DNA of 63,878 nt, the filler included, from Collodictyon triciliatum (Eukaryota), in assembly GCA_043381765.1 (NCBI GenBank). It is 19 parts of 19 records of this genome, joined end to end, with 100 filler letters (N's around TTAATTAATTAA, not from the genome) between each part and the next. Parts side by side here need not be neighbours in the genome. Positions count along the whole stretch, not along the records: positions 12,741 to 15,944 come from JBHJMP010007658.1; positions 16,045 to 19,238 come from JBHJMP010007659.1; 17 more parts are not named here. The stretch is one strand, 5' to 3'. This document shows positions 1 through 63,878 of this stretch, piece by piece. The notes beneath the pieces were generated by a model. The model was not told the DNA's origin. It did not search any database and was given only the letters and a program-made list of their open reading frames with translations. A program made the translations under genes and the position numbers. Position 1 is the stretch's first letter. The number at the start of each line of letters is the position of its first letter.

Positions 1-132
1 AAGAAAAAAGAAAAAAGAAAAAAGAAAAAAGAAAAAAGAAAAAAGAAAAAAGAAAAAAGAAAAAAGAAAAAAGAAAAAAGAAAAAAGAAAAAAGAGAAGA
101 AAAGAACAAAATCTAATGCGCCTATCTGCTAG

Positions 133-745
133 TGTTGAACTGGCAACATATTACCATTCTTTTGGGACACCAGACCAGTTTGGGATTAGTGTCGAATTTA
201 CGGTAATGTAGTATTTCAATAAGCATATATACAGTATGCTGGTACTTGACTAGCAATTATTTTTTTTTAAGTGTACTTAATTTTTTTCATCGCGTCCAAT
301 TTTTCTTTAGCTCAATATAAAAATTAATGAACTTATTAGGGCAGTGATGTCAACAAAAGGTATTCACTATTCGTATTAATTGATTCATTATTGCTCCCAG
401 GGAATAAAAGGACCAGATGCAGTTTCCACAAGCTTTGATAAAGTTTGTGACTTACTGAGAAATGATGAGCACCCATTTCATTTTCTCTCTCGGCTGGATT
501 CGACCAAGTGGATGACTTATTGTCACCAGCTTTTGTCTGCTGCATGTCGTATTGTGCAGCTTGTAGTTGTCTACAAAACATCCACACTTGTGCATTGTAC
601 TTACGGCTGGGATGCTACCGCACAAGTTGTATCCCTCGCTGAGTTACTGCTGGACCCATATTACCGAACAATCAGAGGATTTATTATTTTAATAGAGAAA
701 GAATGGGTTTCATATGGGTAGAATAATTTTCTTTCTATTGAGCGG

Positions 746-779
<34 letters not shown>

Positions 780-1822
780 CCCCTTTCTTTTTTTTTTTTT
801 TAAATAAAATAGCCATAAATTCTTTACTCGGAGCGGAAAAGGAGTGCCATGTAAAAATGTAAAAGATAGAGAGGAGCTTTCACCGATTTTCTTGCAGTGG
901 ATAAATTGTGTATATCAGGTATGTATAAATATTGCAGGGTATAGCCATGTAAACAAACTATGAATAATTTTCTGAGTCTAGGTTAGCAGTCTTATGGAAA
1001 AACAGGTTTACGTTCACACTAACAACAAATTAATTCAATCATGTTTAGATCATCAAACAGTATCCATGCTCGTTTGAATTCAATGAGCGATTTCTTTTGA
1101 CATTGGTTGAGAATGTTTACTCTTGTAGATTTGGTACTTTTCTTTCAGATTCCTGGAAGGAGCGACAGGTAACTTTTTTTTTCAAATTCATATGATATTG
1201 TTTACGTTTATCGCTATATGAAATATATCATATATTGTTAAAATGAACCATCCTTACAGAGAGAAAATCTTCAGCACACCACACCATCACTTTGGGCGTA
1301 TATATTGCACAATAAAAAGGAATTTGTGAATCGGTTCTATAGTGACGATACTATGTAAGTATTATCTAATATATTAATGTATAACAGCTAATCGCTTATC
1401 GATGGATTACATATTACTGTTCTCATTCTTTTTTTTTATTCCAGGGAATACAATAATGACAAAGTCCTTTACCCGCGATACCAAATCAGTAACCTTGATT
1501 TATGGATGCCCCTTTTTAAAAGTTATTCCTATGTAAGTCTTTTTTTGTTTTATTTAAATTGCATCAATGATATTATATTTTGAGAAAAAATGATAAAACA
1601 TGTTCATTTTATCCTAAAACCACGCATCACACATTCAAATATTCAAATATCCTTCGCTTCACATCGCATCATTCGATATATAGCTATTTGATGACATCGA
1701 ATCGAGACTGGACACTCTTACAGAGCAGGCAGGCCGATATCTTTCCTTGGCAAAGTCGGTCCGAACTACATCAAGCCCACCATCGTCAAAGACAACATAA
1801 TTTTAGCACACGTAGCCGATGA
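133..1822 (+). CDS. Myotubularin-family protein, 3' part, multi-exon, probably catalytically inactive
   Basis: Exons at about 133-202, 401-717, 813-918, 1050-1168, 1260-1353, 1445-1532 and 1723-1822 with GT-AG introns. Motifs: [79 protein letters not shown]. Confidence 0.9.
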
Positions 1823-3199
1823 ACCTATCCTTAATAATCACCTGCATTCTAAAAGAAAGCATATTTGGTTTCTGGACTAAGTCCTTATTTTGAAATGCAG
1901 TCAACAGAACGCCTCTACTACACAACAGTATGAGAAAACAAAAATGGTTTTGCGAAATTATTTTTGCATTCGAAACCGTAATCCTACCTAAACTTTGGTT
2001 ACATGTTTGCTTATTACGTAGTCCCCATTTTTTTTTTTTTTTTTGTAGTGAAATAGATGGAAGTTTGAATGCGAAAAAGGGAGAAGTCAAATAGACCTAT
2101 TTCAATAGAGTGATAAGTACATAAATAAAAGGGCGGTGGACAGTCAAACTTAAATTCCCTTTACTATTGAAAGTTGATGACTAAAAGTTTTGAATAAGCA
2201 CTTTTTTTTTTTTTTGTCAATAGTGCTTGTATCGACTAAATATTCAGGTAGCATTGGTATACGCTACGACATTCAGACTTGTTTAACTAGTTGAGCGCAA
2301 TTACGACCTTATACTCGACTTTATTCTTTTTTTTTTTTACCGTGTTGAAGCACAGTGGTGTCTAATGGTTGGTTAAAATTGTATTGCACGGGAAAAATCA
2401 TTCAATATTTAGGTCTTCCGAGGCTCGCATATACTGTGAGAGGCATGATATAATGTACAATTTTTGTTTATTCTGTTGTAAAAGAAAATAAAAAGAATTA
2501 ACTTTGTTATGTCCTTTTCTTACCCGACCATTTTTTCTCAGCATTCGTCCTTGTTCTTACTTTCGGTTGCCCTGAATGGTTCTATGTATAAGATTTTATT
2601 TTCATTGGATATCCTCGCTTTTTCATTTCTTACTTTCCTACTACCTATCTTTTCGTTTTATGTGTAGTATTGTTTTCTTTTCACCAATCACACATCCTTC
2701 AGCCCAATATGCTAATTGTCAATGCGCTAGTCAAAGAACCATATTCATGTCAAAAGTGCCTGATGCGTTGCCAGGATTTATCTTCATTTCGAAGGTTCGA
2801 TGGCTTAATGATTCTCTAATCGAACAAAGAAATTAGACAAATATTTTTCTTAACATACCCAACTCGATAGATTTCCTGTATTCATTCATATTTGCCAACA
2901 GTCCTATTTTTATTTCTTCATATGTCCTTACTCATCGCATCTACTTTAAGCCTCATGGGTTCACATGTAATTCTATTGCATAGTTTTTTCCTCATAAAAA
3001 AAAAAACTGATGTAAAACAGGGCTTTGGTACTCTCACACATACTCATGGTTTGGTCTGGCAGAATGTATGAGTCAGGAGTCAGAATTATTAGCTTTTCTC
3101 TTTTGCATACCAGTTCATGCACCAGTCGGTGCATTTTTATTGGTGTTTGAGAAAGGAATAGATATATAATGTAATTTAGAAAAAGGACAAGATGACCAA

Positions 3200-3299
3200 N
3201 NNNNNNNNNNNNNNNNNNNNNNNNNNNNNNNNNNNNNNNNNNNTTAATTAATTAANNNNNNNNNNNNNNNNNNNNNNNNNNNNNNNNNNNNNNNNNNNN
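3200..3299. other. Artificial contig-joining linker (N44-TTAATTAATTAA-N44), repeated throughout the window
   Basis: The same six-frame stop linker flanked by N runs occurs at about 3244, 6541, 12685, 15989, 19283, 22575, 25867, 29158, 32449, 35738, 39026, 42314, 45600, 48886, 52171, 55455, 58739 and 62023. Most intervening pieces are about 3.18-3.20 kb in decreasing length. Confidence 0.97.
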
Positions 3300-3886
3300 T
3301 GTTTTTGTTTTTGTTTTTTTTGTTTTTTTGTTTGTTTTTTTTTGTTCTTTGTTTTCATTTTACAAAACAAATACCCCAGAATTATGAAGCTCGGCAACAG
3401 GTATTGTCTCGACATCAACAGCAGGGATAAGAAATGAAACTGTATGTCTCTGAAGAGACGATGCAGTAAATGCATCGTTATTATTTTACACTTGATAAAT
3501 GATAAGCTCATCTATTCTTTAACATGATTGAATAATTGAAAGAAAAGAAAATAAAATAATTTGGATTTACGTCTACAACTACAGGACAATCTCCAAACTT
3601 GGAAGGGTCGCACTGAAGAATTATCTATTGAGCAGCTTCACTTCAACATTTCTTTGAAATAGACGTATACATTTACAGTCTATTATGCGAGCCAATTGAA
3701 GCTAACCTGATTCTTCGGGAATTGATATTCCGGGATAGCTGGACGAATAGACCCATGAACCCTGCACACATCATAGCATTTTCATTTTTCTTGATAATTA
3801 TAATAACAATAATCATAATCATAATCATAATAACAATGATAATGATAATGATAATGATAATGATAATGATAATGATAATGATAATG

Positions 3887-3917
<31 letters not shown>

Positions 3918-6360
3918 GAATCTATGACACAGTGTGTGTATAATTAATAACCTTGGCTTCGGAAATGGATTTACATCCTAAATTTGATCGAATTGGGATA
4001 AGCTGTTGATGCATATTGCTTTGGAGAAGAAGAAAAAATAGCACTGAAAGGGAGAGCAAATATAGTCTATAGTATACCTTTGAGGATTGCGGATTAGTGG
4101 AAGAGTCGACGAAAGTTGTAAACATTTCACGTATTGCTTTGATAGACTCTGTTGGTAAATTGGAGAGGGAGTTTTTCTCGACAGGAAACTACAATTCATA
4201 AAGATAACATTCAAAAAAATTAAATGCTTTTTTTTTCAAATTTGAAAGGGAGGAAAACGATGATTGATTCTTGTGTTCGTTGGTTTCATTCCACGTAAGC
4301 CATAGTTGCTGAAGGTTATTTGTGACATGAGTAAACCTTGGGCTCCTGTGGATTTTCTTTTCTTTGAACATTACCGTAAAACCTCTGGTTGACAACGTTT
4401 TTTTTTATTATTATTTTTATTAATTATATTAAAAATGAATAAAAAAAATGCGGTATTTGATGAATCAAAATTAAATAGCTTAATTATCATGATTAAAATC
4501 ATATATTGCGAATATTGCAATATTAGCTCTTCTTCTAAAAAAACATTTTCTGTTCTGAATGTGTAATGCAGACAAACCGAGAGATAAACCCATGAATCGA
4601 TCAACCGCGTGTCATGCTTGCATTTGCGGGACGAAAGATAGCAGTTGAAATTCAAGTATTCTTTATCCACTTTCCTAATCAAAAGAAATTGACCATTATA
4701 ATTTGGAATGGAATATGAATTAATCATATCTCTACAGGTGTTTAAAATAGATTAGATGAACTTCGAATTAAATAGAGATAAACAATTGAGTTGGACGGAA
4801 GAAAAAACTATCATCATTTTAAGAGAAACCTCCATAATGTTTGTTGCGAGTTTTCATCCTCATTTTTAAACTCTGATACGTCTGCTTCTCTTTTTGATTC
4901 TCTTTTTCTGGGAATGTTGTGATGCTCCTAAAAAAAAATAGATAAAAATACAGTTAAGACAAAAAAAAGAAAATAAATAGGAATATTCTTTTTAACAAAT
5001 CCGATAAATGTACCTTTCTGTACTTCGAAAATATTGAATCAAAGTCCTTTGGATGCGGAGGAATAGTCTGGTAAAGATTGGACTTAATTTAATAATTATG
5101 ATATGTAAGGATATTATCTCAGGTAATTTGGTGAAAATACAGAGCATTCAATCATTCCGCCATCGCAACCAACAAAAGCGCCATAAAAAAAAATACGTCT
5201 ATTGTTGAGCAGACATAGGTCCATCTTGCATATGCCTCCTGGTACTCTATACACAGCATATATGAAAATTTATATTCACTTCTGGATGTGAATGCAACAA
5301 GCTTTTGAAAAAGCTCGTTTTAGCGGATGATATATAAATCAGTTAGATATTATATTACAGATGCCATCAGCAGTAGCAGTGTCAATGAACTTCCCTAATA
5401 ATCATAGGTATAATAGTAAAAAAAAAAAAACCTTGAAATGTGGAAAAGAAGGCTGGATCAGGCTCTTCTGGAATCAACTGGGTTTCCCAACTAGATTGCT
5501 TTTGATCGCATTTGGATTCAAGCTGTTCGCTGTCTTCCATAATTGCGTGACTGTTTACACATATTGGTAGATTTACTCACCGTTACTTAATTTTATCGAT
5601 GAAAATTAAGAGATCGAATATCAAAGTAGTAGACAGAGGTTTTTTTTTCTTATTGGTTACGGACGCAAAAAGAACGCGGTAAGATTATACTTCCAATAAT
5701 ATGGTGATGCGATGGTTATACCTAACAGCCATATTTTCCTCAGTGTGACTGACCAAGTCCTCTTTTTCCTACATGATTTCAATAGAACAGTTTCAGATTC
5801 TCATTTGAACAAAACGCTAGAAGGATGAAACAAAAGGCATGGCAATTATACTGATAATTATAATAAAGAATAAAATCATGGATGTTAGAGAATGTCTTCA
5901 TCTCGGAAATACGGTATAGATAAAATGGGGACAGCTTCTACAGATTCCTTCTCATCAGGATATATGGAAATACCAATGAAAAAAAGGATATGAAACATAC
6001 ATATCTCAAAGTATTTCAGCGAATCTACCAACCATTGCCCTTGAAGTAGACTTGTGATAAAATCGGCCGACAACATTCGGAAGATGAACCTTCTCCGTGT
6101 AGCGCGTCATCTCTTCCTTCCAATTGAGTAGTGCCTGCTCGTAATCTGCATAAGTCATAAAAGTATCTGGAGTCGGAAAATCAGGCAAAGCTTGCTTCAT
6201 TTGCTGGAATGGTAGAGTAGCGTCTCCGACAAGTCTATGGAAATGCTTATCGTAAACAGCTCCATTATGTCCCACAAAGTAGTGTGGATTCGGGTCTTCG
6301 TTAAGGATCGATATTGTCTGCGGAGTCAAGGAGGGCAGATTCACGACATAGCCGATTGAG
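3300..6360 (-). CDS. Multi-exon fragment resembling the Sca1-complex scaffold ScaA
   Basis: Exonic segments EDPNPHYFVGHNGAVYD, FPTPDTFMTYADYEQALLNWK, QLIPEEPDPAFFSTFQ and TIPPHPKDF recall the repeated PDP..F..YE.AL..W motifs of amoebozoan ScaA-like proteins. This is recalled, not searched, and exon bounds are approximate. Confidence 0.45.
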
Positions 6361-6764
6361 CCTAAAGAAACAAAAGAACGATTGATTTTCTTTATTCGTT
6401 ATGTATGTATGTATGTATGTATGTATGTATGTATGTATGTATGTATGTATGTATGTATGTATGTATGTATGTATGTATGTATGTATGTATGTATGTNNNN
6501 NNNNNNNNNNNNNNNNNNNNNNNNNNNNNNNNNNNNNNNNTTAATTAATTAANNNNNNNNNNNNNNNNNNNNNNNNNNNNNNNNNNNNNNNNNNNNAGAA
6601 AAGAAGAAAAGAAGAAAAGAAGAAAAGAAGAAAAGAAGAAAAGAAGAAAAGAAGAAAAGAAGAAAAGAAGAAAAGAAGAAAAGAAGAAAAGAAAAGAAAA
6701 AGAAAGAAAGAAAAGAAAAGGGAGTGGGCAGGTGTACCAAATGCATATTTTGTGATGGAACAGA

Positions 6765-8428
6765 CCAATCAGAATGCAGATGAGCGCATCTGGGTCGCTC
6801 GCCAATTCCTGGATTTTGCCAAAGAGCTTCAGAACGAGCTTCCCGCTTTCAGAGAACCATTTGCTGAAGAGAGAATGGGCGTTGATTTCCATCAGCAGTG
6901 TTGTGTGATATCTGCAATTAATTTGTTTCTATTACTATAGCCCATGCTATACATGAAGATTCAAAGTTTCCTCTTTTTTTAAATAAAAATAAATCTCTGC
7001 AGTGGATTGGGTGTATGGCAAAAGAAAAGAAAAAAAGAAAATGAGAAGAAAAATAAACAAGCCTGTCAGAAAAGCGTATTGATAGTTTTTGTGCCAATGC
7101 TTTACATAAGCTTGTCTTGCCTGTTCCTTTATTGTAATTTTCCAAGTGTGATTAAAGTAGAAAATGAAAAAAATTAGAAAAAAAGAGAAAGGCGAACGAT
7201 TGAATTTAGAGTCTGCAATTCTTTTATGTTTATGCGATTTGCGATGAAAACCTGGTGGACCATGTAATAGAACAACCCTGAATTACAAAGAATGGGTAAG
7301 TACCAATTAATTCAACTAAAGTAATACATCCTCGTGGATTCATGAAAGCGGATGGCAGATTTAGTTTCGTGAAGGCACAAACCGATTGCAGGATATAATA
7401 TTCTTATCTACTTTCTTATCAGCGAAGAGCATCGCTGTGACAGCATAGTCCAGCAGCTGCATTTTTATTTCACTATCGAAAATCAAACTAGAGGCAAATT
7501 TAAATTGTTTGTATATGCACAGTGAACTCTTTTTCTTTTTGAGTTGTACATATTTAGTATTGGTGGCCATTCCTTTACGTGGAGAAAAAAAAGAAACCTT
7601 TCCCAAACTCCTTCGTACTCCTCCGATGGCAGAATCCATTGCTGGAAGGCTGGAATATCCTCCTCGTCCTCCATCGACTCCACACCAACCTCATCGCTCA
7701 AATGGTATATATGGAAAAGTGGTTGGATATGGGAATAGTTTCGTATGTCGTGGGTTGTCTCTAGTGGATATGTTTTCGTTCAAAGTTACTCTACCGTCAA
7801 CAACGAACGAACACGTTTTCTCAACCAATTTTTGAACGAATAATATAAGAAATATGCAAAATATTAAATTAATACACCAACCAGGGTCTACAATCATGAT
7901 GGTGTTGACGTTCTTTGACAAAAATAGATGGTCCTCAAAATTCATTCTTCCGTAGTAAATACTCTACAAGTGGATTTTGTTATTTACATTCGCAATATGC
8001 AACATCGATGAAAGAAAGCTTTCCTAGGCAAAGCGCAGCTCTGTTTTTCTTTCTTTTTTCAACATTAATAATATGACATATATCGATTCTTTTTAACTGT
8101 ATTGAATAGAGAAGAACCTCCATTTCTCTGGACTCAAATAACTGCAAGAGATTTTCCTCCACCTCACTATTTTCTGCGCAACAAGATTTGTGCAGACATA
8201 CCTCCACTTCGATAAATCCATGCAAAAGATCACATCATATATTTTTTTAAATTAAGTCGATTCCAGTATTTTTGATATGGCTTCCATAATGTATAATCTA
8301 ATATTTAGATGAAATATTTAAAGTGACTGAACATGAAAGTTGAGGAGTGCGGCCGTACCATGGACTGGGTATTTCACAATATCTTGTATTTTCAGCAGTT
8401 GTGCGTCTTCTCTCCCTTCCATCGCCAT
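6765..8428 (-). CDS. TRIP13: AAA+ ATPase TRIP13/Pch2, 5' part, multi-exon
   Basis: Candidate ATG at 8428. Motifs: [65 protein letters not shown] (Walker A), [23 protein letters not shown]. Confidence 0.93.
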
Positions 8429-9807
8429 GTGAGCGCTACTTGCTTCTATGGTAAGCACTATATACTATAGGCCACTCAGTTTACATAATAAACAGAGGGT
8501 GCGTCACCGGTTTTTTTTTTGAGGTAGTTTCTTTCATCCTTGGAGACAATAGCGCCAGGGAAGTAGTGTTCTCAATCGGTGGTTGGTATTCGAAATTAAA
8601 TGGCCGCGTAAAAACCCATAGCCATAGACACATAAGTTCTTCCACAGGTGCATCATAAACTCAAGAATATGCACACCCACAAAAAACCAAAAAACCAAAG
8701 AACCAAAAAACCAAAGAACCAAAGAACCAAAAAACCAAAAAACCAAAAAACCAAAAAACCAAAAAACCAAAAAACCAAAAAACCAAAAAACCAAAAAACC
8801 AAAAAACCAAAAAACCAAAAAACNNNNNNNNNNNNNNNNNNNNNNNNNNNNNNNNNNNNNNNNNNNNNNNNNNNNNNNNNNNNNNNNNNNNNNNNNNNNN
8901 NNNNNNNNNNNNNNNNNNNNNNNNNNNNNNNNNNNNNNNNNNNNNNNNNNNNNNNNNNNNNNNNNNNNNNNNNNNNNNNNNNNNNNNNNNNNNNNNNNNN
9001 NNNNNNNNNNNNNNNNNNNNNNNNNNNNNNNNNNNNNNNNNNNNNNNNNNNNNNNNNNNNNNNNNNNNNNNNNNNNNNNNNNNNNNNNNNNNNNNNNNNN
9101 NNNNNNNNNNNNNNNNNNNNNNNNNNNNNNNNNNNNNNNNNNNNNNNNNNNNNNNNNNNNNNNNNNNNNNNNNNNNNNNNNNNNNNNNNNNNNNNNNNNN
9201 NNNNNNNNNNNNNNNNNNNNNNNNNNNNNNNNNNNNNNNNNNNNNNNNNNNNNNNNNNNNNNNNNNNNNNNNNNNNNNNNNNNNNNNNNNNNNNNNNNNN
9301 NNNNNNNNNNNNNNNNNNNNNNNNNNNNNNNNNNNNNNNNNNNNNNNNNNNNNNNNNNNNNNNNNNNNNNNNNNNNNNNNNNNNNNNNNNNNNNNNNNNN
9401 NNNNNNNNNNNNNNNNNNNNNNNNNNNNNNNNNNNNNNNNNNNNAAAAAACCCAAAAAAAAACCCAAAAAAAACCCAAAAAAACCCAAAAAAAACCCAAA
9501 AAAAACCCAAAAAAACCCAAAAAAACCCAAAACAAAACACTCTAGGTAAGGGAGACAAAGTGAAATATCAAACCAGTAGCAAGTGCAGTGCGCACAACAG
9601 AAAGTACTCTCGATGCTACGCAGAAACCATTGGAAAAAAATGGAACTTTTTTGAGTCTACAATCAGAGTTTTTTGTGTTCTCCTTGATTTTAAATGCTTG
9701 AATATTTGAAAGGCGACTATTCACTTTGGGCTCGCATTCACCGAAAGCGATTATTCCGCCTCACATTTGCGGAAAAATCAACATCCTGGGGCTGACGGTG
9801 CTGCTGC

Positions 9808-9960
9808 AAATCAAATCAAATCAAATCAAATCAAATCAAATCAAATCAAATCAGAATAAAACAAAATAAAACAGGGTAAAATAAAACAGGGTAAAATAAA
9901 ACAGGGTAAAATAAAACAGGGTAAATTAAAACAGGGTAAATTAAAACAGGGTAAAATAGA
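9808..9960. repeat. (AAATC)n microsatellite followed by a 15-bp minisatellite (AAAACAGGGTAAAAT, about 6 copies)
   Basis: Directly visible tandem units. Confidence 0.85.
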
Positions 9961-10189
9961 ACAGAACAATATAAACTTTTTAAGATATAAAACTCCATCA
10001 GAGGATTGGTCTATTTTCAAGATGTCATCAGATTGCTCATAATTGTCAACATCACGAGCCTATCAACTTACTCATACACTTTATTAACACTTAAAAAAAA
10101 TATTCAGCATAAATAAACCAGCTGGAGCCACGTTTGATTCTTCTGGCAAAGACATGGATATAGGTAAAGGTCCTATTATTGGCCGCCCA

Positions 10190-12446
10190 TTACTCCACAG
10201 GAACCATATTACTTTCAGCACGACGGCCAAAGCGAGCACGGTTGGCTGCATTCGATTCTGCGCTGCTTTGTTTCACAGATTGCCCAACAATAAAGAAAGC
10301 GTCTCCGGCCTTTGGCGGCGTTGGGGGCTTTGCAAAAGGATGGCCATTCGTAGATGCTGCCGTCTCCGCCTTTGCCGGGATTCTCCGTCCGACTTGGCGG
10401 GTTGTGTTTGGCGGTTTGGGATGAGATGCAGACGATGGCGATGAAGAACAGGACGACGAATGCGAGTGAGAAGTATGCGGATGTTGGCTGCTTGTATTTG
10501 ACTCTGGCGCGGACGAGTCGGTGGAATGTGTGCTTGTGGATTCGCTTTGAGACGGAACATCTGCCACGGGAATCGGCGCTGGGCGAGTGACTATGGGTCT
10601 TGAATCGGTCCGTTTGGTGGGTCCTACAGCATCGCCGACTGACAAGAGCCCTGCATTTGTGTAGCCCTTCATCGTCTTTTCGTTTGGTTCTGCGAACAAG
10701 CAAGTTGGTATTTAATTGTATGTCAACTTACGTATGAATGTGGTTCAGTGAGTTACGTTTTTGTTTTTGTATGTAAAAAATGAAAAAGTGAAAGCGATAT
10801 TGAATTATTCTATAAACAAATAACAATTCAATATCATAATCAAGAACAAATGAATCATACTCTTCCTTGCAGGCTGCTCCTGTGTCACAAAGACCTCTAT
10901 GTTGAATTCGTGGTGGCTTGCCTGCTTGAAGGCTGTTTGGAGGTCTTCGTTTGATGCAATGGTGATTTGGTCGCCCTCATCGTCGATATATTTGATTATC
11001 AGGCTCTGATTGCTTAGTTTGTACCGTTTCTTTAAGGATTCCTAATGCCGCGATATTCAAATATGAGGATAAGAGTTGCTTTTACTTTCGTCCTTGAAGG
11101 ATACAACGCCATTTAAGACACGCGTGAGATTCATTTGGTGATTTCATCAAATAGTGAAAGTACGTGAAAATCTCGGTATGTTGTGCCCAACGGGAATAGA
11201 ACCACGCGAATATCGTCTTGTGATGACACATAATGGCATTTAACTTTGACCTGCCATGAGTCAGATATGATGAATTTTAATGTCTTACCATGAGTTGCTT
11301 CACTAATTCGGATGCACCAAATAGAAAAAAAAACTATGGAAATACAACCAAAACGAAACGAAACAAAACGAAATGAAACAAAACTAATTGAAAGGTGGAA
11401 CTTACCTCTCTTAGGCGGGTGAGTGCAGCACTCGCACGCTCAATCTGGTACGGCATGTTCAACTTGATGGCGGCCTCCAGGAGTTCACCAAGCAGATTCC
11501 CATCTTTTGAAGCAATTGCGCGGTCGATGCCCTTGTCCATGTCCAAGCGTCGTTGTAAGTGCTCCATCTTTTCCTTGGCTGTGCGGTACTCATGTGTCTC
11601 CAACATACCGTGCGAAATTGCACTTGCGATAGCTTTGTCCAACAAAGCTATACTTTCTCCATTTGTCGCCTCCACCAGCATCTGACGTATTGTTTCATAT
11701 TCCAGCGCAGCTTTCGCCCTGTGTATATGCGCCTCTTGGATGGGAACTGACGACTTCAGAGCCGAGTCTATTGCCTGCTTCAATGACGCAATGTTTCTGG
11801 AGGCCACAGCAGATTCTAGGCGATCCACATGACCCCGTTCGATTCGGAGCTCATCAAGCATTTTCTGGTCTGCTTCGATTTCGGAGCCGAGTCCGAGCTC
11901 CACGGCACGGGTGATTGCGGCTTCCATTCGTGCGATGTCCTTTGCGGAGGCAGCCAGGTCCAGTTCCTTCTCCAAATCCACCACGTTCTGCCGAAAGAAA
12001 AGCAGATTTTGTGCGGCAGACAAGAGGGAGTCTGCAGCGTGGTATGGGCCAGAGTCTCTCTCCACAGAATCCACTGCTTGTTGGAGTTCCTCGATGGTTG
12101 ATGCCGAGTCCATCGCTCTTTGGAGGGTCTGTCGCGCTCTGTGGCAGAGTTTTTACTTTATTTAATTTCATTGCAAAATAATGGCAATAATGAAACATTT
12201 GGTAGATCTCTGTCTTTGTTGTTATGTGATAGTGCATGATGCGACGGCAGAATGTGCATGAATGACACGCGCAATTGACAGACAGTAAGAGATTTTGCTT
12301 TCGTGCCGCCAAGGACGATAATTCGTCCATGATGCGATGTGTATCCTTCACCAGAGACGTGTCCGTCGGTAGCATCGTCTTCATCTTGGACAGTTCTTTG
12401 CCGAGACTCTCCTTCAACTGGGCAAACTCACTCGGGGAGAGGATTT
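10190..12446 (-). CDS. Helical-repeat protein with a PB1 domain and low-complexity C-terminal tail, 3' part
   Basis: Long alanine-rich helical exon at about 11406-12145. PB1-like segments VKVKCHYVSSQDDIRVVLFP and LIIKYIDDEGDQITIASNEDLQTAF (acidic OPCA motif). Terminal exon 10190 to about 10700. Confidence 0.75.
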
Positions 12447-13006
12447 TCTGTATGATTTTATTTTTTAATATTGTTCTATGAAAATTAGAATTGAACTCCG
12501 CTTATCAAATCCAAATAAAAAGCTAGCATAAAAAAATAGGGTAAAAAAAGAGAATAAAAAAGAGAATAAAAAAGAGAATAAAAAAGAGAATAAAAAAGAG
12601 AATAAAAAAGAGAATAAAAAAGAGAATAAAAAAGAGAATANNNNNNNNNNNNNNNNNNNNNNNNNNNNNNNNNNNNNNNNNNNNTTAATTAATTAANNNN
12701 NNNNNNNNNNNNNNNNNNNNNNNNNNNNNNNNNNNNNNNNAAAAAAAAAAACAAAAAAACAAAAAAACAAAAAAACAAAAAAACAAAAAAACAAAAAAAC
12801 AAAAAAACAAAAAAACAAAAAGACTTTGTGTGTTTGTTTGCCACAATGCGCACATTTTGAGGGCCTTGGTAGATGCTTAATTTTACATAAATTGATTTTA
12901 TGCAGTTGTTTTTATTAAATCGACCAATTGACTAATTGACTAAAGTTTTACTAAAATTGAAAACTCGGTGGTTTTCTAAAGGAAAAAGTAAAACAAAGAC
13001 TTTCAG

Positions 13007-13221
13007 ATGAAGAAAAGAAAACGTCTTGAGTTTGAGAATCTTAAGTCTGTAAAACCAGACTATCGAAATGTGAAAACATCTCTAAAGTCGATTGTAAAGA
13101 ATCCGGATGACTATTACAAAATCAACGTTACGGTTTTATTGTGTCATAATTTGGTTACCGACACTTACCTGTTTGCGAGATGTTACATATTGAAATCACA
13201 ACTCCCAACAATCGATGAAAT

Positions 13222-13296
<75 letters not shown>

Positions 13297-13516
13297 CCAG
13301 AAATGAGTATGACATGGTGACTTTTTATCTCAATGATTTTCGATTCCTTTTGTCCCGAGAAGAACGCTCTCAGTTGGTTGGACTGTCTCATGTATTACCG
13401 TACTTGGCGAAGCAAATGTTAACAGCTTATCATAACAACATTAAGGAGCATTTTGTAAAGAGGTTACTGCGCTTTATAAATCAAACGGTTCCTAAAGATG
13501 AGAATATTACGGAAGC

Positions 13517-13549
<33 letters not shown>

Positions 13550-15014
13550 AAAAAAAAAAAAAAAAAAAAAAAATAAAAAAAAAAAAAAAAAAGGCAGAGT
13601 CACGAAAATTAAAAAAGCTATCTTCAAGAATCTCGAAATACCGGAACAATATAAAGAATGGGCTAAAACGCATTTGCATGAATCATTCCCAGCGATATTG
13701 TAAATGGTATCGAATATGACTCGAAGTCAATCCAAATAAGTACATTCCATGTCTGATTTACATGAATCCCATTTTTTTGAAGACATTGGAACCAAACCGT
13801 TTCAACCAATCCCTTTAAGAACTAATTATGTACTATGTCATATTACTCTAGATACGGCTTGTTTGATAGGTCTATTAGTATCAACTAGAAAAACGTTTTT
13901 TACTGAATATATCAGGATGCAAAAGACACTATGGGATAAGTTCTTTGAAATGAAGAGGAGGGTCTTTCATCAAACAGACTACAATTTATATACATGATAC
14001 AAACAGACGGCTTGGCGGTGTCATTATCATTTGAAAAGAAAGGTATTTCAAATCCAAAGTCCAAATATAATAAAAAAACCAAGAATATGTTTATATAGAT
14101 GAACTTTCCGAAGAGCAGTTATCTTTATTAGCGAAAAAAATATATAGTTGGAGGGACACATGCAAGTTCAATTTGGTTTACATGGTGGATGAGGCAGGTA
14201 AGGAATTACGTTACATGGCACACCAAAAAAGACATGATAGCAAATCTCTTAAAAATCGAAATAAACTCTTGCACGAGAAAGAAAAGTCGTTGCTTCAGGG
14301 ACATGCATGGCAACAGGTCTACAAAGTGCTGTTTCTTTTGGTCATATGGCTTTTGAAGAGAATCAGCAGTTTGAGACATCAAGAGCATCTTTAATCGATT
14401 TAGACATAATTGAGTAAACATAATTCATGCACGGTCGATTATGAAAAAATTCTCGAGATTATGTATCTATGAAATCAAGATACCAGATAAAATTATCCAG
14501 ATTTTATGAACACGTAACTTTTCGAAAGATGAGATGGAGACATTATGTTAATACAAAAAGAAGTGAACAGTTGTTTATGAACCGAATCGAAAAGACATTT
14601 GGCAAGGATGTTGTACTGACGTAAGGAGACTGGAGCAGAAAATGTCAGATGAAATATTTTATGCCAACAATCGGAAGAGGATTACGAAAAACACTATCCA
14701 AACGTTTTGAACCAGTTAGTGTAGATGAATTAAAAACCTCCAAGATGTGTTGCAACTGCGAAAAAGAACTGGAATATATGAAACTGAAAGGAAATTCAAA
14801 AGAAGCGTATAAATGTCTCATATGTAAAGAATGCAATCGCTCAGAAAGCAAACAAAGTATATTCTTGACAAGGGACTTTAACAGCGCCAATAATATACTC
14901 AAGAAAGTTCCTCCAATCCTTCAAAAAATGCATACACGTTCCTCTAAAAAACAGGCTGTCGGGTCTTTCCTGGCAGCCTTCACCACTACACAATCTTTGG
15001 GAAAAAAGTGGTGA
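13007..15014 (+). pseudogene. Fanzor (eukaryotic TnpB-like RNA-guided endonuclease), Fanzor1-like, disrupted by stops, frameshifts and homopolymer tracts
   Basis: Colinear fragments: YRNVKTSLKSIVK, NNIKEHFVKRLLRFIN, FQPIPLRT..ITLDTACL, IQTDG (about 13997), degenerate RuvC-I IVG..D(TC)KFNLVYMVD (about 14144-14190), *GDWSRKCQMKYFMPTIGRGLR, RuvC-II VDELKTSK, zinc finger CCNC...CKEC, RuvC-III RDFNSANNI. Confidence 0.88.
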
Positions 15015-15075
15015 GACCTTGGATACTAGCGCACCAAGTTTACCAATTGAAAGATTGGTATACTTCTAGTATATT
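14953..15075 (+). ncRNA. Candidate Fanzor omegaRNA scaffold overlapping the 3' end of the ORF
   Basis: Successive stems: 14953-14963/14969-14979 (11 bp, 2 G-U); TCACCACT 14980-14987/AGTGGTGA 15007-15014; CTTGG 15018-15022/CCAAG 15034-15038; TACCAATT-GAAA-GATTGGTA 15041-15060; ATACTAG 15023-15029/CTAGTAT 15066-15072. The position matches known TnpB/Fanzor omegaRNAs. Confidence 0.65.
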
Positions 15076-17676
15076 ATTATTTCAGATCCAAAATAAATCA
15101 ATTATATGGTTGTATGTATACATATAAAGTAAATTCCACAAATATCATACACACAGCAGGAAAACTTGCGTTTCTGGTTTTTGGGAATTACGCTTAGGAA
15201 ACCATGTTCTGAATCTGCTTGCGATGGCGCTTCTTTTTATACCCATATTTTTTGAATATCTGAGTGTATGAATCGTATGTGTTGTGATATATGTAATAGC
15301 AGCGTCTGTTCCATTTTATTCACGTCCTGCTGCAGCTTCCAGTCGAAAGAAACCCAGAAGACAGAAATCAAGACAATATCGTTCTAAGATATTCCACACA
15401 GTTTACGCCCATCGATATCCTCAAGTATTTTTTTCGTGACAATTCTGTGGAAGTAACTAGGCAATGGCTGGTATTTATTCATATATACAACTGCAGTTAA
15501 GCCCAAAAGTTGACAAACAACACGCTACTTAAGCCAAGCAATCGGCCATACAGACAACTATCGATGTGTTCTGATCAAGCCACGTTTCACATTTCGAGGG
15601 TGTGTATGACCTTTGTGACGCACTCGTCTACGCGTTGAACTTCTTTTTTGCACAGCACAAGATTTGAATCAACCAAAGTGAATGAAGACTTTGATAGATG
15701 AGCCTAACCATAGAGAAATTAAAATGAGCCGGTGGTCACCATTTCGCTGAAACTGCAATAACACATATTAGTATATGTTCATATATTATATTTTTTTTTT
15801 GAAAAAAAAGAAGACACAACTTGGAATGCCCCTCTTATTGTCACTAAAATAAAATAAAATAAAATAAAATAAAATAAAATAAAATAAAATAAAATAAAAT
15901 AAAATAAAATAAAATAAAATAAAATAAAATAAAATAAAATAAAANNNNNNNNNNNNNNNNNNNNNNNNNNNNNNNNNNNNNNNNNNNNTTAATTAATTAA
16001 NNNNNNNNNNNNNNNNNNNNNNNNNNNNNNNNNNNNNNNNNNNNTTTTTTTGGTTTTGGTTTTGGTTTTGGTCAGAAATATTTTGAAGCTCTTTTATGAA
16101 GAAAAAAAAAGTACGATTCGGATTCCACGGCAATAAGAACTGAGACGTGAAAGAGAAAGGAAGTAAGAGCGAAAAAAGATAACGAGGCAGAGAGAGAAGA
16201 GAGAAAGAAGGAAAGAGAAGAGAGAAGAGAGAAAGAAGGAAAGAGGGGTGATGAGGAAGAAGACGACGAAAACGAAAACGAAAAAGAAAAGAAAAGAAGG
16301 AAGGCCGCAAGTAAGCTCTACGCTGTGATCCCCACCATCTCTTCCACCCACTTCGCTAGTGAATCGGCCCCATCCAAGTATGTGAATTGCCGCAACAAAC
16401 GCCACAGCCTGCGAGGGCCGAAACACACCCTTGGACAAATCCGCCGAGAGAGCCCGTCGGAGGCAGCAGAAGAGCTCGGCAGCAGAACAAAGGAAAAGAT
16501 ACCGACAGGCAACCAAGAGGCAATCTTTACATCAGAGGTGTTGCGGTGATGAGCAGCATTGAATCACTCCAGCCATGTGATTGCAACTTTGATTTGCAAG
16601 CAGAGGGACAATCACCCAACGATGAATAATTAGGCGATTTTTTTTTTTTTATTCTTCCTTTCAACTTTTGTGCAGGACCGAGGGGTGAATAATTAGGCGA
16701 TGAACTATGGAACCTGTTGAAATGTATCTTTATACTGATGGGAATGAAAAGAAGAGGGGCGATGGAGAAAATGCATATAAAAATGGGCGTAGCAAGTGAG
16801 TAGATTAAATAAAACAAGATATGCAAGTAGTGTCATCGCTTTTATTCACACTGGATGGATTACCCCCAATTTAAATTCAAAACAGAATAAAGTGTGGTTT
16901 AAAGTTTTGACGGTGGATTGTGCTGCAAAATTCTTGGAGTAGGTGTAATATTCCTTAAGACACAGAAACAAGGTGGTATTCACATCTATATGACATTTTT
17001 GATTCGTGTGCGATGATACACGCATATTTTAGGATCGCGTGATTGATATGGAATTTGGGTGATACAAACAAATGTGACAACATCTGAACCGTATGAACTT
17101 CAGTTAGCATGAATAGGAATCGCAGCAGACTCAAATGAAAGGACTTTCAATCATTTGGGTTGGAAAAACACGGCTAAAATCTTGAAAAAATTGCTATATA
17201 CTCGAAAAGAAACCGTCATCATAGGCTGAAATACGAATAAACATAAATGAAACAGTAATTCAGAATAGCTAAAAAAAGGAACAGATTGTTTCCACCGTAA
17301 TAAAAGAACGTCAACCGAAGATGCTCCACTATTTAAATAAATTTTTGTTGGAGCTAATAATATATTCGAGTAATCGGTTTGTTTACTTTTGGCAGAAGAA
17401 AACTCGTATTTAAGGCCAAAAGAATTGTACCAGTGGAAGAAAAATATGCCGAGACAGATTGATAAATATTATGTTATGTCAAAACACGAAGAAACAAATT
17501 GGGTGGTGAAAATCATACTTTTGTTTGCAAATCGTCGATTTTATCTTCGTTTGATTATTGCGTGTGGAAGAAACCACCAATACTACTTGCTTGATTCTGG
17601 CGAAGGACGTGGTTTAGTTCCCGCTTTATTTAGAGACCAAGTTCTTGCCTGGCTGTTGACTTTTTCTGTGTTTAAG

Positions 17677-17774
<98 letters not shown>

Positions 17775-18278
17775 TAAAAGTAATAAAAATAAAAATAATA
17801 GGTATAGTTATAGTAATATGTAATAGTAAAGTAATATGTATAAGTATAACTGATTGATAATAAAATATTTCAATTTTTTTTTCGTTCCTTAGAAACCCAC
17901 AATGCCCTTCGACAAACCACTGCGGAAGTTCCTGGAAGATGTGTGATTATGTTTGATTCCAGCTGCCTTCTTTCATTATTGTCCACACCAATTCGTTTCA
18001 TGGACAACTAAGCAATGAAAAAGTGAGTAAGCGGGAAAAGGAAAAAAAGCAAATGAGAACTAGCATATCCGAAAGTGTGGATTTCAAATATTTGAATGCT
18101 TGAAATGGCTTATCCTATTGCGGAATATACAGTATTAACAGCAAAGGGTAACCCTCCACAAAAAAATCAGGCCAAAATAAAAAGCCACAGGAAAAGCTAG
18201 GCAAGGAGAATCGAAACAAACTAAAAACAACACCACTTGACAAAAGACAGCACATCCTCACCAACCAAGACACGCGAG

Positions 18279-19037
18279 ATGCATGCCATCCTTGCCAGAA
18301 GTCCGGTTGATCTATTCCGTCGGGCCATACCTTTCACACGACAGCTTTCTGCCTCGTAAGCCAGCCCTTGATTTCTCTGCTACACGAAAATGAAAATGAA
18401 AATGAAAATGAAAATGAAAATGAAAATGAAAATGAAAATGGAATAAAACAATATCAAAGGGCTGCCCTCAGCCAGTCCGAGAAACTACTGAAGAAGCTCT
18501 CCGACTCGCAGCCCTTCTTTGTGGTGGCCGGCCCATGCGCCATCGAGTCAGAGGCCATGCTGACCAAAGTGGCCCAGCACCTCTCGGCCGTCTCAGCAGA
18601 GCTGCAAATTGCAGTTGTTCTGAAAGGTAGCTTCGACAAGGCCAATCGAACCGACGGACAAAGCAGCCGTGGCCTGGGTCTCAGCGACGGACTCGACATT
18701 CTTTACCGCGTTGGTCTTCAACACGGCCTTCCGACTCTGACCGATGTCCATGAAGTCCACCAAATCCCGGCCGTGGCTCGTGCTGTGGACATCATCCAGA
18801 TTCCTGCCTTTTTGTGCAGGCAAACAGACCTCATCACCCAGGCCGCAGCCTCTGGGCGCATTATCAACATCAAAAAGGGCCAGTTTGCTTCGCCGCATCA
18901 CATGCATCGGGCGGCTGAGAAGGCGCTGCGTGCGAACGGTGCTGCGTCCAAGACTTTTCTCACAGAGCGCGGCACTTTCTTTGGATACGGCGACTTGGTG
19001 GTCGATGCCCGCAATCTGGTGCGCATGCGCGGCAAAG
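18279..19037 (+). CDS. kdsA: KDO-8-phosphate synthase (2-dehydro-3-deoxyphosphooctonate aldolase), 5' part
   Basis: Exon 1 is 18279-18355. The intron 18356-18459 (GTAAG...AAG, containing a GAAAAT repeat) joins in frame to exon 2, 18460-19037. Motifs: VVAGPCAIES, KGSFDKANRT, LTDVHE, IQIPAFLCRQTDL, NIKKGQF, ERGTFFGYGDLVVD. Confidence 0.93.
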
Positions 19038-22000
19038 GTGATGGTGCCTTGATTGACTTGCTCTCATAGATGGCTCGTCGATTTTATGTCTTGGTTCCTG
19101 CTCCTGCTGTTCTGTTGACTTCCTCTCCATTTATTGGCTACTTTTTTGTTTTTTGTTTTTTTTTTTGTTTTTGTTTTTTTGTTTTTATTTTTTTGTTTTT
19201 ATTTTTTTTGTTTTTATTTTTTTTTTTTTTTTTTTTTTNNNNNNNNNNNNNNNNNNNNNNNNNNNNNNNNNNNNNNNNNNNNTTAATTAATTAANNNNNN
19301 NNNNNNNNNNNNNNNNNNNNNNNNNNNNNNNNNNNNNNTGGAGTTAGATGTGGAGAAAGGTATGGTACTTAGGCGAGCTAGGAGGTTTGGGGGATTGAGA
19401 GATTGTATTCTATGTATTTTATCTTTTTTTTTTTTTTTTTGTGGAGGAAGGGCATATAGAGAGTAGGGTATGTGGTGTATAGGTAGTTGGGGTGTTATTT
19501 TATGGAGAAAGATCACTACTGAAGACGGACACAAGACGGCACATAGGACGACAGAGAGGATGACTAGCGAAGAGTGTAGCAGATCGAAGCAGGTAATGAA
19601 GTGAAGAAAGAAAGCAAGAAACACGGGTACATGACATGGAAGGTAGACAAAAAAAAAAATAGGATGGAAAGCAAATATATGGTAATCGATGTAGATTGAT
19701 GGTAACGTGTGTAGTTTGATGCGGATAGAGTAGAAATGAGAAACTATCAGAATTATGCTAATAAATGCGAATAGATGTGAACTGGTAGGAAATAGCACGC
19801 ATACATCTGGGCAATAATGCGCAAGACAATTAACAGAATATGAATAAAAAAAAAATTAAAATTGCAGGAAATATATTAATAGTATGGCATTACATAATTT
19901 ATGGGAGATACTGATTTTTATTTTCATGTTACTTTTGTTGCATCTAGAATGTTAATTTTTTTTTTTTTTGGTGTTTAAGCGTATAAGGTAGATTCTATTA
20001 ATTCGGATCGGAAGGAGGTTAATTACAACGGCGCTGATATATTTTTAGTGAATAGTTTGCCTCAAGAACTGTAATGCTAATGAATGTGTAGAATTTTATA
20101 TGTCAATAGAAATACTAGACTTGTGTGATTTGTTCTTTTTATATTATTTGTGATAAATTAATCATCATGCAAAATTGTTATAATTCAAAAATCTGGCCGT
20201 GAATAAAGTTGGGGTCTGAGTTATTGGTTGTTGTAGCTTTGTATGTGATGAGATTATTATTGACACCTGTTTAGTGAATAGAAGGGAATCCTTAATTCAG
20301 TTCCTGTTTTGATCTGACGTGTTGCCAAATCCGACTCGTGTCACTTCCACATAACGAAGGCACAACTGTGTTGTTGGACTGTAGAAGAAAGGTAATTTAC
20401 CAAAGTATAAACCCCCATCATATTGCACAAATAGTATGTAATAATTTAAAAAAGAAAAGGTAATTCAAAGGCAACTTTGTTAAAACTAAATAAAGTACGA
20501 ATTGCTTATGCACATGTTATTTATTAAGATATATCGAACGTTTGGGCGGTGTAGGTGCGCTAAATATAAGGATGCGCTTACGAGAAATTAACAAAACAAA
20601 AAGGTATATTTTCATGTAAGTTTTATGTTCAACTTTATTTAACAAGTGCATTTATTATCACTACCATTATTATTTCTTTGATTTACGTGTATCAACAATA
20701 CCATCAATGCGTGAATGTTTTGATACCTCTCTTATAAAGAACGCACTTGGGCTGTCCTATTACTGTTGGCTAATGTAGACCGCGATTACGCTTGCAGTAT
20801 GCAGTGGCTTATTGATATCTCAAAATCTTATTTTGTATCAGTTGTGAATGACTAATTAAATAGAATCGAATAGTTGAATAAATCACGTGTCTCATTATAT
20901 TTTTGTGACGATATGAATATAATACATATAACAGTGTATTTATGGTTTGTGAAATATATTTATTTGTAAAATTCATGCTAAGCATTCGATTATGTTAAAA
21001 TATCCAATATAATGAAAGTGAATATCTAATTTTTGTGCCTGAAGAATGATTTATATTGCTTTATCTACTACGTATTGACCTTAGTGATTGACGGCCTACA
21101 GGAAAATGATAAAGGGCAAGTTTTACTAGAAAGAAAATGTTCATGAAGTCTTGTTTATTGAACCTGTGTTATATTTGATATATTTGTTGATTTTTAAATG
21201 GTTGAGTTCGATTATCTGGTAAATAAAATTTTTGAAGCATTTGAGCGATGAGTTTTTTTTTCCTTTAATGACGACAGCACGATTTAAAATAGTTTTCGAA
21301 TATCCTTGGACACAAGTTAAGCATATGAGCAGCTTACAAACATGCATATAATACTTCCGAGAGTTTTGCTTCATATAGCGTCAGGTCGATAGTTAATGGT
21401 GTATACATACGCAGTGTAGATAAAATTTTGGTGAATTTTTTATTGCAATATTTGGCCCATATATGTGCATGCTTGAGCGGGTATGACTTGATAGTATTAT
21501 GATGGCAAGGTAATATCTTATTGCTATAACAGTGGGTATTTTATGTTATGTTGAGGATATCATGTAATGATTTTTTGAGTCTATTAAAATTTTCTATTTT
21601 TATGTGTTTTTTACAGGAAGACATACTTTAGTATTTTTGTCTTGCTATATCTTTCGATTTATTTGTGTTTCACTATATCATTATTCGATCAATTACTGAT
21701 GATTATAAAGTTAAATACAACTTATTTTGATAAACATATCTTTTTAGTCTAGAGTCAGTTTTTTTTTCTACTGACCATAATCTAATCCACATATCCAAAC
21801 ATAACGAATATGCATCGATACTTAAATGACGACGGACATGATGAGACTATAAGAAATTATTGTAATCGCCTGAGGCATCAAAATAGTCTCACCTAAGTCG
21901 ACGATATTGAATGTGAGAATGGAAGTCATGTACAGTGCTTCTTGAAAATACCAAAGTATTTGGTGAAGACACACTCACCCCAGGTTACCTATTCCTGTTT

Positions 22001-22446
22001 GTTTGAGCTTGATTAAGAGCGGTTGTGCTTAGATATGTAATACTATGAAGGGGCTGTGTAATTTAATTGTTTAGCATATTATAATTTTTCCATAAAGATG
22101 TTTTTATATGAAATTTTATTATTAGGATATGCCAAAATAATATGCTCACAGATTTAGTTGACTTGAGGTATGTTTCATGGATAGCTCTATGCGTATCTGT
22201 TCCATAATATGTAAGATTAGCAGTAGTCGTGGCAGTTTGTATCATTGCTGCTTACTGTGTTTTACGCCTGTTTTTTCTGGGGTTAGTTAATGATGGATAG
22301 TGCAATAGTATAATTTTCATTTTTTTGAATATATATAATGGTGATATGTTTATAAAAGGATTATATCCAGATATTGTCTCATGACTGAACAGCATTAAAA
22401 CTCACGTTAATTACTCCAATAAAAGCACAGCAAAAAAGTGTAGATG

Positions 22447-22505
<59 letters not shown>

Positions 22506-22632
22506 TAAAAAAAAAAGAAACAAAAACGAANNNNNNNNNNNNNNNNNNNNNNNNNNNNNNNNNNNNNNNNNNNNTTAATTAATTAANNNNNNNNNNNNNN
22601 NNNNNNNNNNNNNNNNNNNNNNNNNNNNNNGA

Positions 22633-22728
<96 letters not shown>

Positions 22729-22791
22729 GTCAACAAAAATTAGAATTATTATTTGCATTTTTGACTAAATGAAGTATGAATTCAATGCTAA

Positions 22792-25769
22792 CCTTTCCTG
22801 TCAAACTTCAGTCTCCAGCGCTTGATAATGAGAGTGTAAAGCTCAATGACGCCGTTGGTCGAAAGTAGAGCAAATAGTTCATCATCAAGCTTCTCATAAA
22901 CTCCGAAAACCCTGACTTCATCCAGAATGACGCGGAGATAGAGCGGATGGCCTGTAGATAATATCAGATAATGAATAGCTAAATAAATTTATGAAATAAT
23001 TTAATCAAATAATATGCTTTTTTAATTAATGTCTCACCAGTATCTTTTAATCTGGTCAGAATCATTCCAACTTGCTTTTCGTTCAGGGTCTTGTCATAGC
23101 GAATGAGGAATGATTTGACACCATCCTTAATTTCGCCCTCAGTCAACTTGGCGACAGGAATCGGCTCCAGTCCACTTTGCTTGGCAGACTTGTGACAGAT
23201 AGAATAAGTAAAGTTCAACTCAAATAATTTTTAACTAGCATGTAAACAAAAATTAAAATAATAAATACTGAATACCGTGCAAGATTCATGGGTATCGATG
23301 GTCGACACAACCACGGCAACATTAGCTGGTGTTTCTTTGGGCAACCAGGTCAGCAGATGCGGAGCTGGCGTTCCTTGCGACGGGTGGATTTGGTTGATGG
23401 CATCGATGAGGAAGACAAACTTTTCGTCCCTACAATATACAATTTAATATCAATTTTTTTTATTCGATTCAAAGTATTTAATTTTGATTTAATAATTAAA
23501 ATAGATAAAAAAAATTGAAGTATTACTTATTTTTCTCCTGAATCATCTTCAGCAAGCCCTGGAGTCCCTCTTTTTCGTATTCTGGTGGCAAAATAAAAAA
23601 ATAATATGAATAAATATACGAGATTTTAAGTTAAAAAGATAAAAATAAAATACAGAAATATAATACCTGCTTCTTGCTTCTTTTGCTCGACAAAGTTGGC
23701 AGAGTTTGTGACCAAAGTCCAGAAGCGAATCGAAACGCTAAACAAAACAAATGTTGGAAAAAACCAAAATAATATCTATTATATCTATAAAAACAAAAAC
23801 AAATAGAAATAACCTTTCCACGTAGTTGCTGAGGTTAGTGCATCCGACAAAATGGAAAAAGACATTCAGCCCAGGATGCTTCATCCCTTCGAGGTCTCTC
23901 ACCGTAGCAGCCATTAGCGACGACTTTCCAATACCAGACTCTGCAGCAAGAACGATGATTTTGGATTTCTCGGTGCTCAGCTGATTCATGGCCTGATAAT
24001 AATAATAATTTATAGATAAGAAAAGAATCAAAGGATATTGTTGTTATTTTAATTAATTGCTCTTCATCTTACTTGCTCCGTGATTGTCTTGAGAAGCTCC
24101 TTTCTTCCGCCAAACCCAGCCAGTCGGTGCATCTTGAACTGGTGCTGCGCTTGGTCTTCAGGGTCTCTCACCTATAGTATTGTTATGTGAACAAATGTAT
24201 AAATGAAATGAAATATATCTCACCAATCAATACTGATATCCATAAATCCATAAAATAACAAAAAAAAATGTACAGTTTGATTCCCAAAGTCTCGCTCGAT
24301 CGCGTAAGTGAGATGGCGAGTCATAAGGTCCGAATACTCCTTCGCTCCTTTGTAGACAACATGCCCGAACTTGGCCTTGACTTTCCCTTTGAGCACCTCC
24401 TGCCTCTTACGCTAAAAAAAAATACATTAAAATATATGTCAAAAATTTAATCATTAAATAAACATAACATAATTACTCGAAAATAAATACAAAACACTTT
24501 CTATCAATTTTTACCGCCTCTTCGCTTTCAGCTTGGAATAGCTTTCTTTCTTCCTCGCTCTGGGCATGTTGGACGGCATAGTGCTCATCGCGGAGGTAAA
24601 AGAAGGCGCGGCTGCATGCTGGTTTGTCAATCAGACAGGCGTACTGAATCTGAAAATGTATATTTGATTAAGAGAATAGTTTTTAATTCAATTATAATTA
24701 TTCATGATAAGGTACAGAATACACGTTGCTATTAGCTTCACCTCGTATTCAGTCACACTCAACCCAGGCATTGCGTCAATGAAAGGGAAGCGGCTACTGG
24801 TTTCACTGCGCCATTCCACCCAAATATCCTTCATGGTGGCATCAGGCTTGGTTTTCAGCAGCTCCTCAAGGCGGGCTTGTTTGTTCAGCTCCGTTTTGTT
24901 CTGGTCAGGAATCCAGCCGTAGCGCGCACCGAGAGAGCACACAAAGTATGGACATTTTCCGATGGAGTCCAAACAGCGAATCACAACCTTTGAAAGCAAC
25001 GAGAGAAAATTGAAGTTTATTGTTTAATAAATTGCAGTATAATGAATATTATCAAAAAAATAATGTTAATAATATAGTATTTACCCATCCCTCACTACTG
25101 TCCACAGAAGTCAGTCCCCAGCGCAAATCGATAAAGACAAGGTCCAGTCCCTTCGATTTCGCAAGCCTTTTCAACCTGACATAAAGATTATATTGTTAGG
25201 AAAATAAAAACATCAAATTATCGTTCTTATCATGGATTTATTTTAAAAATGTATGGATTAAACTAACTCAGAGGCTCCATTCTTGAAAAATTCGTCTCTT
25301 TCTTTCTGCATGTCACGGAAAGTGGAGGAAAGGAAAACACGGATGACACGCTCGTCAAAGACAATGAGCGGCAATGGTGTCGGTGTCGGGTATCTTTGTG
25401 GAGCCGGATTCCACTTCTTGTATTGCCTTTCCTTCAGGTCTTCACGAGCAAGCTTCATCTGGTTTGAAATGGACATTATATACCACCAAACGGAATGATT
25501 TGGTCAAATTTTAATTATTTCATTTATTAAATTATTAATTACCTTGTCAAGAAGAATGCAAGTGCGGATGAGCACAACAGAGCCTTTTTCTTCCAGACCA
25601 AGACCTGCATCAATATTTGAATTTAATTTAGTTCAGAAATAAATATAAAAAAATCAATAATAAAAATAAAAAAGTAAATATAAATCAAATTTCAACCATG
25701 GAACGGAAACGGGGCCTTCGCTCTTTCGTAGAGCTTCTTGGCAATATCGTACCTCTCACGACATTTTTT
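22792..25769 (-). CDS. DUF4062 + NACHT-type STAND NTPase (TEP1/NPHP3-like architecture), internal fragment
   Basis: Motifs: RVIRVFLSSTFRDMQKERD, VFIDLRWGL, PYFVCSLGARYGWIP, SVTEYE, Walker A AESGIGKSS, FFHFVG, Walker B-like VFLIDAINQ, GHPLYLRVILDEVRVFGVYE. Many GT-AG introns. Confidence 0.85.
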
Positions 25770-25975
25770 CTACAATTTTTAACGATTGGAAACTATATTT
25801 CTGCCTGGTTCAAAAAATATAANNNNNNNNNNNNNNNNNNNNNNNNNNNNNNNNNNNNNNNNNNNNTTAATTAATTAANNNNNNNNNNNNNNNNNNNNNN
25901 NNNNNNNNNNNNNNNNNNNNNNCTATTCGCATTTCTGTGGTTGATAAGATTAATTTTGGTATTTGTCTACTCTGA

Positions 25976-26080
<105 letters not shown>

Positions 26081-26081
26081 G

Positions 26082-27033
26082 TTCTATGTTTGCAGGTTGA
26101 AAGGGACCGAACGTCCGTTTAGTAACGAATACTACACTCACAAAGAGTCTGGTGTATACCTCTGTGTTTGTTGTGACACAGAACTTTTCAGGTTTCAATA
26201 TTAATACAATAGAATGATATGAACTAGAGAAAAAACATACCTTTTAAATCTCCTTTGGATTGGGATTATGCATCTACCCATGTTGGTGGTGTTATTCGGT
26301 CGATGTATTTATTTTTTTCGCTCTGTTATCCAATTCAAGGGAAGGATTTTGTGTACTTTTTTACAGTTCGACGCAGTCATAGCGCTTTGGTATTCAGTTG
26401 ATGCATATAGATACCTGCTGAACTAAAAGTGCCGTTCAACATTTCACGGGTAGGTCTGACCACAAGTACGATTCTGGCTCTGGGTGGCCTGCGTTTTTTA
26501 AAGTCTCAAAGAACCAAGCAGTTAAAGAAATCCCGGACTACAGCCATGGAATGACAAGAATCGAAGTGGCATGTGCCAGCGTGAGGATCATCCTTTATCC
26601 ACTTTACCTTTTGCAATCTCATCAGAATATTACATGGTGCTGAAACTTTTATTTATGTGTTCCATCTGTCATATATGTCCAAGGCAATAAAATAAGAATC
26701 ATACTAACAATCATTTCAAAAACCGAAAAAATGAAATGAAATGATTGCGTATCATGCAAATCTGAAAATTCAGTGCGATTCACACCTAGGGTAAGTACCT
26801 TTCATTTTTACCATTCTATAATCACTACGATGCACTAAATTTTGGATCAAAGATTTAGAAATAAGCAAAGACACTTTTGAAAACATGCTAATGTTAATTA
26901 ATTTATTCATTACTACCAATTACTTGAGCATTATTTCAATTTCAATAGACACGTCTTTGACGACGGCCCAAAAGACAAAGGAGGTCGGCGATTTTGCATT
27001 AACAGTGCATCGCTTAACTTTATCAAGTCATGA
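26082..27033 (+). CDS. msrB: Peptide-methionine (R)-S-oxide reductase, 3' part
   Basis: Exons 26082-26191, 26454-26580, 26774-26790 and 26949-27033 splice in frame to give [64 protein letters not shown], with stop TGA at 27031-27033. Confidence 0.95.
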
Positions 27034-28133
27034 AGAAAACTGTGGTTTTGTTCAAAGATCAACTATCACACAGAGAACAAGAAAGAGGAATAAAATGTTA
27101 AAACATAAGCTTTCATGAATAGATTTGAATAACCATTTTTCCCCTCTATCTGATTTTATATACCCCTTTTATTCATGGTGTTTGTAGGATTTTGATAATT
27201 ATGTATTTTTTCTTTCCTTGTTTTTTAAGATAGCATATAAAAAAAAAGCACAGGCATGCATTGATGTAAATTTAAACGATTAATAGAATATAACTCAGTT
27301 TGATGTGATTGTGTCATTCTATTCATCATGATTTTTAGCGCCACATCGAGCAGACTCAAAGTAGAAAGAATATCCCATATTAGATTACAATTCATAATGC
27401 ATTTATTCATAACTCCTGTACAGAAATCATTGAAGGATTTGATTTACACAAAGTGATGATCGCGTTAGTATCTTAGATTATATGAAAAATCGCGACTGTT
27501 CGCCTTCCCTCATACCATGGCATGTACTGGCGAATTGCTTCATTTCCCAGAGATCATCAACAACCGCGCAGACTATTGTCTCTTGAATGGATACACTGAT
27601 ATCTGGTTTTGAAATAGTCTCGTCGCATTGATGATTATCTGGTCTTAACACATAAACCTCTCGCTTAAAAAAAAAAAAAAAAAAGAAGGGACAGCGCACC
27701 CCTTAATGGGTTCATGCACCTGACATAAGTTTCTCTTTGTTTTTTGTTGTTGTTTTTTTACATACAAGAACGAGAATATTAACAACTACAGGGTTGTTGG
27801 AGGGGTTTTCATCTACGTTACATGTACGCATATAAGAGAAAGGATGAATGCCTGCGCCAAAGGGAAAGAGGGAGGGAGGCAAGGGTCTGATTTTCGCTTA
27901 AGCCAGAGCAAAACACAATAACTAAAATTTTATGCCTCTCACACAACTCGCCCCTGCTACCAAATCTCCACAATAAGTTTTTCCCGCCTCAGAAGCCTCC
28001 ATCTATCTACACACATGCATATATATAATGCGCCCACCTATCCACGTATTCTGCCTCTCACAACCGGCATCAGGTGCGTTTACTCCCCAGCCCAAGAGGC
28101 GAGACTACAGCGGATCCGGGAAGGAATCACTCA

Positions 28134-28210
<77 letters not shown>

Positions 28211-28359
28211 AATGATCCCACAAGCAAAACACCCGCCCAACGAAGAACTCAGCAATCAGCCATTGTTGTCCTCGAGGCAAGAAGGCGGTATCCTCGGCTT
28301 TGTTTTGTCTCAATAAACTGTTGATATGAAACCCTCCCAAAAAATAAACAACCTCAGCA

Positions 28360-29051
28360 ATGAGCCGAACACACGCCCTTGTGAGCCTCGCCGCCCTCTG
28401 CGCAGCGATCAGCCTTTGCGTCTGCCTCCCGCTCCAACCGCAGATCTCCAACGGCGGCCTCCGCCTCATCGCCACCGATCCAGACACGGCTGTTTGGCTG
28501 ACTCAGGAGCAGGTTGATCGCCTGGCCTTGGTCGGCTCAAACTTCATGGACATCACAGAGCACCCGGACCTGTCACCCGGTGGCTCGGCCCAGCTCGTGG
28601 CTGCGACCATCCCAAATGCCCCGCGGTTCCAGGATCTTGTCCGCTCGCTTATTCCAAGCCTGTCTATCCAGCGCTTCAACAAGACCGTGGCTGACATGTC
28701 CAGCTTCTCCACACGCTACTACCGCTCAGAGACCGGAGTCGTTGCCGCAAACTGGCTTGCAGATCAGTACCGCGCCGCTGCTGCCGGCCGCCCCGACATA
28801 TCTGTGCGCACGTTTGCCCACTCCTTCATCCAGCCGAGGTTTGGATGTCCTGCAACCTGACATGTTGTATCGTACCACAATTACAGTACCTTGTGTCAAG
28901 CCGCGCCATAACACACTTTGCGTATTGTCTTCCGTCTGATGCTTTGCTCCATACAGTGTCATTGCTCGCATTGAGGGAGACGGGTCGTCCAACGAGGCTG
29001 TGATTATCGGGGGCCATCTCGACAGTATCTCGTCCACGTCGGCTGCCCCCG
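28360..29051 (+). CDS. Secreted M28-family leucyl aminopeptidase, 5' part
   Basis: Signal peptide, NFMDITE prodomain motif and FSTRYYRSETG. After intron 28839-28956 it reads QPSVIARIEG...VIIGGHLDSI...APG. Confidence 0.88.
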
Positions 29052-29082
29052 GTCTGATGTGTTCATTCGGCAAAATAATATC

Positions 29083-29113
<31 letters not shown>

Positions 29114-29213
29114 NNNNNNNNNNNNNNNNNNNNNNNNNNNNNNNNNNNNNNNNNNNNTTAATTAATTAANNNNNNNNNNNNNNNNNNNNNNNNNNNNNNN
29201 NNNNNNNNNNNNN

Positions 29214-31255
29214 AGCACCTTTGCGGGTCTTGTGTGAAGCAGACTTCGTTACATTCCGGCATAGTGGAGAGCCTTTGAGGGTTGTGCGTGTGAAGCAGAC
29301 ATCTTCGTAATCCGGCATAGTGGAGAGCTTTTGAGGGTTGTGTATGTGAAACAGATTGCGTCGCAGTCCGGCATATTGGAGAGCCTTCGAGGGTTGTGTA
29401 TGAAGCAGACTTCGTCGTATTCCGGCATAGTGGATAGCCTTTGAGGGTTGTGTGCGAAGCAGACATCGTCGTATTCGGCATAGTGGAGAGCCTTCGAGGG
29501 TTGTGTATGTGAAACAGATTGCGTCGCAGTCCGGCATATTGGAGAGCCTTCGAGGGTTGCGTGCGCGAAGCAGACATCTTCGTAATCCGGCATAGTGGAG
29601 AACCTTCGAGGGTTGCGTGTGTGAAGCAGATTTCGTCGTAATCACGGCATAGTGGAGAGCCTTTGCGGGTCTTGTGTGGAGCAGACTTCGTCGAAGTTCG
29701 GCATAGTGCAGAGCCTTTTGTGGGTCTTGTGTGTTAGAGGCAGACTGCGTCGCAGTCCGGCATAGTGGGGAGCCTTCGTGGGTCTTGTGTGTGTGTGAAG
29801 CAGACTTCGTCGTATTCCGGCATAGTGGAGAGCCTTTGCGGGTCTTGTATGAGGCAGACTTCGTCACATTCCGGCATAGTGGAGAGCCTTTGTGGGTCTT
29901 GTGTGAAGCAGACTTCGTCGACGTTCGGCATAGTGGAGAGCCTTTGCGGGTCTTGTGTGGAGCAGACTTAATCGACGTTCGGCATAGTGGAGATCCTTTG
30001 CGGGTCTTGTGTGAAGCAGACTGCGTCGACGTTCGGCATAACGCAGATCCTTTGTGTATCTTGTGTGTGTGTGAAGCAGACTTCGTCGACGTTCGGCATA
30101 GTGCAGACCCTTTGCGGGTCTTGTGTGAGGCAGACTTCGTCGTATTCCGGCATAGTGGAGAGCCTTTGCGGGTCTTGTGTGAAGCAGACTTCGTCGTCTT
30201 CCGGCATAGTGGAGAGCCTTTGCGGGTCTTGTGTGAAGCAGACTTCGTCGTATTCCGGCATAGTGGAGCCTTTGCGGGTCTTGTGTGAAGCAGACTTCGT
30301 CATATTCCGGCATAGCGGAGAGCCTTTGCGGGTCTTATGTGAAGCAGACTTCGTCGCAGTCCGGCATAACGCACAGCCTTTGTGGGTCTTATGTGGAGCA
30401 GACTGCGTCGTATTCCGGCATAGTGGAGAGCCTTTGCGGGTCTTGTGTGGAGCAGACTGCGTCGTATTCCGGCATAGTGGAGAGCCTTTGTGGGTATTGT
30501 GTGAAGCAGACTTCGTCGACGTTCGGCATAGCGGAGAGCCTTTGCGGGTCTTGTGTGGAGCGGACTTCGTCGACGTTCGGCATAGTGGAGAGCCTTTGCG
30601 GGTCTTGCGTGTGTGCAGACTTCGTCGACGTTCGGCATAGCGGAGAGCCTTTGCGGGTCTTGCGTGAAGCAGACTTCGTCGACGTTCGGCATAACGCACA
30701 GCCTTCGCGGGTCTTGTGTGAGTAAAGCAGACTGCGTCGAATTCCGGCATAGTGGAGAGCCTTTGCGGGTCTTGTGTGAGGCAGAATTCGTCGTAATCAC
30801 GGCATAGCGGAGATCCTTTGTGGGTCTTATGTGGAGCAGACTTCGTCGAATTCCGGCATAGTGGAGAGCCTTTGCGGATTTGTGTGTGTGAAGCAGACTT
30901 CGTCGTATTCCGGCATAGTGGAGCCTTTGCGGGTCTTGTGTGAAGCAGACTTCGTCGACGTTCGGCATAGCGGAGAGCCTCTGCGGGTCTTGTGTGGAGC
31001 GGACTTCGTCGACGTTCGGCATAGTGGAGCCTTTGCGGGTCTTGTGTGAAGCAGACTTCGTCGCAGTCCGACATAGTGGAGAGCCTTTGCGGGTCTTGTG
31101 TGAGGCAGAATTCGTCGTAATCACGGCATAGCGGAGATCCTTCGTGGGTCTTGTGTGAAGCAGACTGCGTCGACGTTCGGCATAATGGAGAGCCTTTGCG
31201 GGTCTTGTGTGAGGCAGACTTCGTCGACGTTCGGCATAGTGCAGATCCTTTACGG
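29214..31255. repeat. GC-rich tandem array with a 54-bp unit, about 37 copies
   Basis: Typical unit GAAGCAGACTTCGTCGTATTCCGGCATAGTGGAGAGCCTTTGCGGGTCTTGTGT (near-consensus copy at 30181-30234). Copies differ by substitutions and 2-nt indels. The array is truncated by the contig start. Confidence 0.95.
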
Positions 31256-32817
31256 TTATCGGCCCTCATGTGCACACGTGTGTGAGCGTGCTTCGTGTGT
31301 GCAGGTGTGCTCGTGAGTCCACGTTGCGTTGCTTGTGCGAGTAGTTGCGTGTTGCAGATGACAGTTGCGGGTCGACTCGACTCGAGACTCGACACTGCTT
31401 GGCGACCGACCGGCTGTGGCAAAAAAATTGGGTCACGTGCGCGAGGCGAGCGGTTGCCGAAGCCGCCCGCCTTTAATAAGGACGGAAAGAAAGGGTACAA
31501 AACTTGAATAAACGGATAACCCTGATCACCCAGGCTTAGCGTCACCGAAGTTTGCATACAGCCTTATCCCGGCACTTAATGTACAAAGGCGTTGCCCGAA
31601 TGAGGGCAGTTTGTCCGTGGGTCCAGCAAGGGTTGCCTGGTAGCAGTGCCTAGATGAGGATTGGAAAAGGGATTCGGGTTAGATTGGTTTCGATGGCATA
31701 GATTCGAAGTGAATGATAGATGATTCATTATTGTTGTGAAAAAAAATTGACCATAGAATGCAGCTGATGATGAAATAAAGGAAAAAATGTTTTATTTTCC
31801 ACATATAAGAATTCGATGTGGATTGTTGCCTTATCGTATAAGGAAGAAATGAGAGAGACAAATTATGTTCATATTTATACTAAATGCGTTTATTGTAGGT
31901 TTATTATAAAGCAGAATGCCAAAATAGGAAATATTCCACTAAGAGAGCGAAGAGATGCGGACAAGATATTTGAGGGCAGAATATGCACATGAGGGCATGC
32001 CTGTTGGGTGCGTTGTATCCCACATTAGGTTCTACTGTCAGGAGCCGTGCTGAAGCCACGAAGCCGCCCCCACCGAGTCGGGATACGGCACTACGCATAA
32101 CCGTGGGAAATGCCTCATCAGTTTACGTAGTGACTCCCAATTGTGGTTCAGTTCTCAGCAAGGACGGGTTCCAACTGTGGAGCGCTACAAGCCTCAGCCA
32201 TCCCATGATGAGAGAGATATACGATGCATGGAGCGCCGGAGCCATCCAATGAACCTCACAACGCCGCGCCTACCCATCTTACCTCGGCAAGGATAGCCTG
32301 CATGAATGAATTGAAGATGAGAGGATGTTATATGTGACTGGTTCACTTCATTGGGGGATTTGTTATACACCGGAATCGGGAGATATGGCATAACGGCTAA
32401 TTTTNNNNNNNNNNNNNNNNNNNNNNNNNNNNNNNNNNNNNNNNNNNNTTAATTAATTAANNNNNNNNNNNNNNNNNNNNNNNNNNNNNNNNNNNNNNNN
32501 NNNNATTGTCATGATCCTTCAATTCAAAGGATTGAAAAGTCTAAAGAAAAAAAAGCATGTGTTCCATATATGATTCTGCCATACTTGTTTGTGTTAATGG
32601 TGATTTAGTTGTATCTCCACTTGGAAAACATAATCCAACTTTTGAAGCCATGAAAGAACAATCGTTATGAAAGAACAATATTAAATGTTTTTATATATAA
32701 ATGAAATAAGAATCATGAGGAGTAACATCATACCTCTTAGACAGGCTTGAATTGATATCTTGGATTATATTTGTTGTCTTTTCTCATCTTACATATTATA
32801 TTATTTTTATTTTATAG

Positions 32818-35462
32818 ATGAGCTCTTCAAAAGGCAACAGAGGAACAATTACGTATGTGCCCACTAATTATTCTATCAATCCCACGCTCTTGTGGGGTTC
32901 AGTAATTGCGTGCGTGTATCACATGGGCGGGGAATACAAGCGTTTCTCAATTGAAAGTCGTGCAATGAGTTATACCTATTCTTTCATATTGTAACTATGC
33001 CACATTTCACAGGCACTTCTTTTCAAAAGCAGTTTCATCAAAAGATGAGGCAAAAGCTGGGGAAGCGTTGAAAAGAAAAATCAGCGACGATCCGACAAAC
33101 GAGCCAAAGCCGACTATAATTAATGATGGAAACGTTTCTGAAGAAAAACAAAAATCCCGTCGATTATTGAAAACAATGCACACCAACGAGGATACAGACG
33201 AATTGGTCGACTTGGAAGATGTTGTAGCCACGACACCTGTGATGGGTTTGTGAAAATATTTTGGCCTGATTTGATGATTTTTAAATGTTATGTTAAGCTA
33301 AGCTAAGTTAAGTTAAGTTAAGTTATGTTATGTTATGTCATGTCATGTTATGTTATGATGTGTTATGTTATTTTCTGCTCTGTTCTGTTCTGTTCTGTTA
33401 TGATGTACTCCGTACCACATGTACCTGTGTCGTAACCCATGAACTCTTTATTATCAGATCCTCCATCGATATCACCTCTTAAGAATGAAAAAGGCCCTTC
33501 AGAAAAAGGTGCACTGTCGGATGCAAATAAGAGTCCCGAATCCCCTCTCACAGGTTGCTGTCTATCGATGTCATTTAGTAGACAAACATGAAAATCGTAG
33601 TAATATATATTTGATCAACTTGTTTATTCGATGCAAATGTCCCAAAATGTTTGATTTTATCTAAAAGTAAATGATTGGAATAAAGGCGACGATATTGGGA
33701 GTGTTCTGTGCTCTGAAGCGCAGCTCGAAACGAAATCTGAGCCAAGAAACCCAACCTCACCATTAAATCCGGGTGTGGATGTCGTCGCAGCTGAAAAAGT
33801 GAATCATTTTTGAATTTCTTTGTTACATGACAAAATCATAATCAATTTTTTTGGAGCTAATCATCTACATTTTTCTATAAAAAAATCGCCTCATGACTTA
33901 TGCTTTTGTTTTTAATCTAATTATAGTTGGAATCAAAACCATCTGTAAAGCCTGGTAAGCTTTCTGCACTCGATTAATATAATCAAAATATCTCATTTTG
34001 TCCTATACTTTTCATATGATATTATCTTTTTCTTTGACATAATTATCTCTCTACAGAACCAAAAGCTTCTGCAGACCCAAGAAAAATGAGCAAAAACGCG
34101 TTTGATGGACTGATGTATGTATATGCTTTCTCTCATTAATGTATAAAATTTTAGTTTCTTTTTTCTCTGATTCATAGTACAGCTACACGATAAACAAACC
34201 TAAGGGAAAGATCGGGTATTTCATAACATATTGAATTTAAGGGAATCTGTTAAGTCATTCGATGCGAACAAAGATGCTATGTGGAAAAAAGGAGAACCGT
34301 AAAAATTCTTTTTTTTTCATGCATCCTAGATAGACGAGGAACCCATCGCTTATTGCATTTGTTTTATCTAGTGTACCGTTTTTGGCTCTGGCGAAAACTT
34401 TTGAGGAAATTGAAGCAAATTCTTCAAGGTTGAGTGTTTACAATATCCCTTTTTATTTTTCTATTTTTAATAACAGATTGCAACAACTATCTTTACTAAC
34501 ATAATGCAATCAAATGTTCGAAATCGAATACATGAAAAGTATTAGCGAACCAATAATTTATAATTTTTTTTGAAGTGCATGTGTGTCTAAAAACAATAAC
34601 AACAACGAACATGTGCCTTTTTTCATCCCAACAGATTGAAAATTGTTGAGATAGCGCGTGAGTTTTATCGCAGAGTAATTGCCTTGACTCCTGAGGATTT
34701 ACTTCCATGTGTCTATCTTTCTACTGGCCAGGTACAATTTCCCATTATCCACATTTTTTTTTGTGATCTGCTTCTTTTTCGAGGGTTTTTTTTATTTTCT
34801 CGTTTTTCTTGTTTATGAATCCTTGACACAATCTTAGCTATTGGTATCAATACTACCGAATTGATTAGATTTCAAAAATCATAACACCTTCCTGATATAA
34901 TTTACTGCTGACAACCAAGCCAACAAAGCTTATCTTACTAAAACGTTTGAAATACTAGGTTGCGCCGTCATATGCTGGAATTGAGCTTGGTATAGCTGAT
35001 GCGACATTGATGAACGTTATTGCCGAGGCGACTGGACGAAGTAAGGCATATTCTTAAAATCAGCATGAGTAAATAGCTCGTTTAATAAAAAAAAATTCAT
35101 TAATTTATTTCAAAATATTTAGTAATTTACTTCTGATGTAGATGTTGGAACGCTAAAAACGATATTCAAGGATGTTGGTGATTTGGGAAAGATTGCACAG
35201 GTTCGTTTTACAAGAGCAATTCTTTGTTCTACTATATTGTAAAGTGAATTTTATAGCCTAAATCCCATGTTCCATCACTCGTAGGAGAGTCGATTGACTC
35301 AAGATATGATGTTGCAACCAAAACCATTGACTGCGGCTGGTATGGCTGCCCCTAGTATCAATCCTTTGTCTTTCTTTCAAAAAAATTTCAAATATATTTG
35401 AAAAAAAATTTCTAGGTGTATTTAAAACATTGAAGGAAATTGCCACGGAGCAAGGGCCCTCT
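32818..35462 (+). CDS. LIG1: DNA ligase I, N-terminal region and DNA-binding domain, multi-exon
   Basis: Motifs: WKKGEPVPFLALAKTFEEIE, LTPEDLLPCVYL, APSYAGIELGIAD, AEATGR, VGDLGKIA, MMLQPKPLT, GVFKTLKEIA. Low-complexity N-terminal exons lie upstream, and the start is uncertain. Confidence 0.9.
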
Positions 35463-35653
35463 GTAATATTTTTATACAATCATCATCATTTAGCTACAAA
35501 ATTCTGAATTAAGGAGGATGCAAACGTTGTGTTTTTCGAATTCTTTTATTGTAACATGTATTAATAATGATAGCGATAATGATAATGATAATGATAATGA
35601 TAATGATAATGATAATGATAATGATAATGATAATGATAATGATAATGATAATG

Positions 35654-35693
<40 letters not shown>

Positions 35694-35793
35694 NNNNNNN
35701 NNNNNNNNNNNNNNNNNNNNNNNNNNNNNNNNNNNNNTTAATTAATTAANNNNNNNNNNNNNNNNNNNNNNNNNNNNNNNNNNNNNNNNNNNN

Positions 35794-38565
35794 AAAACTG
35801 GCTCTGTGTATTCAGAGAGGAATCCACCAATCAGGAAAAGAGTCTCATCATATCCACCAAACGCCTAAACCAATTTTAGTGAAAAGCGATGAGAAAGTTT
35901 TAGATAAGTATTAGACAATAAATGTAAGCACACCCCATGAAGAACTGCTGGTGCGCAATCTGTCTGGGGAGGCAAACAAACAGACTCACGCATGATTAGT
36001 TCCCACCGACTAGTGTCTAATAGATAATGATGTTTGAGTGATTTTCAATATTTATAGTTGCTATCAAAAAGAAATTTTACAATTTTCGAAGAACATTACC
36101 GGTGTAAAATATCCACAAGTCGTTCATGGGGAGCGTTTCTTGCAGAATCACTTCTCCACCGAACAAAGCGACTCTTCCTCTGTCAAGGGAAGCGAGGTGG
36201 GGGTGGTTCCTTCCAAGAGGATATCTACTCAAACTGCTGTCTACCCACTCAAGAGTATCTGACATTAAATGGTTAGCTGATGCATTTTTCGAAAGAAAAG
36301 AGCAAATTTTCATTAAAACATAAAAACATAAAAAAACCAAGTAGTAAATGTGTTTGGCTAGTGTATAAAATCAAAGTTCAAATGCCTATTTTATGATTGA
36401 GGGCTGGTTGCAAGAATGTGTTTCATTTAAAACTGAGTCTATCGAGAATTCAATCCGCTTAATATTCACCTCCATCATACACCCAGAAATCACTCAGTCT
36501 GCCCATACTAGCTCCGCCTATGTAGAAGCATTTGTTTCCTATGGCTGTGAAACCAAATGCATATCGAGGCGCCGGAGCCATTATAGGGTAAGTTGAGAGG
36601 TGATTTGGAGCAGGATACGAAAATGCCGATATGTTCTTACTCTCTAAATGAAAGAAAAGGAGGTATTAGAGTCACTTTTTTTATATTTAGTGAAGTGTTC
36701 GAGGCATATTTAATTGAGATATAAACCGTAAAAATATTGATATTTTTCATGTCGACATGCTACCTAAGTCCATAATAAGCATTCCATTCGAGTTTGTTGC
36801 TGCACTGTAAACCAAAGATCCTCCAAATACAAAAAGGTCGTTTTTTATCGCTATTGCGCTGCCAATAACGATGGGGGCTGCATCAATATATATCGGGGTA
36901 TCCCACTCGGAGGTTGCTATGCATTATAATATCGTGAGCTCAAGTAAATGCGTTCACCTAAACGTTTTATGTATACTTTTAAATTGATGTGATGAATTTT
37001 ATTCTAAAGGGGATACTTTACTTATATTGAAGGTCCACATCTTGGAAATAAGTTCATAATACAAATCGCTTCCACTAAAGAATACGAGGGAATCCTTGTG
37101 CAAAGCCATTTGAGTATAACGAACAAACGCTGCATCTTCTAAGTCGTTCACCTTGGGAATAATTTTGCTCCATCTTCTACTTTCTGAAAATCAGAGAGCG
37201 AAGGAAAATATTGTCAGAGTACTCGTATTTAGTCTCATAATTTTGCACCATAGATTTTGAAGTCAATATATATTATTTAAAGTAAAAAACCTATGTGGAA
37301 GCTCCAAAAGCTGTATTCTGAGTATCCTGTGCCACCGCCATATATGTATATTACTCTGTTATATTGAGCACAGCTCATTGTATCAGTGGGCTTTGGTTTG
37401 GTTTGTGAGCTGTAAGTAATTTCTTCCCAATTCAGCGTGTCCAAGTTCAGAGCATACATGTCACCCAAGGTAACCAAGCCTCTGTATGAAGTCCCTCCAA
37501 ATAAAAAGAGCTGTTCGAGAAAAAGAGATTATGTAGAAGAGACGTTTATTATCCGCGATGTCAATACTAAAATTCTTATTTTTATGATGACGGTGTCGTT
37601 TATTCTATAGCACATGATAGAGCCAAAGGATTTCATGAGTCAAATAAAAAGAACTGCAAAACTAACCTGGTTATCATAGAGGACTGTGCAATACCCATAT
37701 CTTCTTTCGGGAATAAAACCGGTTGACATCCTCCAAGTGAACTCCAAAGTTGCTGGTGGAGATTTAATAGAAAAAATTAAATGAGAGCTGTTACATTACT
37801 GGCCATGGTTACGAGAATTAAAGAACAACAAAGAACTTTTTCGTGAGACGATCCTTTCAAATGAAGTGATTTCAAGGACAAAATGAGTGAAACATGTTTA
37901 TGTTTTGGTAAAGCAGGATTAAGGCCAAAGTAAGTTACTTGTATTTAGCATCCATATTCTATCCTGCACCGGGTTTGGCTCGTCATACTCGCTGCTTCCT
38001 CTTATCCGAGTAAACCAATTTAAAAAAGTTTAAGAGGAGGATAATTAGAAATATTGGATAATGAACAAAAAAAAATTTTTTTGAAAGCATTTCTCTTCAC
38101 GGAGTCTTCATATAAAGTATGTAAAAAAGAGATAAGAGAGATAATATTTAATTATAATTGAGAACTATTGAAAGTTTAAAAAAGAAAAAATTACTCATCG
38201 CCAAGGAAGTAAACAAGGCCGTTTCTTTCTATAACGGAAACGCTTTGTGTCGTGATGGGGTCGTTTGACTCATACTTCCAGTCTGTATTTTGTTTTATTG
38301 TGTTTTTTTAAAAAAAAAAAAAAAGTAGCAGAAAAGCATGAGTGTTTATTTATATAACTGTCCTCTTTCGCATAATAATTGCATATTATAGAGTTTTTTT
38401 TTCTGATCGTCCGCTTGATAGTTGATAACTTTCGACAGTTTGGTATTCACAACGTGGGAACCAGACACTGTGGATCTACAAACCTCCGAGCGAATCACAG
38501 CACGCAGAAAAGATCAATACTGGCCAAAGAGAAAGAACCACAGCGACGCCTCTATGGAAGCCCAT
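35794..38565 (-). CDS. Secreted or surface Kelch-repeat protein, 5' part
   Basis: ATG 38565 begins MGFHRGVAVVLSLWPVLIFSACC (signal-like). Kelch blades follow: LFLFGG..LGDMYALNLDTLNW, IYIYGG, LFVFGG, CFYIGG..LSDFWVYD, VALFGG..MNDLWIF. Confidence 0.75.
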
Positions 38566-39310
38566 CCGGAGGGAAGTAACCTGGGAAATCTGTCTTTGAT
38601 GAGACACTCTTAACTCCACCAGTCAGTTTGCATAGTTTCTTACGTGTCAGATAGGAAAGCCATGTTTCTTTGATGCCATGAAATGGAGGGGCGTAAGAAA
38701 TGGAAGGAATACAGAGGTTTTGGTATACTCCCGAAGGCAGGCGCTCGTTAAATTGGCTTTACTTTGAATCAGCATAGAATTGCAATTTACCGTTCCTAGG
38801 CTGTCCGGCACTTTCCTTTTCTATTCTCTTTCTCTTTTTCTCTTTTTCTCTTTTTCTCTTTTTCTCTTTTTCTCTTTTTCTCTTTTTCTCTTTTTCTCTT
38901 TTTCTTTTTTTCTCTTTTTCTCTTATCTTTTCTCTTATCTTTTCTCTTATCTTTTCTCTTATCTTTTCTCTTATCTTTTCTNNNNNNNNNNNNNNNNNNN
39001 NNNNNNNNNNNNNNNNNNNNNNNNNTTAATTAATTAANNNNNNNNNNNNNNNNNNNNNNNNNNNNNNNNNNNNNNNNNNNNTAATCATAATAATCATAAT
39101 AATCATAATAATCATAATAATCATAATAATCATAATAATCATAATAATCATAATAATCATAATAATCATAATAATCATAAAGCTATTGATATACTGCTCT
39201 CCCTATACAATGTTTATTATCTTTAATTCACATATTATAAGTATCATGTCACTGTCTTAATTCCGACTCAATTTTCTTATTGGCTAAGATAACATAAAAT
39301 GCAAATAAAT

Positions 39311-40278
39311 AGGTGATCAGCGGAAGACCTACTTCCATAAATCTCTCGAACGTCATCGTTGATTATGTGAAAAGGTACTCGTGAAATTATCACATGGTCT
39401 GTTTTGGAATATATGACGATAAATATCCAGGCACTTACTGAAAAGTAAATTAATACTGGGAATGAGAAATATTTTACACAATCAGAGAACATATATCCCC
39501 AAGCTGTATTCACCCACATACATTTATAACCGTGCCTCACAGCATATCACCATGTGATTTTTCCTTTTATGAGAGCGCCAAAGAAATTATGAGGAGGAGA
39601 GCAATCGCAAGGTTTTTTTTTTTTTTGTTCACTCAAACGGTTCTATTCTTTCACAAAACCAAACCAGAATGTAATAAGCGCCCCCCCCCCCCCTCGCAAC
39701 TATATGCCACGCAGGCAAAGAAAAGTACATGAAGCGCAATCATCTGTGTTATATCCCAACAAGGCAGAGTACAAAGGAAAAGACGGAGTATACTCACATT
39801 TGTGATACCAGTTTGAATTATTTTTTTTTTTTGAATTTTACTTAGATACGGCTCGGAAGAGGCTTTGCAAAAGAAGGTAGATAACTATCGGAAGAAACTT
39901 CCTGCCCCTCATTGCAAAGACGATGACCCACGCGCTGGTCGCCCTGGGTCATGCGAGAGACTGAATTTATCAGACTTTGACGGTCAGCTGGAAAAGCTCC
40001 TTTTGCCACCAACCGGGGAGGAGGGAAGGTTATTTGAGATGTCGTTCAAAGGTGTGGCCGTGCCAGGGCCAGGCGCGAAGAAACAGCCTGCACAAGCGCA
40101 GTACAATGACCGTGGTGCTGACAGCGATAGAGACCGCGAGGCTCGACCCAAAAAGAAAAAATATGTGATGCTCGACCCCAACCGAGACGACAACAAGCTT
40201 TTGAAGGAACGCTTTCAACTCATGAAAGAAATAGAGCAAAATGCCTTTCTGGAAGATGAAATACCAGATGTCAAATAG
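39311..40278 (+). CDS. Hypothetical protein, 3' exons
   Basis: Coding-like terminal exon from about 39847 to the stop at 40278, following a TAG acceptor. A short upstream exon is possible at about 39313-39374. No family recognised. Confidence 0.5.
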
Positions 40279-55510: not shown

Positions 55511-58500
55511 ACCCAGACGTTTGTGTCGATGTTCCTTCCGTTCATGAAGCCAATCTGCTCTTTGGATATGAGTTTGTCAGCGATGGGTGATATGCGATTT
55601 CTGAGTAGCGTCGTAAATATCTTGTAGTCATTATTCAACAGCGATATTGGTCGCCAGTCTGCAAGATTGCTTGAGTTTCCTTTCTTTGGTATCAGCCGCA
55701 CCGTGGCCTCTGTAAATCCTTGCGGTAGGTCGTCGTCAGACATGATTCCATTCAGAAAAGTCACCGAGATGCCTTGACCTCATTAAAGAAAGCAGAGTAT
55801 ATTCCGTTGGGCAGCCTATCTGGACTGGTGCCTTTCCGTTGTGCAGCGACTTGGCCGCTTTCCACAATTCGCTTGCATCTATCGGCGCTATCATGCTGGC
55901 TGCTTGCGAGAGCGAAGCCTTGGAGCAGTTTGTAGTGATAAACTCGAGAGTAGCAGCATCATAGTCTTGCCTTGACCACATCTTTGAGAAGAAGTCGTGG
56001 GTGTTCTTTTTGTTGTTGCGAGGTAATAAACGTTGCGAGTCCACAGTGGTGTGCAGGACGGATACATGGCCTTTTCTTTTTCCTTTCCTAGTCCAAAGAA
56101 CCATTTCTCCATCTACTCAAAGTCTAGCAAGTATCTCGCTTCCCATTTTTCACGCTATTTGTGAATATCCGATGTTAGCTGCTCGGCAAGTTTATCCTCC
56201 AAGCTCGCCAGTTTTTCTTTTTGGGTGCGTTTCCACCCCGATGGTCTATCTACTGCTTTCATCAGAGCCTCTTTCTCCCTTTCAAGCTTCTTCCGCTCCT
56301 CTCCATCCTTATTTTTGAACCAGCTCGATTTTTGGATAAGAAGTATAGAAAGCTGTTTTTTTAATACAGGCCATTCCGCCTCGATGGGCGCATCACCTTG
56401 GGTCTTGAAGTGAGCCCTGAGCTTGTTTTGTATGTCTTCTATCGACTTGGAGTTGTTGTATGCCCTCCAGTCTATATACCTCGCCTGCTTTTCACAGCCA
56501 CCGGCTGAATCGATGTGAGCCAGGATAGTACTGTGGTCAGACAGCGCAGAATATAACGTTCTTAGTTTCTTGAACCACGCATGCAAGTCCCTTGAGCAGA
56601 GGAAGCGGTCGATTCTGCTCCACGTGAAGCCGCTATTTGTATGTCTTCTACACGTTGCACCTAGAGAGTGAGGATTGAGCGTCTTCCAAGGGTCTTGCAG
56701 CTTGTGCCTGATTGTCCAGTCGACGAAAGATTTGTTATTGCGTGTCGAGAACCCAGACCACTCGGTGCTGGCATCAATAAGAGCGTTGAAGCCTCCACAG
56801 ATGATGATATGTTTCGCAGACTCCATCTCCTTAGAGATAAGCTCATAGTCGTGTCTTCTAGTATTTAAATCTGCAATTTGGAGCGACATGTATGTTGTCA
56901 TCATACGAGTGTCAGCTCCATCGATTTATGTATCAATACTTGCACAGCGGCTAGGAGTAATCTCCCTGAAGCGAGGATTGAGTTTGACTATCCATTTCTT
57001 GCATAAAAACGCTACACCTGCATGTCTCTGTTGATTATCGTCACAGGACCACATTTGTAGACCTTTCCATATTTCATCATCGGTTAGATTGCTTGGGCTA
57101 AGCACTGTTTCTTGGAGATAGATGATGTCTGCATGCGTGATAAGAGCAGTGATTAGAGCCTCTTTTCTTTTTTGGCCGTTAGTCCCCTGAAGTTCCACGA
57201 CAGAACGTTAAAACACATGAGTAGTCTATTGACTTTCGGAGGCCGTAGCCTCCAGTGATTGGCCCTCTCTGCTGGAGCTGGGTTGCTCAGAGTGGGAGGT
57301 TTACTCGAGTTATCCTTCATTTGGCCGGTGTTATAATTGCTCGCGGTTCGGCCAGATTTTGTTGGACGGTTTTGGGCTTTGGGGTGCAATCCTTTTGTAG
57401 CTGGTGTGTTGGGAGATGCACATTAGTTGGCTCTTAGGAACCATGGATTCTACTTATTATCCCTTGTTGTCCGTGTGATGGGCAGGTCTAACCATGTTTT
57501 CACATCCATTCTGATTTGCTTTCTGGTTCGCTATATTCATTGGCGTATTTGACTGATACACTCCCTTTTCATCAGGTGAGTTTTTATCTTTGTGTTGTTT
57601 CATTATCTCGCAGTGCACTTGTAATGACTGATTGGACAAGAGGTATTTTAGCCTCATCACAGCTTATTGTTCATTTTTGAAGATTTTGGAGCGTTCTTGA
57701 AAATCTGAGATGTAGAGACTACTTTCACAGTCAGGATGTCCTCATAAACAGTGCTTGAGAAGCCATTTGTCGTTTCTGAAGCTTCGAGCCGCTCGCTGTC
57801 TTCTTCAGCAGAACCTTCTAGGAGGGTGACAGGCTGGATGGACTGTTCTTCTTGCATTGCAGAGTCTGGGACGCCGCTTGTTATGGATTGCACAGCATTT
57901 GCTGAAGAAGGAATCTCTTCAATCGACTCAGGAGCCATGTCATCTAAGGTGGTTGGTGGGTGTGGTTTGCTGGTTACCATAATGCTGACTCCCGATTTTG
58001 TTGCCGAGTTGGACTGGGCTTCCCTTTCCTCGATATCATCTTCACAATCCGGTGGTGAGTTTGGTGAGATATCCTCAGTCTGAGGGGATTGGTAATCTTT
58101 GAGGTTGACAAAGTTTTCACCGCTTCTTCGAAAAATTGATTTCAATACAGACACTGCCTCCTCCGTGTTGATTGGCGAACTTGATGAAGCACTTTCAGAC
58201 AAATTGCCTAAGTATTCATCCATTTTTTTCCATATCCATTACTTGATTTTGGGCCCGTCCCTGAAGCTTTTCCTTGATTGAGACTCTGAGCACTTCATCC
58301 AAGAGTGTCTTGTCACGATTTCTCCCTCTGTCGTTAGAAGGCGAAATGCCTTGCTTTTAGCCTTGTTGTTGGACTCAAAGTTAGTTTTGGTAGCGCAATT
58401 AGTGATTACTTTCCCAGTCTTCAGCGTTATAGTCAGCTACTTTTGTGTTGGAGCCCGAGAAGCGAGTGGTGGCGTTTTGTTTGTTAATGTTCACTTGTTT

Positions 58501-58694
58501 GGTACCGGTCGGCTTGGCAATTGTTATTTAATTTTAATGGTTTGGCATTGGGTATCATTCCCTCCTTCGTTGGGGAGAGTTGATGGGATGTCAGACTCTT
58601 TGAGGGCGTATCTCAACACGATAGCATCTCTCATGAATGACAACGGAGAAGGTTTACGTTTTCCCATTTTCCCCCGTTCTTCTTCAAATGCAAT
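55511..58694 (-). mobile_element. Degenerate non-LTR retrotransposon (L1/Tx1-type): APE endonuclease and RT N-terminus, with an ORF1-like region upstream
   Basis: ORF2 starts at about 57218 with VLSWNFRGL, IYLQET, GVAFL, IICGGFN (GDFN-like), SRIDRF, SDH. RT motifs follow: KAP, LIPKKG..DWRPISLLNNDYKI, EQIGFMNGR. Several frameshifts and no apparent introns. Confidence 0.92.
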
Positions 58695-59083
58695 NNNNNN
58701 NNNNNNNNNNNNNNNNNNNNNNNNNNNNNNNNNNNNNNTTAATTAATTAANNNNNNNNNNNNNNNNNNNNNNNNNNNNNNNNNNNNNNNNNNNNCAGGAG
58801 TAAACAAGGCCGCAAAAGCTTTTCTGACTCAACGCAAAGCCAAGCAATAAAAGAATATTTACTTTTTCTCTTTTTTTCTCTTTTTTCTCTTTTTTCTCTT
58901 TTTTCTCTTTTTTCTCTTTTTTCTCTTTTTTCTCTTTTTTCTCTTTTTTCTCTTTTTTCTCTTTTTTCTCTTTTTTCTCTCTCTCTCCCTCTCTCTTTTT
59001 TTTTGGACCTGTTGGGCACACTCTTGCTTTTAATTACATGTATTTTCTTTCCACTATTTGCTCATCTTGCGGGACATCTTTAG

Positions 59084-59356
59084 GTCATGAGAGGTCAACG
59101 ATATGACGAAAAAGCAGATGTTTACAGCTTTGGAGTCATTCTGTGGGAAATCGAAACAAGGGCAATTCCTTACGAAGGGAAAGATTCGTTAATGTTGCAA
59201 TTCGAAGTCTTGAACGGATTACGACCAAGCATTCGAAGCGGGATGAACAAAAACATTGCCGAACTGATGCAAAGCTGTTGGCATACAAATCCTGATATGC
59301 GCCCTCGATTTCAGAACATCAGAATAGAAGAAGCTAGCGCTGCTTGGGAAAGCTAG
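59084..59356 (+). CDS. Protein kinase (TKL-like), terminal exon with subdomains IX-XI
   Basis: Motifs: YDEKADVYSFGVILWEI, GLRP, LMQSCWHTNPDMRPRF. AG acceptor at 59082-59083. Confidence 0.9.
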   Translation, partial: VMRGQRYDEKADVYSFGVILWEIETRAIPYEGKDSLMLQFEVLNGLRPSIRSGMNKNIAELMQSCWHTNPDMRPRFQNIRIEEASAAWES

Positions 59357-60229
59357 TTAATTTGAAGAGATTCTTGCAAAAATAAAAACAAGAAATGAAA
59401 AGTAGGAAGGCTCTTTTCCGCGCTGTCTTGCAGCTTTTGCATATAGCCTGTTCAATAGTTTGTATGGGAATTGTGTAAGTCTGCTGTCGTGATACCTGCT
59501 GCTCTATTTGCTGTAACCCTTTTCAACTCATATGTTTCAAAAAAAAAAAAAAAAAAAGAGAGAGGGAGAGAGAGAGAGAGCGAATGAAGGAAAGAAAGAA
59601 AGAAAAAAAAAGACTGGTAAAAGCGATTCTTTTGTTGGCCAGATTTCACCAGCTGGACTATTCTGACAGNNNNNNNNNNNNNNNNNNNNNNNNNNNNNNN
59701 NNNNNNNNNNNNNNNNNNNNNNNNNNNNNNNNNNNNNNNNNNNNNNNNNNNNNNNNNNNNNNNNNNNNNNNNNNNNNNNNNNNNNNNNNNNNNNNNNNNN
59801 NNNNNNNNNNNNNNNNNNNNNNNNNNNNNNNNNNNNNNNNNNNNNNNNNNNNNNNNNNNNNNNNNNNNNNNNNNNNNNNNNNNNNNNNNNNNNNNNNNNN
59901 NNNNNNNNNNNNNNNNNNNNNNNNNNNNNNNNNNNNNNNNNNNNNNNNNNNNNNNNNNNNNNNNNNNNNNNNNNNNNNNNNNNNNNNNNNNNNNNNNNNN
60001 NNNNNNNNNNNNNNNNNNNNNNNNNNNNNNNNNNNNNNNNNNNNNNNNNNNNNNNNNNNNNNNNNNNNNNNNNNNNNNNNNNNNNNNNNNNNNNNNNNNN
60101 NNNNNNNNNNNNNNNNNNNNNNNNNNNNNNNNNNNNNNNNNNNNNNNNNNNNNNNNNNNNNNNNNNNNNNNNNNNNNNNNNNNNNNNNNNNNNNNNNNNN
60201 NNNNNNNNNNNNNNNNNNNNNNNNNNNNA

Positions 60230-61677
60230 TCACGATTGTGGCTGTGGCTGTGGCTGTGGCCGTGGCTGTGGCTGTGGCCGTGGTTGTTGCGCAGGCGCTG
60301 CTTCTGCGAGAGCAGGCGGGGGGCGGGTTCGGGACGGAGCGGGCGGAGGCGTGCAGCGGCGTCAGAGTGGGCGGGAGGGCAGCGGGGGAGGAGCCGGACC
60401 TTTGGGCCGAGGCGCAGAACGGGACGGAGGCGGAGGCGGAGGCGGAGTTTGGCGGGGTGGCGGGGCGAGCAGGGCGGGCGGGGCGGGCGGGGCGGCTGGT
60501 GCACCACATTGCGGGCGACGAGCCGCTGGCCGGGACGCTGCTGGGGCTGCTGTCCTCGCACCTGCTTGCCACGGCCTGTGCCCGCACCCTGCACGTGGCC
60601 GACGACGCGGGGCGCCTGCACGCCTTGTTTCCGCACCTGCCGCGCCTGCCGCCGGGGGAGTCTGGTGGGGGCGACGGGGCGGCCGCGCAGCACATCCACG
60701 TGCACCGCGCAGACGCCGCGGCATTTGCGCGCATGGCCGCAGAGGCAGAGGCAGAGGCAGAGGCAGAGGCCCACAGCCACAACCACAGCCACAACCACAG
60801 CCACAGCCACAGCCACATCCACATCCACATGGACACAGACGCCTCCGCCGCCGGGCTGGACCCCCTGCTGCGCCTGCTGTCGCCGCCGCACCGCGCCCTG
60901 CTGCACTCGCCCGCCCGCACGCTGCACATCCACGCCGCGCAGCCCTTTGCCGCCCCCGTGCTCGCCGCCCTCTTTGGCGCGCACCCGCCGTGCCTGCGCC
61001 TGTGCGACGGATGGTACCGGGCGGCGGCGCGGCGGCTGCTGCGGCCCAGTGCGGAGCTGACAGCCCTTGCCCGCCGCGTCGCTCCTCCGCGGGATGCCGC
61101 CCCCGTGGCCGTCCTCGTGCTGCCCGACCGTCTCGACGCCCGCACCCACCCCCACACCCACGCCGACCAGGCCTGCGCCCGCACCCGCGCCTCCCACGCA
61201 CAGACCCTGCTGCTGCTCTCGTCCGACGATCCCGCCCCCTTCCTGCCCGTCCCCGTCCCCGTCCCCAACCACAGCCACAACCACACACACGCGCACGTCT
61301 CCCTCCCCCCGACACGCACCGCCATCGCCGCAGACCTGCGCCGCCGCGTCCAGGGCGCCCTCCCCGCCGCCCGCCCCGCCGACCTTGTCGAGTGGCTCCA
61401 GATCTCCGCCGCAACCGCCCCGCCGACCGTCCCCGAAGTCCTCTGCTCCGTCGTCATCGGGGCAAACGCCGGCCCCCGCCAGGAGATGCTCCCCGCCCTC
61501 CTCCGCGCCCTCGCCCACCCCCGCACCCTCCTGCGCGGCTCGCACTACGGCCACTGCTTCCAGTTCCCCACCCGCCACCCAACCACCCCTGCGATGATCG
61601 CCCTCCTCCACAAGATTCACTCCGGTGGCGCAGACGACGCCCCCATCCCGCCCAGCCTCCCGCTCTATCTCGGCTGA
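60230..61677 (+). CDS. Very GC-rich hypothetical protein, 3' part
   Basis: Long frame to TGA 61677 with strong GC at third codon positions and in-frame VA/AE/HS microsatellite expansions. No family recognised. Confidence 0.5.
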
Positions 61678-62126
61678 CCCGGCCGGCAACAAGCGTTTCC
61701 TTCATCTCCTCCGCCTCCTCCTCACGTCCCATATACTCTCTTATGCACGCACTTCCATCTGATACGCCCACGCAATATGCAAGAGAGCATGTTTATCCGT
61801 CAGGTTTATTACAGGGGCCGGCGCGAGTAGACTGTGTTTGGTTCGTGTGGCAGAGGCACGGCGAAGGATATTCAAGCGGTGCTCTTGTGCGATGTGTGTT
61901 GGATGAAAGGATAGTGACGCACTCTCTGGCATCGCGGGTGCCATGGTATGGGATGGATATCCGGCACAATGGCACCTCNNNNNNNNNNNNNNNNNNNNNN
62001 NNNNNNNNNNNNNNNNNNNNNNTTAATTAATTAANNNNNNNNNNNNNNNNNNNNNNNNNNNNNNNNNNNNNNNNNNNNTATTTATTTATTTATTTATTTA
62101 TTTTTTGTTGAGATTTTGCTAAAAAC

Positions 62127-62182
62127 TTTTTTTTTTTTATTCACGACAGACTTAGCTGTTGGCGCCCATGCCAACAATCTTT
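62127..62182 (-). mobile_element. Mini retroposon (SINE-like), copy 2, with target-site duplication
   Basis: T12 (62127-62138) plus the 44-nt body, flanked by the direct repeat AGATTTTGCTAAAAAC(TT) at 62111-62128 and 62183-62200. Confidence 0.85.
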
Positions 62183-62249
62183 AGATTTTGCTAAAAACTT
62201 AATTACAGAGACGGAAGAAAGATGGGAAAGTCATAAAGACTAATATTTT

Positions 62250-63650
62250 ACGTTTGTGAGTCTGTCATTCCCTCCAGAACATAGCATATGTCCCAGAGGA
62301 TGCCAGTCGATGCTCCATATAGCTTTCTTATGGGCTTCTCTGCATTCGGCTTGGTGATGGTCATGACTAAGATCGATTTTAAAACTAAGCTAGATTTTTC
62401 ATGAAAGCTGGCTCCCATAGCTTTGGGTTGTGAATATAAAAGACATCGCGATGTCTGGGGTTATGGTGGATATGTACAAACTTGGCAAGCCAGTAGAATA
62501 GAGAGCCACCCCCAGAACCACTTGCAAACATCTGCTCATGAACCGGGTGCCATTTGATAGCTTTTACCATAAAACATCATGAGAACACATGACACATTAT
62601 AAAATTATGCATTATAATCGTTTTTTAAAAGGAAAACTTTGATAAATAATTTAAGACTCGATCTTAGAACTAAAAAATTACATGAACGTGCAAATTTATG
62701 ATTGGTTTACTTCTTACCAGTCACCTCCTCCGTGTGTCCTCCAAAAGTTTTGAATGATTTTAAAGTGCGTATATCAAACACTGGATATATGAAAAATTAT
62801 TATTAACCCGCTATTGAATAAAAAGTCAAGTAAATGTGAAAAGATTATGTATATCCCAATCAGTGAAAATGAAATAACGATGATAAAAATGTATACATCG
62901 TATTGTTTGGTCTTTTGAAGAGCTAAGCAGCCAGTTTCCATTTCTGTTCCATTGGATTTTGGTTACTGCGTCTTTGGGCTCGGAGCTAGAATGTTTTTCG
63001 TTTTTTTGGTATTTGGTTTTTTTGAGGAAGTCACTCATTAGAGATAATAGATTAAAATAATTATTTCGTATATATGCTTCACTTACATTTCAACTATTTT
63101 TCTTTGCGTCCTAACATCATGCATCTGTATCATATTTTCAGTAAATAGCTTAAATACACACTGATTTGTTTATCATGAAATATGAAGACGACGAATGTGC
63201 CACATTTACCAGTATTGATTTGTCTTTACTGCCAGATGCTAGGATGGAATTTGTTGGGTGCCAGGACAAGCATTTGATGCTATCCCGATGGACTGGGTAA
63301 TCGCATTTGATTAGTCAAAATGCACTAAAAGGCCGTGTATGAGAACTTTCATATCGAATGTTGTTTGAATTTTCGAAAAAAAAATTGGCCACATTGGGTT
63401 TGATGATTACTTTGAAAAGTGTGAAGGTTTGTCCTTTGTTCAAAGTCCCAGATTTTTACTGTGCGGTCAACAGATGAAGAAGCAAACATCATGTCATTGG
63501 GATTAAATCTAAGTTACAGTAAAATCACTTAGTAAATTAGTGACTTGCTTTTCCTGTCACAAATTTGGGCGAAATGGATAATACTGTGATGTATATTTGT
63601 ACTCACGCTAATTCTGTAATTTTCCCTTGTCCTGTTTCCAGTTCGCATTT
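62250..63650 (-). CDS. WDR33: WD40 pre-mRNA 3'-end processing factor WDR33/Pfs2, internal fragment
   Basis: Motifs: [97 protein letters not shown]. Confidence 0.88.
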
Positions 63651-63878
63651 CCTATCCATATTGGACTTTTTGGGGGAGGGGGTAGTATCATGTAATGTTA
63701 TTTAGAATTCGATTTTATACTCTAATAATACGTGCTTTTCGACGGCGATTTCGATTCATTTACAAGCAATGCTATATTGGGGGGGGGGGGGGGGGGGGGG
63801 CCCACTTTTTTTTTTCCAAAAATTTTTTTTTAACCCCCCCCCCAGTATTTTTTCCCCAATTATTTTTATTCCTTGGTT

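What the first reader, a model, noticed from the sequence alone, without database searches (positions are those of the whole stretch)
13007..15014. Fanzor (eukaryotic RNA-guided nuclease) relic in a protist genome
Seen: colinear fragments over about 2 kb with TDG, a frameshifted RuvC-I region, GDWS..MK..PT.G.GLR, VDE..TS..CCNC, CKEC and RDFNSANNI, plus a basic N-terminus (MKKRKR, NLS-like). Known: this split RuvC + zinc-finger layout defines TnpB/Fanzor OMEGA nucleases. Inference: Fanzor1-like, resembling families also seen in giant viruses, which is relevant if the host is an amoeba. No transposase lies in the contig, so it looks non-autonomous. This copy is dead, but it implies a family whose intact or consensus version could be an uncharacterised programmable nuclease.
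Basis: partly seen in the sequence, partly recalled or inferred. Interest (0 to 1): 0.82.

Follow-up and report, generated by a model that had tools for sequence, protein, structure and literature searches.

The report
Dead Fanzor1 nuclease gene copy
This is a broken, decayed copy of a transposon-borne RNA-guided DNA-cutting enzyme gene (Fanzor1), a kind known since 2013, so the call is correct but the find is ordinary.

Summary
Window 13007-15014 (+) carries colinear pieces of one ~650-aa Fanzor1 gene. Its last 189 aa hit solved Fanzor1 structures (E 8.5e-12) and 1,717 database proteins. An intact 648-aa family member, P0160, aligns at 59% identity over 632 residues.

All catalytic and zinc-finger residues survive, but the copy is dead. 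It has about 10 frameshifts, one in-frame TAA, a T59A15 run in place of a conserved block, and a 72-nt A-rich insert.

Added here:
1. 14948-15067 matches a covariance model of the guide-RNA (omegaRNA) scaffold built only from relatives: 25.3 bits, next best in the window 9.1.
2. Public runs hold many diverged copies, and their cover stops at about 15055-15081, the element's right edge.
3. The nearest relatives with known context sit in TA-flanked, 30-bp-TIR IS630/mariner elements on giant-virus contigs.
4. The "contig" is only 3.2 kb (12741-15944), so the missing transposase says nothing.

Fanzor1 in mariner elements of protists and giant viruses is already in print. This is a new member of a known kind, of low to moderate interest.

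The parts
12741..15944 (.). The real contig that holds the finding (3,204 bp), bounded by N44-TTAATTAATTAA-N44 linkers. It starts in an (AAAAAAC)n microsatellite and ends in an A/T-rich one.
   Evidence: N-run table; sequence
13007..15014 (+). Fanzor1 pseudogene, from the ATG to the family's stop TGA at 15012-15014. It is colinear with intact P0160 (648 aa). There are about 10 frameshifts, near 13218, 13310, 13681, 13722, 13778, 13984, 14079, 14291, 14409 and 14459.
   Evidence: Frameshift-aware alignments; tblastn
13007..13024 (+). Basic N-terminus MKKRKR (NLS-like). Relatives share it (MKKRKR in P0160, MKRKK in P0003).
   Evidence: Nuclear import was not tested.
13223..13296 (+). T59 followed by A15. 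It stands where relatives have a conserved block of about 27 aa (..F.Y....G..D.RG.K..) and the frame changes across it.
13521..13592 (+). A-rich 72-nt insert, read in frame as poly-Lys. Other copies of the family lack it.
   Evidence: loose ends at 13602/13611 run straight on without it
14000..14011 (+). QTDG motif. T-D-G is invariant in 18 of 18 clade proteins.
14149..14175 (+). RuvC-I region WRDTCKFNL. The catalytic Asp (14155-14157) is kept, but the invariant Pro and Gly of D-P-G are replaced by Thr and Cys.
14292..14412 (+). Insert of about 40 aa specific to this family (..SLIDLD..). P0160, P0156 and P0006 share it; the P0003-type giant-virus proteins lack it.
14622..14624 (+). In-frame TAA, private to this copy. 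All contigs covering 14624 read T (a Tyr codon): 13 of 13 in X1, 13 of 13 in X2, 6 of 6 in X3.
   Evidence: table 3; relatives have Tyr here
14625..14636 (+). GDWS. Holds the Fanzor1-conserved Gly, at the place of the lost canonical RuvC-II Glu.
   Evidence: PMC3627910 and PMC10530073 (passages)
14721..14759 (+). VDELKTSK with the alternative RuvC-II Glu (14727-14729) and the T-S pair, then the first CxxC of the zinc finger.
14814..14834 (+). CLICKEC, the second Cys pair of the zinc finger.
14868..14897 (+). TRDFNSANNI, RuvC-III with the catalytic Asp (14874-14876).
14948..15067 (+). omegaRNA/fRNA-like scaffold. It overlaps the last 22 codons and runs about 53 nt past the stop. The family's right edge is at about 15055-15081.
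   Evidence: Covariance model R1, built from relatives only: 25.3 bits, E 3.8e-6 on the contig and 7.6e-5 on the whole window, next best 9.1 bits. Fold z-score -5.0 for 14860-15085. Read cover falls to zero from 15082.

Best explanation
Window 13007-15067 (+) is a decayed copy of a Fanzor1 module: the gene for a TnpB-derived, RNA-guided RuvC endonuclease plus the DNA for its guide-RNA scaffold at the transposon's right end. It belongs to a multi-copy DNA-transposon family in a eukaryotic genome. By analogy with characterised Fanzor1 and TnpB systems (inferred, not shown here), an intact copy would work as follows. A transcript running from the gene's 3' end across the right end is bound by the protein. 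The folded scaffold (here 14948-15067) holds the nuclease, and the following roughly 20 nt of flanking sequence act as the guide. The RuvC site (Asp 14155, Glu 14727, Asp 14874, with the C4 zinc finger) cuts matching DNA next to a short target-adjacent motif, probably one ending in the TA of the insertion site. This favours keeping or spreading the element. This particular copy cannot make the protein. It has about 10 frameshifts, one premature TAA, a simple-sequence run replacing a conserved block, and a degraded RuvC-I motif. The closest relatives whose context can be seen are passengers of TA-flanked IS630/Tc1-mariner elements with 30-bp TIRs on giant-virus contigs, some with and some without the transposase.
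For: Family: the C-terminal read-through hits three solved Fanzor1 proteins and nothing else credible. Intact family member P0160 hits the same three at E 2e-28 to 4e-23. A profile of 18 clade proteins hits them at E 8e-78 to 4e-60 over nearly full length, while the next row (LaTranC) has E 0.04. Motifs: all clade-invariant catalytic and zinc residues are present except the P-G of D-P-G. Dead: one search finds 10 frameshifts and 1 stop against P0160. At 6 of the 10 frameshift places, one search lists an indel within 8 nt in a large share of family contigs. The TAA is private (32 of 32 covering contigs read Tyr). The end branch on the tree is 0.43, against 0.03 for P0156 and P0157. Multi-copy: 269, 249 and 83 contig pieces at 80-100% likeness in runs X1, X2 and X3, with up to 17 distinct contigs over one position. 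RNA: model R1 from 6 relatives finds the ORF 3' end in 35 of 45 loci. On 25 of these hits, 36 of 43 pairs show changes on both sides, and 87% of cells are paired against 39-45% with slid partners (that alignment was fitted to the model). The window hit scores 25.3 bits against 9.1 for the next best. Context of relatives: DDE_3+HTH transposase, 30-bp TIRs, TA flanks, and a Fanzor-only 2.27-kb form in L006. Five of 12 IMG/VR rows carry GVMAG names, and L003's 254,533-bp contig is one of them.
Against: Nothing shows an RNA is made or a guide is used, for this copy or its family. The one RNA-library contig (X10) proves no transcription. Nine of the 10 frameshifts behave like single-base losses and five lie at A or T runs, a pattern that sequencing errors can also give. 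The left end, TIRs and target duplication of this family were not found, so the transposon superfamily is inferred from relatives about 50% identical. The RNA model overlaps coding sequence, so part of its score may reflect protein-level homology. The scaffold aligns to the relatives' reading frame in a different frame from the one P0160 uses for its tail, which is unexplained.
Confidence: 0.88

Rival explanations
1. The gene is intact in the organism, and the breaks are assembly or sequencing errors in a low-quality 3.2-kb unplaced contig.
For: Nine of 10 frameshifts act like single-base losses, and five sit at homopolymer runs (13295/13310, 13778, 14076/14079, 14453/14459). The contig carries implausibly long T59 and A-rich runs. 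The contig is one of many short unplaced pieces.
Against: The premature TAA is a substitution. Frameshifts near 13681/13704, 13984/13996, 14291/14306 and 14409 are not at runs. The invariant Pro and Gly of RuvC-I are replaced. Identity to intact P0160 is only 59%, while P0156, P0157 and P0160 are close to each other, and the copy has a tenfold longer end branch. One search lists 40 positions where nearly all family contigs differ from this copy, with 418 more not shown.
Confidence: 0.06
2. The piece is part of an integrated giant-virus fragment (an endogenous viral element) that carried a mariner-Fanzor element. It is not a member of a host transposon family.
For: The nearest relatives with visible context lie on giant-virus-type contigs. 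Bao and Jurka describe such virus-derived Fanzor elements inside eukaryotic assemblies (HMa-1, ESvi; PMC3627910, passages read).
Against: There are many copies with graded divergence (80-100%) in three runs, and cover stops sharply at the element's edge. The 880 nt downstream hold no ORF above 66 aa, and both contig ends are microsatellites, unlike gene-dense viral DNA. P0160-type patterns found no relative in IMG/VR (a narrow search).
Confidence: 0.05
3. It is a prokaryotic TnpB, a Fanzor2/IS607-type gene, or an unrelated zinc-finger protein.
For: The only Pfam hit is the generic Cas12f1-like TNB domain, below its cut-off.
Against: Only Fanzor1 structures are hit by the fragment, by P0160 and by the clade profile. 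No TnpB, Cas12 or Fanzor2 chain reaches E 0.04. The copy has GDWS plus the downstream Glu typical of Fanzor1, and an N-terminal half colinear with Fanzor1.
Confidence: 0.01

Closest known systems
Fanzor1 RNA-guided endonucleases with solved structures: Spizellomyces punctatus (8gkh), Parasitella parasitica (9cf0), Guillardia theta (9cer)
   Same: Full-length sequence homology of the clade profile (E 8e-78 to 4e-60). Same order of TDG, RuvC-I Asp, G-D/N-W-S, downstream Glu, T-S, C4 zinc finger and R-D. Basic N-terminus. A structured RNA at the gene's 3' end that abuts the transposon end.
   Different: This copy is a pseudogene. Its family carries an extra insert of about 40 aa after RuvC-I. Identity to the solved proteins is low: only the C-terminal ~95 aa align by phmmer from the fragment. 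No activity, TAM or RNA has been measured for this family.
Fanzor1-bearing Tc1/mariner elements of giant viruses and protists (PGv-1, PUl-1, Fanzor-only PUl-4, HMa-1; Bao and Jurka 2013, PMC3627910, passages read)
   Same: The relatives nearest to the window's family lie in TA-flanked elements with 30-bp TIRs. They occur with a DDE_3/HTH transposase (L003, L010, L013, L001) or without one (L006), on giant-virus contigs.
   Different: For the window's own family neither TIRs, TA duplication nor a transposase could be seen, because the contig is too short and no left TIR was found. The family is multi-copy in a cellular genome, whereas the published viral elements are mostly single-copy.
TnpB of IS200/IS605 with its omegaRNA
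   Same: Split RuvC plus zinc ribbon. The guide-RNA scaffold is encoded over the gene's 3' end and ends at the element's right end.
   Different: The canonical RuvC-II Glu is replaced (GDWS) and a Glu 34 residues downstream takes its place (rearranged site; PMC10530073, passages read). Other differences are a long N-terminal half, an NLS-like start, eukaryotic or viral hosts, and cut-and-paste TIR carriers in place of TnpA (Y1) elements.
Fanzor2 / IS607-type TnpB
   Same: Same superfamily and presumed mode of action.
   Different: No Fanzor2 or IS607-type chain was hit in the PDB searches. The relatives carry a DDE_3 transposase, not a serine recombinase.

Membership tests
Fanzor1 | C-terminal motif D-X(125,275)-[TS]-[TS]-X-X-[C4 zinc finger]-X(5,50)-RD (Bao and Jurka 2013) | tested here: met
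   Asp 14155-14157, T-S in VDELKTSK, CCNC plus CLICKEC, and R-D in TRDFNSANNI 12 residues after the last Cys. Asp to T-S is about 160 residues in P0003 numbering, plus the ~40-aa insert. The motif is spread over three reading frames because of the frameshifts.
Fanzor1 | Fanzor1-conserved Gly and Glu (G500, E536 of Bao and Jurka), i.e. the rearranged RuvC-II site with an alternative Glu downstream (Jiang et al. 2023) | tested here: met
   GDWS 14625-14636 and the Glu of VDE at 14727-14729, 34 residues apart. Both are invariant in 18 of 18 clade proteins and align to the same residues of 9cf0 and 8gkh. That these are the catalytic positions is taken from the papers (passages read), not measured.
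Fanzor1 | Significant sequence similarity to experimentally characterised Fanzor1, better than to Fanzor2, TnpB or Cas12 | tested here: met
   only Fanzor1 chains are hit. The next best row has E 0.04.
Fanzor1 | Conserved structured non-coding RNA (omegaRNA/fRNA) over the 3' end of the gene, ending at the transposon's right end | tested here: met
   Model R1 from relatives hits 14948-15067 at 25.3 bits, against 9.1 for the next best in 63.9 kb. Covariation in relatives: 36 of 43 pairs. The right edge of the repeat family is at 15055-15081. Expression and guide use were not tested.
Fanzor1 | Open reading frame able to give an active nuclease | tested here: not met
   10 frameshifts, 1 in-frame TAA, a conserved block replaced by T59A15, and D-P-G degraded to D-T-C. 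This copy is a relic. An intact family member exists elsewhere (P0160).
Fanzor1 | N-terminal nuclear localisation signal | tested here: inconclusive
   MKKRKR is present and shared with relatives. No predictor or assay was run.
Tc1/mariner (IS630)-type Fanzor1 element | Terminal inverted repeats, TA target duplication, DDE transposase in cis or supplied in trans | tested here: inconclusive
   Met in relatives L003, L001 and L006. In the window, no left TIR scored above shuffles (30 against 23 +/- 4, max 44) and no transposase relic was found. The contig ends 266 nt upstream of the ATG.
Fanzor subfamily 1c (Jiang et al. 2023: the clade preferentially linked to Mariner/Tc1) | Placement in the published Fanzor1a-d tree | not testable with these tools
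Prokaryotic TnpB (Pfam OrfB_Zn_ribbon / Cas12f1-like_TNB) | Pfam PF07282 above its gathering score | tested here: not met
   E 0.0085, 16.7 bits against a cut-off of 26.3 for the window piece. It is likewise sub-threshold for intact P0003, and nothing was found for P0160.

The most novel reading that the evidence does not exclude
The relic marks a still-active, multi-copy Fanzor1 family of a freshwater eukaryote. This family has been exchanged with giant viruses. Its intact 648-aa form (P0160 type, with a family-specific ~40-aa insert) together with the conserved right-end scaffold would be a working programmable nuclease that has not been characterised. Its high copy number would come from nuclease-assisted spread.
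Probability: 0.3. Interest if true: 0.45.

Novelty: new member of a known kind. Interest (0 to 1): 0.3.

Why it matters
It matters little on its own. The copy is dead, and Fanzor1 genes in mariner-type elements of protists and giant viruses are a documented class. Its use is as a pointer. It leads to an intact 648-aa relative (P0160). It also leads to a covariance model of the guide-RNA scaffold that recognises the 3' end of this Fanzor1 clade in 35 of 45 metagenome loci and in this eukaryotic relic. Together these give the protein-plus-scaffold pair a bench test would need. The finding also adds one more case of closely related Fanzor1 elements in giant viruses and in a cellular genome.

Tried and rejected
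1. Intron reading of 13222-13300. GT..AG ends would rejoin frames 3 and 1. Rejected because a block of about 27 aa conserved in the clade is missing there.

2. Variant genetic code (TAA as sense). Rejected because all three stop codons interrupt the frames and real frame changes are needed.

3. The frameshift at 14943 proposed by the P0003-guided alignment. Rejected for the protein, because P0160, P0156 and P0157 share the frame-1 tail up to the stop at 15012-15014. The frame-2 likeness to the relatives' tail coincides with the RNA-model hit and is left unexplained.

4. Left TIR. The best inverted match of 15015-15110 in 12816-13010 scores 30, against shuffles of 23 +/- 4 with a maximum of 44.

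5. Other copies or a transposase in the window. None found.

6. Whole genome. None is held.

7. Sequencing runs. No run holds half of the stretch's words; the best share was 0.14. X10, an RNA library, gave one 151-nt contig, which is no evidence of expression.

8. Rfam. No family at E<=1 on the contig.

9. A second, broader RNA model.

10. IMG/VR scan with P0160 patterns. No relative found.

11. Host identity. The ESM Atlas look-up of the DAHP/KDO8P-synthase-like ORF at 18311-19069 returned bacterial clusters, which does not help.

12. Earlier notes of this scan for this genome or this sequence. None.

13. The first alignment given to the search for related loci was too diverse. A smaller one worked.
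Full report
**What the window is.** The 63,878-base window is not one stretch of chromosome. It is a chain of pieces of about 3.2 kb, joined by N44-TTAATTAATTAA-N44 linkers. The finding lies in one piece, 12741-15944 (3,204 bp). This piece begins in an (AAAAAAC)n microsatellite and ends in another A/T-rich one.

**Observation.**
- MKKRKR at 13007-13024
- QTDG at 14000-14011
- the RuvC-I stretch WRDTCKFNL at 14149-14175
- GDWS at 14625-14636
- VDELKTSK at 14721-14744
- CCNC at 14748-14759
- CLICKEC at 14814-14834
- TRDFNSANNI at 14868-14897

**Family.** Pfam alone is weak: Cas12f1-like_TNB at E 0.0085, below its cut-off. I read 14445-15014 through its single in-frame TAA as X, giving P0001 of 189 aa.
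- Against all PDB chains, P0001 hits Parasitella parasitica Fanzor1 (E 8.5e-12), Spizellomyces punctatus Fanzor (2.7e-7) and Guillardia theta Fanzor1 (1.2e-5). The two remaining rows are noise at E above 0.5.
- Against 1.84 billion representative proteins it finds 1,717 at E<=1e-3 and 16 at E<=1e-30. Full-length hits are 590-690 aa.
- A word-based search for longer proteins found P0160, an uninterrupted 648-aa protein that is 65% identical over 95% of P0001. P0160 itself hits the three solved Fanzor1 proteins at E 2e-28 to 4e-23.
- A profile of 18 full-length clade members hits the same three at E 8e-78 to 4e-60 over nearly the whole length. The next row (LaTranC) has E 0.04, and no TnpB, Cas12 or Fanzor2 chain appears.

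The published Fanzor/TnpB motif is D-X(125,275)-[TS][TS]-X-X-C4-X(5,50)-RD, with Fanzor1-conserved Gly and Glu (Bao and Jurka 2013, PMC3627910, passages read). It is met residue by residue. The G-D-W-S plus downstream Glu arrangement is the rearranged RuvC-II site described by Jiang et al. 2023 (PMC10530073, passages read).

**State of this copy.** I wrote a protein-to-DNA alignment that allows frame changes.
- Against P0160 it runs from residue 1 to 642 of 648 over 13007-14990, with 373 of 632 aligned residues identical (59%). It needs 10 frame changes (near 13218, 13310, 13681, 13722, 13778, 13984, 14079, 14291, 14409, 14459) and crosses one stop, TAA at 14622.
- With the more distant guide P0003 identity is 255 of 591 (43%), and the breaks fall at similar places.
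- Shorter close relatives P0156 and P0006 confirm the breaks between 14291 and 14459.
- A run of T59 then A15 (13223-13296) stands where the clade has a conserved block of about 27 aa.
- A 72-nt A-rich insert (13521-13592) reads as poly-Lys.
- In RuvC-I the catalytic Asp is kept, but the invariant Pro and Gly next to it are Thr and Cys.
- On a tree of 145 C-terminal segments, the window groups with P0156 and P0157 (support 100). Its end branch is 0.43, against about 0.03 for theirs. Only rows with at least 135 residues aligned to P0001 were kept, so P0006, P0009 and P0057 were left out.

I therefore take the copy as dead.

**Other copies.** No public run holds the stretch as a whole; the best share of its words was 0.14. 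Laying the contigs of four runs on 13600-15300 at 80% likeness gave 269, 249, 83 and 1 pieces for X1, X2, X3 and X10. X1 and X2 are two coded organisms of one study, X3 is a freshwater metagenome, and X10 is a lake RNA library. Likeness ranged from under 90% to over 99%, and up to 17 distinct contigs lay over one position.
- Cover is continuous from 13600, thins in the bin 15025-15081, and is zero from 15082 on in all runs. This places the right edge of the repeated unit some 40-70 nt after the stop codon.
- All 32 contigs over 14624 (13, 13 and 6) read T. This turns the TAA into the Tyr codon that relatives have, so the stop is private to this copy.
- At 6 of the 10 frame-change places, the table lists an indel within 8 nt in a large share of contigs (13679/13681, 13720, 13984, 14071, 14401, 14452). 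Only the 12 best-supported of 101 indels are shown.
- The loose ends at 13602 and 13611 show that other copies lack the A-rich insert.
- P0009 and P0057 are short predicted proteins held by NCBI. They are further copies with frameshifts of their own, 75-80% identical to the window.

**Relatives with context.** A scan of JGI metagenome contigs with a small alignment gave 45 loci that are 34-51% identical to P0001, 44-51% for the 27 best. Many have open frames of 593-642 aa.
- Several lie on large, AT-rich, gene-dense contigs (L003 254 kb, L010 173 kb, L031 272 kb). Their neighbours include ribonucleotide reductase small chain, HSP70 and a fused mRNA capping enzyme.
- The IMG/VR scan returned 12 loci, 5 with names tagged GVMAG. 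By equal contig lengths these include the contigs of L003, L010, L023, L025, L027 and L033. That GVMAG stands for giant-virus metagenome-assembled genome is recalled, not from a call.
- In L003, L010, L013 and L001 the Fanzor gene is part of a ~3.3-kb unit. It has a divergent DDE_3 plus HTH transposase (L003 3318-4358, minus strand), perfect 30-bp inverted ends (L003 3319-3348 and 6601-6630) and TA at both junctions.
- L006 has the same ends around a 2.27-kb Fanzor-only unit.
- The units have higher G+C than their flanks: 0.45 against 0.32 in L003, and 0.41 against 0.28-0.31 in L010.

This is the Fanzor1-in-mariner arrangement described for PGv-1, PUl-4 and HMa-1 (PMC3627910, passages read). 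Earlier reports of this scan describe it many times in giant viruses. On the tree, the window's small clade sits inside a 37-row set (support 96) that contains these loci.

**Guide-RNA scaffold.**
- The last 226 nt up to the right end fold far better than shuffles, both in the window (14860-15085, z -5.0) and in L003 (z -5.9).
- Eight aligned right ends of the L003 group give a consensus structure in which 15 of 52 pairs keep pairing through changes on both sides.
- A covariance model (R1) built from six of them finds the 3' end of the Fanzor ORF, on the coding strand, in 35 of 45 loci at E<=2e-4. Six of the 35 are the model's own sequences and two more are near-copies. Most of the 10 misses are loci cut before the gene's end.
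- On 25 of these hits, 36 of 43 pairs show double changes, and 87% of cells pair, against 39-45% when partners are slid. The caveat is that this alignment was fitted to the model.
- With filters off, R1 hits the window at 14948-15067 (+) over the whole model. The score is 25.3 bits, with E 3.8e-6 on the contig and 7.6e-5 on the whole window. The next best scores are 4.3 and 9.1 bits.
- The hit ends where the read cover ends. Rfam has no matching family.

So the relic still carries a recognisable homologue of the scaffold. In characterised Fanzor and TnpB systems this scaffold binds the nuclease and is followed by the guide (PMC10432273 and PMC10530073, passages read). Whether it is transcribed here is unknown.

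**What could not be settled.**
- The transposon superfamily of the window's own family. No left TIR stands out in the 191 unique bases upstream, and no transposase relic lies anywhere in the window. In the relatives those features would fall beyond this contig's edge.
- The host.
- Whether intact copies exist in the host, as opposed to P0160 on its 2.6-kb contig of unknown origin.
- Why the scaffold region aligns with the relatives' coding frame in frame 2 while the family's own protein tail uses frame 1.

**Verdict.** The feature is a pseudogene copy of a Fanzor1 module, protein gene plus guide-RNA scaffold, from a multi-copy family related to the mariner/IS630-borne Fanzor1 elements of giant viruses. 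The kind has been known since 2013 and was shown to be RNA-guided in 2023. What is new is only this family, its ~40-aa insert and the pointer to an intact relative. The supplements of the cited papers, which list the known Fanzor sets, were closed, so I cannot exclude that this family is already catalogued.

Noticed in passing
window 1-63878: The window is a chain of about 20 short contigs (~3.2 kb each, sorted by falling length). They are joined by N44-TTAATTAATTAA-N44 linkers, and three longer N runs (621, 753 and 559 nt) lie inside pieces. Neighbouring pieces are therefore not neighbours in the genome.
   Followed up: yes
window 18311-19069 (+): An ORF of 252 aa with a DAHP_synth_1 domain (E 3.5e-40). 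Its nearest ESM Atlas clusters are bacterial KDO8P/DAHP synthases, so this may be a bacterial contaminant contig or a transferred gene.
   Followed up: partly
window 56155-56925 (-): An ORF with an endonuclease-reverse transcriptase / exo-endo-phosphatase domain (E 6.6e-6), likely a LINE-type retrotransposon fragment.
   Followed up: no
window 49902-51041 (-): A 379-aa ORF with NHL repeat / six-bladed beta-propeller domains (E 7.7e-14).
   Followed up: no
window 12532-12640, 12741-12815, 15850-15944: Contigs break at long simple repeats: (GAGAATAAAAAA)n, (AAAAAAC)n and an (AAATA)-like array. The genome seems rich in A/T microsatellites, which also invaded the Fanzor relic (T59A15 and the A-rich insert).
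   Followed up: partly
L003 3319-6630; L010, L013, L001; L006 382-2653: TA-flanked IS630/mariner-Fanzor1 elements with 30-bp perfect TIRs on giant-virus contigs. The units have clearly higher G+C than their flanks (0.45 against 0.32). L006 holds a Fanzor-only derivative with the same ends.
   Followed up: yes
L021 2039-4240, L025 1324-3747, L027 2989-4641 (all minus strand): In one AT-rich subgroup, a 550-807-aa zinc-finger protein (DUF4379 treble-clef, E 2.7e-9 in L025) lies between the transposase and the Fanzor gene. It may be a third passenger gene.
   Followed up: no
A5 (25 loci), model R1: The right-end RNA structure of this Fanzor1 clade covaries strongly although much of it lies inside the coding sequence of the protein's tail. 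That stretch is therefore under a double constraint.
   Followed up: partly
P0160-P0164: The database lists a precomputed Pfam family PF26935.1 for all five long relatives. The local Pfam copy does not report it, so its name is unknown to me.
   Followed up: no

Follow-up and report, generated by a model that had tools for sequence, protein, structure and literature searches.

In the portions of the literature drawn on here, the guide RNAs of Fanzor1 nucleases are tied to the right ends of the elements that encode them. The omegaRNA scaffold spans this end together with 14-15 nt of variable flank; that of SpuFz1 spans the right inverted repeat, and that of GtFz1 overlaps 17 C-terminal codons (PMC10432273). 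The fRNAs adjoin the right end, with conservation extending into the ORF (PMC10530073). Fz1 omegaRNAs comprise 75-150 nt and two to four stem-loops (PMC11423790), the solved Fanzor1 representatives measuring 150 nt in GtFz1, 90 nt in SpuFz1 and 75 nt in PpFz1 (PMC10432273, PMC11423790).

How does a locus from Collodictyon triciliatum compare with these systems? Like the RNAs of GtFz1, SpuFz1 and PpFz1, as described in those sources, the structured block considered here begins within the 3' portion of a Fanzor1 gene, extends to the element's right end and is predicted to form several stem-loops. It overlaps about 20 codons, against 17 in the GtFz1 RNA, and its first stem-loop would have 11 bp or 8 bp, depending on which of two hairpins is taken, whereas that of all three solved RNAs has 7 bp. 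In these three the flank supplies the guide, and by analogy it would also hold the candidate guide here. SpuFz1 has 30-nt inverted repeats, whereas none were found in the contig that holds the block. Finally, the three known RNAs are solved structures, whereas the family in the window, by which we mean the whole stretch of 63,878 nt that was analysed, is known here from sequence alone.

Linkers of 100 nt (44 N, TTAATTAATTAA, 44 N) recur about every 3.29 kb at slowly shrinking spacing, which shows that the window consists of small contigs joined in a row. Two of these linkers flank the host contig of the element at 12741-15944, which is the only true genomic context for the structured block. 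Searches for known RNAs yielded no Rfam match at E up to 1 across 12700-15900 and no tRNA or tmRNA gene within 14500-15500, and the 64-kb window holds no further copy of the element, as blastn of 14940-15075 returned only itself and tblastn of the intact relative P0002 only 13007-14993.

The original prediction had placed the block at the end of a Fanzor ORF, and this assignment was borne out, specifically as Fanzor1. Judged by similarity, the ORF at 13007-15014 (+ strand) is a full-length but decayed Fanzor1 gene, frameshifted and spread over at least four reading frames. The identity search returned 1657 library hits, with only three members of the window's own family in the protein collection. 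One of these, P0002, is an intact protein of 648 residues with 66% identity to the C-terminal 181 residues encoded in the window (P0001); its residues 1-643 align to 13007-14993 in five pieces (tblastn). P0002 in turn matches the solved Fanzor1 chains of GtFz1 (9cer, 2e-28), its closest solved relative, PpFz1 (9cf0, 3e-24) and SpuFz1 (8gkh, 4e-23), so that via P0002 the similarity to characterised nucleases spans the whole length of the gene. As given in the part of PMC3627910 used here, the Fanzor motif reads D-X(125,275)-[TS][TS]-X-X-C4 zinc finger-X(5,50)-RD. Its C-terminal part is intact in the window translation (TS-KM-CCNC...CLIC...(15 residues)...RD), while the first Asp falls into a frameshifted stretch of this copy and is present in P0002 (VGVDPGK). 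The Pfam TNB match to the window ORF, at E 0.0078, lies under the family cut-off.

The gene carries an in-frame TAA at 14622-14624, where position 14624 is T (TAT) in every other copy covering the site among contigs of public runs, and two homopolymer tracts break it up, poly-T/poly-A at 13224-13296 and poly-A at 13521-13592. With its nuclease gene broken, this copy of the element may be inert or dead. The contig itself is small, unplaced and shows odd homopolymer runs, and some of the breaks could therefore be assembly errors. That guide-RNA regions can endure with no intact nuclease beside them has a precedent in 134 ORF-less 'ghost' Spu-1 loci (PMC10432273) and 20 further fRNA copies in Chlamydomonas (PMC10530073), as far as the cited portions describe them; unlike in the ghost elements, the nuclease gene in the window is still there, though broken.

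Predicted fold of the gene's 3' end

All the stems and complementarities on which the original prediction was built were recovered on the + strand, and the block overlaps the 3' end of the ORF as envisaged, covering its last ~20 codons and extending 58 nt beyond the stop. The first hairpin (14953-14979), within the last codons (KQAVGSFLAAF), has 11 bp including two G-U pairs. At -19.2 kcal/mol it is matched by none of 200 shuffles on the + strand (z -5.85; z -2.96 on the - strand), with ensemble pair probabilities of 0.67-1.0. The second (14980-15014) consists of 8 perfect base pairs (14980-14987/15007-15014) around a 19-nt loop and contains the TGA stop (15012-15014) in its 3' arm; by itself it is weak (-9.4 kcal/mol, z -1.95, 8/200 shuffles as good). 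After the stop follows a long bulged stem (15023-15072), in which ATACTAG (15023-15029) and CTAGTAT (15066-15072) form an outer helix, followed inwards by a CGCACC bulge, an AAGT/ACTT helix and a core hairpin. The latter (15041-15060) has 8 bp and a GAAA loop, with U-G as the closing pair, and is extendable via AAGT (15036-15039) and ACTT (15062-15065); this extended segment, 15036-15065, reaches z -5.63 on the + strand (0/200 shuffles). The long stem as a whole has -15.9 kcal/mol (z -4.35, 0/200), and its outer and core pairs have probabilities of 0.91-1.0.

A pseudoknot had been proposed as an alternative to the long stem, as ATACTAG would lie in the loop of a helix between CTTGG (15018-15022) and CCAAG (15034-15038). 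These segments are complementary, but the CTTGG/CCAAG helix combined with the core hairpin (-11.7 kcal/mol) loses to the nested long stem (-17.0 kcal/mol), and the CTTGG/CCAAG pairs themselves have an ensemble probability of 0.0. Of the two options the folding model thus favours the long bulged stem, and on this basis we reject the pseudoknot as not needed.

Taken together, 14945-15080 folds with a minimum free energy of -47.2 kcal/mol on the + strand, better than all 200 dinucleotide-shuffled controls (mean -27.5 kcal/mol, z -6.01), in agreement with the prediction, while the - strand reaches -36.8 kcal/mol (z -3.11, 1/200). In a scan of 3364 N-free windows of 136 nt on both strands, with the free energy regressed on composition, the exact candidate frame (z -3.97) beats all 3364 windows. 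As this frame had been chosen, the fairer figure is that of the closest grid window (14927-15062, + strand), which ranks 12th of 3364. The G-U pairs and the GNRA loop had been taken to argue for RNA structure on the + strand. The strand preference holds (z -6.0 against -3.1), but the + strand folded as single-stranded DNA is equally unusual (z -5.57), and thus the fold and its G-U or G-T pairs mark the + strand and do not separate RNA from single-stranded DNA.

Right end of the element

Copies of the element were expected to lose their similarity just after 15072, and they do so at about 15070. Across four public runs, 511 contig pieces (22+113+172+204) fall on 14000-15070 and none beyond; depth, computed per contig, is above zero through 15070 and zero from 15071 in all four runs. 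The contigs that run past the end (3/3) all share ...CTAGT, after which each has a sequence of its own, distinct also from that of the window. CTAGT (15066-15070, + strand) is therefore the last stretch common to all four right ends compared, namely that of the window and three loose ends of 30 nt. We regard the right end as confirmed near 15070, as judged from these copies.

The copies in the public runs are 80-99% alike. Among the 40 of 374 family differences listed, two fall into the block (14994 and 15000), both in the loop of the second hairpin; on this listing, the original suggestion that the stems are better preserved than the ORF is a tentative one. The three other copies have 3 extra bases between GGTA and CTAG, and the last two to three pairs of the outer helix rely on bases at or beyond the shared end of the family; some pairs of the 7-bp outer helix, like the AAGT/ACTT extension, seem to be peculiar to the window copy. 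One other copy, seen as a loose end at 15047, has a core hairpin of 7 bp whose register is shifted and whose loop differs. At greater distance, the tail of P0002 differs from the window by L->S and A->T opposite the 5' arm of the first hairpin. In our own comparison, restricted to codon positions fixed by these residues, the three changed bases still pair (G-U, G-C, U-A), for which the chance is about 1 in 8.

The phage collection gave no match to the element, and the JGI metagenomes and IMG/VR, queried with P0002, no close relatives. A pattern of core hairpin plus CTAGT found 45 viral and at least 120 prokaryote-genome matches, which we consider chance matches, as blastn extended none of them (E up to 0.01).

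The sharp end raises the question of whether the terminal hairpin and CTAG are primarily a transposon DNA signal, either a Helitron1-type 3' terminus or a Tc1/mariner-type end beside TA, with the structure serving a transposase on single-stranded DNA. In the portion of PMC3627910 considered, Helitron1 ends are defined by 5'-TC, CTRR-3' and a single subterminal hairpin at the 3' end; Fanzor1 is reported to occur within Helitrons and Mariners. The window resembles such a 3' terminus, with the hairpin at 15041-15060, CTAG five bases later (15066-15069) and T at 15070, an arrangement present in 4/4 copies; 3/4 continue as CTAG|TA. In line with this, the + strand folds well as single-stranded DNA, as described above, and the right end has no inverted counterpart upstream in the contig, the best match of 13/20 being at chance level. 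A 9-nt inverted match between 12890 and 15095 falls beyond the family boundary and is likewise at chance level. On the other hand, no RepHel or other transposase domain was detected in the 3.2-kb contig, CTAG is palindromic and stands in AT-rich DNA, and the comparison covers just four ends. Moreover, the window departs from a Helitron1 terminus in the AT-richness of the hairpin and in having two additional hairpins in coding sequence, at 55-120 nt from the end, which a terminal DNA signal leaves unexplained. Upstream of the ATG there is a single A|TC site, and nothing marks it as the left end of the element. We consider a primarily DNA-level function a rival of some weight, though unlikely.

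The DNA-end and omegaRNA readings can coexist, as an OMEGA scaffold is built on a transposon end. In a combined and distinctly improbable scenario, a Helitron1-like rolling-circle element would carry this Fanzor1 lineage and the omegaRNA would be built on the Helitron 3' terminus: its terminal stem-loop would be the Helitron hairpin, the scaffold would end in CTAG, and the guide would start from the T of the A|T target. If true, this scenario would tie the recognition of Helitron ends to an RNA-guided nuclease, in an association distinct from the known one between Helitron2 and Fanzor1 in Chlamydomonas.

Covarying RNA in related Fanzor1 elements

More distant relatives were collected with alignment A2 from aquatic metagenome contigs, yielding 52 loci (L001-L052) with 38-62% protein identity to P0002. 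In at least 31 of the 52, a conserved block ends in ...GGTGTAA(A) 15-283 nt past the stop codon or, in L039, just before it. A variable flank follows the block, and seven near-identical copies of the L013 type have seven different flanks. Across 14 sequences of the corresponding RNA, 79.6% of cells pair, versus 35-49% when the structure is slid, and the covariation score of 0.224, compared with 0.144, is reached by none of 500 shuffles, with 8 pairs changed on both sides. This structure was set by hand from single-sequence folds, as RNAalifold on MAFFT alignments returned none. Its closing helix, TTTTAC/GTAAA, is near-invariant (one wobble change, three breaks), which speaks neither for nor against it. 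The last 20 nt form a terminal inverted repeat in 9 of the 30 loci examined. Related Fanzor1 elements thus possess a conserved, covarying RNA at the same position as the block in the window.

The relatives with the GGCGTTTTAAATGTTCAAAGGTGTAA(A) 3' RNA share the layout of the window: one hairpin in the last codons, a second one that coincides with the stop or follows it, and next a long bulged stem, the element end and a variable flank. The distance from stop to end is commonly 28-93 nt in the relatives and 58 nt in the window. The sequences differ, however, and the window's end, CTAG/T, has no inverted partner that we could find. A covariance model of the relatives' RNA (R1, 14 members), run over the whole window with filters off, found nothing at 14950-15075 (best E 1.7, elsewhere), and blastn revealed no DNA similarity of the 52 relatives to 14900-15110. 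The block in the window therefore constitutes a separate sequence family.

The relatives also bear on a more mundane view, namely that the block belongs to the 3' part of the Fanzor mRNA, where it would act in stability, termination or translation, or that it is a relic without an RNA-guided role, with hairpins kept only by the youth of the copies. With copies 80-99% alike, shared ancestry alone can indeed keep the stems. This view nevertheless has to contend with a covarying RNA at the same place in Fanzor1 elements of about 40% protein identity, with a structure that ends exactly at the element boundary, and with the fact that the block, in its exact frame and after composition correction, surpasses every other scanned part of the 64-kb window in structure; we hold this view to be quite improbable. 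That the complementarities are chance products of AT-rich sequence is very unlikely: the second hairpin alone is readily equalled by shuffles and the frame was picked after the stems had been seen, but no shuffle reaches the energy of the whole block, the first hairpin or the long stem, and the unchosen grid window still ranks near the top of the scan.

A probable omegaRNA scaffold

The reading we favour, with some confidence, is that 14953-15070 represents the right-end (omegaRNA) module of a decayed copy of a Fanzor1 transposon of the ordinary kind. The block takes in the last part of the nuclease gene, whose stop is at 15012-15014, and ends at the right end of the transposon, and by analogy to the known systems it is a probable omegaRNA scaffold. 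Support comes from a fold that favours the + strand, from the assignment of the gene to Fanzor1, from the abrupt family boundary at about 15070 and from the covarying RNA in related elements. In working copies, the right-end DNA would be transcribed, either together with the nuclease gene or after it, and the transcript cut back to the omegaRNA. Its scaffold would comprise about 120 nt and three stem-loops, the first two hairpins in the last ~20 codons and the long bulged stem after the stop, and would terminate at the last bases of the element, CTAG/T. The following ~15-20 nt of flank (candidate guide 15071-15090, + strand, placed according to the layout given in the cited part of PMC10432273) would then serve as the guide, steering the nuclease to sites bearing the same flank. 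Transcription, processing and nuclease binding of the family's block are thus inferred from the described Fanzor systems.

What would such a module mean for Fanzor biology? If confirmed, it would add one more Fanzor1 family with a three-stem-loop scaffold and a sharply defined right end, and the intact relative P0002 could be paired with this scaffold for testing. The end formed by hairpin, CTAG and T poses a small, testable question, namely which transposon carries this Fanzor1 lineage. The biology itself would be as already described for Fanzor and OMEGA systems, so that the value of the finding lies mainly in the annotation and in pointing to a multi-copy family.

Structure of the 3' block

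What supports an RNA at the 3' end of the Fanzor1 gene? All the elements listed in the original prediction are found on the + strand of 14953-15072: hairpin 1 (14953-14979, 11 bp, two of them G-U); hairpin 2 (14980-14987/15007-15014, 8 bp), whose 3' arm contains the TGA stop codon; a core hairpin (15041-15060), in which a U-G pair closes the GAAA loop; the complementary stem extension AAGT (15036-15039)/ACTT (15062-15065); and a complementary 7-bp outer helix, ATACTAG (15023-15029)/CTAGTAT (15066-15072). The alternative CTTGG/CCAAG stem is likewise present. Of the two arrangements envisaged there, the pseudoknot is unnecessary: CTTGG/CCAAG together with the core hairpin falls about 5 kcal/mol short of one long nested stem, with the pseudoknot penalty not yet counted. 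An Rfam search returned no match for the block, and ARAGORN called no gene at it.

The + strand of 14945-15080 folds at -47.2 kcal/mol, compared with -27.5 +/- 3.3 for dinucleotide shuffles (z -6.0, none of 200 as good), the signal coming from hairpin 1 (z -5.85) and from the long stem at 15023-15072 (z -4.35), with hairpin 2 weak when taken alone (z -1.95, equalled by eight of 200 shuffles). Compared with 3364 N-free windows of 136 nt from both strands, after regression of energy on composition, the exact candidate outscores every one, and the nearest unchosen grid window ranks 12th. The next-best composition-corrected scores belong to 60453-61132, a tract with a G+C content of 75-79% and repeats of GGCTGTGG-like units; a high score also comes from 6359-6494, an (ATGT)n microsatellite. 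As for the proposal of RNA-level structure on the + strand, the preference for that strand is borne out (z -3.1 for the - strand), but this strand is just as unusual when treated as single-stranded DNA (z -5.57), and the fold therefore marks the + strand rather than distinguishing RNA from single-stranded DNA. Where the tail of P0002, an intact 648-residue relative, differs from the window copy opposite the 5' arm of hairpin 1 (L->S, A->T), all three changed codon-fixed bases still pair, a small independent hint, with a chance expectation of about 1 in 8.

Right end of the element

The predicted sharp loss of conservation near 15072 is seen in contigs from four public runs (two freshwater metagenomes and two small runs of organisms) compared at a likeness of at least 80%. 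While 22, 113, 172 and 204 contig pieces per run lie on 14000-15070, at likenesses from below 90% to above 99%, none lies beyond, and in each of the four runs the depth drops to 0 at 15071. The loose ends of three contigs extend past 15070, and all three read ...CTAGT before diverging, both from the window and among themselves. Thus, the element's right end is at CTAG/T (15069-15070). In the outer helix, the final two or three pairs rely on bases at or past this shared end, and the AAGT/ACTT extension may be peculiar to the window copy, since the other copies, in all three loose ends, have three extra bases between GGTA and CTAG. In one of these copies the loop is changed, and the core hairpin, having lost its top pair but acquired a new one at its base, still has 7 bp. 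Among 40 differences listed of 374, two fall within 14953-15072, both in the loop of hairpin 2, which gives no more than a hint. In the two organism runs, X4 and X5, three joints connect 14710, 14711 or 14757 to 14946 or 14955, omitting 188-244 nt that code for the zinc finger and the final catalytic motif and retaining the 3' block; they suggest deletion derivatives, although joints of this sort may be spurious when likeness is low. The motif ACCAATTGA occurs twice, as a direct and not an inverted repeat: at 12920-12939, some 85 nt before the ATG of the Fanzor gene and beside an A|TC site, and at 15042-15050, within the core hairpin (5' arm and loop).

The decayed gene and its contig

The window consists of small contigs chained by size with six-frame-stop linkers of 44 N, TTAATTAATTAA and 44 N (e.g. 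12641-12740, 15945-16044), which recur about every 3.29 kb with spacing dropping from 3304 to 3284 and are often bordered by microsatellites. Genes of different segments are therefore not neighbours, and the true context of the block is only 12741-15944. Other contigs of the chain carry eukaryotic gene fragments (380-718, 18311-19066, 49905-51041, 56158-56925, 59084-59353), namely a myotubularin-like phosphatase, a DAHP synthetase I family protein, NHL repeats, a LINE-type endonuclease and a protein kinase.

Within its own contig, in which no transposase was found, the block overlaps the end of a full-length but ruined Fanzor1 gene (13007-15014), against which tblastn matches residues 1-643 of the 648 of P0002 in five pieces and at least four frames. 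P0002 itself has matches to Fanzor1 proteins of known structure, from Guillardia theta, Parasitella parasitica and Spizellomyces punctatus, with E values of 2e-28 to 4e-23, and a C-terminal query retrieved 1657 relatives from a representative library. The window copy has an in-frame TAA (14622-14624) where all other copies have TAT. Relative to P0002, a run of about 57 T and then 15 A (13224-13296) takes the place of some 20 codons, and a 72-nt A-rich run (13521-13592) expands a lysine-rich patch; both may be genuine microsatellite growth in a pseudogene or assembly artefacts. The candidate scaffold thus adjoins a dead nuclease gene in this copy, some of whose breaks could be assembly errors, as the contig is small and unplaced and has odd homopolymer runs.

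Distant relatives and the nature of the block

The phage collection, JGI metagenomes, IMG/VR and pattern scans of viral and prokaryote genomes yielded no copies closer than 52 distant Fanzor1 loci on metagenome contigs, 38-62% identical to P0002 and with no DNA similarity found to the block. Their lineage (e.g. L003:3378-3503, L013:2007-2090) is widespread among contigs of aquatic metagenomes, some of which span 170-250 kb. In at least 31 of these loci there is a strongly conserved 3' block ending ...GGCGTTTTAAATGTTCAAAGGTGTAA(A), located 15-283 nt past the stop codon or, in L039, just before it, and seven near-identical copies continue immediately after it into seven different flanks. Of 30 loci examined, nine have an inverted copy of their last 20 nt, matching at 17-20 of 20 positions, 2.0-3.3 kb upstream; these nine elements therefore possess terminal inverted repeats, as described for SpuFz1. 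Across 14 distinct relative sequences, 79.6% of cells pair in a structure set by hand, compared with 35-49% with slid partners; covariation scores 0.224, where shuffles give 0.144 (none of 500 as high), and both sides have changed in eight of 29 pairs. This covarying RNA ends ...GGTGTAA(A), and the peptide tail ...KVGQSVDF... is conserved where it overlaps the ORF. Its layout parallels that of the block: a hairpin in the last codons, another near the stop, a long bulged stem, the end and a variable flank. However, its covariance model has no match at 14950-15075; the block resembles the relatives' RNA in position and architecture, but cannot be recognized as belonging to their RNA family.

Published accounts describe Fanzor omegaRNAs as being transcribed from the end of the transposon, the SpuFz1 scaffold as 75 nt across the right inverted repeat followed by a variable guide of 14-15 nt, and the GtFz1 RNA as overlapping 17 C-terminal codons (PMC10432273). 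Other reports give Fz1 omegaRNAs a length of 75-150 nt and two to four stem-loops, of which the first has 7 bp (PMC11423790), and describe fRNAs adjoining the right end, with conservation extending into the ORF (PMC10530073). Our analysis makes it probable that the block is the omegaRNA scaffold of the element's family, which would stop at CTAG/T, the adjoining flank serving as guide. The main alternative or additional reading, which we regard as unlikely, is that the terminal hairpin and CTAG|T form a Helitron1-like or TA-flanked DNA end. Earlier work describes Fanzor1 in Helitron, Mariner and other transposons, with Helitron1 ends of 5'-TC and CTRR-3' and one 3' hairpin (PMC3627910), and a Chlamydomonas Fanzor1 carried by Helitron2 elements (PMC10530073). 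A terminal DNA signal of this type fits the last 30 nt of the block, but not hairpins 1 and 2, and the element's left end was not located. The structure originally observed is confirmed and its interpretation as an omegaRNA partly supported.
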